DNA from: Candidatus Dormibacteria bacterium
GTDB taxonomy: Bacteria > Chloroflexota > Dormibacteria > Aeolococcales > Aeolococcaceae
DNA: 64,000 nucleotides
NCBI GenBank assembly: GCA_044450385.1
Contig: JBIOIZ010000006.1
Location: 339-64,338 of the forward strand
Reading direction: 5' to 3'
Below are positions 1-64,000 of the stretch, in pieces. The notes beneath the pieces were generated by a model. That model did no database searches and had not been told where the DNA came from. It saw only the letters and a program-made list of their open reading frames with translations. Numbering within the stretch: position 1 is the stretch's first letter; the number at the start of each line of letters is the position of its first letter. Both the position numbers and the translations under genes were made by a program.

Positions 1-145
1 GCCGGTGATCATCACCCAGTGACGCAGCACTGACGACGACCGGTCCCTGTGGACCCTCAGGTGGCGATCCCCAAAGCCGCCCATAGACTTCAATCACGCC
101 AAACGCTACTATGGTAGGGCAGGTGTTTCTTAGGGGGAATGGGGA

Positions 146-334
146 ATGAAAGTACTGCTGTCGCCGGCAGACCAGACGCGCGCCCGGCAATGGCTCGCGG
201 ATCTGCACGAGGATCTCGACCTGTACCGCTATCCGACACGGGTGGAGCTGTTGCGGACTGTGGATGAGGCGGCACGCCGGGCGGACAGTTTCGCGCGATT
301 GGAGTACGCACTGGAGCACCTGCCGCTTCGCTGA
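146..334 (+). CDS. small hypothetical protein (62 aa)
   Basis: ATG preceded by purine-rich GGGGAATGGGGA; normal helical composition; no recognised family. Confidence 0.5.
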   Translation: MKVLLSPADQTRARQWLADLHEDLDLYRYPTRVELLRTVDEAARRADSFARLEYALEHLPLR

Positions 335-490
335 CAGCGGCTGGTGGGCGCAGCGCCCGCCGCCATCGCCGCGAGCGCAAGGCTCGTTGCTCGGTCAGGT
401 CATGGGCGGCTCGTCTGACGTCGAGCTGATCGAGACTGGCGAGGTTGGACCACGTGGAACTCGATTCGATCCAAACGGGATGGAAACGAC

Positions 491-1540
491 CTAGCGGAAA
501 CCGACCCCCGCGAGTGCAGCCGAGCCCGGGCAGAGTTTCTCGTAGGGGACCTGCGTGAGCGGCAGGTCGGTGGTATTGCCGAGCTCGTGCAGGTCCGACG
601 ACTGCTCGTCGATGTAGAGCAGACCGGTCACGATCTCGCCGCGACCGCGTGACGCCATCAGGTGTTCCATCACGGCCATCCGATCGGTCGGGTCGTAGCC
701 GTCCGGCACGGTGCGGAACCGAAGCGTGGCCCCATCATGCATCGGGATGCTCACGACACCCTGGTCGGGGATAGTCGCCGAGATCTCCTCCGCGGGCGGC
801 ACGAAGTCCGTCACGGTCATCTGCACGTCGTGCTGGCGTGTGAAGAGGTAGCTCTTCGTCGAGCCCTCGTGGTCGTTGAACGTAACGCACGGCGAGATCA
901 CGTCGATGATCGCGAGGCCATGATGTGCCATTGCAGCGCGGAAGATCGGTACCAGCTGGCGCTTGTCGCCGGAGAAGCCGCGCGCCAGGAAGGTTGCTCC
1001 CACCGAAAGCCCGAGGAAGATGGGGTCGATCGGCTGCAGGTGGTTGGCCTCGCCGCGCTTGGTGGTCGAGCCGACATCGGCCGACGCGGAGAACTGGCCC
1101 TTGGTCAGCCCATACACGCCGTTGTTCTCGATCACGTAGACCATGCGCACGTTGCGCCGCACCAGGTGCGCCAGGTGGCCCAGACCGATCGAGAGCGAAT
1201 CACCGTCTCCGGAGATGCCGATGCAGAGCAGGTCGCGGTTCGCGGCGCTGGCCCCGGTCGCGATCGGTGGCATGCGTCCGTGACACCCGTTGAAGCCGTG
1301 CGCGCCGCGCGCGAAGTACGCGGCGGTCTTTGCCGAACAACCGATACCGCTCAGCTTGGCGATCATGTGCGGCGGTGTGTTGCTCTCCCACAACGCGTGG
1401 GTGATCGCCGCAGTGACCGAGTCGTGCCCGCAGCCGGCGCAGAGCGTCGACATTCCACCCTCGTAGTCGCGGATCGTGAGACCGAGCACATTGCGCTCGA
1501 GGCCGGGGTGCGTCACCGCGGGCTTGACGATGGATGGCAC
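491..1540 (-). CDS. korB: 2-oxoacid:ferredoxin oxidoreductase beta subunit (TPP-binding)
   Basis: CAGCG, SGIGCS, HGR, GDGD...ENNGVYGLTKGQ TPP motif, SPCVTFN. Confidence 0.93.
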   Translation of the reverse strand: MPSIVKPAVTHPGLERNVLGLTIRDYEGGMSTLCAGCGHDSVTAAITHALWESNTPPHMIAKLSGIGCSAKTAAYFARGAHGFNGCHGRMPPIATGASAANRDLLCIGISGDGDSLSIGLGHLAHLVRRNVRMVYVIENNGVYGLTKGQFSASADVGSTTKRGEANHLQPIDPIFLGLSVGATFLARGFSGDKRQLVPIFRAAMAHHGLAIIDVISPCVTFNDHEGSTKSYLFTRQHDVQMTVTDFVPPAEEISATIPDQGVVSIPMHDGATLRFRTVPDGYDPTDRMAVMEHLMASRGRGEIVTGLLYIDEQSSDLHELGNTTDLPLTQVPYEKLCPGSAALAGVGFR

Positions 1541-1543
1541 CCG

Positions 1544-3361
1544 TCAGGCCTCCAGGATCTTGGTGACGCCGTCGACGACGTCCTCGGCGCTCAAGGGGTA
1601 CCCGCCGTAGGCGAGCACGGACCGCAGCTTCTCCTTCGACACGGGCGTCTCGAGAGTGAGCAGGGTGCGCAGCTGCCCGTCGCGGTTCTGCTCGACGACC
1701 ACGATGGTCTCGTGCTCTTCGAGGAACGCGCGCACCCCCGCGCCGAAGGGAAAGCCCCGGATGCGCATGTAGTCCGCGATGACGTCGCGCTTCGCGAGCA
1801 GCTCACGTGCCTCCAGGACCGCGAGCTCGCAGCTTCCCAGCGTCACGATCGCGAGCGCCGAGTGCGCGTGCTGTTCCACGAGGGGAGCCGGCGTGTGCTC
1901 GGCGGCCGCCGTGTGCTTGCGCGCGAGGCGATCAAGAACCGCCTGGTATTCCTCGGGATATTCGGTGTACCCGCCTTCGATCGTGTGGCCCGACCCGCGC
2001 GTGAAATAGGCGCCGAGCTCGCTCACACCCGGGAGCGTGCGCGCCGCGACCGACTCCGCATCCGCGGGTTCGTAACGGTGGAACACCTCGAGCTCACGCA
2101 GGTCCGCCGCCTCGAGCACGCGTCCCCGGTCGGGCACGTAGGAGTCGTCCCAGGTCAGCGCCGGGCTCACCCAGTCGTTCATGCCGATGTCGAGGTCGGA
2201 GAGCACGAACACCGGGGTCTGAAAGCGCTCGGCCAGGTCGAACGCGGTCGCCGCCATCTCGAAGCACTCCGCGGGATGCGCGGGGAACAGCAGGATGTGC
2301 TTGGTGTCACCGTGCGACGCATAGGCGCAGGCGAGGATGTCCGCCTGCTGCACGCGCGTCGGCATCCCCGTCGACGGGCCCACCCGCTGCACGTCGAAGA
2401 CGACCGCTGGAATTTCCGCGTAATAGCCCATGCCGAGCAGCTCCTGCATCAGCGAGATCCCGGGACCCGACGTCGAGGTGAACGCGCGTGCTCCCGCCCA
2501 CGACGCCCCGAGGACCATGCCGATGGCGGCAAGCTCGTCCTCGGCCTGCAACACCAGGTAGTTGTTGCGCCCCGTCTCGGGATCGCGCCGGAATTTGGCG
2601 CAGTACTTGGCAAAGGCGTCCATGAGCGACGTTGACGGCGTGATCGGATACCAGGCCGCAACCGTCGCGCCGGCATACACGCAGCCGAGCGCCGCGGCCG
2701 TGTTGCCGTCGATGAGGATCGATCCCTGGGTTGCGTTCATGGTCTCGACGCGGCAGGGCAGCGGGTAGTCGAAATGCGAGGTCGCGAAATCGTGCCCGAG
2801 CCGGAGCGCGCGCTGGTTTGACTGACGCAGGCGATCCTTGCCGGCGAACTGCTCGGTGAGCAGCTGCGCGATCACCTCCATGTCGATACCGAGCATCGCC
2901 ACGAGCGCGCCGGCGCAGGCGATGTTCTTCATCAGGATCCGCTCGCGCGGTCCTCGGAACTCGTCGTTGCACATCTCCGCGAGCGGCACGCCGAGGTAAG
3001 TGACGTCCTCGCGGATCAGGTCGCGGTCGAGCGGCCATGACGAGTCGTACATGGTGAAGCCGCCGCTCGCGACCTCGGCGACGTCACGAGCGTATGTCTG
3101 CCCGTTCATGGCCACCATCAGGTCGTACTCACGGGCTCGAGCGACGTGCCCATCCTTGTTGACACGGATCTCGTACCACGTCGGCAGCCCCTGGATGTTC
3201 GACGGGAACAGGTTCTTCCCCGACACGGGCACGCCCATGCGGAAGATCGAGCGCATCAGCAGGTTGTTGGCGCTCGACGACCCGGTGCCGTTGACGTTGG
3301 CGAGCTTCAAGGCGAAGTCGTTCACCTTCGAATGGGTCGGTTGAAAACGCTCCTCGGCCAT
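1544..3361 (-). CDS. korA: 2-oxoacid:acceptor oxidoreductase alpha subunit (fused gamma domain)
   Basis: NGTGSSS, YPITP, QAEDELAA, TSTSGPG, QRVGPSTGMPT; start placed at ATG 3361, next to the upstream stop. Confidence 0.93.
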   Translation of the reverse strand: MAEERFQPTHSKVNDFALKLANVNGTGSSSANNLLMRSIFRMGVPVSGKNLFPSNIQGLPTWYEIRVNKDGHVARAREYDLMVAMNGQTYARDVAEVASGGFTMYDSSWPLDRDLIREDVTYLGVPLAEMCNDEFRGPRERILMKNIACAGALVAMLGIDMEVIAQLLTEQFAGKDRLRQSNQRALRLGHDFATSHFDYPLPCRVETMNATQGSILIDGNTAAALGCVYAGATVAAWYPITPSTSLMDAFAKYCAKFRRDPETGRNNYLVLQAEDELAAIGMVLGASWAGARAFTSTSGPGISLMQELLGMGYYAEIPAVVFDVQRVGPSTGMPTRVQQADILACAYASHGDTKHILLFPAHPAECFEMAATAFDLAERFQTPVFVLSDLDIGMNDWVSPALTWDDSYVPDRGRVLEAADLRELEVFHRYEPADAESVAARTLPGVSELGAYFTRGSGHTIEGGYTEYPEEYQAVLDRLARKHTAAAEHTPAPLVEQHAHSALAIVTLGSCELAVLEARELLAKRDVIADYMRIRGFPFGAGVRAFLEEHETIVVVEQNRDGQLRTLLTLETPVSKEKLRSVLAYGGYPLSAEDVVDGVTKILEA

Positions 3362-3362
3362 G

Positions 3363-5141
3363 TCAGGTTGCCACCGGGATCGGCGTGGAGACCGCAAGCG
3401 GGATCAACAGCTCGAATTTCTGCATGTCCCACGCCGCGGTCGGGCAACGCTCGGCGCACAGGCCGCAGTGGACACAGAGATCCTCGTCCTTGACCATGAC
3501 GCGCCCCGTCTGCGGCAGTGCTGCTGAGACGTACAGCGCCTGGTCGAGGTTCCGGGCGGGGGCGGACAGCCGCGTCCGCAGATCGGCTTCATCGCCGTTC
3601 TCCGTGATCGTCAGGCACTGCACGGGGCAGATGTCGAGACACGCGTCGCATTCGATGCAGAGCGGCGCCGAGAAAACGGTCTGGATGTCGCAGTTGAGAC
3701 AGCGCTGCACCTCGCGCGCCGTCTGCTCGGCGGAGAAGCCGAGCTCCACCTCGGTGCCGATGCTCTGGAACCGGCGTGTGAGCTCAACGTGCTGCATGCG
3801 CTGGCGTGAGGACGGGTTGTAGTCGTTGTGATAGCTCCACTCGGTGAGCCCCATCTTCTGGCTGACGAGGTTGATGCCCTGCGGCGGTCGCAGCGTGACC
3901 GGGGTGCGCTCGCAATGGTTGTGGATGGAGATCGCCGCCTGGTGACCATGCTCCACAGCCCAGATGATGTTCTTGGGTCCCATCGCGGAGTCGCCGCCGA
4001 AGAACACCCCCGGCAGCGACGACTGGAAGGTAACCGGGTCGACCACCGGCATATCCCAATCGCCGAGCTCGAGACCGAGGTCGCGCTCGATCCATGGAAA
4101 CGCGTTCTCCTGACCGATGGCGAGGATGACGTCGTCGCACGGGATGACGACCCTGTCGACAACCTTGGAGTGACGTGCCTCCTCATCCCATTCGAGACGC
4201 TCGAACTCCATGCCGACAAGCCGCCCGTCCTCGATGACGAATCGCGTCGGGGCATGGTTCACGATGATCTCGATGCCCTCCTCCTCGGCGTCCTCGAGCT
4301 CCCACGAGGAGGCCTTGAAGAACGAGCGGGGGCGGCGAGCCATGACCTTGATGTCGGTGCCACCGAGCCGGAGCGACGAGCGGCAGCAGTCCATCGCCGT
4401 GTTCCCGACGCCGATGATCAGCACGCGCTCGCCGATCTTCTCGGTGTGGCCGAACGCGACCGACTCCAACCAATCGATTCCGATGTGGATCCGATCGCTC
4501 TCACGCCGACCCGGTACGTCGAGATCCTTGCCGCGCGGGGCGCCGGTGCCGATGAACACGGCATCGAAGTCCTGCTCGAGCAGGCTGCGGAGACTCGACA
4601 CCGGCGTATTCAGACGGAGGTCGACGCCCATGTCCACGATGGTTGCGATCTCCTCATCGATCACCTCTGCAGGCAACCGGAAGGCCGGGATATTGGTGCG
4701 CATGAGGCCACCGGCCTGGTCGTGCTGCTCGAGGATGACCACCTCGTAGCCAAGCGGCATGAGGTCGTTGGCCACGGTGAGGGATGCGGGCCCGGCGCCG
4801 ATACAGACGACGCGCCGTCCTGACTTGATCGAGGGGATCAGCGGAAGGCGATCGGCGATGTCGCCACGCAGGTCGGAGGCGACGCGCTTGAGGCGGCAGA
4901 TTGCCACCGGCGAGCCATCGATCCTGCTTCTCCGGCACGCGGGCTCGCAGGGGCGGTCGCAGGTGCGTCCGAGAATCCCGGGAAACACGTTGGACTCGCG
5001 GTTCGACATGTATGCGTCCGTGTACCGCCCCTGAGCGATCAGACGGATGTACTCGGGAACGTTGGTGTGGGCCGGGCAGGCCCACTGGCAATCCACGACC
5101 CGATGGAAGTAATTCGGGGCCGACGTATCGGTGGGATTCAC
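3363..5141 (-). CDS. GltD/NfnB-like FAD/NAD(P)-dependent oxidoreductase with C-terminal 2x[4Fe-4S] domain
   Basis: CQWACP, GRTCDRPCEPAC, GAGPA, GVGNTAMD, CIECDACLDICP and CVHCGLCAERCP; GTG start at 5141 inferred. Confidence 0.88.
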   Translation of the reverse strand: MNPTDTSAPNYFHRVVDCQWACPAHTNVPEYIRLIAQGRYTDAYMSNRESNVFPGILGRTCDRPCEPACRRSRIDGSPVAICRLKRVASDLRGDIADRLPLIPSIKSGRRVVCIGAGPASLTVANDLMPLGYEVVILEQHDQAGGLMRTNIPAFRLPAEVIDEEIATIVDMGVDLRLNTPVSSLRSLLEQDFDAVFIGTGAPRGKDLDVPGRRESDRIHIGIDWLESVAFGHTEKIGERVLIIGVGNTAMDCCRSSLRLGGTDIKVMARRPRSFFKASSWELEDAEEEGIEIIVNHAPTRFVIEDGRLVGMEFERLEWDEEARHSKVVDRVVIPCDDVILAIGQENAFPWIERDLGLELGDWDMPVVDPVTFQSSLPGVFFGGDSAMGPKNIIWAVEHGHQAAISIHNHCERTPVTLRPPQGINLVSQKMGLTEWSYHNDYNPSSRQRMQHVELTRRFQSIGTEVELGFSAEQTAREVQRCLNCDIQTVFSAPLCIECDACLDICPVQCLTITENGDEADLRTRLSAPARNLDQALYVSAALPQTGRVMVKDEDLCVHCGLCAERCPTAAWDMQKFELLIPLAVSTPIPVAT

Positions 5142-5268
5142 GTGGTGGGTTTGGATTCCTGGACTTGGACCGTGTTGCGTACTTACATGGTGACACCGCA
5201 GCGCTGAAGCGCGGGGGTTCGTCGCCATTCCGCGTCCCCTGTGAGACCGCCGATACACTCTGTCTCAG

Positions 5269-6291
5269 ATGGGTGATCTTCGCTACGCGGACGCCGGCGT
5301 CGACATCGATGAGGGCAATCGCGCCGTCAGCCTGATCCGGCGCGCCATCGCATCGACCCACACCCCCCAGGTGCTCGGTGGTATTGGGGCGTTCAGTGGG
5401 CTGTTCGCCCTCGAGCCGGGGTCGCCAAATGGACGCGTGCTCGCCTCCAGCACCGACTCGGTGGGCACCAAGGTCAAGGTCGCCATCGCCACGGGGCGTC
5501 ACCGCGGCATCGGTGTCGACCTGGTCAACCACTGCGTCAACGACATCCTCTGCTGCGGCGCAGAGCCGCTCTTCTTTCTCGACTACTACGCCACGGGCAA
5601 ACTGGTGCCGGAACAGCTCGCTGAGCTCATCGAGGGCATCGCGGAGGCCTGCCGGGCCGCCGGCTGCGCGCTCATCGGCGGGGAGACAGCGGAGATGCCG
5701 GGCGTCTACGGGCTCGGCGACTACGATATCGCCGGTTTCATCGTCGGCTCCGTCGAGGCCTCGGCGATCATCGACGGGAGCCGCGTCCAGGCGGGCGATG
5801 TGCTCCTCGCGCTCCCGAGCAGCGGGCTGCACACCAACGGCTACTCCCTCGTCCGCCACATCGTCGCCGAGCACGAGCTCCAGTGGTCCGATGTCCTGCC
5901 GGGCACGGACAGGCCGCTGGTCGACCTGCTGCTCGAGCCGCACCGTTGCTACCTCCAGGCGATTCGCGAGCTGCGCACCATCATCGATGTGCGTGCGATG
6001 GCGCACATCACCGGCGGCGGAGTGATCGACAACGTCCCGCGCGTGCTCCCCAACGGACTGGCTGCGACCATCGAACGATCGACCTGGACGGTGCCGCCGA
6101 TCTTCACGGCCATCCAGCAGAACGGCGGCGTCCACCTCGAGGAGATGTGGCGCACCTTCAACATGGGGGTGGGGATGGTCGTGATCGTTCCCCCGGACGT
6201 CCCACCGATCGCCTCAGCTGCCGGGGTTCCGGTCTGGCGCATCGGAGAGGTTGTCCCGCAGTCCGGCACCCGGCGGGTCATCCTCCGGTGA
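5269..6291 (+). CDS. purM: phosphoribosylformylglycinamidine cyclo-ligase
   Basis: YADAGVDI, DSVGTK, VND, GGETAEMP, SSGLHTNGYSL, HITGGG, TFNMGVG. Confidence 0.97.
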   Translation: MGDLRYADAGVDIDEGNRAVSLIRRAIASTHTPQVLGGIGAFSGLFALEPGSPNGRVLASSTDSVGTKVKVAIATGRHRGIGVDLVNHCVNDILCCGAEPLFFLDYYATGKLVPEQLAELIEGIAEACRAAGCALIGGETAEMPGVYGLGDYDIAGFIVGSVEASAIIDGSRVQAGDVLLALPSSGLHTNGYSLVRHIVAEHELQWSDVLPGTDRPLVDLLLEPHRCYLQAIRELRTIIDVRAMAHITGGGVIDNVPRVLPNGLAATIERSTWTVPPIFTAIQQNGGVHLEEMWRTFNMGVGMVVIVPPDVPPIASAAGVPVWRIGEVVPQSGTRRVILR

Positions 6292-6932
6292 GCGAACGTA
6301 CCCCCGTCGGGGTGCTGGTATCGGGAGCCGGGACCAACCTCGACGCGCTGCTCCAGGCATGCAAGGACCCCGAGTTCCCCGCGCGAGTTGCGCTGGTGGT
6401 CTCGAACCGGCGGAGCGCGCACGCCCTGGACGTCGCGCGCGGGTGGGGAATTCCGGCGGTGGCATTGCCCCAGTCGGATTTCGATGGAGACGCCGCCGCC
6501 AGGGACCGTGAGATTCGCGAGCGCTTCCAGGCAGCCGGAGTGCGCCTGGTGGTGTGTGCGGGCTACGACCGCATCCTCAGCGACGAGTTTCTCGACGCCT
6601 ATCCCGACGCCATCCTCAACGTGCATCCCTCGCTCCTCCCCGCCTTCGCGGGCGGCATGGACGCCGTTGAGCGAGCCCTCGAGCGCGGCGTGCGCGTGAC
6701 CGGATGCACCGTGCAACTGCTCGAACGTGGAGAGGCCGACGGGGGACCGATCGTGCTCCAGGCCGCCGTACCGGTGGAGATGGACGACGACGCCCCGGCG
6801 TTGCGGCGACGGATCCACGAACGTGAGTGGGAACTGCTGCCCCGCGCCGTGGCGCTCTGGAGCACGGATCGGCTGCAGCGGGAGGGCAACCGCGTTCGGG
6901 TGCTTCCGGCGCCGGCGGCGGCGCAGGTGTGA
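6288..6932 (+). CDS. purN: phosphoribosylglycinamide formyltransferase
   Basis: SGAGTNL, NVHPSLLP, GCTV, DGGPIV; GTGA overlap with the purM stop. Confidence 0.95.
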   Translation: MSERTPVGVLVSGAGTNLDALLQACKDPEFPARVALVVSNRRSAHALDVARGWGIPAVALPQSDFDGDAAARDREIRERFQAAGVRLVVCAGYDRILSDEFLDAYPDAILNVHPSLLPAFAGGMDAVERALERGVRVTGCTVQLLERGEADGGPIVLQAAVPVEMDDDAPALRRRIHEREWELLPRAVALWSTDRLQREGNRVRVLPAPAAAQV

Positions 6933-8458
6933 GCAAACGCGCTCTGCTGTCGGTGAGCGACAAGACCGGCCTGGTCGACTTCGCGCGAGGGCTGATCGAA
7001 CGCGGCTACGACCTGGTCGCGACGAGCAGCACCAGCCGCGTCCTCGCAGCGGCGGGGCTCGACGTCCAGGCGGTGGCCGACGTCACCGGGTTCCCGGAGA
7101 TGCTCGACGGGCGAGTGCGAACGCTCCACCCGGCGATCCACGCCGGCATCCTCGCCCGTCGCGACGATCCCGACCACATGCGCCAGCTCGCCGAAAGCCG
7201 CTACGAGCCGATCGACATGGTGGTCGTCTCCCTCTACCCGTTCGCCGAGACGCTCGCGCGCGGTGCAGATGACGACACGATTGTCGAGAACATCGACATC
7301 GGCGGTCCGACCATGATTCGCGCCGCCGCCAAGAATCGTGACTCGGTCACCGCCGTGGTGTCGCCCGCGCAGTACCCGGCAGTCCTTGGCGAGCTGCGCG
7401 AACACGGCTCGGTCTCCGAGGCGACCCGCCACCGGCTGGCTGCCGAGGCATTCGCGCACGTCGCCGCATACGACACCCAGGTTGCCGCGTGGCTGCGCAG
7501 CGGCATTGGGGGCGAGGGACTCCCCGCGGAGCTGACCATCGGCGGCCCACGATTGCACGAGCTCCGCTACGGCGAGAACCCCCACCAGCGTGGCGCGCTG
7601 TACGCCGTCCCAGGCCCACCCGGCGGCATGGCGCACGCGCGCCAGCTGCAGGGCGCACCGCTGTCGTTCACCAACTGGCTCGACGTCGACACCGCGCGCG
7701 CCCTGGTGGCCGAGTTCCACGAGCCCGCAGCCTGCGTGATCAAGCACACCAACCCGTGCGGCTTCGCCACGGGCGACAGCGCGGTCGACGCCTACCGGCG
7801 GGCGTACGAATGCGACCCCCGCTCCGCCTACGGCGGCATCGTCGGGATCAATCGCACGATCGACCTTGCCAGCGCGACGGCGCTGACCGAGACGTTCCTC
7901 GAGGCCGTCGTCTGTCCGGCCGTTGACGACGACGCGGCGGCGCACCTCGCCGGCAAACCGCGGATCCGCGTCCTGATCGTCGATCGGCCATCGCGCGCAG
8001 AGCCGCTCGATGTCAGGAGCATCGACGGCGGCCTGCTGGTCCAGTCGCGCGATCGCGTGAACGTCGACCGCTCGACCATGTCCGTCGCCAGCCAGCGCCA
8101 GCCCGATGAAGACGAGTGGCGCAATCTCCTCGTCGCCTGGCGGGTCTGCCGGCACGTCAAGTCCAATGCAGTGGTCATCGTCCGGGACGGAATGGCGGTC
8201 GGCGTCGGCGCCGGTCAGATGTCCCGCGTGGAGTCATCGGAGCTCGCGGTGGCGCGTGCGGGCGACCGATCAGCCGGAGCTGTTGCCGCCTCGGACGCGT
8301 TCTTCCCGATGCCGGACGGCCTGGAGACCCTGGGCAAGGCCGGTGTGCGCTCGGTCATTCATCCGGGCGGGAGCAAGAACGACTCGAAGGTCACCGAGGC
8401 AGGCGACGCGCTGGGAATGGCGGTTGTGCTCGCCGGGGAGCGTCACTTCCGCCACTGA
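6929..8458 (+). CDS. purH: bifunctional AICAR transformylase/IMP cyclohydrolase
   Basis: ALLSVSDK, MLDGRVRTLHP, IDIGGP, RYGENPHQ, KHTNPCG, KSNA, GAGQMSR, ASDAFFP, RHFRH. Confidence 0.97.
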   Translation: MSKRALLSVSDKTGLVDFARGLIERGYDLVATSSTSRVLAAAGLDVQAVADVTGFPEMLDGRVRTLHPAIHAGILARRDDPDHMRQLAESRYEPIDMVVVSLYPFAETLARGADDDTIVENIDIGGPTMIRAAAKNRDSVTAVVSPAQYPAVLGELREHGSVSEATRHRLAAEAFAHVAAYDTQVAAWLRSGIGGEGLPAELTIGGPRLHELRYGENPHQRGALYAVPGPPGGMAHARQLQGAPLSFTNWLDVDTARALVAEFHEPAACVIKHTNPCGFATGDSAVDAYRRAYECDPRSAYGGIVGINRTIDLASATALTETFLEAVVCPAVDDDAAAHLAGKPRIRVLIVDRPSRAEPLDVRSIDGGLLVQSRDRVNVDRSTMSVASQRQPDEDEWRNLLVAWRVCRHVKSNAVVIVRDGMAVGVGAGQMSRVESSELAVARAGDRSAGAVAASDAFFPMPDGLETLGKAGVRSVIHPGGSKNDSKVTEAGDALGMAVVLAGERHFRH

Positions 8459-8493
8459 CCCGGGCCGCGACACGGCCGCCGGGCGGCATGGGA

Positions 8494-8871
8494 CTAGCGC
8501 CCGTTGCGCCGCCCGTTCTTGTCGTGTTTCGACTGGTCCTCGATGCAATACCGTGCGGTCGGGATCGCCTCGAGGCGCGCTTCACTGATCGGCTGGCCAC
8601 ATGCCTCGCACTGCCCGTAGGCGCCATTGTCGACGCGCTTGACCGCAGCCTCGAGCTCCGCAAGTTCGAGCTCGGCATGCTGGAGGACGCTGTGGTCGAT
8701 CTCGAGCCCGATGGTCTCGCTCGCCAGCTCCGCAGGGTGCTGCTCCGCCGAGGACAGCTCGCGTTCGGTTGCCTCCTGCGCATCGGCGGTCAGCCGGTTC
8801 GCCGCGCTGCGAAGCTCCTCGATCCGGGCTCGTTCGGTCAGCAGCCGGGTGCGGGCCTCGTCGGTGTTCAT
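8494..8871 (-). CDS. TraR/DksA (YteA-like) zinc-finger protein
   Basis: coiled coil with QHPAELASE followed by YGQCEACGQPISEARLEAIPTARYC; start ATG 8871 inferred. Confidence 0.85.
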   Translation of the reverse strand: MNTDEARTRLLTERARIEELRSAANRLTADAQEATERELSSAEQHPAELASETIGLEIDHSVLQHAELELAELEAAVKRVDNGAYGQCEACGQPISEARLEAIPTARYCIEDQSKHDKNGRRNGR

Positions 8872-9015
8872 GGTGTGGGTCAACCCTCGTGTCTGCTTCA
8901 GCGCGGTCTCGCCCGGTCGCGGCGCGCTCGCGACGTGATCACGACTTCGATCCATCGCTGCTCGTCCACTCTCGGCCCGCAGGTATGCCACCCCATTCTC
9001 ACGATTGGGCCCGGG

Positions 9016-11220
<2,205 letters not shown>

Positions 11221-11230
11221 AGGTCGATGG

Positions 11231-12757
11231 TCACTGGTTGGTACCGCGGAGCAGGAACCTCAGCGGGATCTGAACCCAGCTCGGGCGGTGACCCAGCTCG
11301 TATCCGATCTCGTATATGGCCTTCTGGACCTCGAAGGCGCGACGGAGCACGAGCGACGGTCCCGGGGCCGGCAGGATGGGCCGGGAACCGATGGTCTCGA
11401 GGTACGCACTCCAGAAGGCATCGCGATTGGCATCGGCCCACGCCTCGCCGTAGCCGAGGAGCAGCTTCGCCTCCGCGCCGTCCAGCGGGGCGCGCTCGAC
11501 GATGGCCGCCGCTGCGGCATAGTCGAAGGAGCGGAGCATGGCCGCCACATCCCGGAGCGGCGAGCTGAGCTGACGCCGCTCCTCGGGAGTCCGGTCAGGC
11601 TCGCCTTCGAAATCGAGGATGACCCAGCCGATGTCGATCCGCAGCAGCTGGCCGAGGTGCAGGTCACCGTGGATCCGGGTGAGCAGTCCGCCCGGCGAGA
11701 GGCTGCGAATCTGGTCGAAGCGACCGACGACGGCATCCCTCGCGTCGCGGAGCGGATCGAGCGCCGGCTCGTCGCGTGCAAGCAGTTGATCGAGCTCCGC
11801 AGTCATGGTATTCGCCCACGCATTGAGCGATTCCTCGCTCAGCGGCGCCGGCGCCATGTCGCTGCCCGGAGGCCCCGACGCCAGCGCGACGTGCATCTCC
11901 GCGATCACCTTGCCGACGCGCATCGACTCGGCGAGGAAGGCGGCATCCTGCTCATCGACGAGGGCGCGGCGCTGCGCGGGATCGCCGGGACCCGCCGACT
12001 CGGCGTTGGCATACAGGTCGCGAAGCGACGTGAGCGCAAGCGCCCATCCCTCGGTGCTGTTGTGCAGAAACGGCTGCACGATCACGAGCGGCGACGGCGC
12101 CTCGTCGCGCCTTTCCCACAACCCGCGACCCAGCACTGCCGCGAGGTGCTTGAATCCCGCAGCCTGAAGCGCGTCGGCCATCTCGAGTTCCTGCGATGGT
12201 CCCGTCTCGACGCGGCGCAGATGTTTGAGAAAGATCGCGTCGCCCACCTCGACGGACGTGTTGCTCTGCTCCACCCTCAGCAGGCGCACCGACGACAGGT
12301 TGCCGGTGTCGAGCGCCTCAGGATCAGGGCACGAGAAACGCAATGTCCCGCCGGTCGTGTGCAGTACGAGCTGGTCGCGAATTGCACTGAGCAGCCATTC
12401 GATGTACGTCGAGTCACCGACCGCGTCGTAGAGGACGATCGGATCTGGCGCCTGCGCCCACGGGATCATGAATTCGGGCGCACGCTCGGTGATGGAGTCA
12501 CCGACCGGGCGGATGCCGAGTGGGAGTGCGTACCTCGTGGTCCGGCCGTCGGTGAAGGTGACCGCGGTCAGGGTGTGCAGCAGGATTGGCGAGCGCTCGC
12601 TGATCACCGCCGCATCGACTATTGCCGTCGTCTTGATGGTGCGTCCCTGGGCACCGGCCCAACGCTGCCGGGCGATGTACTCGGCGAGCGCGCCCTCGCA
12701 ATTCTCGATGCGATGGTCCCGGAGAATGGCGGTCACGTCGCCGTCCTGCGTGCTCAT
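11231..12757 (-). CDS. mak: maltokinase (Pep2/Mak)
   Basis: [36 protein letters not shown]; lies between treS and glgB. Confidence 0.9.
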
Positions 12758-14418
12758 GAGGCTGGGGGGTCCAGGGTGAACCAGTAGAAGCCGTGCGGCC
12801 CCATCGTCAGCAGATACGGCAGCTCTCCGATGCGCGGAAAGTGAACCCTGCCAAGCATCTCGACCGGCGTCGTCCCGTCATACCTGCGCAGGTCGAGCTC
12901 GACCGGTTGGGCGAATCGTGAGAGGTTGTTGACGCACAGCACAGTCAGTCCATCCAGCCTGCGCAGAAAGGCGAACACCGACGGGTTGGCCGCGTCGAGC
13001 CCCTCGAAGCTCCCTTCCCCGAATACCGGAAAGCGCTTGCGGACCGCGATGAAGCGGCGCAGCCAGTGCAACATCGAGGACTCGTTGCGGCGCTGCGCGC
13101 TGACGTTGCACGCCTGGTACCCGTAGACCGGATCCATCAGCGGTGGCAGATACAGCTGTGCGAAATCCGCCTGGCTGAAACCGCCGTTGCTGTCGGCGGT
13201 CCACTGCATCGGAGTGCGAACCCCGTCCCGGTCGCCGAGGTACACGTTGTCACCCATGCCGATCTCGTCTCCGTAATACAGGATCGGACTGCCGGGCAGC
13301 GACAGGATGAGCCCGTGAAACAACTCCATCTGGCGGCGTCCGTTGTTCAGCAGCGGAGCGAGCCTGCGCCGGATCCCGAGGTTGAGCTTGGCGCGCGGGT
13401 CCTTCGCGTACTCGCCCCACATGTAATCGCGCTCCTCATCGGTCACCATCTCGAGGGTCAGCTCGTCGTGGTTGCGCAGGAAGATGCCCCACTGGCTGTT
13501 CGGCGGGAGCGCCGGCGTGCGATCGAGGATCTCGGTGATCGGATACCGCTGCTCGCGACGCAGACCCATGAACATCCGCGGCATCAGCGGGAAGTTGAAG
13601 CACATGTGGCATTCCGGCCGCTCCGGCGTGCCGAAGTAGTCGACGACGTCCTCGGGCCACTGGTTCGCCTCGGCGAGAAGCACCTTCCCCGAATATTCAG
13701 CGTCGATGGTCGCGCGCAGCTCGGCTAGGAACGCATGAGTCTCGGGCAGGTTCTCGCAGTTGGTTCCCTCGCGCTTGAAGAGGTAGGGGACGGCGTCGAG
13801 CCGGAACCCGTCCACGCCGATGTCGAGCCAGAACCGGCAGACATCGATGATCTCCGCGCGCACGTGCGGGTTGTCGTAGTTGAGATCCGGCTGGTGGCTG
13901 AAGAAGCGGTGGAAGTAGTACGCACCGGCTTCGTCGTCCCACGTCCAGTTCGACGTCTCAGTGTCGACGAAGATGATCCGCGCTTCGGTGAACTTGTTCT
14001 TGGTGGGCGACCACATATACCAGTCGCGGTACTCGCTGTCCGGGGACGAGCGCGCGCTCCTGAACCAGGGATGCTGGTCACTGGTGTGGTTGATGACCAG
14101 GTCCATGATCACGCGGATGCCGCGGCGGTGGGCCTCGTCGACGAGCCGCTTGACATCCTCGACCGTCCCGTAGTCGGGAAGCACCGCGCGGTAATCGGAG
14201 ATGTCGTAGCCGCCGTCACGCAGCGGGCTCTGCTGGAATGGGAGCAGCCAGAAGCAGTCGACGCCAAGCCATTCGAGGTATTCGAGCTTGGCGATCAGAC
14301 CTGCGAAGTCGCCGATGCCGTCGTTGTTCCCGTCGTAGAAAGCTCGTACCGAGAGCTCGTAGAACACCGCCTTCTGGAACCACAGCGGATCTTCGGCGAT
14401 ATCAAGGCCGGACGTCAT
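12754..14418 (-). CDS. treS: trehalose synthase / maltose alpha-D-glucosyltransferase
   Basis: [52 protein letters not shown]. Confidence 0.97.
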
Positions 14419-16430
14419 TGCTGTGGACGCACGTGCAGGATGTGCGCCGGTTGCCACGCTGGATCGAGTCGTACGTAGTTGGCCGCGCCGTGCCACGTGT
14501 AGGTCTCACCTCCAAGCTCATCATGAACATCGAACGGCCGATCCGCGGCGACACCGAGCGCGCCGAGGTCGAGCCAGGTACTTGCCTCCCGGGGATGAAG
14601 GGGATCCAGGTTGACGATAAGGATGACGACGTCGTCTTTCTCGGGCGTCGACCTTGACACACAGAGCATCGAATCGTCGGTCATGTGGTGCAGGCGCAGA
14701 GTGCTCAATTGCGCGATGGCGTCTCGGTGGCCGTTGCGGATCTCGTTCAGCCGTGCGATGAACGGCGCGATCGAACCGGGCTGCGTCCAGTCGCGAGGCC
14801 GGAGCTGATACTTCTCCGAGTCGAGGTACTCCTCGCTTCCCTCGCGCAACGCGGCGCCCTCGCACAGCTCGTAGCCGCTGTACATCCCCCACGACGGGCA
14901 CGTGATCGCCGCCAGCACCGCGCGCATTCTGAAGGCATTGGGTCCGCCGTGCTGCAGCGTCGCGTGCAGTATGTCCGGCGTGTTCACCCAGAAGTTCGGC
15001 CGGAACCAGTCGACCACCTCGGTCTGGGACAACTCTGTCAGATACTGGCTGAGCTCCCAGACGGTGGTGCGCCAGGTGAAGTACGTGTACGACTGGGAGA
15101 AACCGATCTTGGCCAGCCGCTGCATGACCGCCGGGCGGACAAACGCCTCGGCGAGCATGATCACGTCCGGGAACTCGCGATGGATCTCCGCGATCAGCCA
15201 CTCCCAGAAGGGGAATGCCTTGGTATGCGGATTGTCGACCCGGAAGATGCGCACGCCATGGCCGATCCAGAATCGCATCACGTCGCGGAGCGCGAGCCAG
15301 AGCCCTGCCGCGTCCTCGCTGTCGAAGTCGAGCGGATAGATGTCCTGGTACTGCTTTGGCGGATTCTCCGCGTAGCGGATCGACCCGTCCGACCGGTGCC
15401 GGAACCACTCGGGATGCTCGGTGACCCATGGATGATCGGGGCTGCACTGCAGCGCGTAATCGAGGGCAACCTCCAGGCCCGTGGCCTGGGCCGCAGCAAC
15501 GAACGCATCGAAGTCGTCGATGGTGCCGAGCGCCGGGTCCACGGCGGTATGGCCGCCGAGCGCCGATCCGATCGCCCAGGGGCTCCCCGGGTCGCCGGCC
15601 GAGCACTCGGTCGAGTTGTTCGGACCCTTGCGATGGGTGACCCCGATCGGGTGGATCGGGGGCAGGTAGAGCACCGAAAACCCCATGGCCGCGATCGCCG
15701 GGAGCCGTCTCTGGGCGAGCTTGAAGGTGCCGCTTCGAGGGGGTGCGGCACCCTCCGACCGCGGGAACATCTCGTACCAGGCGGAGTAGCCGGCGATCTC
15801 GCGCTCGACCCACAGGGCATAGGGGCCCGCGATCGTGGCATGGCTGAGATCGGCAGTCCGGCGCATCAGCCCCATGGTTGCCTCGCGTGTCGCCAGTTGC
15901 ACTCTCGTCTCGGCCGGGGTCGGCGCAGCCAGCTTGGCCGTGAGCGCGGTCAGAGCGCGGCGGTCAGATTTGGAGACGACCGGCAGTTCCGCCCGGGCCG
16001 CGGCCAGCGCGGCCCCGTCGGCCAGGTCGAGCTCGACGTCGACACCCGCCTCGAACCGGATCGTCAGGTCGCGAGCCCACCCCCCCCAGACATCGAGGAT
16101 GCCGACCACCGCGAAGCTCCACGCGCCCAGCCGTCGGGTCTTGATCCAGGCGCCGAACACATCCTGTGGCTCTGCCTCCATGGGCACCTCGACCATGCCG
16201 GGAGGCGGGGCGTCCGGTGCGAGCGGGCGTGCGCCCGGCCAGTGCCAAACCCACGCGAGCAGGGGGTCATGGCCGTCGGCGAACGCGCGCGCGGTCACAC
16301 GCAATGGAAGTCCGCGCGTGGCCTTGGCTGGAAACTCGCCGCCGTCGACGGTTGGACGCACGTGCTCGACGACCACTCGCCTCCGATCGCCGAGCAGCCG
16401 GTCGGGGGCGTGAGTGCTCATCGGATTCAT
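14415..16430 (-). CDS. glgE: alpha-1,4-glucan:maltose-1-phosphate maltosyltransferase
   Basis: [48 protein letters not shown]; start approximate. Confidence 0.96.
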
Positions 16431-16521
16431 CTGCGACCGAAGGTCGCGCACAAGCTAGCAGACGGGACCGGCTTCGTAATGGTTCCTCAACTCAGAGCCC
16501 GTACAGTGCGAGTGAAGCGAC

Positions 16522-17565
16522 GTGACCCGATACCGGCTGGCTCTCGCAACCGTCGCCGTGCTGATCGTCGGCGCGGTGCTCTTCACGGTGGCCAGCAGCC
16601 CGCCTCCGGCGGCCACCGCGTCGAGCACCGGCGGCCAGGTGCTGCCCGTGAGCGAGCGGCACCAGGCCCCCGACTTCGCCGGCGTCGACGGGTGGCTCAA
16701 CAGCTCACCGCTGACCCTTCGCGACCTGCGCGGCAAGGTCGTGCTCATCGACTTCTGGACGTTCTCGTGCGTCAACTGCGTGCGCACCATCCCTCACCTC
16801 AAGGTCCTCTACGACGCGTACAGGTCCGACGGCCTTGTGATCGTCGGCGTACATTCTCCGGAGTTCGACTTCGAGAAGGTCCCCGCCAACGTCGCTGCGG
16901 CCGTGATGCGCCTCGGGGTGACCTGGCCGGTGGCCATCGACAGCCAGATGGCGACGTGGAACGCCTATCGGAACCAGTACTGGCCGGCGGAGTACCTCCT
17001 CGACCAGCAGGGCCGGGTCGCCTACGACAGCTTCGGGGAGGGTGATTACACGCAGACCGATGCGGCCGTGGCCGCGTTGCTGAACGTGCACACCGCGCCA
17101 TTGCCATCGTCGACACCGGTTCCCAACGACACCACGCCCGAGCTCTACGCGGGCAGCGAGCGCGGGCAGCTTGCCGACAACGAGCTCTACGGAACCTTCG
17201 GCCGGTCCACGCGATACCCGGACCCCGGACCGCCTCAGGCTCAGAATGCGATCCAGGTGACCGGCACCTGGACAGACGAAGGGCAGTATCTGCAGGCGGA
17301 CACGAGCGGTCACGTCCGGCTCAACTTCACAGCTGACGCCATGTACATCGTGGCCGGCACGCCCGGCACAACCCTGTCTGTTTCGGTCAAACTTGACGGA
17401 AAGGTGGTCGGCGCCGGGAGCAGTGGCGCCGCGCTCACCGACTCGGGCTTCACTGTGACGCGGCAGGACCTGTTCCAGCTGCTGGCTGCGATCTCGCCCG
17501 GATACCATCTGATCGATCTCACCGTGCCGGCGGGCTTCCGTATCTACACCTTCACGTTCGGCTGA
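16522..17565 (+). CDS. membrane-anchored redoxin, DipZ-like (thioredoxin plus DipZ C-terminal-like domain)
   Basis: N-terminal hydrophobic anchor, DFWTFSCVNC, GVHSPEF, NQYWP, TPELY, C-terminal YTFTFG. Confidence 0.88.
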   Translation: MTRYRLALATVAVLIVGAVLFTVASSPPPAATASSTGGQVLPVSERHQAPDFAGVDGWLNSSPLTLRDLRGKVVLIDFWTFSCVNCVRTIPHLKVLYDAYRSDGLVIVGVHSPEFDFEKVPANVAAAVMRLGVTWPVAIDSQMATWNAYRNQYWPAEYLLDQQGRVAYDSFGEGDYTQTDAAVAALLNVHTAPLPSSTPVPNDTTPELYAGSERGQLADNELYGTFGRSTRYPDPGPPQAQNAIQVTGTWTDEGQYLQADTSGHVRLNFTADAMYIVAGTPGTTLSVSVKLDGKVVGAGSSGAALTDSGFTVTRQDLFQLLAAISPGYHLIDLTVPAGFRIYTFTFG

Positions 17566-18299
17566 TGCTCTCGATTGCGACGCTGCTCGCGACCTTCGTC
17601 GCGGGGCTTGGATCCTTCCTTGCGCCGTGCACGGTTCCGCTGCTGCCGGCCTACCTCGCGTGCGTGTCGGGGGTCAGCGCCGCCGAGCTGAGCAACCCTG
17701 ACCGGCACAGCTTCCGGCTCCGGCTCCTGGCGGGATCGCTGCTCTACGTGGCCGGGTTCACCGTCGTCTTCGTGCTCCTCGGGCTCACCGCCGGCGGCAT
17801 CGCACGCGTCGCCAACGGCGCCGTGAGCGGGCGCGTTGTCGAGATCATCAGCGGCGTCGCGGTGATCCTCTTCGGCCTCGCCATCATTGGCGTGGTCAGG
17901 ATCGGCCTGCTCGAGCGGACGCAGGGTTTCCAGCTGCCGGAACGGCTGCGCCGCCGCGGTGTGCTGGGAGCGTTCCTGGTCGGCGTCGTCTTCGGGCTCG
18001 GCTGGACGCCGTGCGTCGGGCCGTACCTCGCCGCGGCATTGACCCTCGCCGCGCTCAGCTCGCACGCAGTCACGGGGGCGGTGCTCCTCGTGGTCTATTC
18101 GCTCGGGCTGGGCCTGCCGTTCATCGCGGTCGCACTGCTCTGGGCATCGCTCCCCGAACTCCCCCGCCGCCTCAACCGGTTCGTCCGGCCCCTGACCCTG
18201 GCGGGCGGCGTGATCACGGTGGCGCTGGGGGTCCTGCTCGCGACCGGCGCCTACACCCACCTCACGTCATATCTCGCGCAGCTCTCGACCCCGACCTGA
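17565..18299 (+). CDS. ccdA: CcdA/DsbD-type disulfide transfer membrane protein
   Basis: SFLAPCTVPLLP and GWTPCVGP, several TM helices; translationally coupled to the redoxin. Confidence 0.92.
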   Translation: MLSIATLLATFVAGLGSFLAPCTVPLLPAYLACVSGVSAAELSNPDRHSFRLRLLAGSLLYVAGFTVVFVLLGLTAGGIARVANGAVSGRVVEIISGVAVILFGLAIIGVVRIGLLERTQGFQLPERLRRRGVLGAFLVGVVFGLGWTPCVGPYLAAALTLAALSSHAVTGAVLLVVYSLGLGLPFIAVALLWASLPELPRRLNRFVRPLTLAGGVITVALGVLLATGAYTHLTSYLAQLSTPT

Positions 18300-18384
18300 C
18301 CAGCCGCGTGACACCGCTCGATACAGCGCCGAGAGATGCTCGGACGCAGCCGCCGGCTCGTTTTCGCAGTCGCGACGCCGCCGC

Positions 18385-19269
18385 TCAGTCGAATCTGCGG
18401 CAGACCACCACGTCGAGGGTCACGTTGCGCTGAATGTGCCGGGCAAGCCGCAGGTAGACCCTGAAATCACGGTAGTGCTGGTCGCCGACCATCTCCTTGA
18501 GCTGGTCGGCGTGCTTGTGCATGTTGGCCAGCCAGTGATCGATGGTCGTCTCGTAGTGCCGCCGCTCGATGTGGTGGACACGCTCGATGTCGAACCCTGC
18601 CTCATTGGCGAGGCGCAGCTCCTCGGCAAGGGTCCGGTAGTTGCCGGTGTCCCCATAGATCTGGCTGACGAACTCGCCGCCACGGTCGAGCTTGGCGTGG
18701 CGTGGATGCTTGAGGTGCAGCTCCTTGTTGATCATCACACCGCCGGGTTTGAGCCAGTCGTGACACTTGGTGAAGAAGCCGGAGAGATTGAAGAAATGGA
18801 CGATCACCTCGTCGGTGTAGATGGCGTCGACCTGTTCCTCAGGCGTGTAATCCTCCCAGTGGCTGAGCACGATCTTCGCGCCCGTGCCACGCCCCGCGAT
18901 GCGCTGCTCGGCGTAGCCCTTCTGGGTTGGCGAGAGCGTCAGCCCCGTGCCGGTGAGCCCGTACGTATCGCAGAGGTAGGTGAGCGGACCGGCCCAGCCG
19001 CAGCCGACGTCGATGAGCCGCATGCCCTTCTGGAGACCCGCGAGCCGGGCGATCAGATCGAGCTTTGCCTGCTGTGAGGCGGTGTCATCCTCAGTGCCCG
19101 GGTCCCACACGTTGGCCGAATACACGTTCCACTCGCCGCCGGTGATGAGCAGGAAGAATTCGGGCGGCTGCTCGTAGTGCACGTTGGTCCGAGCCTGGTC
19201 GACGTCCGTCGTGTACTCGTGATAGAGCTGGTGCTCCGGGCGGATGTCAGTTCTCTGGCTGCTGGCCAC
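18385..19269 (-). CDS. cyclopropane-fatty-acyl-phospholipid synthase-like SAM methyltransferase
   Basis: HYE, YS, AKLDLI, DVGCGW, GLTLS, HYETT. Confidence 0.85.
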   Translation of the reverse strand: MASSQRTDIRPEHQLYHEYTTDVDQARTNVHYEQPPEFFLLITGGEWNVYSANVWDPGTEDDTASQQAKLDLIARLAGLQKGMRLIDVGCGWAGPLTYLCDTYGLTGTGLTLSPTQKGYAEQRIAGRGTGAKIVLSHWEDYTPEEQVDAIYTDEVIVHFFNLSGFFTKCHDWLKPGGVMINKELHLKHPRHAKLDRGGEFVSQIYGDTGNYRTLAEELRLANEAGFDIERVHHIERRHYETTIDHWLANMHKHADQLKEMVGDQHYRDFRVYLRLARHIQRNVTLDVVVCRRFD

Positions 19270-19420
19270 ACAAAATCCCCTGCAAACGTGCCGTCGGAGT
19301 GAGAAGAATAGCCGCGCGGCACGAGTGTTGTGGTCAATCCGACTGTTTCGCAGCTCGCGACCGAATCACATCCGACTGCCACCGCCCCGCGCCGCCGCCG
19401 GATGCGAAGATGGGCCGGTC

Positions 19421-22165
19421 ATGGCTGACGCTGATCCCTACGGCACCAGGGCGGAACTGCTGCCGGGGGTTTCCTACCACCGTCTCGGCGCGCTCGCCGA
19501 GCAGGGCATCGGTGACGTCTCCCGCTTGCCGGTGACGCTGAAGATCCTTCTCGAGAACAGCGTGCGCAACTCCGGCGCCCCGTCGGTCCGGCAGGGAGAC
19601 GTCGAGGCGATCGCAAGCTGGGACGGCACGGGCTCGGGCCCCGATCGCGAGCGCGCGTTCATGCCCGCTCGGGTCCTGCTGCAGGACTTCACGGGTGTCC
19701 CGGCGGTCGTCGACCTCGCCGCGATGCGCTCCGCGGTGGCCCGCGACGGGGGCGATCCGATGCGCATCGACCCGCTGGTGCCGGTGGACCTGGTGATCGA
19801 TCACTCGGTGCAGGTCGACGCCTTCGGCAGCCGCGAGGCCTACGAACGCAACATCGCCCGCGAGTACGAGCGCAACCGGGAGCGGTACTCGCTGCTCCGC
19901 TGGGCGCAGCAGGCCTTCAAGGACTTCCGGGTTGTCCCGCCCGGTATGGGGATCGTCCACCAGATCAACCTCGAATACCTCGCCCAGGTGGTGCAGGTGC
20001 GTGACATCGGTGGTGTGCGCATGGCCGTGCCCGACACGCTGGTCGGGACCGACTCGCACACGCCGATGGTCAACGGCATCGGGGTGCTCGGCTGGGGAGT
20101 CGGCGGCATCGAGGCCGAGGCCTGCATGCTCGGCCAGCCGCTCTTCCTGCTCGCGCCGGTCGTGGTGGGCGTTCGCTTTCAGAACGCGCTGCCGGCGGGG
20201 ACGACTGCGACCGACCTCGTGCTCACCTTGACCGAGTTGCTCCGCGGCCACGGCGTCGTCAACAAGTTCGTGGAGTTCTGCGGCAGCGGTCTGAGCTCGA
20301 TGTCGGTGCCGGACCGAGCGACCCTGTCCAACATGTCGCCGGAGTTCGGCGCCACGGCGTCGCTGTTCCCGGTCGACGCTCGGACCCTCGAGTACCTGCG
20401 CGGTTCCGGCCGCGATCCGGACCACGTCGACCTGGTCGAGCGCTATGCGAAGGAACAGGGCATGTTCCGCACCGACGACTCGGAGATCCCGACCTTCAGC
20501 GAGATGGTGGAGCTGGATCTGGCCAGCGTGGTTCCGAGCGTCGCCGGTCCCAAGCGGCCGCAGGATCGGGTCCCGCTGCCACGGGTCTGGGAGTCGTTCA
20601 CCAACGTGTGGGCGCAGCGAGCCGACCCGGCGTCGAGCGATGCCTCCGCTGAAGACGAGGTGTCGCGGCTCGAGGAAGAGGGCGGGATCGACCCGGAATC
20701 GGTGGCTGAGGAGCCCGTCCCGAACGGCCCCGCCGACTCCGACCAGGTCCGCGATGGATCGGTGGTGATCGCGGCGATCACGTCATGCACGAACACGTCG
20801 AACCCCACGGTGATGGTGGCTGCCGGCCTGCTGGCGCGCAACGCGGTCGCTCGGGGGCTGATGCCCCCCGAGTACGTCAAGACGTCGCTCGCACCCGGGT
20901 CGCGCGTGGTCACCGACTATCTCGAGCGGGCCGGATTGCTCGGCTCCCTTGAGCAGCTCCGCTTCAACCTCGTCGGCTACGGCTGCACGACCTGCATCGG
21001 GAACAGCGGACCGCTCCCCGAGCCCGTGGCCGAACGGATCGAGGCGGAGGATCTCACCGTCGCGGCGGTGCTGAGCGGCAACCGAAACTTCGAAGGACGC
21101 ATCCATCCCCAGGTACGTGCCGCTTATCTCGCCTCGCCACCGCTGGTCGTCGCCTACGCGCTGGCGGGGCGCCTCGACATCGATCTCACCAGCGACCCGC
21201 TCGGCACCGGACACGACGGGCAACCCGTGTTCCTCAACGACATCTGGCCGAGCGCGGACGAGGTGACCGAGACGGTGCGTGCAGCCATCGGGAGCGACCT
21301 CTACACGCGCGAGTACGCGCGGATCTTCGACGGCGATGAGCACTGGCAGCAGCTGCCGTCCCCGACGGGGGCGCTCTTCGACTGGGATCCCGAGTCGACG
21401 TACGTCCGCGAACCACCGTACTTCGTCGGCATGTCACCGAAGCCGAAGCCTCCCGACGACATCATCGATGCGCGCGTCCTTGCGCTCCTCGGCGACTCGA
21501 TCACCACCGACCACATCTCGCCGGCGGGCAGCATCGCGGGCACAAGTCCCGCGGCCGCCTACCTACGCGAGCATGGCGTCGAGCCTCGTGACTTCAACAC
21601 CTACGGTGCGCGGCGCGGCAACCATGATGTGATGGTTCGCGGCACCTTCGCGAACATCCGGCTGCACAACCAGCTCGCCGACGGCAAGGAGGGTGGGTTC
21701 ACCGTGCACCTTCCCGACGGGGCGCTGATGACCATCTTCGACGCGTCGGAGCTGTATCAGCACGAAGGCGTCCCGCTCATCGTGATCGCAGGACGCGAGT
21801 ACGGCTCCGGCTCGTCGCGCGATTGGGCGGCAAAAGGCCCGCTGCTGCAAGGGGTGCGCGCGGTGATCGCCGAGTCGTATGAACGCATTCACCGCAGCAA
21901 CCTGGTGGGGATGGGCATCCTCCCGCTCCAGTTCCGTCCCGGCGAGGACGCCGAGAAACTCGGTCTCGACGGCACGGAGCTCTACACGATTCGCGGTGTC
22001 GCCAGCGCATCGCCCGGCTCGACGGTGCACGTGAGCGCGCGCCGCGCCGGGCAGGCCGACATCGAGTTCGAAACCGTGTCCCGTCTCGACAGTGAGACCG
22101 ACGTCGAGTATCTGCGCAACGGGGGCATCCTGCCCCTGGTGTTGCGCCAACTCATGAACGGCTGA
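19421..22165 (+). CDS. acnA: aconitate hydratase A
   Basis: QDFTGVP, IDHS, GTDSHT, ITSCTN, GCTTCIGNSG, SGNRNFEGR, TDHISP, GSGSSRDWAAKG. Confidence 0.97.
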   Translation: MADADPYGTRAELLPGVSYHRLGALAEQGIGDVSRLPVTLKILLENSVRNSGAPSVRQGDVEAIASWDGTGSGPDRERAFMPARVLLQDFTGVPAVVDLAAMRSAVARDGGDPMRIDPLVPVDLVIDHSVQVDAFGSREAYERNIAREYERNRERYSLLRWAQQAFKDFRVVPPGMGIVHQINLEYLAQVVQVRDIGGVRMAVPDTLVGTDSHTPMVNGIGVLGWGVGGIEAEACMLGQPLFLLAPVVVGVRFQNALPAGTTATDLVLTLTELLRGHGVVNKFVEFCGSGLSSMSVPDRATLSNMSPEFGATASLFPVDARTLEYLRGSGRDPDHVDLVERYAKEQGMFRTDDSEIPTFSEMVELDLASVVPSVAGPKRPQDRVPLPRVWESFTNVWAQRADPASSDASAEDEVSRLEEEGGIDPESVAEEPVPNGPADSDQVRDGSVVIAAITSCTNTSNPTVMVAAGLLARNAVARGLMPPEYVKTSLAPGSRVVTDYLERAGLLGSLEQLRFNLVGYGCTTCIGNSGPLPEPVAERIEAEDLTVAAVLSGNRNFEGRIHPQVRAAYLASPPLVVAYALAGRLDIDLTSDPLGTGHDGQPVFLNDIWPSADEVTETVRAAIGSDLYTREYARIFDGDEHWQQLPSPTGALFDWDPESTYVREPPYFVGMSPKPKPPDDIIDARVLALLGDSITTDHISPAGSIAGTSPAAAYLREHGVEPRDFNTYGARRGNHDVMVRGTFANIRLHNQLADGKEGGFTVHLPDGALMTIFDASELYQHEGVPLIVIAGREYGSGSSRDWAAKGPLLQGVRAVIAESYERIHRSNLVGMGILPLQFRPGEDAEKLGLDGTELYTIRGVASASPGSTVHVSARRAGQADIEFETVSRLDSETDVEYLRNGGILPLVLRQLMNG

Positions 22166-22199
22166 GCATTCGCTCGAATTGTCGAGACCGCACCGCTGA

Positions 22200-22850
22200 A
22201 TGGTTCTCTTCGTCCTCTTCTTCATCTTCATTGTCGTGGTCGGATTCGTGTCGTACTTCACGAGTCAGCAGCGCATCCGCGACATCGCAACGTTTGCAGG
22301 CGCGCACGGTCTCACCGTCATCGGCAGCGACTGGGATCTGGGTGATTGCGGATACTCCCTGTTTCGGGAAGGACAGCGCCGCTACTGGCACAACGTCCTG
22401 CGCGGACAGTGGAACGGACTGCCGGTGACGTACTGCGATTACTCGTACGTCGTTTCGGACGGCAAGAACCAGAACACCGTGTCGTTCTCCAATGTCATCG
22501 CCACGCTCGGCGTGCAGATGCCCCAGGTGACGGTCTCCCCACGCAGCGCCATCGGCGCGCTCGCGGAGAGATCCGTCGGCGCCCCGGGTATTCGATTCGA
22601 ATCCATCGACTTCAACGACAGGTTCAACGTGCAGTCGAGCGACGATGCGTTTGCCGTGGAGCTGATCGACGCGCAGATGATCGAGACATTGCTCGGCTTG
22701 GACCACGGCTATCACGTCGTGTTCGGACCCGAGTACCTGATGGTCTACGCGCACCGGCGGCCGGTGGCCGAGATCGGTGCCATCTTCGACGCAACCGCGG
22801 TGATCGTCGAACGGATTCCCGCCCTCGTTCGCGCGCGGACGGTCGCCTGA
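22200..22850 (+). CDS. membrane-anchored hypothetical protein (DUF3137-like), LemA partner
   Basis: N-terminal TM, FESIDFNDRFNV motif, adjacent to lemA. Confidence 0.7.
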   Translation: MVLFVLFFIFIVVVGFVSYFTSQQRIRDIATFAGAHGLTVIGSDWDLGDCGYSLFREGQRRYWHNVLRGQWNGLPVTYCDYSYVVSDGKNQNTVSFSNVIATLGVQMPQVTVSPRSAIGALAERSVGAPGIRFESIDFNDRFNVQSSDDAFAVELIDAQMIETLLGLDHGYHVVFGPEYLMVYAHRRPVAEIGAIFDATAVIVERIPALVRARTVA

Positions 22851-22950
22851 ACGCAGCCGTCCGCGCGAGAACCGGTGCGGCGTTTGATCGCGACTCCAAC
22901 CGCGGTACCCTAGGACCCGCACTCGTTCTCAGCTCCGAAGGAGATGTTTC

Positions 22951-23613
22951 GTGATAGCCCTCATCGTGGTCCTCGTCATCATCGTGGTCATCGCGCTCGC
23001 GTTGGTGGTCTCGTACAACCGATTCGTCTCCCAACGCAATGCGGTGCAGAACGCCTGGGCTGACATCGACACGGAGCTGAAACGCCGGTACGACCTCATC
23101 CCCAACCTCGTCTCCACCGTCCAGGGCTACGCGGCTCACGAGCGTGGCGTGTTCGAGGAGGTCGCCCAGGCCCGTTCGGTCGGGCTGCAGGCGCAGGGGC
23201 CTGCCGCCGCCAGCGCCGCCGAGGGGCCGTTCCAGATGGCCCTCGGCCACCTCTTCGCGGTGGCGGAGAACTACCCCGAGCTGAAGGCCAATCAGAACTT
23301 CCTGCAACTTCAGGCGACGCTCGCCGACACCGAGGACCGCATCCAGGCCTCGCGTGCGATCTACAACTCGAACGTCCAGCAGTTCAACCGTCGCGTCCAG
23401 GCGTTCCCGTCGAACGTGATCGCCAACATGTTCCATTTCCAGAACGCCGAGTTCTTCCAGATCGACCCGGCGCAGCGCGCGGTGGTCGGCGAGGCGCCGA
23501 AGGTCGACTTCAGCGCCATCACCAACGCGACCTATGGACAGGCACCCGGGGCAGCTCCCGCCCCCTCGGCCGCGCCCGGCAACCCGCCGGCGCCCCCCGT
23601 CTCGGGCGCCTGA
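22951..23613 (+). CDS. lemA: LemA family protein
   Basis: YN...NAWADIDTELKRRYDLIPNLV, ENYPELKANQNF; GAAGGAG RBS. Confidence 0.95.
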   Translation: MIALIVVLVIIVVIALALVVSYNRFVSQRNAVQNAWADIDTELKRRYDLIPNLVSTVQGYAAHERGVFEEVAQARSVGLQAQGPAAASAAEGPFQMALGHLFAVAENYPELKANQNFLQLQATLADTEDRIQASRAIYNSNVQQFNRRVQAFPSNVIANMFHFQNAEFFQIDPAQRAVVGEAPKVDFSAITNATYGQAPGAAPAPSAAPGNPPAPPVSGA

Positions 23614-23622
23614 GGCTCGCCG

Positions 23623-25359
23623 GTGCAGCCGGCGCCGCGCCGCTGGCGGTTGAGCGACGCCGAGCCCCTGCCCGGGCTGCATCCGGTCGTCGGACAGGTG
23701 CTCGCGGCGCGAGGATTCGACCAGGCCGCTGCCTCCGCCTTCCTTGACGTCAACGGCGGGTACCACGATCCGTTCGGGCTTCCCGCGATGGAGGCGGCGG
23801 TTGCCGCCATCCGGGCGACCGTCGACGAGGACGGCACGATCGCCATCTACGGTGACTACGATGCCGACGGTGTGACCGCCTGCGCCATGCTCACGCGCTC
23901 CCTGCGCGCTGCCGGAGCCGCGGTCATTCCATACATCCCCAACCGCATGACCGAGGGATACGGCCTCCACGCGGCTGCACTCGCCGAGCTCGGGGCACGC
24001 GGCGCCCGCTGCGTCATCACCGTGGACTGCGGCACGAGCAGCGTCGAGGCCGCGGCCGGCCGCCCGGCGAGCATGCGCCTGGTGGTCACCGACCATCACC
24101 TGGCACTCGCCCCCGGTGGGGCGCCTCCTCAGCTGGCGCCGGCCGACGCGCTGGTCAACCCCAAGCTCCCCACCTCGACCTATGCGTTCGACGGGCTTGC
24201 CGGGGCGGGCGTGGCGTTCAAGCTCGTCCAGGCCCTCGAATCGAGAGGTCTGGTGCCCGACGGCAGTGCCGAGGCGTCCCTCGGGCTCGCCGCGCTTGGA
24301 ACGATCGCCGACATGATGCCGCTGCGCGGTGAGAACCGCGTGATCGTCCGTGACGGCCTGCCGCGAATCGCCGACCTGCCCGGGCTCCGCGCCCTCTGCG
24401 CGGTTGCCGGAATCGCGCCGCCCCCGAGGGGGACCGACATCGCGTTCGCGGTGGGACCGCGCATCAACGCAGCGGGCCGCATGGAGGACGCGCGCCTGGC
24501 GCTCGAGCTGTGCCTCTGCGATGACCCGGACGAGGCTGAGCGCCTCGCGGTCGACCTCGATACCCAGAACCGGTTGCGCCAGCAGGCCGTGGCAGTCGCG
24601 CTCGCCCAGGCAGAGCAACTCGTCGCGGATATCGATGACGACGCCCCGGCGATCGTGCTCGGCGATCCCGACTGGCCGATGGGTATCGTCGGGCTCGTGG
24701 CCGGTCGGCTGGCCGAGCGCTATGCCAGGCCGACGTTCATCGCCTGCCTCGACCCCGGCGAGGCCAAGGGCTCGGCACGATCGGCCGGCGGTGTTCACAT
24801 CGTCAGGGCGCTCGGCGGCGCCGCGCCGTCGCTGCTCCGTTACGGCGGGCACGCCGCTGCCGCGGGCTTCAGCCTCGATCCCTCTCGATTCGACGAGTTC
24901 CGAGAGCTGATCACGGCCTCGGTGGGTGAGCAGAACGCGGGCGTCGAGCGCATGCGCGACTTCACCATCGATTGCGAGGTCTCGGGGATCGACGTCACGC
25001 CCGAGCTGTGCCGGGCACTGGACCAGCTCGAGCCGAGTGGGCAGGGCAACCCGGCGCCGCTGCTGGCCGTCTGCGGCGCCAGGGTGCTCGGAACGTCGAC
25101 CTTCGGATCGGATGGTCAGCACGTCCGGGTGGCGCTCGCGACCGGTTCCGGCATCGTCGAGGCGATCGCGTTCAACAAGCCCAATCTCGCCGATCACCTC
25201 CCGCGAGGGAGGATGGTCGACGCCTGCTTCGGGCTCGAGGTCGACAGCTTCCAGGGGTTCCAGCGTGTGCGGGCACGGCTCCGCGACCTGCGCCCCGCGC
25301 GAGCCGTGAGCCTGAGCGGGCAGCCGGTTGCCGCAGTGGCGACAGCTTCGCCTGGTTAG
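23623..25359 (+). CDS. recJ: single-stranded-DNA-specific exonuclease
   Basis: GDYDADG, TVDCG, TDHH, GTIAD, PRINAAGR, KGSARS, GGHAAAAG. Confidence 0.96.
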   Translation: MQPAPRRWRLSDAEPLPGLHPVVGQVLAARGFDQAAASAFLDVNGGYHDPFGLPAMEAAVAAIRATVDEDGTIAIYGDYDADGVTACAMLTRSLRAAGAAVIPYIPNRMTEGYGLHAAALAELGARGARCVITVDCGTSSVEAAAGRPASMRLVVTDHHLALAPGGAPPQLAPADALVNPKLPTSTYAFDGLAGAGVAFKLVQALESRGLVPDGSAEASLGLAALGTIADMMPLRGENRVIVRDGLPRIADLPGLRALCAVAGIAPPPRGTDIAFAVGPRINAAGRMEDARLALELCLCDDPDEAERLAVDLDTQNRLRQQAVAVALAQAEQLVADIDDDAPAIVLGDPDWPMGIVGLVAGRLAERYARPTFIACLDPGEAKGSARSAGGVHIVRALGGAAPSLLRYGGHAAAAGFSLDPSRFDEFRELITASVGEQNAGVERMRDFTIDCEVSGIDVTPELCRALDQLEPSGQGNPAPLLAVCGARVLGTSTFGSDGQHVRVALATGSGIVEAIAFNKPNLADHLPRGRMVDACFGLEVDSFQGFQRVRARLRDLRPARAVSLSGQPVAAVATASPG

Positions 25360-25979
25360 ATTCGTCCGGTGAGCGTTGCGAGCCCGTCGCCGGTCAGATC
25401 GGCAAGGCCGGCCCTGCGACCGGTGAGCGCCAGGATCATCGACGCGAGCGGCCCCTTGACCTCCGGGCCTGTTCCGCGGGTCCAGTCTGCGTCGGTCGCG
25501 ACCAGGGTCAGGCCGGTGGCCCTGCGCTTACCGCCGAGCAGGAGGTTGCCCCGGATCACGAAATCGCCGACCAGGGTCAGCGCCTCTGGCTGGTAGCTGC
25601 GCGCGATCCCGAGCGGCCGGCGGATGTCCTCGCCGTGGATCACCACCTCGGCGACCATCGCGTCAAGCGGTCCTGGCGGTCCCGTGGTCCGATCCAGCTG
25701 TGCCTTGAAGCCCGCGAGGGTGTCGGCCGGGGTCGCTCCCAATTCCTCCTTCACGCCCTTCTCGTTCATTGCGTTGAACTGAAATCCCGTCCCCGCGAAC
25801 TTCCCGAAGAACCGTCCCGGGGTCATCTTCGCAGTGGTGGTCATGTGCGCGAGCACGTCACGGACCGTCCACCCTGAGCAGAGCGACGGTGTCGACCACT
25901 GCACATCGCTGATGGTCTCCAGGTCCCCGATCAGAGCCACCCGCTCAGCCCGTATGAGCGGCCACTGGTTTCCGGCCAC
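25356..25979 (-). CDS. maleylpyruvate isomerase family (MDMPI/DinB superfamily) protein
   Basis: PSLCSGWTVRDVLAH, IHGEDI, LTGR; GTG start at 25979 after GGAGGA. Confidence 0.85.
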   Translation of the reverse strand: MAGNQWPLIRAERVALIGDLETISDVQWSTPSLCSGWTVRDVLAHMTTTAKMTPGRFFGKFAGTGFQFNAMNEKGVKEELGATPADTLAGFKAQLDRTTGPPGPLDAMVAEVVIHGEDIRRPLGIARSYQPEALTLVGDFVIRGNLLLGGKRRATGLTLVATDADWTRGTGPEVKGPLASMILALTGRRAGLADLTGDGLATLTGRI

Positions 25980-26227
25980 CTCGGTCCTCCACAAGTCCCG
26001 CTGCCGCCCGCGGTTGCGCCTCCGGCGGTGGGTGCGACTGTACAGCGGTCCGGAGAGCAAGTACTGAGCGTCGTTACGAGCAGGAGCTTGCAAGGAGCTT
26101 GAGCTTCCGCTGCTCCCCGCCGGCAGCGGCATCGGGCGCGCCGAAAGAAGGCTCAGGCTGTCCAGTTCTGGGGCCTCAACGCACCAGGTGGTGCTGCAAT
26201 GAGAGGGATGGTCGCACGATGGTGAGC

Positions 26228-26280
26228 CGACCATTCCGAGTACCCCAAACGCCGTTGTCCGGCGTGTTAACTGTGTATGA
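26228..26280 (+). repeat. copy 1 of a 53-bp direct repeat; putative ECF promoter with leaderless start
   Basis: CGACCATTCCGAGTACCCCAAACGCCGTTGTCCGGCGTGTTAACTGTGTATGA; 50/53 identical to 29238-29290. Confidence 0.9.
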
Positions 26281-26789
26281 CGACTCTCGCGAGTTCGGCG
26301 GCGGCGGAGGTTGCGGTGGGCGTGCTCGACTTCGATGACTTCTTCGAAGCCTTTGCGCAGCAGATTGCCGCGATCATCGCGGTCACAACGGGGGATGCAG
26401 CCCTCGCGGAGGATGCCACGCAGGAGGCAATGGCGCGCGCTTACACGAGGTGGAGTCGCGTGTCGACGCTCGACCGGCCCGACCTCTGGGTCATCCGGGT
26501 TGCTGCCAACATAGCCATCGGTGCGTGGAGACGGCGCAGGCGTGAAGTCGGTCTCTCCGATTCCACCCCCAATGTCGAGCCACGCGACGAGATACGAGTG
26601 CTCTGGCTCCGATGGGCCATGGAGCGGCTCACACCAGAGGACCGGTTGCTACTCATCCTGCGACACCGCGACGGCATGTCCATCGACGAGATCAGCGCAT
26701 CTCTGTCGAAGTCGCCCCACACGATCGCCGCCTATCTCAAGAGAGCACGCTTTCGCTTGCGTTCGCTGCTCGCTGCGGACGACGGGTGA
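26277..26789 (+). CDS. ECF sigma-70 factor
   Basis: region 2 AEDATQEAMARAY...WVIRVAAN; region 4 LTPEDRLLLILRHRDGMSIDEISASL. Confidence 0.9.
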   Translation: MTTLASSAAAEVAVGVLDFDDFFEAFAQQIAAIIAVTTGDAALAEDATQEAMARAYTRWSRVSTLDRPDLWVIRVAANIAIGAWRRRRREVGLSDSTPNVEPRDEIRVLWLRWAMERLTPEDRLLLILRHRDGMSIDEISASLSKSPHTIAAYLKRARFRLRSLLAADDG

Positions 26790-27958
26790 GCAATATTCAG
26801 CGCGACCTCGACGATCTGGGTCGACGACTATGGCCTCGATCCGACGCGCTGCGTCCGGCGATCTCCAAACGTTCCGCACCGGGAAGGATCTCCCGCAGGC
26901 GCGGAAGGGGGCGAGACATTTTGGCCACCGTCGCGTTGGTTGCCGTCGTCGTGGGCGTTGTGACCATTCCCATCGCCCTGGGGAGATTCGTGAGCCGTCA
27001 CACCGAACCGCAACCCAACGCGGAGGCCCCGTCGCGAGCTGTTCTCCACCACAACGGGGAGATCGTGATGGGCGTCGACAACAGCCTCGTCGCGATCGAC
27101 CCAGCCACCGGCCGCCACCACGTGATCCTCTCCGTCCCAGCCGGCGACGTGGTCGCGAGTCCAACTTACTCGCCAGACGGCACCAAGCTCGCATACCTGC
27201 GGGGTCGTGTCGTCGGTTTCGGCAACAACGTGAGCGGCAGCTCTGACGCAATGGATTCGATTTGGATTCTTGACATTGCGACTGGCCGGGCCAGGCAGCT
27301 CACGAAGTGTCAGGGATGTGGTCCCTACGATTACATCGACTGGTCACCTGACGGCACTCGTCTTGCCTTCTCCGAAGATGACCAAAGTGGAACCCTCCAG
27401 CTCCACCTCATCAACGTCGACGGTTCTCACCTTAGGCAGCTGACCCATTTCCCAGCGGCCCAGAACGCGACGCAACCGACCTGGTCGCCCGACGGAACTC
27501 GGATCGCGTTCACCTTCTTCGCCGTTGCAAAGGACCTCAACCAAATGACCGTCTTCCCAACTGTCAACATCGACGTCATCCGGCCCGACGGCACGGGGTT
27601 TGCCGTGCTTGTCGAAGCAGCGCCGGCCGAGCTTGGCCAAGATGGGGGTCCGTACCTCGACCCGGCCTGGTCCCCCGACGGCTCGAGGATCGCTTATCTA
27701 CTCGACCCGTGGCCCCGAGGATCGGGCGTTGATTTCCAGTTGTGGCTCATGCATCCCGACGGCTCGCATCGCACCGACATCTTCCAGTACCCAAACTGCT
27801 GTGTGAACGCCTGGGGCGGCCCCGAGTGGTCACCCGATGGCACGCGGATCGCGGTCGTGACGGCCCATAGCCTCTGGGTGATGAACGCCGACGGTAGCGC
27901 CCGGACGTCGCCGGGCGTGATGAGCGGCGACCGCCCGGCCTGGCAGCCCCTGCCGTGA
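26786..27958 (+). CDS. putative anti-sigma factor: short cytoplasmic N-terminus, one TM, TolB-like PD40 beta-propeller
   Basis: GTGA overlap with the sigma stop; TM ILATVALVAVVVGVVTIPIAL; repeated (W/Y)SPDG(T/S)(R/K)(I/L)A. Confidence 0.82.
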   Translation: MSNIQRDLDDLGRRLWPRSDALRPAISKRSAPGRISRRRGRGRDILATVALVAVVVGVVTIPIALGRFVSRHTEPQPNAEAPSRAVLHHNGEIVMGVDNSLVAIDPATGRHHVILSVPAGDVVASPTYSPDGTKLAYLRGRVVGFGNNVSGSSDAMDSIWILDIATGRARQLTKCQGCGPYDYIDWSPDGTRLAFSEDDQSGTLQLHLINVDGSHLRQLTHFPAAQNATQPTWSPDGTRIAFTFFAVAKDLNQMTVFPTVNIDVIRPDGTGFAVLVEAAPAELGQDGGPYLDPAWSPDGSRIAYLLDPWPRGSGVDFQLWLMHPDGSHRTDIFQYPNCCVNAWGGPEWSPDGTRIAVVTAHSLWVMNADGSARTSPGVMSGDRPAWQPLP

Positions 27959-28022
27959 CCACTCTCGGCGCATGCATCTCACCGGCAGATCCGATGATTC
28001 AATCAATCGGACCGCCGGCACG

Positions 28023-29081
28023 ATGAGCTGGTGGCGACGCGCATGGATCAGCGGGGCGACCGCCCTTGTCGTCAGCGCTTGTGCCGGTGAAGCAACAGCG
28101 GGCCATACACCGCGTGCGTCAAGGGCTTCGTCGCATGAAACGCCGACAGAAACGAGCAGTCTCCCAGCGCACGGAGAGATCGCCTTCACTCTGGAGTTCG
28201 GCCCCGAAGGAGACGGGGGCGACATCCTGTGCACCATTGAGCCCAACGGCACCGGCCTCAGAATGCTGACCGCCGTCACCCAGGGGTTCGCTGGGAACGC
28301 GGACCCAGCGTGGACGGCGACGGGTGATCGGATTCTTTTCTATGAAGCCTCCCCTCCGGGCGCTTCGTATCCAGACTGGACGTCGAGCAACCTGTACTCG
28401 ATGGACCCCAATGGCGGCTCCATCCGCCAGCTCACATTCGAGCCCACCCATGTCTATGACGAAAGCCCTGCGATCTCGCCAGATGGCACGCGGATCGCGT
28501 TCGACCGGTTCGACCTAACCGGACGTCGGAGCGGAATCTATCTCATGAATGCCGACGGGAGCCACATTGTTCGGATCACAGCGCCACCGGCGTCCGCTGC
28601 CGGCGGCGACCTGTATCCGAGCTTTTCACCTGATGGCACGAAGCTTGCCTTCATTCGGGATGCGATTCCCGATGGCGAAGGAGCGCTCTACACAGTTGGG
28701 ATCGACGGAACGGGGCTTCGCCAGGTCACGCCGACGACCTTCCTGGACGCCACGAGACCACATTGGTCGCCGGACGGGTCGAGGCTCTTGTTCGGTACCC
28801 CCGAATCGGACCATACCGCCTCGGGGCGCAACGTCTACGTGGTCAACAGTGATGGGAGCGGGCTGATCGCGCTCACGCACGAGTACGACCCCGATTGGGT
28901 GGAGAACCCGTCCTGGTCTCCCGATGGCACGATGATCGTCTTCGACCAGTATCAGGACGGCACCCATTTCGTCGGGCTCGTGGTCATGCGTGCCGACGGC
29001 TCCCACCCAACGGTTATCTGGCACCCCACGCCGAGCACCGACGTCTTCCCTCGAGGCCCGGTCTGGGGCACGGCTCCATAA
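28023..29081 (+). CDS. TolB-like PD40 beta-propeller lipoprotein
   Basis: lipobox-like LVVSAC; repeated SPDG(T/S) blades; start could be 27972. Confidence 0.82.
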   Translation: MSWWRRAWISGATALVVSACAGEATAGHTPRASRASSHETPTETSSLPAHGEIAFTLEFGPEGDGGDILCTIEPNGTGLRMLTAVTQGFAGNADPAWTATGDRILFYEASPPGASYPDWTSSNLYSMDPNGGSIRQLTFEPTHVYDESPAISPDGTRIAFDRFDLTGRRSGIYLMNADGSHIVRITAPPASAAGGDLYPSFSPDGTKLAFIRDAIPDGEGALYTVGIDGTGLRQVTPTTFLDATRPHWSPDGSRLLFGTPESDHTASGRNVYVVNSDGSGLIALTHEYDPDWVENPSWSPDGTMIVFDQYQDGTHFVGLVVMRADGSHPTVIWHPTPSTDVFPRGPVWGTAP

Positions 29082-29237
29082 GCTGATTTAATCCGTCGAG
29101 ACGCCGAGCCGCGGAACCTTGGCGACCGAAAGTCAGCCTTGCGCTTTCGTCGTGACCCTATGGTGCGAGGCGGATCCTTCTCGCCGACCATGCGAGCCCG
29201 AGAGGCCAGTGAGGGGTGGCCGGTCGCATGGAGCGGG

Positions 29238-29290
29238 CGACCATTCCGAGTACCCCGAACGGCGTTGTCCGGCGTGTTAACGGTGTATGA
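29238..29290 (+). repeat. copy 2 of the 53-bp direct repeat; putative ECF-dependent promoter
   Basis: CGACCATTCCGAGTACCCCGAACGGCGTTGTCCGGCGTGTTAACGGTGTATGA, 3010 bp downstream of copy 1. Confidence 0.9.
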
Positions 29291-29319
29291 GGACGCGGTT
29301 TCCTGCAGGAGGCTGGGAA

Positions 29320-29844
29320 ATGACTGAGCGCGATGACGTCAATGCAGCCGGAACGGTGACCCGACGGAACGCACTGCGAGCGGCGGGAGTGGGTGGGCTT
29401 GGTGTGATCGCAGCCGTGGGCTTGCCGGTCGGTGTATCCGCCTCGACGGGAACGCGTAACGGATCGGACGATGAAGTGATCGTCGGCGCGTATCAGGTGC
29501 ACATCACACCGCAAGGCGTCACGACGTTCCCGGGCGTTGTGGCTTTCGGTGCGGGCGGGACCATGGTGGAGGTGGACGGCGGCAGCCCCGGCCCGGCAAC
29601 AGGCGTGGGTGGATGGCGCCGCCTCGACGACGCAACCTTCGTCTTCACATTCCGCACATTCAACTTCGACAAGTCGGGCAATCTGAGCACCATCGTGACC
29701 ATCCGCGCCTCGATTACCTCTGTCGAGAACGGTGCCCACTTCCAAGGTCACTTCAGCGTCACCATCACGAACCCATCGGGGCTCGTGCTGTTCACAGGAC
29801 CGGGGACTCTGCGCGGTGACCGGCTGGACATCGCGGGGCCTTAG
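29320..29844 (+). CDS. TAT-exported beta-rich hypothetical protein
   Basis: TRRNALR twin-arginine motif, hydrophobic stretch and VSA site; GGAGG RBS; alternative in-frame ATG at 29287 inside the repeat. Confidence 0.78.
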   Translation: MTERDDVNAAGTVTRRNALRAAGVGGLGVIAAVGLPVGVSASTGTRNGSDDEVIVGAYQVHITPQGVTTFPGVVAFGAGGTMVEVDGGSPGPATGVGGWRRLDDATFVFTFRTFNFDKSGNLSTIVTIRASITSVENGAHFQGHFSVTITNPSGLVLFTGPGTLRGDRLDIAGP

Positions 29845-30114
29845 TATCAACGGCAGACTTGGTGGCGGTATCGTCGGTTCGCTTTCCTGACAGGGTGCGC
29901 GATGCCGTGCTGAAGGAACAGGTTCTGGTCGAGGCACACACAGGCGTCGGCGAACCCTGGGGATTCCGCCACGTCGCGACCCAAGGCACCGTTACAACTT
30001 CTGCACTTGCCCCGGCCGACCGCCGGTGCTAGCGTCGGGTGCGCGGGCCTGGCGAACGTCGCCGAGCCTGCCGGCGAGAGAGCAAGCAGACCAACGCGTA
30101 TCCGGAGGCACATC

Positions 30115-31587
30115 ATGCTCGAGGATGTCGGGATTCCTCGGCTCGTAGTTGGTGGCCTGGGTTCGGGTTCCGGGAAGACCTCGATCAGCCTGGGTCTCAC
30201 CGCCGCGCTCCGCGCACGCGGCCACACCGTCCAGACCTTCAAGGTCGGCGCCGACTTCATCGACACGGCGTATCTCGCGCATGCAAGCCGCAGGCCCTGT
30301 CGCAACCTCGATTCCTGGCTTCTCGGACACGAGGGGGTGCGCCGCTCGTTCGCCCATGGGTCACTCGGCGCCGACCGTGCGATCGTCGAGGGAGCCATGG
30401 GTGTGCTCGATGGCCATGGCATGGCACCGGAATCCTCCGAATCCGCTCCGCACGAGTTCCCGGGAAGCACGCTGGAGGTGGCGCGCATCATCGCGGCGCC
30501 GGTCGTGCTGGTGGTCGACGCATGGGCCATGGGCGAGACCGCTGCGGCGGCGGCACTGGGGATCAAGCAGCTCGACAGAGCCGGCAGCGTGATCGGCGTG
30601 ATCCTCAACGACGTCCCCAATGACTACCGCCGCCGCGTCATCGAGGACGCCGTCTGGTCGCTTGCAAGGATGCCGGTGCTCGGCGCTCTCCCCCATATCC
30701 AGTCGGTGCGCATCCCCGAGCTGCGGACCGGGCTCCTGCCGCTCCTCCAGAACCCGCACGTGGACGAGGCGATCACGGAGCTGGGTGAGGCGGTCAGCCG
30801 CCACTGCGACCTCGACCTCATCGAACGGCTCATGGAGGGAGCGCATCCCGTGCGCCCCGCGCCGTGGCGCCACGTCGATCAACCCACCGAGCAACCGGTG
30901 CGCATCGGCGTGGCCTTCGACGACGCATTCTCCTTCTACTACGCGGAAAATCTCGAGTTGCTCGAAGCCGCCGGCGCGGAGATCGTCACCTTCTCGCCGC
31001 TCGAAGATTCCGCCCTGCCACGCGACCTCGGTCTCGTCTACATGGGCGGTGGCATCTCCGAGGCATACGTGTCCAGGCTCGCGGGCAACCAGCCGTTCAT
31101 CGAATCCTTCAGGCGTGCCCGGGCCCACGGCGTTCCCGTCTACGCGGAGGGATTCGGGCTGCAGTATTCCGCTCGGTCGCTGCGCACCAGCGACGGCGCC
31201 GTCCATCACATGGCGGACATCATCCCGATCGACATCGCGCTCGAGGCGGGCACGCTGCACCGCGGCTATCGCGACCTCAGCATTGCGACGTCGTCGATGC
31301 TCGGTCCGGTCGGGACGCGTCTTCGCGGGCACGAGTTCCACTTCAGCCGGATGCTGTCGGGCGGCGACTGCCTCAACCCGGCGTACACGATGCACGACTG
31401 CGATGGCGAGCCAATGGGCTGTGAGGGATGGACCGATCCCCTCGTGCTCGCGTCGTTTATCCACCTGCACTTCGGTCAGGAGCAGCAGCTCGCCGGCCGT
31501 CTCGTGGCCGCGGCCCGCCAGTCGCTCGACCGCAGAACCAGCGCGACCCTGGCGGGGCGCGGCAGTCGATTCCCCGCCCCGGTGTAG
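30115..31587 (+). CDS. cobB: cobyrinate a,c-diamide synthase (CobB/CbiA) homologue with degenerate glutaminase domain
   Basis: GSGKT, FKVGADFID, NLD, EGAMGVLDG, AFSFYYAENL, GHEFH; YAEGFG where the family has YAECGG; GGAGG RBS. Confidence 0.85.
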   Translation: MLEDVGIPRLVVGGLGSGSGKTSISLGLTAALRARGHTVQTFKVGADFIDTAYLAHASRRPCRNLDSWLLGHEGVRRSFAHGSLGADRAIVEGAMGVLDGHGMAPESSESAPHEFPGSTLEVARIIAAPVVLVVDAWAMGETAAAAALGIKQLDRAGSVIGVILNDVPNDYRRRVIEDAVWSLARMPVLGALPHIQSVRIPELRTGLLPLLQNPHVDEAITELGEAVSRHCDLDLIERLMEGAHPVRPAPWRHVDQPTEQPVRIGVAFDDAFSFYYAENLELLEAAGAEIVTFSPLEDSALPRDLGLVYMGGGISEAYVSRLAGNQPFIESFRRARAHGVPVYAEGFGLQYSARSLRTSDGAVHHMADIIPIDIALEAGTLHRGYRDLSIATSSMLGPVGTRLRGHEFHFSRMLSGGDCLNPAYTMHDCDGEPMGCEGWTDPLVLASFIHLHFGQEQQLAGRLVAAARQSLDRRTSATLAGRGSRFPAPV

Positions 31588-31599
31588 GCTTGGGATGCG

Positions 31600-33000
31600 A
31601 TGTCCCAGGCCCCGTCCACGATCGGTGAATTGCGTCGTGCGGAGTACCGCGTCCTGCCCGTCAGGACCGAGCTCCGCCGCAACCTGATCCGCAAGCTCAG
31701 CAACCACGAGGAACTGTTCGGCGGCATCCGCGGATACGACGACTCGGTGATCCCGCAGATCGAGAACGCAATCCTCGCGGGCCAGGACATGGTCCTCCTC
31801 GGCGAGCGCGGGCAGGCGAAATCGCGGCTCATCAGGGCGCTGATCACCCTGCTCGACGACGCGGTTCCGGCCATCGCGGGATGTGAGATCAATGATGATC
31901 CGTACGCGCCGATCTGCCGTCGCTGCCGCGACCTGGTGGCCGACTACGGAGATGCGACCGAGCTCGCGTGGATCACCCCCGAGCAGCGATATTCGGAGAA
32001 GCTGGCAACCCCTGACACGTCGATCGCCGACCTGATCGGCGAGGTCGATCCCATCCGCGTGGCCGAGGGACGCTATCTGAGCGACGAGCTCACCATCCAT
32101 TACGGGCTCATCCCGCGTACCAACCGGGGGATCTTCGCCATCAACGAGCTCCCCGATCTCGCCGAGCGCATCCAGGTCGGCCTGCTCAACATCATCGAAG
32201 AGCGCGATGTGCAGATCCGCGGTTACCGCCTGCGTCTCCCCCTCGACGTGTACGTGGTTGCGACTGCAAACCCCGAGGACTACACCAACCGCGGGCGCAT
32301 CATCACGCCGCTCAAGGACCGCTTCGGTGCGCAAGTGCGCACGCACTACCCGCACACCCTCGACGACGAGATCGCCATCGCCGAGCAGGAGCGCATGACG
32401 TTCGACGACATGCCGGTTCCGGTGACCGTCCCCGGATTCATGCAGGAGATCGTCGCCGAGTTGTCGCACGTCGCACGGCGCCACCCGCAGGTGAACCAGC
32501 GCAGCGGCGTATCGGTCCGGCTCACCACCGCGAACTACGAGAACCTCGCCGCCGGAGCGCTTCGCCGCGCGCTGCGAACCGGCGAGCGGGAGGCGGTCGC
32601 CCGGATCAGCGATCTGCCCGCACTCACATCATCGACAGCCGGAAAGATCGAGCTCGAGACCTGGGAGGATGGCGACGACGGCGCCGTGCTCGAGAAGCTG
32701 ATGCGGACCGCTTGCAACAACGTCTTCCGACGCCACTTCACCGTCCAGGAATTCAGCGACCTCGTGCAGCGTTTCGAACGCGGCGGCTTCACCGTCGAGG
32801 TCGGCGATCAACACCCGATTTCCGACTACGCACAGGCGCTCACCGAGCTCGCCGGCGTCGAGCGCGCTCGCCAGCGCCTCGGAGAGCCCGACAGCGACGC
32901 GATGCGCGTCGCGGTACTCGAATTCGTGCTCGAGGGCCTGCATCTCGGCAAACGCCTCAACAAGACCGCACTCGAGGGAAGCGCGGTCTATGGAGGATGA
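31600..33000 (+). CDS. Mg-chelatase-like/MoxR-like AAA+ ATPase (Rv0958-like)
   Basis: GERGQAKS Walker A, INELPDLAERIQV, ANPEDYTNRGRIITPLKDRF. Confidence 0.88.
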   Translation: MSQAPSTIGELRRAEYRVLPVRTELRRNLIRKLSNHEELFGGIRGYDDSVIPQIENAILAGQDMVLLGERGQAKSRLIRALITLLDDAVPAIAGCEINDDPYAPICRRCRDLVADYGDATELAWITPEQRYSEKLATPDTSIADLIGEVDPIRVAEGRYLSDELTIHYGLIPRTNRGIFAINELPDLAERIQVGLLNIIEERDVQIRGYRLRLPLDVYVVATANPEDYTNRGRIITPLKDRFGAQVRTHYPHTLDDEIAIAEQERMTFDDMPVPVTVPGFMQEIVAELSHVARRHPQVNQRSGVSVRLTTANYENLAAGALRRALRTGEREAVARISDLPALTSSTAGKIELETWEDGDDGAVLEKLMRTACNNVFRRHFTVQEFSDLVQRFERGGFTVEVGDQHPISDYAQALTELAGVERARQRLGEPDSDAMRVAVLEFVLEGLHLGKRLNKTALEGSAVYGG

Positions 33001-35146
33001 ACCGCTCGCGGCGCCGCGGCGACACTTCCGTCAGCACCGCTTCAGCATCTGGGACGGTAGCCAGGATCCACTGGGCGATGATGCCGACGCGCTCTTCGAC
33101 CGCCTGAGCGAAGACGTCTTCCACGGTTGGGATTTTGAGACGGCGTTACGCCGTCTGCTCAGCCAGGGATGGCGTGATCGTGACGGACGCAAGTTCGCGG
33201 GGCTCGAGGAGTTGATGGAGCGTTTGCGCAAGCAACGGCAGAAACAGCTGGAGCGCTACAGCCTCGACGACGTGTTCAAGGACATCGAGGAAAAGCTCGA
33301 CAACGTGCTTCGCCTCGAGCGCCAGGGGATTGACGAGCGCGTCAAGAGCGCAACCGACGGCAGTGCGCAGCGGATTCTCGAGCGCGTGGCGAAGAAGCGC
33401 CGCGAGCACCTCGACAACCTGCCCCAGGAGCCGGGCGGGGTGATCCGCGAGCTGCAGGGCTATGAATTCATGGACCAGCGCGCCGAGCAGGCGTTTCAGA
33501 AGCTGCTCGAGGAGATCAAGCAGAACGTCGTCAACACGTACTTCAAGCAGATGGCCGAGCAGATGGGCCAGATGTCGCAGCAGGACGTCAGTGCCCTGCG
33601 CGAGATGGCGCGCGACCTCAATGCGCTGGTGCGCCAGAAGCTCGAGGGCGTGCCCGACGCGCAGCTCCAGCACAACTACGAGGATTTCCTGAAGAAGTGG
33701 GGCTCGATGTTTCCCGACGCGCCCGCAACCTTCGATGAGTTCCTCGCCCAGCTCGCGGCGCAGATGGCACGCATGGACTCGCTGATGCAGTCGCTCTCAC
33801 CTGAGATGCGCCACCAGCTCGAGGAGATGATCTCGGCCACCTTCGGCGATCCCGATCTGCAGGCGCAGCTCGCTGAGCTGATGAGCGGACTCGAGCTCCT
33901 CTCCGATCGCCGTCATCTCGGCCAGCGATATTCCTTCTTCGGCAACGAACAGCTGCCCTTTGACGAGGCGATGGGCGTCATGGATCGGTTGCAGTCCATC
34001 GAGGAACTCGAGCGCGGGCTGCGGGGCATGTACCGCGGTGAACCCCTCGACAGCGCCACAGAGGAAGCATTGCGCGACGTCCTCGGCGACAATGCGGCGC
34101 GCGACCTCTCGCGTCTCCAGCGCATGACCGATCAGCTCGAGCAGCGTGGGCTCATCGAGCGCGACGACGAAGGGATGCGGCTAACCGCCCGGGGCCTGCG
34201 GCGCATCGGACAGAAGGCGCTCGGCGATCTCTTCGCGCGCCTGCGTCGCGATCGCTTCGGGGACCATCCGGTGTCGCGTCACGGACAGGGTGGGGACCGC
34301 GAGGAGGACACCAAGCCATACGAATTCGGGGATGTGTTCGACCTCGACGTGCGTGAGACGCTCATGAACGCGGTGAGACGCGAAGCCGATGCCAACGACC
34401 GCGATTTCGATCAGCGTGACACACGGCCGGCGGGGATCCCGGCTCCGGCTTCAAACCGGACTATTCAGCCTCCGCCGGAATCCCCACCAGCCTTCGTTCA
34501 GCGAGCATCGCGGCGTTCTGTGCCTCGGCTCTTGCCAGAGGACTTTGTGGTGCATCGGTCGGATACGCTGACGCGGTCGGCCACGGTGCTCATGCTTGAT
34601 ATGAGCCGGTCGATGCCGCTGCGCGGCTATTTTTACGCTGCGAAAAAGGTTGCGCTCGCGCTGGATTCATTGATACGCAGTGCGTATCCCAGGGATACCT
34701 TGCACATCATCGGGTTCAGTGATCTGGCGCGGGAGATCAAGCCGTCTGCGTTGCCGCATTTGTCGGTGAACGAGTACGTGTATGGGACCAACATGCAGCA
34801 TGGCCTGATGCTGGCGCGGCGGTTGCTGGCGAAGGATCCCGGGGAGAACAAACAGATCATCATCGTGAGTGATGGGGAGCCGACGGCACACATCGAGAAC
34901 GGGCGTCCGGTGTTCTTCTATCCGCCGCTGCCGGAGACGTTTCACAAGACGTTGCTCGAGGTCAAACGGTGCACGCGCGAGAACATTGTCATCAACACGT
35001 TCATGCTCGAGTCGAATCATCATCTCGTGCAATTCGTGAATCAGATGACCCGGCTCAACCGTGGACGCGCGTTCTTCATCAGCCCGGATCGGCTGGGTGA
35101 CTATGTCCTCGTCGACTACGTGAGCTCGAAGCGAGGAGCGGCGTAG
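32990..35146 (+). CDS. VWA-domain protein, AAA+ partner (Rv0959-like)
   Basis: WDGSQDP N-terminus, MIDAS DMSRSM, TNMQHGL, SDGEPTAH; overlaps the ATPase stop. Confidence 0.88.
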   Translation: MEDEPLAAPRRHFRQHRFSIWDGSQDPLGDDADALFDRLSEDVFHGWDFETALRRLLSQGWRDRDGRKFAGLEELMERLRKQRQKQLERYSLDDVFKDIEEKLDNVLRLERQGIDERVKSATDGSAQRILERVAKKRREHLDNLPQEPGGVIRELQGYEFMDQRAEQAFQKLLEEIKQNVVNTYFKQMAEQMGQMSQQDVSALREMARDLNALVRQKLEGVPDAQLQHNYEDFLKKWGSMFPDAPATFDEFLAQLAAQMARMDSLMQSLSPEMRHQLEEMISATFGDPDLQAQLAELMSGLELLSDRRHLGQRYSFFGNEQLPFDEAMGVMDRLQSIEELERGLRGMYRGEPLDSATEEALRDVLGDNAARDLSRLQRMTDQLEQRGLIERDDEGMRLTARGLRRIGQKALGDLFARLRRDRFGDHPVSRHGQGGDREEDTKPYEFGDVFDLDVRETLMNAVRREADANDRDFDQRDTRPAGIPAPASNRTIQPPPESPPAFVQRASRRSVPRLLPEDFVVHRSDTLTRSATVLMLDMSRSMPLRGYFYAAKKVALALDSLIRSAYPRDTLHIIGFSDLAREIKPSALPHLSVNEYVYGTNMQHGLMLARRLLAKDPGENKQIIIVSDGEPTAHIENGRPVFFYPPLPETFHKTLLEVKRCTRENIVINTFMLESNHHLVQFVNQMTRLNRGRAFFISPDRLGDYVLVDYVSSKRGAA

Positions 35147-35150
35147 GCAG

Positions 35151-35885
35151 GTGGAGTTCAGGGGGTATCTCAATCACATTCGGGCGGACGGCGACCTGAT
35201 TGCTGCTGTGGCGCCGCGCGGATTGGATCGTCCCGTGCCGGTGTGTCCGCCGTGGGACGTTCGCGAGGTCGTCGCGCATCTGGCGACGGTGTATGACCAT
35301 AAGGTCATGGCGATGCGCCTCGGGCGACGACCCAACGACGGTGAATGGGTGACCGACGAACCGTTCGGCAAGCACACCGTCGAATGGTTCGCCGACGAAC
35401 ACGCGAAACTGCTCGCGGAGCTTGCGGCGCACTCGCCGAAGGAGCACGCGTGGTCGTGGTGGGAACCCGACCAGACCGTCGGGTTCTGGTACCGGCGGAT
35501 GGCGCTGGAAACGGTCGTCCATCGCGTCGATGTCGAGTCGCAGTTCGGGCCGCCGAGCGCGATCGACGCCGCGCTCGCCGTCGACGGCATCGACGAGGTT
35601 CTGACCATCATGCTGGCCGGCGACGAGGAGGATGGAACCGCGGGTGCGACCACCGGGACGGTCGAATTGCTTGCCGCAGACGCGGCCTGGACCGTGGTGC
35701 TCGAGAACACGCGCACCGTGGTCACGCCCGGCCGGAGAACATCTCCCAATGCGACGCTGTCCGGTGATCCCGGCGAGCTGTTCCTGTACCTGTGGGGACG
35801 CGTGCCCGTCGACCGGCTGACGCGCCGTGGCGACGAATCACTGATCACGCTGCTGCGATCCCGGCTCGCCGCGGCAACCCAGTAG
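35151..35885 (+). CDS. MDMPI N-terminal-domain (DinB superfamily) protein
   Basis: CPPWDVREVVAHL, RRMALETVVHRVD, AVDGIDE, LWGR. Confidence 0.85.
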   Translation: MEFRGYLNHIRADGDLIAAVAPRGLDRPVPVCPPWDVREVVAHLATVYDHKVMAMRLGRRPNDGEWVTDEPFGKHTVEWFADEHAKLLAELAAHSPKEHAWSWWEPDQTVGFWYRRMALETVVHRVDVESQFGPPSAIDAALAVDGIDEVLTIMLAGDEEDGTAGATTGTVELLAADAAWTVVLENTRTVVTPGRRTSPNATLSGDPGELFLYLWGRVPVDRLTRRGDESLITLLRSRLAAATQ

Positions 35886-35890
35886 CGCGC

Positions 35891-36721
35891 ATGGATCGGG
35901 CTTCCTTCGCGGAGCGGATCCGCCTGCAACTCACCTCGCGCTATCGCAGCGCGATGGTCGAGGTGGACGCCGGGCGTTTCGCGCTGCATGTCACCGGCTC
36001 AGGACTCGACCTGATGCTGCCGCTTGCGCCGCTCCACCACGCATGTGAGCGGCAGCCCGAGAGGGTGGCCGCGCTGATCGGTGAGTACGTGGCATCTGTC
36101 GAACATCAGCTCACGCCACAGCCTGCGATGGCGCTGTCGACGTCACGGCTGCTCTGGTGCGTGCGCAACGACCGCTTCCTCGGCAGTCACGGACGTGTCG
36201 GTGACCTGCTCCGTGCAGCGGTCGCCGCCGACATGACGGCGTTCGTCGCCGAAGAGCTTCCCGGGTCGATCATGCGCGGTGTCCCCCGCAGCGAATGGAC
36301 GTCGGTCGGTCTGACCGACGAGGACGTGCGGCGCGCAGCCACAGCCAACACCGCCGAGCATTTCGATTCGCTGGTCGCGCGCATCGCGCAGACGGATCGT
36401 ATTCCCGCCGACGGGTGGCGGGTCGCGTCAGATGCGTTGTTCCAGGGCAGCCTGCTCCTGGCGCCCCGCGTGCTCGCGGCATTCGTCGAACGTGCGGGCG
36501 GCGACGTGCTCCTCGGCGTACCCGACCGGGGCGTCGTCCTCGCGCTGCCTGCATCGCTGCCCTCAGCCGAGCGGTTTCGGCGACGGGTGCTCCGGGAGTG
36601 GCGCGAGGCGATGAACCCCTGTTCGCGTGAGGTCCTGGTCACCGATGGGCACGAGCTTCGCGCCGTGTCCCGACGGTCGCGGATCTCAGGACCGGCTGTC
36701 CTGCCCTGGCTCGCGGAGTAG
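35891..36721 (+). CDS. hypothetical protein (weak DUF1444/YtpQ-like resemblance)
   Basis: 5 nt after the upstream stop; EDVRRAATAN, LGVPDRG. Confidence 0.65.
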   Translation: MDRASFAERIRLQLTSRYRSAMVEVDAGRFALHVTGSGLDLMLPLAPLHHACERQPERVAALIGEYVASVEHQLTPQPAMALSTSRLLWCVRNDRFLGSHGRVGDLLRAAVAADMTAFVAEELPGSIMRGVPRSEWTSVGLTDEDVRRAATANTAEHFDSLVARIAQTDRIPADGWRVASDALFQGSLLLAPRVLAAFVERAGGDVLLGVPDRGVVLALPASLPSAERFRRRVLREWREAMNPCSREVLVTDGHELRAVSRRSRISGPAVLPWLAE

Positions 36722-37072
36722 GAGGCGGGAACCAGCTACCGGCCGGCTCGCCTCCTGGCGGGCGACGAACGCGGTCGCAGCGCCGATCGCCACTGTGGCG
36801 ACCACGCCTGCGAGCGTCCTCACCGCGACCCGTGTCGCCCGGCCACGAACAGACACACCCGAGAGTGACGGGCCCTCGCCGAACCAGAGCGTGAGGGCGG
36901 TCTGGTCCGCAACCACACCGTCTTCGCCGTGGACGCGGCTCCGCTCGATGCGCACGGCGGCAGGTCTCGGGCCACGCCAGCGGCTCTGGTCGAGGAGCCC
37001 GGGGGCCGCGCGCAGCACGCCGCTGCGGGCGATCGCACGGACGGCGGCGGCAGCGCGTTCCGACGTCGGCAT
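36686..37072 (-). CDS. small membrane-anchored hypothetical protein
   Basis: fills the gap, divergent from 37099; one C-terminal hydrophobic helix. Confidence 0.5.
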   Translation of the reverse strand: MPTSERAAAAVRAIARSGVLRAAPGLLDQSRWRGPRPAAVRIERSRVHGEDGVVADQTALTLWFGEGPSLSGVSVRGRATRVAVRTLAGVVATVAIGAATAFVARQEASRPVAGSRLLLREPGQDSRS

Positions 37073-37098
37073 CGTTCGAAAGGATAGCGTTCTGCCTG

Positions 37099-37845
37099 AT
37101 GACGCTGATCGACGATCTTCCCGGCCGGATCGAAGCGAGCTTCATCGGCGCCCTCGCAGGTGAGCACGCCGCCGGCACCGCGGCCGGTACCGCCGACCTG
37201 GTCGGCGTCGCCGAGTCGGCCGCCGCCTGCGGCGGCTTCGACGATGCGGATCTGCGCCAACGCGGACTCGAGCGCCCGTCACGGGCGGGCGCCGCCGGCC
37301 TGCTCCTCCGCGCACTCCCATTCGGGCTGCTCAGCCCGCTTGACCGCCCCCGGCTGCGTCGCGACGCGTACCGCTGTGTCGCCATGGCAGGCGCCGATGA
37401 GGGCACCGCCGTGACCGCGGTCGCAGCCGCCCTGCTGATCGCCGATCTGGTTCGATTCGACCTGGCCACGTCGCTCATCCGCGTTCGCCAATCGCTGCTT
37501 GAGGACGCGCCCATGGCGCTGCTCGACCGGCTCCGGGTGGTCGAGGGTGGCCCTCCGATGGACGTTTCGGATCCAGACCCAGGCCTGACCCTCCAACGAG
37601 CGATCTGCGCACTCGCGACTGAGAATCCCTTCGATGATGTGCTCACCGCCGCGGCATCCGGTACTGCCGTCGCAGCCAGCCTCGCCGGGGCGCTGGTGGG
37701 CGCGCGCGACGGCCTCGCTGCCGTGGCGAGCGTCGACCGCGACCATCTTCCCCATGCCGATCGCGCGCTCAGCGTGGCCCGTCGCCTGGCCGAAGCCGCG
37801 GTCGCCGCGCTGCCGGACCTGGACGCGGTGCCCCAGAGCGGCTGA
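37099..37845 (+). CDS. ADP-ribosylglycohydrolase (DraG/ARH)-like protein, catalytic aspartates apparently missing
   Basis: SFIGALAGE, GLLLRALPFGL, AASLAGALVGARDG match the ARH scaffold. Confidence 0.65.
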   Translation: MTLIDDLPGRIEASFIGALAGEHAAGTAAGTADLVGVAESAAACGGFDDADLRQRGLERPSRAGAAGLLLRALPFGLLSPLDRPRLRRDAYRCVAMAGADEGTAVTAVAAALLIADLVRFDLATSLIRVRQSLLEDAPMALLDRLRVVEGGPPMDVSDPDPGLTLQRAICALATENPFDDVLTAAASGTAVAASLAGALVGARDGLAAVASVDRDHLPHADRALSVARRLAEAAVAALPDLDAVPQSG

Positions 37846-37888
37846 ACGCATCGAAGTTCACCCGCCCAAGCACTAACATCAAAGCTAG

Positions 37889-38320
37889 ATGGACGCCACC
37901 GCCACTCCGGCGACCGCACGCAAGATCAGAATTCTCACGGCCAAGGTCGGCCTCGATGGGCACGACCGCGGCGTCAAGGTGATCTCCAGAGCGCTCCGCG
38001 ACGCCGGTGTCGAGGTGATCTACACCGGGTTGCACCAGACGCCGGCGATGGTTGTCGAAGCGGCGATCCAGGAGGACGTCGACGGGATCGGCATCAGCCT
38101 GCTCAGTGGCGCCCACATGACCCTGTTCCCGGAGATCATCCGTCTCCTCAAGGAGCGTGATGCGGCCGACATCGTCGTCTTCGGCGGCGGGATCATCCCC
38201 GACTCCGACGTCACCGCGCTCGAGCAGCTCGGGGTCGACAAGGTGTTCACGCCCGGTACCTCGCTCGACGAGGCCGTCTCCTACGTCAAGGGGCGTTTCG
38301 GCGCGGGAGCGGCGGCCTGA
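37889..38320 (+). CDS. stand-alone cobalamin-binding domain (acyl-CoA mutase small subunit type)
   Basis: KVGLDGHDRG (DxHxxG), SLLSGAH, GGGIIP, FTPGT. Confidence 0.92.
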   Translation: MDATATPATARKIRILTAKVGLDGHDRGVKVISRALRDAGVEVIYTGLHQTPAMVVEAAIQEDVDGIGISLLSGAHMTLFPEIIRLLKERDAADIVVFGGGIIPDSDVTALEQLGVDKVFTPGTSLDEAVSYVKGRFGAGAAA

Positions 38321-38403
38321 CCCCCGGGCTGCTCTGCCTCGCGGTCGCGTCATCACGCGCGGGGCGGTTCGTCAACGACCCGGGAGATGCGAGAGCGGGC
38401 GTC

Positions 38404-39027
38404 GTGCCGCGGCACCCGGCGTTCGCGACGTTCGGCAAGATGTCATACGTCTGGGTCGACGGGCAGGCGTTCGAACCGATCGGTGATAGCCTCGATCTCT
38501 GGTTGACCTTCCTGCGCAGCAACGGTGCCCGGCAGGCATGGCTGGACGTGAGCGGCGGCGAAGAGGTCTGCCGGGTGATCCGCGGCGACGGTGAGGAGAC
38601 ATGGCGCACGGTCTGGAACGGCGGCATCTTCATGCTCCACGGCGCTGAGGAGACCGGGCCACCGCGGCGCCGCGAGACCGACATCGCCGCGATGTCTGGG
38701 CGACTCAACGATGCCCTGCATGCCGAGGTCGAGGCGGGTGCCACCGATGTCCGTCGCGCCGCCCTCGAGCGGGCGCTCGAGATCCTCTCCGCACCCGGCG
38801 ATGGCGGGGAGGTGTCCGACGTCGCGTGGCCCTACTTCGTCCTCCCCGACGGGAGCCCGAAGGCCGCCAGGCGGCTCATCGCGGCGGCCTCCGCCGCCTG
38901 GCCGGAGACCCTCGCATCGGCCGATCCCGATGCGAAACCCGCTCGCGGCGTGGGCTCTGTCGACGCAGCCCTCGACGCGATCGCCGCAGCGGTGAATTCG
39001 GCAGCGACTGCCGAGCCGGTAGAGTAA
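38404..39027 (+). CDS. hypothetical protein
   Basis: 207-aa ORF with normal codon usage, ending 10 nt before rplY. Confidence 0.6.
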   Translation: MPRHPAFATFGKMSYVWVDGQAFEPIGDSLDLWLTFLRSNGARQAWLDVSGGEEVCRVIRGDGEETWRTVWNGGIFMLHGAEETGPPRRRETDIAAMSGRLNDALHAEVEAGATDVRRAALERALEILSAPGDGGEVSDVAWPYFVLPDGSPKAARRLIAAASAAWPETLASADPDAKPARGVGSVDAALDAIAAAVNSAATAEPVE

Positions 39028-39037
39028 CCAGGCAGCG

Positions 39038-39697
39038 ATGGCAACTTCCCTCGAACTCAGCGCGTCCCACCGTACGGAGACGGGCCGTCACGTGCACGCC
39101 GTCAGGCGCCGTGGCGAGGTACCCGCGGTCCTCTACGGGCACAACGTCGAGCCGATGCCGCTCTCGATCGAGGCTCGAAGCCTGCAGCGGGTCTGGCACC
39201 GCGCCGGCCACAGCCACCTCGTCGACCTCGCGCTCGACGGAGGACGAGCGCGAAAGGTGCTGATCCGCGAGCTCCAGGTCAACCCGCGCACCACCCAGCT
39301 GATGCATGTCGACCTGTTCGCGGTGAACCTTCGCGAGAAGCTCACCGTTGAGATCCCGCTGATCCCCGTCGGCGAGTCGCCGGCGGTCACAGAGCTCAAG
39401 CTGGGTGTCCTCCAGCAGATCATCACGTCGGTCAAGGTCGAGTGCATGCCCGGGGACATTCCCGCCCAGCTCAACGTCGACATCTCCGGGCTGACCGAGA
39501 TCGACCAGGGCATCCGGCTCGCCGAGGTGCCGCTTCCAGAACGCGTGACGCTCGCAACCGGTGTCGACCCCGACGAACTCGTCCTCAAGGTCGCGCAGGT
39601 CCGCGTCGCCGCTGAGGCCGAGGAGGTGGAGGCTGCGCCGGCCGAGGGCGAGGCCGAGGCTGCCGAGGACGCCGGCGACGACACCGAGTCGTCCTAG
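39038..39697 (+). CDS. rplY: 50S ribosomal protein L25/Ctc
   Basis: RRRGEVPAVLYG, HVDL, GESP, acidic tail. Confidence 0.93.
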   Translation: MATSLELSASHRTETGRHVHAVRRRGEVPAVLYGHNVEPMPLSIEARSLQRVWHRAGHSHLVDLALDGGRARKVLIRELQVNPRTTQLMHVDLFAVNLREKLTVEIPLIPVGESPAVTELKLGVLQQIITSVKVECMPGDIPAQLNVDISGLTEIDQGIRLAEVPLPERVTLATGVDPDELVLKVAQVRVAAEAEEVEAAPAEGEAEAAEDAGDDTESS

Positions 39698-39746
39698 CGG
39701 CTTCGGCTCCGCCCGCCGTGTGGCCTGAGACGCGTACGGCGCGACG

Positions 39747-40598
39747 ATGATCGCCACGGCCCAGACGTGCGACTCGAGCAACTGGTTCGACTTCGTCTGC
39801 AGGTCGATCCAGGCACACGATCAGAGCGGGCTTGCCGGCCCACTCGTGGAGCATCTGCTCGCCGCGATCGCGATCTTTGTCATCCTCTACGTCGTCGGCC
39901 GTGTGACACGGATGCTCGTGCTCTGGGCGATGCGCCGGGGCAAAGCGGACCGGCAGGTGCGGACACTCGTCCGCAACCTGATCACGGTCACCACCTACGT
40001 GGTCGCAGTGATCAGCGCGCTCGTTGTCTACGGCGTCAACGTCGCGGTGATCCTCACCGCCGCGGGCCTCGGGACCGTTGCGATCGGCCTCGCCTTCCAG
40101 GACCTGCTGCGCAATGTGCTCGCCGGAATCTGGCTGCTGCTCGAACAGCCCTTCCGGCTCGGCGACACGATCACCGTCATGGACCAGACGGGCGCCGTGC
40201 AGAACATCACGCTGCGCACCACGACGCTTCGCACCGGCGTCGGCGAGCTTGCGATTCTGCCGAACCTCACCGTGTTCACCGGGATCGTGATCAACACGAC
40301 CCACTACGACACCCGCCGGCTCACCGTGGGTGTCCGGATATCCGCTGACGTCGATCTCGATGAGCTGATGCGCCGCGCACGAGCTGCTATCCAGGAGGTC
40401 CCCGGGATCGAGGCGAAGCCCGCAATCGTGTTCGAGCCGACGCTCGACCGGGAGGTACCGCTGCTGCGCTGCCACTTCTGGGTGGACCAGCGCGCGCAGG
40501 ACCCGGACGCGCTCACGGCCGCGGTCGCTGAACGCTTGTGGCGTGTCATCGGCACCAAGCCGGAGTCTGAGCCCGCCGCCGCGGAACGCTCCGGTTAG
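39747..40598 (+). CDS. mscS: small-conductance mechanosensitive channel
   Basis: GLAFQDLLRNVLAG, PFRLGD, GAVQNITLRTT, LPN. Confidence 0.9.
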   Translation: MIATAQTCDSSNWFDFVCRSIQAHDQSGLAGPLVEHLLAAIAIFVILYVVGRVTRMLVLWAMRRGKADRQVRTLVRNLITVTTYVVAVISALVVYGVNVAVILTAAGLGTVAIGLAFQDLLRNVLAGIWLLLEQPFRLGDTITVMDQTGAVQNITLRTTTLRTGVGELAILPNLTVFTGIVINTTHYDTRRLTVGVRISADVDLDELMRRARAAIQEVPGIEAKPAIVFEPTLDREVPLLRCHFWVDQRAQDPDALTAAVAERLWRVIGTKPESEPAAAERSG

Positions 40599-40609
40599 AG
40601 TCGCACCTC

Positions 40610-41206
40610 GTGGAAGCTCGGCGGCCAAGCACCTCGCAGCGGATCGTCATCGTGCGCCACGGCGAGACCGAGTGGAGCCTGGAGAAGCGTCACACCGGGC
40701 GTACCGATCTCCCGCTCACGGCGGAGGGACGCCGGCAGGCGCAGGCGCTGGTCGCACGCCTCGCGGGTCTTGCGTTTGCGGCGGTCTTTGTGAGCCCGCT
40801 GCAGCGCGCGAGGCAGACATGCGAGCTCGCCGGGTTTGGGGAGCCCGCCGTGGTCGATCCCGATCTCCTCGAGTGGGACTACGGCGAGTACGAGGGGCTC
40901 ACGAGCGCTGAGATTCAGCAGCTGCGGCCCGGCTGGAATCTGTTTCGTGACGGTGTGGTCGGCGGCGAGACGATCGCCGACGTCGCCACCCGCGCCGCAC
41001 GGGTGATCCGGCGAGTGCTCTCAATCGACGGCGACGTCCTGCTCTTCGGCCACGGCCACCAGCTGCGCATCCTCACGTCGTTGTGGCTCGAATTCCCCGC
41101 AGTGGCTGCGCAGCACCTGCAGCTCGCGACGGCATCTCCGTCGACGCTCGGGTTCGAGCACGACTGGACCGCGCTGCTCAGCTGGAACGGCCTGCAGATC
41201 AGCTGA
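40610..41206 (+). CDS. histidine phosphatase family protein
   Basis: RHGETEW, SPLQRA, EWDYGEYEG, GHG. Confidence 0.92.
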   Translation: MEARRPSTSQRIVIVRHGETEWSLEKRHTGRTDLPLTAEGRRQAQALVARLAGLAFAAVFVSPLQRARQTCELAGFGEPAVVDPDLLEWDYGEYEGLTSAEIQQLRPGWNLFRDGVVGGETIADVATRAARVIRRVLSIDGDVLLFGHGHQLRILTSLWLEFPAVAAQHLQLATASPSTLGFEHDWTALLSWNGLQIS

Positions 41207-41218
41207 CGACGCTGCGGA

Positions 41219-41587
41219 TCAGCCGGTGCTCTGTCCGGTCTGGTCCTGAAGTGCAACGACCCTCCCACGCCAGTACAAGAGCCGCCGCTCGAATCGCAGC
41301 GTCTCGGCGTGGAGGGCTTTGAGGTCGGTCTTCTGCACCTCCGCACCGGCGTCGGGATCCATCGTGCCGACGTGCTCCTCCGCTGTCGCGAGAATCGAGC
41401 GCTTGAATTCAAGCAACTCCATGTAGACCTTGACCCAGTGGAGTGCGTCCTCGAGGTGCTGGGTGCTCTCGTCCTCACCCTCCAGCAACCGATCCGGCTG
41501 CACCTGCTCGAGCGCCGCCACTTCGGCGTCTGGCGTGCCATTGTCAGGGTTGTTGTCCTGATCGCGCTGGGGCGAAACCTCGCTCAC
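41219..41587 (-). CDS. lineage-specific hypothetical helical protein
   Basis: LLEGED...DALHWVKVYMELLEFK...RFERRLLYW; GTG 41587 (or ATG 41611) start. Confidence 0.65.
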   Translation of the reverse strand: MSEVSPQRDQDNNPDNGTPDAEVAALEQVQPDRLLEGEDESTQHLEDALHWVKVYMELLEFKRSILATAEEHVGTMDPDAGAEVQKTDLKALHAETLRFERRLLYWRGRVVALQDQTGQSTG

Positions 41588-41720
41588 CGCTGCCCTGTAC
41601 CGTTCGTCCATTCATGCAGCCTGCGTCTGAACACTTCGATCTCCTCGTCGAGGATGGCAATGTTCTCGCGACCGAGATACTCCCTCACGGCGTCGGGGAC
41701 GCTCGCCGCGAATGCACCTG
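41584..41720 (-). pseudogene. fragment or micro-paralogue resembling the C-terminal helix of the downstream protein
   Basis: FAASVPDAVREYLGRENIAILDEEIEVFRRRLHEW versus AEVQKTDLKALHAETLRFERRLLYW; its stop overlaps the downstream GTG (GTGA). Confidence 0.4.
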
Positions 41721-41743
41721 TGCCGTACCGACTTCCGCCGCGA

Positions 41744-42064
41744 TTAGAGCCGGACGTGCTCCAGGTCGATTCCGGCAAGCTCGGGCGGACGCGGAATGCT
41801 GTGCGCGTCCAGGAGTTGCAGACACTTGATGACATAACGTGCGCCGGCAATGTTCAGCCCGTGCTGCCGGGTGAGCCGCTGAATTGCACTCAGCGTGAGG
41901 ATGTCGCGTTGCGTGTAGCGGCGCCGGTTGGTCGCAGTGCGCGCCGGGACGCCGAGACCCATGGTCTCGTACATCATCAGCGTGCGCGGGTGCGACGCGA
42001 GGATCTCTGCAGCAACACTGATTGTGTACAGCGGCTTGTCCAGGTCGAGCATTCGCTCCGACAT
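41744..42064 (-). CDS. MerR-family (HspR-like) transcriptional regulator
   Basis: PLYTISVAAEILASHPRTLMMYE, RRYTQRDI, GLNIAG. Confidence 0.85.
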   Translation of the reverse strand: MSERMLDLDKPLYTISVAAEILASHPRTLMMYETMGLGVPARTATNRRRYTQRDILTLSAIQRLTRQHGLNIAGARYVIKCLQLLDAHSIPRPPELAGIDLEHVRL

Positions 42065-42234
42065 CGGAGCCAACACCTCAACGGCCACGTTCGCGACCCA
42101 GCGCGTCGCCGCATGGATCAAGGGTGCATTCGATGTAGTGCCCGATCATCATGGTCTCGATTCTAGTCGCGTGCACCGTAAATGGGGCATGCAGCAGACC
42201 GATTGGGTCCCTGGTGTCCCACCCAAATGGCGAC

Positions 42235-42263
42235 TTGACTCCACGATGCAATACTTATAGGAT
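42235..42263 (+). promoter_or_regulatory. sigma70-type promoter
   Basis: TTGACT-N17-TAGGAT upstream of the CDS at 42303. Confidence 0.6.
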
Positions 42264-42302
42264 CACTATCACTTTTACCGACAGCCAAGAGGTCACGTCC
42301 AC

Positions 42303-42638
42303 ATGGGTATCGCCAGCGCCATCCAGGAAGGAAGTCTCGCTCATGCGTGCGCCCGCACTCTCGTCCAGGAGCGCCACGAGCGCGCCCGCCGGCTCCAGGA
42401 CTTCGAGGACGTGCTCGAGTCAGTCGAAGCCCAGAACCTGCAGGCCGAAGGCGTCGTGCCCGAGGGTGTGAGAGCCCGGATCGCCGATCTCGCACGCACT
42501 CTCACCGTTCCCGCACCTGCGGCCGTCTGGACCGCACGATCAGGGGCCAGGCTCCACGATGCGCTGATGACCTGGCAGGGAGCGCTGCTCGACGAGCTCT
42601 GCCCGCATCGGGTCAGCTATGTCGACCGATTCGACTGA
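42303..42638 (+). CDS. hypothetical protein
   Basis: AAGAGG RBS, upstream promoter, helical composition. Confidence 0.65.
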   Translation: MGIASAIQEGSLAHACARTLVQERHERARRLQDFEDVLESVEAQNLQAEGVVPEGVRARIADLARTLTVPAPAAVWTARSGARLHDALMTWQGALLDELCPHRVSYVDRFD

Positions 42639-42659
42639 GGGGCGGTCGCGGGCAGTCTG

Positions 42660-43448
42660 GTGGCGCACCACATCCGCATCGGGACGTCGGGATGGCAGTA
42701 CGCCGACTGGCGCGGCGGGATCTACCCCACCGGCCTCCCGCAGCGCGCATGGCTGCAACGGTACGCCGAGGTGTTCGATACCGTCGAGCTGAACAGCAGC
42801 TTCTACCGGCTCCCGTCAGCTGCCAACTTCGAGAAATGGAAGGCATCGGTGCCGGCCGGGTTTCTCTTCGCGGTGAAGATGAGCCGTTACCTGACGCACA
42901 TCCGCGGCCTGCGCGACCCCGATGGGCCGGTGCATCTTTTCATGGAACGCGCAGGGCGGCTTGGACAGCACCTGGGGCCTATCGTCGTGCAGCTGCCGCC
43001 CACCCTGGTCAGGGACGATGCGCGGCTCGACGGTGCGTTGGGGGCGTTCCCGGATCACGTCAAGGTGGCGGTGGAGTTCCGGCATCCATCGTGGTTCGCA
43101 GAAGACGTGAGGGAGATCCTTCAGAGCCACGGAACGGGGCTGGTCTGGGCCGACCGCGGTGGAGGGCTGCAGAACCCCGAGTGGAGCACCGCCGAGTGGC
43201 TGTATCTGCGCCTCCATGGTGGCAGGGGCAGGAACGGCAACTACGGACGCACCGTGATCGCCGCTTGCGCAGACCGGCTCAGCCGTCTCGAGCGTGATGC
43301 GTTCGTGTACTTCAACAACGACACGGCGGGCAACGCCGTCCGCAACGCGCTCGCGCTTGCTGCCCGGCTGAAGACGAAATCTGGTACTGCGGCTCTACCC
43401 TTTTCCACAGAGATACCCACCAAACCTTCACGAGGAGAACGGCTATGA
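42660..43448 (+). CDS. DUF72 family protein
   Basis: IGTSGWQY, VELNSSFYRLP, QLPP, EFRHPSW, YLRLHG, YFNND. Confidence 0.93.
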   Translation: MAHHIRIGTSGWQYADWRGGIYPTGLPQRAWLQRYAEVFDTVELNSSFYRLPSAANFEKWKASVPAGFLFAVKMSRYLTHIRGLRDPDGPVHLFMERAGRLGQHLGPIVVQLPPTLVRDDARLDGALGAFPDHVKVAVEFRHPSWFAEDVREILQSHGTGLVWADRGGGLQNPEWSTAEWLYLRLHGGRGRNGNYGRTVIAACADRLSRLERDAFVYFNNDTAGNAVRNALALAARLKTKSGTAALPFSTEIPTKPSRGERL

Positions 43449-43972
43449 GAATCGCCTGCCTGCTCGACAACGATTTCGAGGATTCCGAATTCCGCCAGCC
43501 CTACGACGCCTTCACCGCCGCGGGGCATCAGGTCGTGGTGATCGGGCTCCAGCGCGACGCCAGGCTGACCGGCAAGCAGGGTAAGGAGGTCGTTCGCGTC
43601 GACCGCAGCATCGACGAGGTGTCGCCCGACGAGTTCGACGCCGTCTTCATCCCGGGCGGATATTCCCCGGATCACCTGCGCGCCGACGAGCGCATGGTCA
43701 GTTTCACCAAGGCGTTCTTTGATCGCGAGCGACCGGTTTTCGCCGTGTGCCATGGCCCGCAGCTGCTGCTCACCGCGGGCGTCGTCAAGGGACGGACGAT
43801 GACCGCATGGAAGACGATCCAGGTGGACCTCAGGGCGGCTGGAGCCAACGTCGTGGACAAGGAGGTCGTCGTCGACGGCGACCTGATCACATCGCGCCAG
43901 CCGGACGACCTCGAAGCGTTCTCGAAAGCAGCCCTCGAGATGCTCAGCAAGGTCGGCGCCGGAGCGCGGTAG
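43445..43972 (+). CDS. pfpI: PfpI/DJ-1 family deglycase-protease
   Basis: FEDSE, IPGGYSPD, CHGP, TSRQPDDL. Confidence 0.92.
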   Translation: MRIACLLDNDFEDSEFRQPYDAFTAAGHQVVVIGLQRDARLTGKQGKEVVRVDRSIDEVSPDEFDAVFIPGGYSPDHLRADERMVSFTKAFFDRERPVFAVCHGPQLLLTAGVVKGRTMTAWKTIQVDLRAAGANVVDKEVVVDGDLITSRQPDDLEAFSKAALEMLSKVGAGAR

Positions 43973-44125
43973 CCCTGTAGCGGAGTCGCCTGGGCCCGGC
44001 CGTGTGCCACCCCGGCGACTCCTGCTCCGCCGGCAATCATCCCCTTGTGAATCCGCTTGCCATTTTCGGTACCTGGCCATCATTATTAGTTATAGATTCG
44101 CTATAAGTATCGGGGAGGTCATCGG

Positions 44126-44464
44126 ATGGCCACGCAACGGCAGAAGGAGGCGGCACGGACCAACGTGCAAGCCGCGCAGCGTGCGAGCCGCACGGGAGCG
44201 GCACCGAAGCGCGGCCATGAGCTGCGTGAGCGCGATCGCAACAAGCTCGGTGCCGAGCGTTTCGCGTTCCCTGCGGAGCGCAAGGAACCCCTGACCGATG
44301 CGTCACATGTGCGCAACGCCATCGCAAGGTTCGACCAAGTCGAGGGCGTCTCGGATGCGGAGCGTGACAGGGCATGGCGAAGGATTCGCGCGGCAGCGAA
44401 GCGCCATGGCGTGGAAATCAAGGTCCGAGGCTGGCGGCAGCTCATGTCCGGCGGGAGGAGCTGA
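44126..44464 (+). CDS. DUF6582-like protein with basic N-terminal extension
   Basis: FAFPAERKEPLTDASHVRNAIARFDQV; GGGGAGG RBS. Confidence 0.8.
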   Translation: MATQRQKEAARTNVQAAQRASRTGAAPKRGHELRERDRNKLGAERFAFPAERKEPLTDASHVRNAIARFDQVEGVSDAERDRAWRRIRAAAKRHGVEIKVRGWRQLMSGGRS

Positions 44465-44573
44465 CACAGCGGCGGCCGCTGGTATTACTGGTACATCAAC
44501 CGCTGGTGAGCGGCGGAAGGGGTCCCGGGCCGAGAATGAGCGGCCTGGTTGACCCCGACCGTCGCTTTGCTTG

Positions 44574-45043
44574 TCATCCCTGATGATCGGCCTCTGATGG
44601 GGACTGGTCCGCGCGCCTTCCGACGAGAATGGCAAGGACCGCGCCATAGACGAGGTGGCCGGCAAACATGACCATCTGTCGATCACGGCGGTCACGGTGC
44701 GACGGCGGCATGATGCCGAATGCCGGCACCCATCCCATGTAGCTGACACCCCAGATCGACGCTCCGTATGCCATGCCCAGAGGCACACGAGCGATCGCGC
44801 GCTTGGGTGCGACCACACCGAAGGCCGCTCCCGCAGCCGTGCCAAAGGCGAAGTGGAGCACGGTTGCGAGAGCGTCCTGCTGCTCTGAGCTCGGCCGGAT
44901 GCCACTCCGCTTGAGAACCTTCGCGGTGATCTTCTCGGGAGGCATGCCACCCATGAGCCCGAATTGCTTCGCGCCCATCATGACGGCGCTCATCGGCGCA
45001 GTGGCCACGGTTCCGGCGACTGCGCCCCGCAGCAGCCGCTTCA
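44574..45043 (-). CDS. membrane protein (DUF1440/DUF6789-like)
   Basis: GAVAGTVATAPMS, HFAFG, SYMGWVP, HLVYG; start ATG about 45044. Confidence 0.75.
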
Positions 45044-45066
45044 TGCGCGACCCCCCTGACGACCCG

Positions 45067-45144
45067 TCACTGTGACCGCCAGAAGTAGCCGCCACCGCCG
45101 ATGATGAGCAATACGAGAACGATGATCAGGATCAGTGTCAACAC
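45067..45144 (-). CDS. 25-aa membrane micro-protein MLTLILIIVLVLLIIGGGGYFWRSQ (DUF3309-like)
   Basis: read directly from the sequence; AGGAG/GAGG RBS; TATAAT at 45184-45179; absent from the ORF track. Confidence 0.75.
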   Translation of the reverse strand: MLTLILIIVLVLLIIGGGGYFWRSQ

Positions 45145-45293
45145 AGCCTCAATCTCCTAGCTACACTCAACTAGGCAGATTATATGATAGTAGTACTGTA
45201 GGGTACGACCTCCGGACCCGCAACCCGAATCGGCTGCAGTGGTTGCATCGGAGACAATCGGTCGATCGTGCCCGGCCGAACTGCAGCAACACG

Positions 45294-45995
45294 GTGATTG
45301 CCGAGCGTCGCGTGGTCCTCCTGGTGTCCGGTGGTCTGGACTCGACAACCATGGCCTACTCGCTTCGGGCGAAGGGATACGCACTCACTGCGATCTCGTT
45401 CGACTACGGCCAGCGACACCGCAAGGAGCTGGCGTTCGCAGAGCGGATGGCGGCGGACCTTGACGCACCGTGGACGCTCATCGATCTGCATGCGGCGGGA
45501 CTCACGAGCGTTCTGAGCGGGTCGGCGCTGACGGACGACACCGTGGCGGTTCCGGACGGCCATTACGCCGACGAGAGCATGAGGATCACCTTGGTGCCGA
45601 ATCGGAACGCGATCATGCTCAGCATCGCGTGCGCACTCGCCGTGACTCGCGAGGCCGGCGCCGTCGCATTTGCCGCGCACACAGGAGATCACTTCATCTA
45701 TCCGGACTGCCGTCCGGAATTTGTGCGTGCGTTCGAGTCGATGGTCAACCTGGCCGTCGAAGGACTCGCCAGCATCGAGATCATCACGCCGTTCCTGGCG
45801 ATGACAAAGACCGACATCGTCAGGCTCGGCAGCGAATTGAACGTGCCCTTCGAGCGAACCTGGTCGTGCTACAGGGGGGGTGCGATGCACTGCGGTACCT
45901 GCGGGACCTGCTTCGAACGTCGTGAGGCATTTGCACAGGCGCATGTGACAGATCCCACGGAATACGAAACGGCATCGGAGATCGCCGGATCGTGA
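45294..45995 (+). CDS. queC: 7-cyano-7-deazaguanine synthase
   Basis: SGGLDS, YGQRH, VPNRN, YPDCR, WSCY...HCGTCGTC. Confidence 0.93.
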   Translation: MIAERRVVLLVSGGLDSTTMAYSLRAKGYALTAISFDYGQRHRKELAFAERMAADLDAPWTLIDLHAAGLTSVLSGSALTDDTVAVPDGHYADESMRITLVPNRNAIMLSIACALAVTREAGAVAFAAHTGDHFIYPDCRPEFVRAFESMVNLAVEGLASIEIITPFLAMTKTDIVRLGSELNVPFERTWSCYRGGAMHCGTCGTCFERREAFAQAHVTDPTEYETASEIAGS

Positions 45996-46005
45996 GCGGC
46001 ATAAG

Positions 46006-46044
46006 ACTGAGAGAAATCCCAGAAATGTCCAAGGAGGCTCGCAG
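46006..46044 (+). promoter_or_regulatory. four hexamers at 11-bp spacing, possible OmpR-family response-regulator site
   Basis: ACTGAG, TCCCAG, TCCAAG, TCGCAG ending at 46011, 46022, 46033, 46044. Confidence 0.35.
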
Positions 46045-46102
46045 CGCCCGTCGTTAGCGTCGTCAGTGTCGAATCAACCACCACTGACAAGGAGACCTTG
46101 AC

Positions 46103-46288
46103 ATGACGACGGACGCAATCCTTCTCAACATCGACCTCGCACTCGGCACCTGCGCAGCTGTAGCGATCGGGATGTTCGCGGTGCCGAACATCGACCGCAT
46201 CCGGACCTTCTGGCGGCTCGTGACCCGGCGCCCGGCGCGCCGCGTTCGCGAGCGGCGTCTCGTGGCGGGCGGCCTGAGCAACTCCTGA
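46103..46288 (+). CDS. 61-aa single-TM small protein
   Basis: AAGGAGA RBS; hydrophobic N-terminus, Arg-rich tail; followed by a terminator. Confidence 0.6.
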   Translation: MTTDAILLNIDLALGTCAAVAIGMFAVPNIDRIRTFWRLVTRRPARRVRERRLVAGGLSNS

Positions 46289-46337
46289 TGCTCGCCCCCC
46301 CGCCACTGATCCACCGGTACGTCGTTCGCAAAAGAGC

Positions 46338-46380
46338 GGGCCGTCTCCAAACGCTGGAGGCGGCCCTCAGCTTGTTGTTT
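46338..46380 (+). terminator. intrinsic terminator, possibly bidirectional
   Basis: GGGCCGTCTCCA-AACGC-TGGAGGCGGCCC stem, T-rich tail, AAAAG upstream. Confidence 0.65.
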
Positions 46381-46560
46381 GCCGTGTCACGCGGGCGCGC
46401 CACCGCCGGAAACCTCGACAATTCCCGGCATGGTTGTGGCAACGCTCATACCCGCAGTGGTGTCGCCTGTCGCACGAAACGCCTGATTCCCGGGATCTGG
46501 TGACGAGCAGGTACCACCTTGACGGCGTGGTGGTTGCACCAACCAGCGAAGAGCGCCGGC

Positions 46561-48882
46561 TCACGCAACAGCGTTATCGGACTCGGCGACATCGCTGTAC
46601 ACCGACCCCGAGGGGCCGAGCTCTCGCGCCGGCATCGGATGGCTGATGTAGTAGCCCTGGGCCATGTCGCAACCAATTGCGGCAAGGAGGTTCAGCGCCT
46701 CCACATCCTCAATTCCCTCGGCGACGACGCGCATATTCAGCTTGTGGCCCAGTGCAATCGTCGCTCTGACCAACGCGAGATTCCTCTCCGTGTCGCCAGT
46801 CGCGAGGCGAGTCAGGAAGCTGCGGTCGAGCTTGAGTTCGCTGACGGCGAGGCTTCCCAGATACGCGAGCGACGTCACCCCGGCGCCGAAGTCATCGATG
46901 GAAACACCCAGTCCAAGGCTGCGGAGTTGTTCAATGACGGCCTTGCAGAGATCGAAATCCCTGATGATGGTGGTCTCTGTGATCTCGAGAATCAACGACG
47001 ACGGGGCAACATCATGGGCCGCCAGTGTCGCCATGACCGATTCGCTGAACCCGGAATCGAGGAGATTGCTCGCCGAGACATTGACTGAGATCGTGAGATC
47101 CCGACCGGCAGCCCGCCATGCCGCGCATTGCCGTACTGCCTGGTCGAGAACGAGCGCCGTCAGTGACTGCATCAGACCGGCTTCTTCGGCGAGCGGCAGG
47201 AAATCGAGCGGAGGGATCAGCCCGACGCGCGGATGCGGCCAGCGGACCAACGCCTCCATCGCCGACATCTTCCCGGTGATCAGGTCGATCTGGGGCTGGT
47301 AATACACCTCGAGCTCACGAGTCTGTATGGCATGTCGCAACTCGTCGACGAGCCGCAACCGGTTGCCCTCGTCATCGAGGTCGCGCCGGTAGGTCTCGTA
47401 CGGTGACCTGCCGACCTTGGCGCGGTACATCGCGAGATCCGCGCATCGCAGGAGCGAGACGCTGTCGTTGGCATCGGTTGGTGCACTGGCGATGCCGATG
47501 CTCGCGCCGATCCGGACGCTGAGCTTGTCGAGCTCAAAGGGCTGCTCGAGCTCGGCGACGAGTCGCTGGGCGACAGCGACCGCGTAGTCCGAGTCCGTAT
47601 CCATGATGAGAACGGCGAGCTCATCTCCTCCGACGCGGACAAGGAAGTCGGTGGCACGAAGCCGGCTGGTCAAACGTGGCCCCAACTGCCTCAGCACCTC
47701 GTCTCCGGCAGCGTGACCGAAGGAGTCGTTGATCTCTTTGAAATGATCGAGGTCGACATAGAGCAGCGAAAGATGGCGCCCGGCGATCTCCGTGTCGGCT
47801 TGATCGGCGAAGAAGGCATCCAGCAGGTTGAACAGCTGTCTGCGATTCCCGAGACCGGTCAATTGATCCGTGATCGCCTGCCGGTGACGCATTTCGGTGA
47901 GGAATCGAAGTCGGCGCACGGAAAGCGCCAACCGAACGCCGACGGTGATCAGGGTCGCCGTGGCAAGGCTGATTGCGACCGGGCTCACCTGATGCAGCGT
48001 GTCGACCAACAGAATCGAGAGACCGGCGCATGCGCCCAGGCCAGGAAGGAGAAACCCGGCGCTCGCAGACGGTGCCAATGGGCTGGCGACGAGGGGACGG
48101 ACCCAGACCGCAACCGAGATCAGCAGAATCGCGATCGGCCAGGCGATCCCGTTGAAGATCGCACCGAGATGCGACGTCGTCCCTGAGCTTGCGAAGAGAT
48201 TGAACGTGTCGCCGATTGCCGTCACGCCGATGGCGGACGCAAGCAGGAGCCACTGCGGCTTTCGACCGGGAATGATTGCAGTGCCTCCAACCGCGAGGAT
48301 GAGCAGCAGGCCGTCGCCGATGGGATAGGCGAGGTCTGTCGCTACCGTCGTGGCGTTACCACCCACAGAATGCAGGACGCTGTTGAAGGCGAAGCATGCG
48401 CACAGTGCCGCCGCGCCGAGGCCGGCCACGGCGCCGTCGAGCCACGTCGCCGCACCGACGCGGCTGAGATGCTTGCGCGTCAGGAGCACGAGCGCGACGT
48501 AGACGAGGGGATAGAAGCCCAACCAGAACAGGTCAGCGAAGGATGGAACGGAGGGCGTCCCACCTCCCGCCGACTCGGCCGTCAGAATGGTGTCGCCAAG
48601 GCTCCACGAGAGAATCCCGAGGCCCAGCATGAGCGGAATCGTTCGACGGCGCGTCGACAACGCCCGCCAGATGCAGAGCGCGCTGGCAACGATTTCGAAG
48701 GCCGCAACGCCCCACCCGTCGACGACGGTATTGGATTGGGTTGGTCCGCGGACAATCAGCGAGACAAAGTACCCGAGGAGCAGGACTCCCAACGCCGCAT
48801 AGGCGCCGCGCACCCACCGCGGAGCGGAAGTCGCCGTGTGGGCAGCGGTGGCGGCACGAAGTCGTGGATGAGCAGCAGCCAC
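46561..48882 (-). CDS. membrane-bound GGDEF-EAL diguanylate cyclase/phosphodiesterase
   Basis: multi-TM N-terminus, DQLTGLGNR, GGDEL, MEALVRW, EITE, DDFG, EGIE, QGY. Confidence 0.93.
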   Translation of the reverse strand: MAAAHPRLRAATAAHTATSAPRWVRGAYAALGVLLLGYFVSLIVRGPTQSNTVVDGWGVAAFEIVASALCIWRALSTRRRTIPLMLGLGILSWSLGDTILTAESAGGGTPSVPSFADLFWLGFYPLVYVALVLLTRKHLSRVGAATWLDGAVAGLGAAALCACFAFNSVLHSVGGNATTVATDLAYPIGDGLLLILAVGGTAIIPGRKPQWLLLASAIGVTAIGDTFNLFASSGTTSHLGAIFNGIAWPIAILLISVAVWVRPLVASPLAPSASAGFLLPGLGACAGLSILLVDTLHQVSPVAISLATATLITVGVRLALSVRRLRFLTEMRHRQAITDQLTGLGNRRQLFNLLDAFFADQADTEIAGRHLSLLYVDLDHFKEINDSFGHAAGDEVLRQLGPRLTSRLRATDFLVRVGGDELAVLIMDTDSDYAVAVAQRLVAELEQPFELDKLSVRIGASIGIASAPTDANDSVSLLRCADLAMYRAKVGRSPYETYRRDLDDEGNRLRLVDELRHAIQTRELEVYYQPQIDLITGKMSAMEALVRWPHPRVGLIPPLDFLPLAEEAGLMQSLTALVLDQAVRQCAAWRAAGRDLTISVNVSASNLLDSGFSESVMATLAAHDVAPSSLILEITETTIIRDFDLCKAVIEQLRSLGLGVSIDDFGAGVTSLAYLGSLAVSELKLDRSFLTRLATGDTERNLALVRATIALGHKLNMRVVAEGIEDVEALNLLAAIGCDMAQGYYISHPMPARELGPSGSVYSDVAESDNAVA

Positions 48883-48931
48883 GGCAGAAGGTTAGATGCA
48901 CCATCGATAATCGCCTCCAACAGTCGGTGGT

Positions 48932-48959
48932 CCATCGGTTACAGAACCGCACGATTTTG
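48932..48959 (-). promoter_or_regulatory. FliA/WhiG (sigma28)-like promoter
   Basis: CAAA-N16-ACCGATGG about 50 nt upstream of the GGDEF-EAL start. Confidence 0.4.
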
Positions 48960-49019
48960 TGGTCAGCCAGACGCGGATCCGGCCAGAAGTTCAGGCGTCG
49001 GTTTATCTGGGAGAAGGTC

Positions 49020-49487
49020 ATGCCCGAATACAAACCGTCCGGATACCAGAGCGTTGTGCCGTATCTCGTCGTCGACGGCGCCGAACGTCTGATCGCCTTC
49101 ATCCTCGATGTGCTCGGAGGCACCGAGGTCATGCGTCTCCCCGGTCCCGACGGCCGGCTCGGTCACGCAGAGGTGCGCGTGGGCGACTCCGTGGTCATGC
49201 TCGCCGATCCTCCGTCCCCGGATGCCACCACCAAAGCGATGCTGCACGTGTATGTCCCAGATTCAGACGCCACGTATGCACGTGCAATGGCCGCGGGCGC
49301 CACATCACTGCGCGAGCCGACGACCGAGTTCTATGGTGATCGGATGTCCGGGGTGCAGGACGCGTTTGGGAACCAGTGGTACTTCGCCACGCACGTCGAG
49401 GACGTCTCGGAAGAGGAGATGGCCCGGCGAGCTGCGGAGCTGGCCGGGCAGGGCGCGCCCGCTTCGTCCCAGGCCACGCTGCTGTGA
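49020..49487 (+). CDS. VOC family (PhnB-like) protein
   Basis: VVPYL, HAEVRVGDS, FYGDR, DAFGNQW. Confidence 0.9.
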   Translation: MPEYKPSGYQSVVPYLVVDGAERLIAFILDVLGGTEVMRLPGPDGRLGHAEVRVGDSVVMLADPPSPDATTKAMLHVYVPDSDATYARAMAAGATSLREPTTEFYGDRMSGVQDAFGNQWYFATHVEDVSEEEMARRAAELAGQGAPASSQATLL

Positions 49488-49549
49488 GACACGGCGTCCA
49501 ATCGTCCGATTAGAGGAGCCGAAGTAGCGTCGATTACGAAGCCGGCGTT

Positions 49550-49945
49550 TCAGGCGAGCGCGGTCGGCAATGCTCCCGTCATCTGCTCCACCTTGGAGGT
49601 GAGTTGACGCGGCGTCACGTCTGCCTTGACCAGGAACTCGAGGGCTCCCAGCTGCAGTCCGCGCTGCTGCAACTCGGGGTCGCCGTAATTGCTCAGGATG
49701 ATGACGGGAATCTGCGCCGTCGCAGGCATCGCCCGCAGGCGCTCGAGCACCTCGAAGCCGTCGAGTTTCGGCAGGCGAAGGTCGAGATAGATGAAGTCAG
49801 GGAGCTCGGCAACCGCCAGCCGCAGCCCCTCTTCACCATCGCTTCCGACGACCACGTCGTAGCCGTCCCCAGTCAGTCGCAGGCGGTACATCTCCGCCGC
49901 CTCGGCGTCGTCCTCGATAACGAGGACCTTCACAATCTCCTCCAC
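49550..49945 (-). CDS. single-domain response regulator
   Basis: VIEDD, YLDLRLPKLDG, ILSN, VK; GAGGAGG RBS. Confidence 0.9.
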   Translation of the reverse strand: MEEIVKVLVIEDDAEAAEMYRLRLTGDGYDVVVGSDGEEGLRLAVAELPDFIYLDLRLPKLDGFEVLERLRAMPATAQIPVIILSNYGDPELQQRGLQLGALEFLVKADVTPRQLTSKVEQMTGALPTALA

Positions 49946-50127
49946 CCGAAATCCTCCTCACAAACTTGTTCTACGCGGGTCAGCCCCTGAGCCGGTCGCA
50001 GATTTATCAGGAGTTCGTCGCTCGGTACGCTAACGTACCGAGAGCTTAAAATCAAGCCTGTAGCCGCATAAACGGAGCGTGAGGGAGTTCCGGGAAGTGA
50101 TGAGAACGACGGTCACCTGCGCTGGAC

Positions 50128-50946
50128 ATGGCTCTCACTGATCGCCCTTGGGAATCGCCTGCGGGGGCGCCGTTTCGCACCGGCTCCGGAGGCCGTGAAG
50201 ACCAGCCGTGGGTCCGGGAGTTCGATGACCCTGCGAGGGAGTGGCGCCGGCTGTTCTCGGAGTTGCTCGGGACCTTTCTCCTGGTCCTCGCCGCGGTCGG
50301 CGCCGGCGTGACTGAATCCGCCACGGGTGTCCCGATCTCTCGAGCGGCCGCAGTCACCGCGCCGGGGCTCATGGTCATGGCGGTCATCCTGTTCATGGGC
50401 AAAGTTGGCGGCGCTCACCTCAACCCGGTTGTGAGCCTGGCATTTGCGCTTCGTCGCGAGTTTCCCTGGCGCCGCGTGCCGGGCTATGTCGTCGCGCAAA
50501 TTGCGGGAGGAGTGCTCGCGTGCCTCTTCTTGTGGGCGGTCGTTGGTCGACCGGATACACACGGCGCAACCATCCCGGCCCCCGCACTCGGCGATGTTCG
50601 GGCGATGGTAGTCGAGATGGCCCTCACCATGGGGTTGGTCAGCGTCATTCTTGGCACGGCGTCAAGTGCGCAGAACGTCGGCGGTCTCTCTGCGGTGGCG
50701 GTGGGCGCGTACATCGCGCTTGCCGGACTCTGGTCAAGCCCGCTCAGCGGCGCTTCAATGAACCCGGTGCGGTCATTCGCCCCGGACCTCATCCGAGGAG
50801 ACCTTTTGCACACGTGGGTTTACATTGTCGGTCCGCTGGCGGGCGCGCTCATTGCGGTGTTCTTCGCGGTGTTGCTTCGCGGCCGAGGCGGTGACCCGAG
50901 CGCGACCCAGGCGGCCCAAGGGGACGACCAGGCTCCAGGACACTGA
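50128..50946 (+). CDS. MIP/aquaporin family channel
   Basis: ELLGTF, GAHLNPVVS, GASMNPVRS, WVYIVGP. Confidence 0.92.
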   Translation: MALTDRPWESPAGAPFRTGSGGREDQPWVREFDDPAREWRRLFSELLGTFLLVLAAVGAGVTESATGVPISRAAAVTAPGLMVMAVILFMGKVGGAHLNPVVSLAFALRREFPWRRVPGYVVAQIAGGVLACLFLWAVVGRPDTHGATIPAPALGDVRAMVVEMALTMGLVSVILGTASSAQNVGGLSAVAVGAYIALAGLWSSPLSGASMNPVRSFAPDLIRGDLLHTWVYIVGPLAGALIAVFFAVLLRGRGGDPSATQAAQGDDQAPGH

Positions 50947-50993
50947 GGTCCAGGAATCACCTCCGCAGCCGCGAGGCCAGCAGGTGACCTCGA

Positions 50994-51590
50994 CTACCTG
51001 CTCGTGGTTGCTCCCACTGGGAGAGGGCCGGCATCGCCGTTTGCTTCGGGGTGGCGAGTCATGACCGGCTCGCTCTCGTCGGTGCTGCTGTGCTGGGCGC
51101 CTGCCGCGCGGGATGCGGGCTCACTCATGGCGCGCCGCACGAGTGCTGCCACGCCCGCACTCGCGCCGGTCTCGAGGGCGGTCGCAGCGGCTCGCCGCCA
51201 GAGCGGATTGGCACGACGCTGTGCCTGCGCCTGATGTTCAGCGATCTTGATGGAGAGCGCCTCCACCAACTCGTCACGCTGCTTGGTGGCTGCGCGAGTT
51301 CGCCCCATCAACCAGCGGTCGCTGGTTCGAGCGACCGGCACCGCCACGTCGTGCGTGACCGCCGGGAGTCGCTTTGCCGCTCCGGTGATCGGTCCATCGC
51401 GGCGGCGGCGGGCGACGACGGTGATCGCGCCGATCCCGATCACGCCCAGCGCACCACCGGCGATCGCCGCGACGCGCACAACACGACCACGAGTAACGCG
51501 GGTCCGCGTTCTGAGCGCGTCGACTGTTGTCCCGAGCGCGCGGCGCCTCTGCTCTATCTCTTTTCGGGTGTCAGCTGCTGTTTTACCCAT
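50994..51590 (-). CDS. DUF3618-like protein
   Basis: DTRKEIEQRRRALGTTVDAL plus a TM; follows the holin-like gene. Confidence 0.7.
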   Translation of the reverse strand: MGKTAADTRKEIEQRRRALGTTVDALRTRTRVTRGRVVRVAAIAGGALGVIGIGAITVVARRRRDGPITGAAKRLPAVTHDVAVPVARTSDRWLMGRTRAATKQRDELVEALSIKIAEHQAQAQRRANPLWRRAAATALETGASAGVAALVRRAMSEPASRAAGAQHSSTDESEPVMTRHPEANGDAGPLPVGATTSR

Positions 51591-51982
51591 TCGGCGTCCT
51601 CCTTCAATGTGTGCACGGTCTGGCGCAGCGGGCTGATGCGCTTCAGTCGGCTGATCGCCACGATGGCTCCGACGAGGGCGATGACCAGGAAAACGCCGGC
51701 ACATGCGAGCGCGGCCACCCAGTGCAGCGGCACCGCAACCACCAGCGCAACGATCGCCATGATCAGAAAGGCGATCACGCCGAAGATCGCGACGGTGCCC
51801 GTGACCAGGGCGGTCACCGCCGAATGCAGCGACTCGATGATCTCCTGCTTGGCAAGCTGCACCTCGGCCGTCACCAGGCGGCTGCCTTCGTGGAGGGCGT
51901 CGTGGAGCAACGCGCCGGTGCCCTCGGAAGTGGCTCTGGGAGTTTCGGCGTTAGGGAAATTGCTGCTGGGTTCGACGGTCAT
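51554..51982 (-). CDS. phage-holin-like (YhjD/holin-X) membrane protein
   Basis: SRLVTAEVQLAKQEI, two TMs, TVHTLKEDAEW. Confidence 0.85.
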   Translation of the reverse strand: MTVEPSSNFPNAETPRATSEGTGALLHDALHEGSRLVTAEVQLAKQEIIESLHSAVTALVTGTVAIFGVIAFLIMAIVALVVAVPLHWVAALACAGVFLVIALVGAIVAISRLKRISPLRQTVHTLKEDAEWVKQQLTPEKR

Positions 51983-53061
51983 CTGCTGGCCACTCGTGTG
52001 AGGCGGTCACGACGCTTGCGCAGTTCGAAGGCGACAGTTCCGGCGGCGGCGACAACCATGCCCGCTCCGAAAGCAATGCGAGCCGCGCGTGGTGTTGGAT
52101 GGGCGACCGGTACCGGGCCGCCCGCAGCCGGTTGCAGGTCCGCGTCACCGCGGGCATACGTGCCGTGGGCCTCCAACACCGTGTGCGGATCATCGAGATC
52201 GCGACCTTCTGCAGCGGGTGATGCGACAAGCCCTTCGCGCTGAGGAACCCCGAGACGCAGGTTGTTGTAGACGGCTCCGATGAGGATGAACTGACTCATG
52301 AATCCAAGCCAGGCCGCGAGGAGGAAGAACAGTGCGAACTGCTGCCCGTAGGTGCCGAAACCGTGGGAAACCTTCGCGTACAGCGGAAACAGCAGGGAGA
52401 AGAGCTCGACCAGCACGCCGGCGAGCGCGGCGCCGGGCAAGATGTCCTTCAGCTCGAACGTCCGGTTGGGAACGAATCGATAGATGGCGAGCATGAGCGC
52501 GACCAGGGCGCCCGCTCCTGCGACCGCGCCGATGACGCCCGCACCCGGTGACGCTGCCAGCACGGTGTTGGCCCCCACGACGACGAGGACCGTAGCGATG
52601 AAGATCAATACCATGATCAGCCCCATCGCCTTCTGGCGAAGCATGTCGCGCTGCGTGGTCCCGAAGATCGTCGTCAGGGCAAATTCCATGGCGGCGAACA
52701 GGCTTGTCCCGCTCCAGAGCAGGCCGATAACCGACACGACGCCGAGGATTCCCGCGTTGCGATGCACGTTGTCGAGGGCCTGAAGGATTTGAGCATGCGC
52801 ATCAGTCGGAAACACGGAGAGGATGGCGGTGTAGACGTGCCGCTGCGTCGTGGGGTCATTGACCACAAACCCGACGATTGCGAGCATGCCGAGGATCAGC
52901 GGAAACATGGCCAGGAACGCGTTGAAGGAGAGCCCGGCCGCGTAGTTCCCAGCGTGGGTCGCGCCGTAGGCCTTGACCACCTGGATCGGTCGCGATGCAG
53001 CAACCCGCCTCAGCATGCTGTTCGAGGATCGGCTTCGCCGCGCCGCAGTGAAACTACTCAC
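51979..53061 (-). CDS. YihY/BrkB family membrane protein
   Basis: AAGLSFNAFLAMFP, LLWSG, YRFVPN, PGA, YG. Confidence 0.88.
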   Translation of the reverse strand: MSSFTAARRSRSSNSMLRRVAASRPIQVVKAYGATHAGNYAAGLSFNAFLAMFPLILGMLAIVGFVVNDPTTQRHVYTAILSVFPTDAHAQILQALDNVHRNAGILGVVSVIGLLWSGTSLFAAMEFALTTIFGTTQRDMLRQKAMGLIMVLIFIATVLVVVGANTVLAASPGAGVIGAVAGAGALVALMLAIYRFVPNRTFELKDILPGAALAGVLVELFSLLFPLYAKVSHGFGTYGQQFALFFLLAAWLGFMSQFILIGAVYNNLRLGVPQREGLVASPAAEGRDLDDPHTVLEAHGTYARGDADLQPAAGGPVPVAHPTPRAARIAFGAGMVVAAAGTVAFELRKRRDRLTRVASR

Positions 53062-53199
53062 ATCACTGGTAGTTTAGCTTATAGTACCTATATCAGGAGT
53101 GGTCGTCGTCCTCGTAGACACGGTCTCCGGACGGCAGAGCGGCGTTGCCGGGCTGGCGACCAACCGGTGGCCGAATGCCGTGGGACGACCGCCGCAGCG

Positions 53200-53637
53200 C
53201 TAGCCTTCCTTTTCGGCGACGGCTTTGAGGCCGTCGAGAACTGGGCCCCAGTTCTTCTCCGCCATCGCATCAGCCTCTTCCTGGCTGGCGTTGTTGTCCT
53301 GCTTGAGCGTCAGGGTCGTTTTATCACCGTGGTCCGCTAGCTCGTACGTCACCGTGTGGTAGTTCTCGGGCTTGTCGTCGCTGCCTCCCATGGGACTCCA
53401 ATGCGTCGTCTGCAGTAACGCCATCGGTACGAAAGCCAGGACAGTGCCCTTGTCTTCGTATGTCGTGCCCTGCCACTCGCCCTTCCATGAGATCGGGCTG
53501 CCGATCTCCCATGTCGTCTGCATATTGGTTCCGTACATGTACTGCTTGACCAACTCCGGTTCGGTCAGCGCGCGCCAGACGGCGGCCACCGGAGCCTGGA
53601 TGGTCACCTGCTTCTCGGCGATGAATGTCCCGGTCAT
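53200..53637 (-). CDS. SRPBCC/AHSA1 family protein
   Basis: IQAPVAAVWRALT...WGPVLDGLKAVAE. Confidence 0.88.
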   Translation of the reverse strand: MTGTFIAEKQVTIQAPVAAVWRALTEPELVKQYMYGTNMQTTWEIGSPISWKGEWQGTTYEDKGTVLAFVPMALLQTTHWSPMGGSDDKPENYHTVTYELADHGDKTTLTLKQDNNASQEEADAMAEKNWGPVLDGLKAVAEKEG

Positions 53638-53678
53638 CGTGACGTTCCTCCGTCCTGGGCTCGATTGCCTGTCGGATG

Positions 53679-53693
53679 TATGATCCGATCATA
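53679..53693. promoter_or_regulatory. palindromic operator between the divergent SRPBCC and MarR genes
   Basis: TATGATC-C-GATCATA overlapping TATGAT/TATAAT -10-like boxes. Confidence 0.65.
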
Positions 53694-53721
53694 TAATGAC
53701 GGTACCAGCGGATATCGCCTC

Positions 53722-54279
53722 GTGATTTCTTCGGACGCGCGGCTCGCGAACCTTCTTGGAGCTCTTGCCACGGGGGTCAGCGATGGCATGCACGATGCGA
53801 TGTGTGACGCCGCGCAGATGGACGCCGTCTCCGGGTCCGCACTGGTCGCGTTGCTCGAGTTCTCACCAAGGGGATCCGTTCAAACCCTCAGCGAAGTCGT
53901 TGGTCTGACCCACTCGGGCGCCGTTCGTCTCGTCGATCGCCTCGTCCTGGCCGGGTACGTCGTTCGCGGGCAGGGTCAGGATGGCCGGTCGCGCGAGGTC
54001 ACGCTCACGACCCGCGGAGCGACACTGGCGAGAAGAGTTCGACGAGCGCGCGAACGCGCCGTTGCCCAAACTCTCGAATCGTTCTCCACGACCGAGCGTG
54101 CTCATCTGACCGAGCTCTGTGAACGTCTTGTCGGCGCACTCACCAGGCAACGCCTCCACCAGCGAGCGGCCGGAGTCGCACCTACCGGCGGCGCCTTGTG
54201 CAGGACGTGTGATTTCGTCGCCTGCGGCCGCGATTCCGAGAGGTGTCCTGCGGCGCAAGTTGCAGCTCAGGCGCGCTAG
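53722..54279 (+). CDS. MarR-family regulator with C-terminal Cys4 motif
   Basis: GLTHSGAVRLVDRL, DGRSREVTLT, LCRTCDFVACGRDSERCP. Confidence 0.85.
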   Translation: MISSDARLANLLGALATGVSDGMHDAMCDAAQMDAVSGSALVALLEFSPRGSVQTLSEVVGLTHSGAVRLVDRLVLAGYVVRGQGQDGRSREVTLTTRGATLARRVRRARERAVAQTLESFSTTERAHLTELCERLVGALTRQRLHQRAAGVAPTGGALCRTCDFVACGRDSERCPAAQVAAQAR

Positions 54280-55004
54280 CCCGGTCGACGCGGCCAGCGC
54301 TTACGCGGTGACAGCGTGCTGGGACCGACGTGCTCATCCAGCCAGCTGGTGAGCGGGGCAGCAGCGCGCCAGCTTCCTGCGACGTGGTCGAGCGCGTCCT
54401 TGCGGCCAACGCCGGACCCTCCGGGCAGCAGACGCCCAGCCAGCAGGGACCTGTGTTTCAGGAGCGCCGCCGGGCGGTGATCGCGTGGGTATCCGCGAGG
54501 CACCGAACTGAGGTCGTCACCAATCACCTCGAGGCCGGCATCCAGAGCCATGGCCTGCGCTTCGAACAGGCGCGCACCGATCTGATCGTCGACGACCGCG
54601 GCGCGATATCGGGCCAGCTGGTCGGACGTCAGCCGGTGGTATCCCGACCCCGAGTAGAGGCCACGCGCCGACACATCGGCGTAGAGCCGTGCCCTTGCAG
54701 GCGACGCGAATTCCAGGACGCCGTAGGTTCGTGTCTTGTATGGCGAGGCGGGAGCGAATCGCATGTCGTTCTGCTGACGGAACACGCGAACCGCTCCACC
54801 GAACGTGCCACTCAGCTCTTGCAGCATCTCGGTGAGAGCGCCCCGAACCTCGGTCTCATATCGCTCGCGCGTGGCAGTGAAATATGCGCGTGAGTTGTCG
54901 ACCTCGAGCCCGGCGAACCACTCGAAGACCCACGCGGCGAATCCCGGAAACTCGACGTCCGGGGCGTCCGCCGCGGGAGGGGCATGAGAATGCCGCGGTT
55001 CCAC
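54276..55004 (-). CDS. DUF2461 family protein
   Basis: DNSRAYF, FRQQNDMRF, PYKT, VPRGYPRDH. Confidence 0.82.
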   Translation of the reverse strand: MEPRHSHAPPAADAPDVEFPGFAAWVFEWFAGLEVDNSRAYFTATRERYETEVRGALTEMLQELSGTFGGAVRVFRQQNDMRFAPASPYKTRTYGVLEFASPARARLYADVSARGLYSGSGYHRLTSDQLARYRAAVVDDQIGARLFEAQAMALDAGLEVIGDDLSSVPRGYPRDHRPAALLKHRSLLAGRLLPGGSGVGRKDALDHVAGSWRAAAPLTSWLDEHVGPSTLSPRKRWPRRPG

Positions 55005-55107
55005 GTGCCAAGGATGATGGGTGAGGACGGTCGACGCGCGGACGTATGAGTGACCGGGGTCCGTGGTGCGCCGACTCCAGGAGCCGGCTGGCCGTAGCGA
55101 TACGTGA

Positions 55108-55145
55108 TTGACTTTTACCGTCTAGTTATATAACCTTATGGTAAT
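55108..55145 (+). promoter_or_regulatory. sigma70 promoter with overlapping ArsR-type operator
   Basis: TTGACT-N17-TAACCT; imperfect palindrome ATAACC-TTAT-GGTAAT; probably leaderless. Confidence 0.7.
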
Positions 55146-55500
55146 GGCTACTAGCGATCCACTGAGCCGCGCTTTCGCCGCCCTTGCCGACCCCACCCGC
55201 CGGGCCATCCTCGAGCGCCTCGCGGCTGGCGAGGCTGGAGTCGTCGAGCTCGCGGCGTCCTCCACGCTGACGCAGCCCGCAATCACCAAGCATCTCAAGG
55301 TGCTGGAGCGGGCCGGCCTCATCGGCCGGGGCCGCGACGGTCAGCGCCGCCCGGCGCGACTTCAGCTCGAGGGCCTCCTGCCCGTGGACGACTGGCTCCG
55401 CAGCGCGCACGCCGAATGGTCCGCCCGCCTCGACCGTCTCGAAGCCCATCTTGCCGCCCAAACCGAATCAACCATCACAGAGGAGAGCCACGATGCCTGA
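55144..55500 (+). CDS. ArsR/SmtB family regulator
   Basis: FAALADPTRRAIL, QPAITKHLKVLERAGL; start 55144 or 55138. Confidence 0.92.
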   Translation: MATSDPLSRAFAALADPTRRAILERLAAGEAGVVELAASSTLTQPAITKHLKVLERAGLIGRGRDGQRRPARLQLEGLLPVDDWLRSAHAEWSARLDRLEAHLAAQTESTITEESHDA

Positions 55501-55996
55501 GACCCGTACCGCAGTGGACGTCCAATCCGCAACTCCGACCAAGCAGCTCGTCATCGAGCGCACCCTGAAGGCCTCGCCGGAGCGGGTCTTCGACGTCTTC
55601 ACAGACCCGGAGCAGCTCAAGCAATGGTGGTGGCCCAACGGCTTCACCTGCCCCGCCGCAGAGGTGGACCTTCGCGTCGGCGGGGCCTACCGGCTGGCGA
55701 TGGAGTGGCCGGACTTCATCCCTTCGGAGGCCCGGTTCTCCCACTACATGGGTGGTGAGTATTACGAGATCGATCGGCCGAATCGCCTCGTCATGAGCGG
55801 CCGGGCCGTCAACGACGAGCAGGGTGAGCTCTTCGCGACGCTCATCGAGGTGACCTTTGAGGCCCGCGACGGGGGGACCGCGCTCACGGTGCGACAGTCC
55901 TACTTCGAGCCGATGCCGCCTGCCGAGGCGATGGCCGGTGCCGAGCAGGGCTGGTCCGAGCAGCTCGACAAGCTCGAGCGGCTTCTGGCGGAGTGA
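55493..55996 (+). CDS. SRPBCC/AHSA1 family protein
   Basis: PERVFDVFTDP, DLRVGG, GWSEQLDKL; GAGGAG RBS. Confidence 0.9.
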   Translation: MPETRTAVDVQSATPTKQLVIERTLKASPERVFDVFTDPEQLKQWWWPNGFTCPAAEVDLRVGGAYRLAMEWPDFIPSEARFSHYMGGEYYEIDRPNRLVMSGRAVNDEQGELFATLIEVTFEARDGGTALTVRQSYFEPMPPAEAMAGAEQGWSEQLDKLERLLAE

Positions 55997-56361
55997 TGGT
56001 CGTGGACGTCACAACGCACACGCTGGATACCGCCGAAGCCGACATCGTCTACGACGTCCAAGGCCCGTTGCCGACCGCCGACGGACGCCTGGCGCTGTTC
56101 ATGATCGGGCAGCCGATGGACGCCGGCGGCTTCCGCACGCTGGCGTCGTACTTCGCCGACCGCACCGTGATCACACATGACCCGCGCGGTCTCGGCCGCA
56201 GCATCCGCAAAGACGGCCGGGTCGACAACGTCCCTAACGTCCAGGCAGAAGACGTGCACGCCGTCATCGAGGCTCTCAGCGCCGGCCGAGTCGAGATGTT
56301 CGCTAGCAGTCCATTCAACGGCAGTGACGTGATCATTGCAACTCGCCAAGACGGGGACTAG
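55996..56361 (+). pseudogene. truncated alpha/beta hydrolase
   Basis: GQPMDAGGF, DPRGLGRS, QAEDVHAVIEAL, FASS, then homology ends at about 56310. Confidence 0.75.
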
Positions 56362-56364
56362 CGG

Positions 56365-56820
56365 ATGTTCAAAAATCCCCGTCTCGCAGACTTGGCCCCG
56401 ATTGTTGGCGAGTGGCAGATGGAGCTCTCAAATGCTGCATTCTTGCCAGGCCCACAACAAACCGTAAACGGCCAGGTCGTTTTTGCCTGGATAGAAGAAG
56501 GGGGTCTGATCGCCATGAGACAGGAGGACAAGGCTACATGGGTCATCGGACGAGATGACGAGAGTGACGAGTACACCGTTCTCTATTACGACAGCCGCGG
56601 GGTGTCACGTGTGTATCACATGACCTTGGTCAATAGACAGTGGCGCCTCTGGCGCAATCATCCCGAGTTTTCGCAGCGCTACGAAGGACTGATCAGTGAC
56701 GACGATGACACCATCACATCGCACTGGGAAAAGTCAACGGATGGCGGTAAGACTTGGAATCATGATTTTGATATGAAACTCTCTCGCTCGGAATCATCGC
56801 CGGGGTCGTCCCGGCGATAG
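56365..56820 (+). CDS. hypothetical beta-barrel protein (DUF1579-like)
   Basis: LAPIVGEW, YYDSRGVSRVY, WEKSTDGGKTW; AT-richer than flanks. Confidence 0.75.
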   Translation: MFKNPRLADLAPIVGEWQMELSNAAFLPGPQQTVNGQVVFAWIEEGGLIAMRQEDKATWVIGRDDESDEYTVLYYDSRGVSRVYHMTLVNRQWRLWRNHPEFSQRYEGLISDDDDTITSHWEKSTDGGKTWNHDFDMKLSRSESSPGSSRR

Positions 56821-56919
56821 ATCTCCACGCGTCAACAGTCATTGCGAGATCAGTGGCCTCTGGAATCAACTTGCTATCCTTTTGACGGTGGATAGATGGC
56901 GTGAAGGAGGCCCAACCTT

Positions 56920-57330
56920 ATGAATCCTGTAGTTCATTTCGAGATCCCATATGAGAACGCAGACCGTGCCGCCAGCTTTTACGAGCAGGCCTTCGGCTGG
57001 AAGACGCAAAGGTTTGGCGAGGAGATGGGCAACTACGTGACCGTCACCACAACCGAAAGCGATCCCCAAACTGGTCGGCCCACGAGTCCCGGCGCCATCA
57101 ATGGGGGGCTCTTCGCCAAGAGCGGGCAAATGGCCGACGCGCACCCTTCCGTGGTGATCGCCGTGGATGACATTCAGGCCGCCGCGCAGACGGTTGTGTC
57201 ATCGGGCGGTGAGGTTCTCGGCGAACCTATGGATATCCCCGGGGTGGGAAGGTACGTTTCCTTCAAAGATACGGAGGGCAATCGCGTGTCGCTGTTGCAG
57301 CCCACTCCGGTGATGGCCGTCCATCCCTGA
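56920..57330 (+). CDS. VOC/glyoxalase family protein
   Basis: VVHFEIP, FGW, AINGG, DTEGN; GAAGGAGG RBS. Confidence 0.9.
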   Translation: MNPVVHFEIPYENADRAASFYEQAFGWKTQRFGEEMGNYVTVTTTESDPQTGRPTSPGAINGGLFAKSGQMADAHPSVVIAVDDIQAAAQTVVSSGGEVLGEPMDIPGVGRYVSFKDTEGNRVSLLQPTPVMAVHP

Positions 57331-57441
57331 AGAGCTTCGCGCGACCGGACAGGCCTGGTCGAGGCTGGCGACCGCGATGGAGGTGATTCCTGTCAGACGC
57401 GGTCGCCAGCATGTCCTACGGCGACGCGAGCGCCCAGTCGG

Positions 57442-57939
57442 TTAGCTCGACTCGTGCTCCACGATGCGCTGCGGGTCCTGTCGATTCGAACTGCCGTCGG
57501 TCGTCACCTGGATTCGCACGGGTTCGGCCTTCCGAGACCGCGGGATGGTGACCGTGAGTTCGCCATTGACGAAAGACGCTTTGATCTCGTCAGTACGCAC
57601 ATCCACCGGGAGCCCGATCTGGCGGAACACTGACATGGTGCCGCGCTCGCGGCGAACGTAGGTGCCCTCACTCTGCTCGCGCTCGCTGCGTGAGGTCCCC
57701 GCGATGGTGAGTACGCCGCCGTCGACCGTGACCTGGACGTCGTCCGGACCCAGTCCTGGAACCGACGCCTCAACGAGGAAGGCGTCGTCCGTCTGGCGGA
57801 TGTCGACTGGAAGATGCGTATAGCCGGCGCGGCCATTGCCGCCCCGCAGACTCTCTGGGCTCATGGTCTGGAAGAGCTGATCCATCTGACTATGGAGGTC
57901 AAAAAGCTCGTTCCATGGGTTCCAACGTACGACTGCCAT
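57442..57939 (-). CDS. Hsp20/alpha-crystallin small heat-shock protein
   Basis: RWNPW, PVDI, LTIAG, RRER, NGELTVTIP; AAGGAGG RBS. Confidence 0.92.
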   Translation of the reverse strand: MAVVRWNPWNELFDLHSQMDQLFQTMSPESLRGGNGRAGYTHLPVDIRQTDDAFLVEASVPGLGPDDVQVTVDGGVLTIAGTSRSEREQSEGTYVRRERGTMSVFRQIGLPVDVRTDEIKASFVNGELTVTIPRSRKAEPVRIQVTTDGSSNRQDPQRIVEHESS

Positions 57940-58104
57940 GCCTGATGCCTCCTTTTAGGATGTGGGCGATGACCGCTGCAGGGCGGTCCGCCATCTGTCT
58001 ACCAAGAAGAGGCAGCATCGAAACCACCCTCCCGGCATGGCGCTCAACGCCCTCCTCAAGGCGAATTTGACCCCCCAGCCCGGGGGTGAGCCTGGCATGC
58101 AAGC

Positions 58105-59202
58105 CTATGCGGCCGAGTTCTCCAAGAGCCCCGCTGGCTCCTGGGGCGCTTCCGGTTCCCACGCGACTTTGTCATAGATGCGTCGATAGGACGACGCCAT
58201 CGTCGATGGGCTGAAGCGGGCGCGCGTTGCCGCGGCGCAGTCGGAGGGCCGCAGGTCGGCAACCCGGGAGACCGCTCGCACCATCTCCTCGACATCGTTG
58301 ACGAGGAAGCCGGTCGTCCCATCCGTCACCAGTTCCGGTGCCGCACCACGGCTGATTGCGATGACCGGCGTACCGCTCGCCATCGCCTCGACCAGTGCAA
58401 GTCCGAAAGGCTCATCCCACTGCAGCGGCGCGAGGAGCGCATGTGCTCGCGCGAGGAGAAGCGCCTTCTCGTCGCCGGCGACATTGTCGAAATGGAGGAC
58501 CCGTATGCCATCGATGAAGGGTTCGATCTGGCGCCTGAAGTAGTCGGTCGCCTGCGGGGTGGATTCGACCTTGCCTGCCAGCACCAGGCGCATCCCAGTG
58601 CGCCGCGCCACCTCGATGGCGACGTGCTGGCCTTTGTCCGGACAGATGCGCGCGAGACACAGCAGGAATGGAACCTTTTGCGTCGGCGTCACCAGCAGGT
58701 TCTCGACATCGACAGCGTTGTGAACGGTGCCAATCCACCGGAAATCCTGCAGGGTTCGGCGCTGCGCGGCGCTGATCGCCACAAAGCCTGCGTGATCGAC
58801 GGCCGAGGAGTAGAAGGTTGCATAAGCCTCGGGGATATCCCCATGCACCGTGTGGACGACGGGAGCGACATCCGCGGCACATGCCGCCACAAGTGTCGCG
58901 AAGCCGCAGTGGTCGTGAATCACGTCAATGCGTTCGAGCTGTGTCAGCGTCGTGGCCACCCGCGACGCATAGGTCAACTCGCGGAGCCGCTCGTCCGGTC
59001 CACCAAGATCGGCTTGCCACGAACGGGGCGCCAGCACAATCGCGCCGGGCTCTGAACCCTCAGCGGCAAGGAGCGTGACCCGATCCCCCTCCTGGCGCAA
59101 GGCGTCGCCGAGCAACCCGACGACCAGCTCGATCCCGCCATAGCCATTCGGTGGAATCGGATACCACGGTGGCGCCACGATGACGACATGGCGTTGTGTC
59201 AT
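58105..59202 (-). CDS. glycosyltransferase family 4
   Basis: PPNGYGGIE, RICPDKG, EPFGLALVEAMASGTPV. Confidence 0.92.
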   Translation of the reverse strand: MTQRHVVIVAPPWYPIPPNGYGGIELVVGLLGDALRQEGDRVTLLAAEGSEPGAIVLAPRSWQADLGGPDERLRELTYASRVATTLTQLERIDVIHDHCGFATLVAACAADVAPVVHTVHGDIPEAYATFYSSAVDHAGFVAISAAQRRTLQDFRWIGTVHNAVDVENLLVTPTQKVPFLLCLARICPDKGQHVAIEVARRTGMRLVLAGKVESTPQATDYFRRQIEPFIDGIRVLHFDNVAGDEKALLLARAHALLAPLQWDEPFGLALVEAMASGTPVIAISRGAAPELVTDGTTGFLVNDVEEMVRAVSRVADLRPSDCAAATRARFSPSTMASSYRRIYDKVAWEPEAPQEPAGLLENSAA

Positions 59203-59246
59203 CGACCCCCGCCGCTCCCGCCGTACGAAGACATCGACCTTTCTCG

Positions 59247-62072
59247 CTAGTCCCTCAAGACCGCCACGCGCAGCGGCCCGCCCGTCTCCACCTTCACTTC
59301 GTCGCCTTTGATTCGAACCTGAACGCGCGTTCCACGATATACCAGATGTACCGTCAGCGTCTCCCAGGCGTCGGGAAGCCGCGGACGAACAGAGAGTCCA
59401 TCGCCGTCCGCCTGGACGCCGGCAAAACCCTCCACCAAAGCCAGCCAGACCCCTCCCATGGTCGCGACGTGCAGTCCCGCGTTTGGCCCCGATGTATCCC
59501 CGACGTCGATGCCTGCCGCGAGACGCAGCAGCTCAAGTGCCTCGGGATAACGCGCAACACGGGCGAGCAACGCGGCGTGGACAGCCGGTGAGAGCGAGCT
59601 CCCGTGAGCCGTCATCGGAAGGTACCGATCGAGATTCGGGCGCAGCGAGTCTTCCGCGACCTCGGCGGGGATGAGCAGGTGGAGCATGAGGGCATCGGCT
59701 TGCTTGAGAACCTGCAGTCTCTGAATGCGATCGAAACCGATGACCGCGTCCGCTGCGAATGGTGCCGGTCCATACGTTTCGCGGAGAGGAAATGGAGCAA
59801 GCGATGAGAACCCTGAGAACTGCTCGTAGATACGACTCTCAGGGTCGAGGCCATCTTCGATCGCGTCCGCGAGAACCCGCCATTGCCGAACCTCGCGCTC
59901 ATCGCAATCGCCGCCCGCTCGCGTTGCTGCGGCACGCAGATTCCATCGCGCCATCACATTGGTGAAGGCGTTGTCATCAACGTCGTCATGATATTCGTCA
60001 GGCCCGATGACATGGCGAATGTGCGCCGACCCGTCGGCATCGCACTCGATTCGGGACGCCCAATAGCGTGCGGTTGCCACCAGAAGATGCACCAAGGGGC
60101 CGCGGCGGAAGGCGTCGTCCCCCGCCCAGTCATCGTACCGGCAGGCTGCCCATGCGACATCGGCCACGATGTGATTCTCCATCTCCCCGTTGCGGACGCG
60201 CACGATTTCGCCGCGCGGACCCATCACCGTGTCGGGGGTGATTTCGTATCCGGAACTGGCTGATTCCCAGGGAAACTTGGCTCCCTGAAGTCCGAGCTCG
60301 CGCGCCTGCTCCATGGCAGCACCGGTCCGGCGAATTCGGTATTCGAGCATCGCTCTCGCGGCAGGCGCACATGTGGCTGCAAGAAAGGGAAGAACAAAGA
60401 CATCGGAATCCCAGAAGACATGTCCGTGGTAGCCATCACCGCTCAGACCTCGCGCGCCGAGTGCCGCTTCCCCCTCGGTACCGACAGCCCCCATGAGCTG
60501 GAACAACGAGAAGCGGATATTGCGGAGCAACTCGTCGTCGCCACGTATGTCTATATGCGCGTCATTCCAGCGTCGCGCCCACGACTCTCGGTGGCGACGA
60601 TGCAGCGTGCTGACTCCAACAGCCCTCGCTTCACGTGCGCGCTCACGCGCGATGCCTATGTCCCCGCGGGCATATACCGCGATGCGCTCCAGGACAGCGG
60701 GATCGCCCTCGCGCCGTTCGTCACCGATGTGCACGGCCAGGACGCCATCTCGTGCCGCGAGGATCTCGGCTTCGGTCGCCTTCATATGGATCGAGTCGAG
60801 AAGCGAGTGACTCCCGGCCGCCCACCCCACGGCGGTGCCGGGCTCCGCCAGCGAGCTGAACTCCACGACTGACAACGACGAGCCGTCGTGCTGCAAGTGT
60901 TGGACGAGGACGCCGGTATGGAGGTCAAGAACTCGAGAGAGACGCGCACTCCCGTCGAGAGGGATACCGAGCTGGTTCCATGGAGGAGCGGTGCAGAGGT
61001 GCTCGTCGGGTCCTTCACCTTCGTAGAACCCAGCCATCCGCGTTTCGCCGGTCACGTGGGTGCTTCCCAGCGGCTGGGAAGTGGTTCCGATACGGCCGTC
61101 CGCCAACGTCAGCATGGTCGAGCGTGCCGGCTCGCGTCCCTGGTCGAGGCCCTCAATGCCGACCCGCCACGAGCTCTCAGGTGTCGGGTCTGGCGGTTGT
61201 CCGCGTTGGCGACGCCTGACCTGGTCAGCCAGCACCTCAAGAAGCTTGTCGGGGCCACCAGGTAGTGGAAGCACGCCCGGCGGTGGTCCAAAGGGCTCGG
61301 CGCCGACCGTGACCGCGAGGCAGCCTTGGGACTCAGGAACGAGCATCAGCGAATCGCTGCCTGGCACGCCACCCAGCAAACCGAATTCGTCTCCGACGAC
61401 GATAACATCACTCGGCGCGATGCCATGAGCCCAGAGGTCGGCGAACGCCCAACGAGCGGCGTCGGCCTTGTCGGTGAGGCCGATCTCCACGTATTTTGCG
61501 TCACTGGTGATTCGCGCATCGGCAAGGCCGGCATCAGTTGACGCTTCCTGCGCAATGGCTACGACCTCGGCGACGGAGGCGATTCCCGCCGCACGCAGAC
61601 GGGCCTCAGTGGCGTTGAGCAGGTCGACGATTCTCGCCTTCGGCGGATCAGCCCACGCTGCGAGAGGGATGATGTCGATCTTCCGGCGGTTGAGGCGCTG
61701 CGCAACGATGGTTGTCTCCAGCCCACGCGCTCTCAGCCGATCGACCGTGAGCGCTGTTGCACGGTCGAGCAGGGCATCCTCCTCGGGTGTTGCGACCCGT
61801 CGCGTGACGAGCTCCGGGCCGTCATGACGGCACTCGAACACCTCGGATCCACGGTTGACACACAGGAGCAGGCGCCCGGGTCCTGACGGACGGGCTTCCA
61901 GCTGCCCGTCGACGTTCTCCACATGCGTGCCGGTGATGATTGCGACATCGAATCCATGAGCACACAGCGCCTCGATGACCCGACGTACACGCCCGGCATC
62001 GGCATGCCGATTTGGGACCAGCGTCCCGTCCCAGTCTGCGACGCACGCCTCGAAACGGCGATCGAAACTCAT
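59247..62072 (-). CDS. HAD phosphatase-glycoside hydrolase family 65 (disaccharide phosphorylase) fusion
   Basis: HAD DWDGT, TG, DK, VGDEF; GH65 GHVFWD, GPDEYH, KQAD, HGSSLS. Confidence 0.88.
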   Translation of the reverse strand: MSFDRRFEACVADWDGTLVPNRHADAGRVRRVIEALCAHGFDVAIITGTHVENVDGQLEARPSGPGRLLLCVNRGSEVFECRHDGPELVTRRVATPEEDALLDRATALTVDRLRARGLETTIVAQRLNRRKIDIIPLAAWADPPKARIVDLLNATEARLRAAGIASVAEVVAIAQEASTDAGLADARITSDAKYVEIGLTDKADAARWAFADLWAHGIAPSDVIVVGDEFGLLGGVPGSDSLMLVPESQGCLAVTVGAEPFGPPPGVLPLPGGPDKLLEVLADQVRRRQRGQPPDPTPESSWRVGIEGLDQGREPARSTMLTLADGRIGTTSQPLGSTHVTGETRMAGFYEGEGPDEHLCTAPPWNQLGIPLDGSARLSRVLDLHTGVLVQHLQHDGSSLSVVEFSSLAEPGTAVGWAAGSHSLLDSIHMKATEAEILAARDGVLAVHIGDERREGDPAVLERIAVYARGDIGIARERAREARAVGVSTLHRRHRESWARRWNDAHIDIRGDDELLRNIRFSLFQLMGAVGTEGEAALGARGLSGDGYHGHVFWDSDVFVLPFLAATCAPAARAMLEYRIRRTGAAMEQARELGLQGAKFPWESASSGYEITPDTVMGPRGEIVRVRNGEMENHIVADVAWAACRYDDWAGDDAFRRGPLVHLLVATARYWASRIECDADGSAHIRHVIGPDEYHDDVDDNAFTNVMARWNLRAAATRAGGDCDEREVRQWRVLADAIEDGLDPESRIYEQFSGFSSLAPFPLRETYGPAPFAADAVIGFDRIQRLQVLKQADALMLHLLIPAEVAEDSLRPNLDRYLPMTAHGSSLSPAVHAALLARVARYPEALELLRLAAGIDVGDTSGPNAGLHVATMGGVWLALVEGFAGVQADGDGLSVRPRLPDAWETLTVHLVYRGTRVQVRIKGDEVKVETGGPLRVAVLRD

Positions 62073-62386
62073 ATCCAGATTCGTTAGCGTTGTGGTGGAT
62101 CCCGTGGTGGCGCAGCTCCCCGGCGCTCGGGAGGCCTTTCGGAAAGCCGAAGGCCGCCTCAGCCTACCGCAGACGCTTCTTCACCACTGGTCAGTCAGCG
62201 CAACGATCAGCGTCAACCCGATAGTGGGCGAGTCCTCCCACCAAGGAGTATCGCGCGATCGCCGGCCTGCCTCGACGCATCCACACGCAACCCCACGATC
62301 AACTCGATAGCGCCTCATATGCGTTTGGTGGAGCGGGATGGCACGGGCCGCGCCACGATTTGGACCTGGCGCCGTGTCATCGGCTG

Positions 62387-62497
62387 CTACTGTGCCGCGG
62401 ATCTCCGCACTCTGGTTTGCAGCCGAGCCACTGTGCCTTCGAGGCGGACGAGCTTCTTGGTCAGCTTCTTCAGGCGCTTCTTTTTCTTGATAGCCAT
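62387..62497 (-). CDS. 36-aa highly basic coiled-coil micro-protein
   Basis: MAIKKKKRLKKLTKKLVRLEGTVARLQTRVRRSAAQ; GAAGAGG RBS. Confidence 0.55.
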   Translation of the reverse strand: MAIKKKKRLKKLTKKLVRLEGTVARLQTRVRRSAAQ

Positions 62498-62519
62498 TTC
62501 GCCTCTTCCCATGTCGGTC

Positions 62520-62687
62520 TCAGTCGTTCTTATGGCTGTTCCGGCCACCCTTGCGTGACGAGGCGTTGCCATTGTTGGCATTGGCATTGCTGATGGCCGC
62601 AGCCCGCTGCTTGCTCATGCCCTTGTCGCGCAGACCCTCGTATTGCTTGGGATTTTTTATGGATGGACCGTGTTTCGAAGCAGGCAT
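62520..62687 (-). CDS. DUF7218-like small basic protein
   Basis: GPSIKNPKQYEGLRDKGMSKQRAAAISNA; GGAG RBS. Confidence 0.8.
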   Translation of the reverse strand: MPASKHGPSIKNPKQYEGLRDKGMSKQRAAAISNANANNGNASSRKGGRNSHKND

Positions 62688-62735
62688 CGTCGTTCTCCAA
62701 ATATTTGCCAATGGACTTGGGCCTACATACAACCC

Positions 62736-63215
62736 CTAACGAGCAGATGCAGTGGCCTCCGCCTTGGACAACCGCTCTCCCATGACCCGTCGCTCGTCTT
62801 CGTCACGCTCTTCAAGCACGGTGGGGAACTCGTCCGTCTCTTCGTGCTCGGCATGATCGACCACGGCTTGCTTGAAGTCCGCGAACATCCGATCGAACTC
62901 CGAACTGGAGACGTCCAACTTTTTGAGCTCGGCGATCGCCTGATTCGCCTTCTTCTCTTCCTGAAGTCGTGCCTGAACGACGTCATCCCCCGCAGTCTCT
63001 CGAGTCACCGGCCGAAGCACCTCCTGCTCCGCCGTTTCATGGACAACGAGGAGAGCGATGAGTTCGTCGAAGGCTTCCTGTCGTGCTTCAGCGCTCGAAT
63101 TTTCGACGCGTTCGAACAGATCGAGAACCTGCGCGTGCTGCTCGTACAAGATGCCGATGACATCGCCCTTCGGAAGTGTCGCTGCCTTCTCGCGGTCCTC
63201 TGCTGCTCCACCCAT
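62736..63215 (-). CDS. hemerythrin-domain protein
   Basis: EQH, HETAEQE, HAEHEE; AGGAGG RBS. Confidence 0.85.
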   Translation of the reverse strand: MGGAAEDREKAATLPKGDVIGILYEQHAQVLDLFERVENSSAEARQEAFDELIALLVVHETAEQEVLRPVTRETAGDDVVQARLQEEKKANQAIAELKKLDVSSSEFDRMFADFKQAVVDHAEHEETDEFPTVLEERDEDERRVMGERLSKAEATASAR

Positions 63216-63348
63216 GATAAGCCTCCTGTGCGCGTCCAACTATCAGCTTTGATGATAGCGCCATGTACCCATGCGGGTGATCCGCCCCCGGCCCCCACCC
63301 CGGGAGGAACTGAGCTCGTCCGAGTCCGAGGATCGTGCCGGCCGAAGT

Positions 63349-64000
63349 TCAGCGAGTCGAGCGAGAGTGACCGGCAGGGCGACGCGAAAGGCCCCGCAGG
63401 TCTCTGCCGCCGCGAGCGACACCAGCCGCATGACCAGCGCTGACGCGGTGCTCTTCGCTCTCGTGCCGTCGGCATCGTTTCCATCGGTACATGTTCGCGT
63501 CGGCAATCTTGAGCAGGTCGTCGAGTGAAGTCTCACCACTCCTGGCGATGGCATAGCCCACGCTTACGTGGATCGGTTCGCAGCCATCCAGCTTCAGTCC
63601 GTGCGAAAGGCTGGCGCGCAGCTTACGCATAGCGCGCTCGATACCCTCTATAGAAGTTGCCGGAAAGAGGATCGCAAACTCGTCGCCCCCGAGGCGTGCA
63701 ACGGTGTCGGATCCTCGCAATGAATCCTTCAGTCGACCTCCGATATGACGGAGCACACCGTCACCGGCCGCATGCCCGAGCGTGTCGTTGATGTCCTTGA
63801 AATGGTCGATGTCCGCAATTCCGATGCCGACCGGCATCTTGAGCCGCCGACTCATCAACAGTGCCTGATTGGCTCGCTCGCGGAAGAGCGCCACATTCGG
63901 GAGACCAGTGAGCGGATCATGAAATGCCATGTGATAGGTGTCACGCTGCGTTGCAAGTTTGTCCAGCACGCCCTCAATCTGCGCGGCCAGCTGCCTTGAT
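63349..64000 (-). CDS. diguanylate cyclase (GGDEF), 5' part outside the window
   Basis: HDPLTGLPN, DIDHFKDINDTLGH, RGSD I-site, GGDEF; frame open to the window edge. Confidence 0.88.
   Translation of the reverse strand, partial: SRQLAAQIEGVLDKLATQRDTYHMAFHDPLTGLPNVALFRERANQALLMSRRLKMPVGIGIADIDHFKDINDTLGHAAGDGVLRHIGGRLKDSLRGSDTVARLGGDEFAILFPATSIEGIERAMRKLRASLSHGLKLDGCEPIHVSVGYAIARSGETSLDDLLKIADANMYRWKRCRRHESEEHRVSAGHAAGVARGGRDLRGLSRRPAGHSRSTR

Follow-up and report, generated by a model that had tools for sequence, protein, structure and literature searches.

We propose, at a probability of roughly two in three, that the element preceding the ECF sigma gene of this locus is the sigma factor's own promoter, and that its duplication, together with the first codons of that gene, placed a likely Tat-exported barrel protein under the same sigma factor, with a membrane anti-sigma factor in control. 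The four genes concerned lie in the window (the whole stretch of 64,000 nt analyzed here) on an insert of lower GC content that extends approximately over 26089..29974, no strand being assigned to it, between an MDMPI-family gene and cobB. As is directly visible from gene order, they occupy an insertion hotspot: the site is empty in two of the five relatives examined and holds unrelated cargo in the other three. Comparative evidence backs an earlier note, which had described a self-contained cassette; the insert likely works on its own as a sense-and-respond unit, and its general type is well known.

The duplicated element

The repeat itself is a direct observation. A 53-bp element had been reported at 26228-26280 and again, 3010 bp further on, at 29238-29290, with 50 of 53 positions identical, and all of these values were reproduced; when the repeat is extended to 26284 and 29294, identity becomes 53/57. 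Copy 1 (26228..26284, plus strand) comprises the likely autoregulatory ECF promoter and the sigma gene's opening 8 nt, with a -35 box GTACCC at 26240-26245, a 17-nt spacer, a -10 box CGTGTTA at 26263-26269 and, after 7 nt, the ATG at 26277. In copy 2 (29238..29294, plus strand) both boxes are intact and their spacing is perfect (GTACCC at 29250-29255, CGTGTTA at 29273-29279, ATG at 29287), giving the consensus GTACCC-N17-CGTGTTA-N7-ATG. Each copy closes with an ATG that shares the reading frame of the ORF that follows, as the sequence check confirmed. The four differences between the copies over 57 sites all fall outside both boxes; selection on copy 2 is not thereby established, since four substitutions would spare the 15 box positions by chance in about 28% of cases. 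A 10-bp inverted repeat (26205..26237, no strand; z = -2.65), the right arm of which coincides with the initial 10 nt of copy 1, is degraded ahead of copy 2.

An ungapped scan of all 191 contigs of the 3.3-Mb genome recovered only these two copies, the next best site reaching 32/53, which excludes a REP/MITE end or a genome-wide repeat, one of the cases that the earlier note had named as fatal to its reading. Relatives carry one site per genome by the strict motif pattern, preceding the sigma gene, and a metagenome pattern scan returned two short contigs with one copy each, again preceding a sigma gene.

The sigma factor and its likely promoter motif

The sigma gene (26277..26789, plus strand) encodes 170 aa with Sigma70_r2 and r4_2 domains, both above the Pfam cut-off; TIGR02937 scores 63.2 (above 42.9), and sigma2 and sigma4 are the only domains present, which places the protein among ECF (group 4) factors. 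The best NCBIfam family is TIGR02983 (SigE_strep), at 101.9 bits and thus under its cut-off of 141.55, and this family is matched by 26 of 26 aligned clade members. The clade occurs in 29 of the 117 genomes of the family, and the ten closest named sigma loci (55-82%) all belong to Ca. Dormibacterota; a plasmid search with the sigma factor gave no match.

The proposal that the element is this sigma factor's own autoregulatory promoter appears likely from comparative evidence, namely the ortholog footprint and a position weight matrix. Conservation of the motif is seen directly in nine aligned clade-A orthologs, where the columns of the two boxes hardly vary, unlike those of the spacer. A CGT(G/C)T-type -10 sits 3-8 nt ahead of an in-frame start at all 29 sigma loci for which upstream DNA was at hand, counting that of the window, and exactly 7 nt before the ATG in 11 of them, counts to be read with the -10 patterns having been picked after viewing the sequences and with the related loci not being independent. 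The -35 varies by sigma subclade (GTACCC-type at 16 loci, GTCCCC at 9, TC(A/G)(T/G)CC at 4) and follows both the subclade of the adjacent sigma factor and its region 4.2 residues. Subclades B and C have CGTC and GCGTGTC, respectively, as their -10, against GCGTGTT in the window. The mRNA from copy 1 is likely leaderless; a leaderless start fits poorly in four orthologs (L033-L036), because their in-frame start lies merely 3-4 nt past the -10.

With a matrix built from orthologs and excluding the window sequences, both copies rank first at 28.0 and the next site in the genome scores 19.5; the predicted regulon thus consists of these two sites. The scan of genome and relatives suggested in the earlier note accordingly yielded two sites in the genome and, in relatives, sites preceding sigma orthologs. 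Particularly, the strict pattern gave seven matches in six of 42 genus genomes, six before sigma orthologs plus copy 2, with none in the control. Pattern and matrix scans found no further sites in the genome under study (G000), strict patterns being such as would overlook weak targets. A looser pattern run across 117 genomes matched mostly unrelated sequence and was dropped.

Two details of the earlier reading were not supported. The (A/G)AAC box was rejected as the -35, since it lies only 12 nt before CGTGTTA and is less conserved than GTACCC, the invariant ortholog block 17 nt away; the A-run shows partial conservation within clade A (6-7 of 9) and could belong to the spacer. An additional regulator site within the repeat is also disfavored by the poor conservation of flanks and spacer among orthologs. 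No sigma70-type promoter was found in 25900-30150. Our literature search surfaced neither the sigma clade nor the motif, nor any paper on Dormibacteria ECF sigma factors; GTACC/TACCC is absent from the searched portion of the PMC7826278 supplement, the remainder or figures of which could contain a matching group.

Putative anti-sigma factor, lipoprotein and barrel

The gene coupled to the sigma gene (26786..27958, plus strand; 390 aa) encodes a putative anti-sigma factor with an N-terminal DL..LG..LWP motif. Its earlier description as a translationally coupled, one-TM PD40 protein is borne out by the GTGA overlap with the sigma gene, a single hydrophobic stretch at about residues 45-65 and an extracytoplasmic PD40 propeller at E=2e-23. 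The public gene call begins at residue 46 and leaves the N-terminal motif out. The +1 position, the coupling, the short conserved cytoplasmic part and the single TM support the proposed role as a membrane anti-sigma factor. A +1 gene with the conserved N-terminal motif/helix is present at 29/29 orthologous loci and its outer domains vary among orthologs (PD40, BNR, Kelch and others); additionally, the PD40 sensor is found behind six different N-termini. These patterns are consistent with a mix-and-match anti-sigma factor. A recent chimeric origin of the window protein was considered and dropped, its N-terminus being common to 12 of 53 close PD40 homologs.

The next gene (28023..29081, plus strand; longest ORF from 27972) encodes 352 aa from ATG 28023, and the PD40 propeller and lipobox-like VSA-C (Cys20) agree with its earlier designation as a second PD40 lipoprotein. 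It is a candidate co-sensor or output. In one relative (G034) the lipoprotein is present without a neighboring PD40 anti-sigma gene. No strong terminator was found between the lipoprotein gene and copy 2, so read-through could also drive the barrel gene.

The last gene (29320..29844, plus strand) encodes 174 aa with a putative twin-arginine signal (TRRNAL) and a predicted eight-stranded antiparallel beta-barrel. The copy-2 ATG at 29287 is probably not its start, since a Shine-Dalgarno-like AGGAGG (29307..29312, plus strand) lies 7 nt ahead of ATG 29320 and close homologs begin there. One homolog at 83% (P0002) starts with MYEDAVS, a sequence that the window DNA also encodes, in a shifted reading frame, from where copy 2 ends. 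The (T/S)RR(N/H)AL signature is present in 5/5 full-length close homologs, window included. The twin-arginine ORF ending at 29844 gave no match in Pfam/NCBIfam, and its family, which comprises 528 clusters, has no Pfam domain model; the PF10518 profile matched 7 of 123 family members, the window protein not being among them. GxW at the first strand is found throughout the family.

The barrel model has eight strands and a pLDDT of 94.2, an earlier model from six sequences (pLDDT 49) having been unusable. In the structure comparison recommended at the outset it aligned to natural barrels at Z 11-13, including chicken biotin-binding protein (Z 11.7, rmsd 3.0, 106 aligned) and the QH-AmDH alpha domain (Z 12.7, rmsd 3.4, 107 aligned); the score is similar for barrels of the OmpA type (Z 12.4) and exceeded by that for designed ones (Z 15.1). 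The output protein is thus predicted to be an avidin/lipocalin-like eight-stranded barrel, with only 7-19% identity to calycin-type barrels (avidin/streptavidin, lipocalins). There were no Pfam lipocalin/avidin matches among 123 family members, and a PDB sequence search returned nothing below E = 0.075. Close barrel homologs were found in none of 117 family genomes, 401 phylum genomes, genome_contigs or viral_contigs.

From these elements we infer transcription, binding, export and function as follows. In the resting state, the membrane protein encoded by the coupled gene would keep the sigma factor bound through its short N-terminal helix; its PD40 propeller would sense an outside signal, perhaps together with the PD40 lipoprotein, and release the sigma factor. 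Free sigma factor would then initiate transcription at both copies: at copy 1, in a positive feedback, of a leaderless mRNA for sigma factor, anti-sigma factor and lipoprotein, and at copy 2 of a barrel mRNA whose translation would begin chiefly at the Shine-Dalgarno-led ATG at 29320. As a guess from the modelled fold, the most likely partner of the barrel would be a small ligand outside the cell. Such a circuit would provide an uncultured soil lineage with a promoter and a regulon that are concrete enough to test, and give a regulatory context and a predicted fold to an unannotated family of 528 clusters.

Origin of the second copy, alternatives and precedents

Copy 2 was likely copied from the 5' end of the sigma gene, since it carries the first codons of a sigma gene; its terminal stretch, ATGAGGAC, is identical to the start of the sigma ortholog of G015. 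Comparative evidence supports the duplication that the earlier note had suggested, and makes its being recent doubtful: the barrel homolog at 83% identity keeps the 3' tail of copy 2, and three genes probably co-occur in another assembly at 74-85% identity. In this regard, homologs of the sigma factor, anti-sigma factor and barrel (85/74/74%) are each listed on a 5493-bp NCBI contig, taken to be the same one from equal size alone. We dropped the idea that copy 2 retains an ancestral second codon, because homologs closer to the sigma factor start with MT, as copy 1 does. At the 28 orthologous loci no second copy was found, the best sites reaching 28-33/57; the clade therefore does not in general have a local output promoter. 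In G483, a promoter-plus-ATG stands alone, with no sigma gene behind it, which shows that such stubs can be left over.

The most serious alternative, which we regard as unlikely, accepts copy 1 as autoregulatory and takes copy 2 as just such a stub, left by duplication and deletion of the sigma 5' end, the barrel gene being expressed by read-through or from another promoter and not as the sensor's output. The G483 orphan, the single copies at the 28 loci, the missing strong terminator, the non-significant sparing of the boxes and the absence of the element upstream of 8/8 distant barrel homologs all fit it. The perfect boxes and spacing of copy 2 do not, nor does the tail kept in a relative at 83% barrel identity, while the sequence preceding the element has lost its homology by decay (p = 0.03-0.05). 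It is improbable that the copies are recombination scars or substrates at which a 3010-bp unit of sigma, anti-sigma and lipoprotein genes came in or can excise, leaving promoter and barrel: they are indeed direct repeats around three genes, at an insertion hotspot, with modules shuffled among relatives, but a profile search found no recombinase among the four insert proteins, the insert edges lie ~140 bp and ~680 bp beyond the repeats, and the motif goes with sigma genes, not barrel genes.

Slightly less probable again is that a different sigma factor reads the motif, or a transcription factor binds it, so that the cassette would be another regulator's target. The genome holds 19 sigma70-family matches and ECF genes transcribed by another ECF factor have been described (PMC3817407, Discussion); however, the -35 tracks the adjacent sigma factor's subclade and region 4.2 residues, and the motif has no other genome site. 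Assembly into 191 contigs leaves an artefact or a chance repeat conceivable, yet very hard to reconcile with copies that differ at 4/57 sites and have distinct flanks, with a background maximum of 32/53 and with a copy-2 tail that occurs in an independent record. Our preferred reading remains an autoregulated sigma factor with a copied output promoter.

A broader interpretation, for which we would give clearly less than even odds, is that Dormibacteria use this unclassified ECF clade as a plug-and-play kit, in which sigma factor plus anti-sigma N-terminus, sensor domain and output are swapped independently. Here a new output would have been wired in by copying ~57-85 bp from the 5' end of the sigma gene; the result would be a two-promoter circuit that is portable and whose secreted product is a ligand-binding barrel of a new family. 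The locus would be a clean example of regulon growth through copying of a sigma factor's own promoter, alongside sensor-domain shuffling in anti-sigma factors. Subclades with distinct -35 boxes could act as orthogonal genetic switches, a natural switch set if the kit interpretation is true. The circuit design overall is textbook, and specialists may find it neat rather than startling.

Precedents for the circuit are found in PMC3397946, the PMC7826278 supplement and PMC3817407, and the design matches ECF39/ECF51 and Tt-RpoE1/TolB; we regard it not as a new kind but as a variant from Dormibacteria that is as yet unclassified and whose promoter can be tested. According to that supplement, anti-sigma-regulated ECF39 subgroups have a one-TM +1 gene, WD40-propeller sensing domains and a conserved autoregulatory motif. 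The window shares the one-TM +1 gene, the putative propeller sensor, a conserved and likely autoregulatory motif and, as best NCBIfam family, Streptomyces SigE (TIGR02983), and subclade B shares the CGTC -10 (GCGTGTT in the window itself). In contrast, ECF39 is reported to be 100% actinobacterial with a -35 of CAACC, whereas the present sigma factor comes from Dormibacterota, goes with a -35 of GTACCC and scores below the TIGR02983 cut-off. The same source gives ECF51 as restricted to Actinobacteria, with -35 GCAACCG, -10 GCGTGTC and one-TM +1 proteins with unconserved domains. Its -10 is near but not identical to the window's GCGTGTT and equals that of subclade C, and +1 domains are likewise unconserved here; the -35 differs (GTACCC(C)) and the window insert lacks a partner-switching sigma-domain protein.

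In Thermoanaerobacter tengcongensis, Tt-RpoE1 is bound by the 39-residue N-terminus of Tt-TolB, a TolB-like one-TM anti-sigma factor encoded directly after this autoregulated ECF factor, with a CGT-type -10 (PMC3397946, in part). The likeness is one of design. There, the promoter is tGTTAC-N16-CGTC, the anti-sigma factor has 645 aa, and the portion consulted mentions neither a propeller lipoprotein nor a copied promoter. In S. coelicolor sigE-cseABC the sensor is a histidine kinase, with no anti-sigma factor, unlike here; the CseA lipoprotein, a proposed modulator of that membrane sensor, resembles the PD40 lipoprotein in being encoded alongside an ECF envelope system (PMC6767563).

A four-gene ECF cassette with a probable promoter duplication

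Our results describe an ECF cassette of known design in which the promoter duplication is real and likely functional and a new barrel family is the probable output. It belongs to a Dormibacteria clade that is unclassified and whose sensor domains are shuffled. The cassette opens with the ECF sigma gene (26277-26789). Coupled to it is a one-TM PD40 protein (26786-27958), and next comes a second PD40 protein (28023-29081) bearing a lipobox-like VSAC; a twin-arginine ORF without a family match ends at 29844. Among named sequences, the sigma's ten nearest relatives come from Ca. Dormibacterota. Direct comparison bears out the 53-bp repeat described in the earlier note: 26228-26280 and 29238-29290, 3010 bp apart, are identical at 50/53 positions (53/57 on extension). 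The suggested genome scan (ungapped, both strands, 191 contigs, 3.33 Mb) returned these two copies and no third, the next best match being 32/53.

The earlier description of the cassette as self-contained is supported, since the four genes, with no recombinase among them, make up the entire insert. Homology to relatives ends near 26088 and restarts near 29975; in the five relatives examined, the corresponding gap is 63-80 bp (G029 and G003) or holds unrelated cargo (G019, G034 and G015). GC drops from ~0.70 to 0.60-0.66 across the insert. This interval, flanked by the MDMPI-family gene and cobB (26089-29974; loci L220, L221, L222, L223 and L228), is an insertion hotspot, empty in G003 and G029. 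From their translations, without family search, we take the cargo to be ATP-dependent ligase-like and glycosylase-like ORFs in G019, mer-like genes in G034 and a DUF222-like ORF in G015. Just past cobB, an ATPase-like ORF (31600-33000) is followed by a 718-aa ORF (32990-35146) whose C-terminal part is VWA-like, both by eye.

Promoter motif and predicted regulon

Upstream conservation is the standard route to the promoter of an ECF sigma itself, according to PMC3817407. Sigma relatives (E <= 1e-25) are present in 29/117 family genomes, own genome counted; 29 of 37 non-window matches were retrieved, giving 30 loci with the window, 29 of them with upstream DNA. A CGT(G/C)T-type -10 motif lies 3-8 nt before an in-frame start in all 29, with the ATG exactly 7 nt past it in 11. 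The motif alternatives were picked after the sequences had been inspected, and the loci are mutually related. The upstream hexamer differs by subclade (GTACCC-type in 16 loci, GTCCCC in 9, TC(A/G)(T/G)CC in 4), and region 4.2 residues of the sigma vary alongside it. Across nine orthologs of clade A, aligned without L083 (spacer 19 nt), both boxes are near-invariant, while spacer and flanks are mostly variable. This box conservation and the subclade-tracking hexamer make GTACCC-N17-CGTGTTA, read with a leaderless start, the most likely sigma promoter. The AAC box noted earlier does not hold up as the -35: just 12 nt separate it from the -10, and at most it belongs to an A-run that is conserved in part, GTACCC being the conserved element instead. 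The four differences between the copies all fall outside both boxes, by itself not significant.

Just upstream of the copy-1 -35 lies a 10-bp inverted repeat (26205-26237; z = -2.65, 3/200 shuffles equally good), which is degraded before copy 2 and was not seen by eye in the closest orthologs. At residue 82 of the sigma, and likewise in its two closest genome orthologs, G replaces D of the region 2.4 D..R motif, which PMC3397946 ties to -10 recognition; these G-bearing sigmas retain the same -10 motif as relatives with D.

A weight matrix built from the nine clade-A orthologs, window sequences excluded, scored both copies highest (28.0; next genome site 19.5). A strict pattern gave 7 matches in 6/42 genus genomes (control 0), confined to six sites before orthologs of this sigma plus copy 2. 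With a second pattern there were 7 matches in 7/117 family genomes (control 1), five before clade-A sigmas, the remaining two being an orphan (G483) and an unexplained site (G229). The regulon scan proposed in the earlier note thus yields a predicted regulon of the sigma operon itself and the barrel gene. No second copy was found in 28 orthologous loci (best 28-33/57; four with <3.5 kb downstream), which counts against the generality of a local output promoter. The G483 orphan (L227:5090-5446; G483:C398, near 11095) is a clade-A-type promoter with a 7-nt gap and ATG that lacks a following sigma gene, and its genome yielded no clade-A sigma; it may be either a leftover stub or a second instance of promoter copying.

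Origin and age of the second copy

Copy 2 likely derives from the 5' end of a sigma gene, because it continues for 8 nt beyond the promoter (ATGAGGAC), a stretch that matches the G015 sigma start exactly, and because the motif is missing before distant barrel homologs (0/8). Weak gapped similarity between the copies reaches ~25 nt further upstream (p = 0.03 vs random window pieces, 0.05 vs shuffles). Both copies end, as observed earlier, in an ATG in frame with the downstream gene, but that of copy 2 is probably incidental, with 29320 as the main barrel start: back-counting from the protein sequence of the barrel homolog P0002 (83%) would place the element's ATG 32 nt before an SD-led ATG, out of frame, against 33 nt in the window.

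The annotated N-terminus of P0002, MYEDAVS, corresponds to window DNA from the copy-2 end, one frame over. In addition, a 5493-bp NCBI contig, probably the same one in each case, is given for homologs of the sigma, the anti-sigma and the barrel (85, 74 and 74% identity). These two indirect signs suggest that copy 2 extends beyond this genome, and the duplication is therefore doubtful as a "recent" event.

Sensor shuffling, known ECF systems and the probable output protein

The gene directly after the sigma (+1) has a conserved N-terminal motif in 29/29 orthologs; it appears frameshifted or cut in L034, L037, L039 and L083, as does the sigma of L042. Among 21 +1 proteins, Pfam matches were PD40 in 1, BNR in 3, Kelch in 2 and a weak carboxypeptidase-regulatory-like domain in 1, with no match in 14. 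The best 53 PD40 homologs carry the window-type N-terminus (12), five other types defined by eye (32) or an unassigned or truncated one (9). From architecture and precedent, we infer that the sigma would be held by the anti-sigma N-terminus. The public anti-sigma gene call P0156 begins at residue 46 and, leaving off 26786-26920, misses the conserved cytoplasmic motif, a start that would mask the anti-sigma role in annotations.

In the PMC7826278 supplement, the actinobacterial ECF39 subgroups have one-TM anti-sigmas with WD40 propellers (-35 CAACC, -10 CGTC), and actinobacterial ECF51 has variable +1 domains (-35 GCAACCG, -10 GCGTGTC); PMC3397946 describes an ECF that regulates its own gene and is bound by a TolB-like anti-sigma through the latter's N-terminus. 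The cassette design is standard, and the window sigma would work like these systems. It is not filed under ECF39 or ECF51, since it scores 101.9 against SigE_strep TIGR02983, under the cut-off of 141.55, and differs from both in -35 and host. No published description of this ECF clade was found, with subscription literature mostly outside the search and the PMC7826278 supplement incomplete.

The mature part of the twin-arginine protein is predicted to form an eight-stranded barrel (pLDDT 94.2, 123 sequences). Four of its homologs are close (75-83%), and its family counts 528 clusters at E <= 0.001; the TAT signal is the family's sole recurrent Pfam match (7/123 members). Designed barrels ranked highest overall among structure matches; the top natural one was the QH-AmDH alpha domain (Z 12.7, rmsd 3.4, 107 aligned), and OmpA-type barrels (Z 12.4, rmsd 4.1, 122 aligned) and avidins (Z 11.7, rmsd 3.0, 106 aligned) also matched. 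An Atlas cluster, "putative lipocalin-like", at TM 0.88 is a lead only. On this model, the output protein is most likely a secreted small-ligand binder.

The putative PD40 lipoprotein appears to accompany the PD40 sensor and not the sigma, because a different sigma (25-26%) precedes this sensor (69% and 55%) and lipoprotein (55-57%) in G008 and G005; this pairing fits a co-sensor role, but a lipoprotein match occurs in only 4/41 other genus genomes, and in G034 it lacks an adjoining PD40 anti-sigma. The G008 and G005 loci (L224, G008:C4; L225, G005:C8) represent a second, unrelated ECF clade with a TM-PD40 sensor (N-terminus LDAYL.RF.TF) and a PD40 lipoprotein; GAGAAC followed by GG(T)CCGGATC/GGTCTGGATC directly before the start, present in both upstream regions, is a candidate for that clade's own promoter. 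In the window lipoprotein signal (28023-28082) the hydrophobic core is weak and an RR pair is present (WRRAW; counterparts TARRRVS in G008 and TSRRRVS in G005), so that it is possibly that of a Tat lipoprotein.
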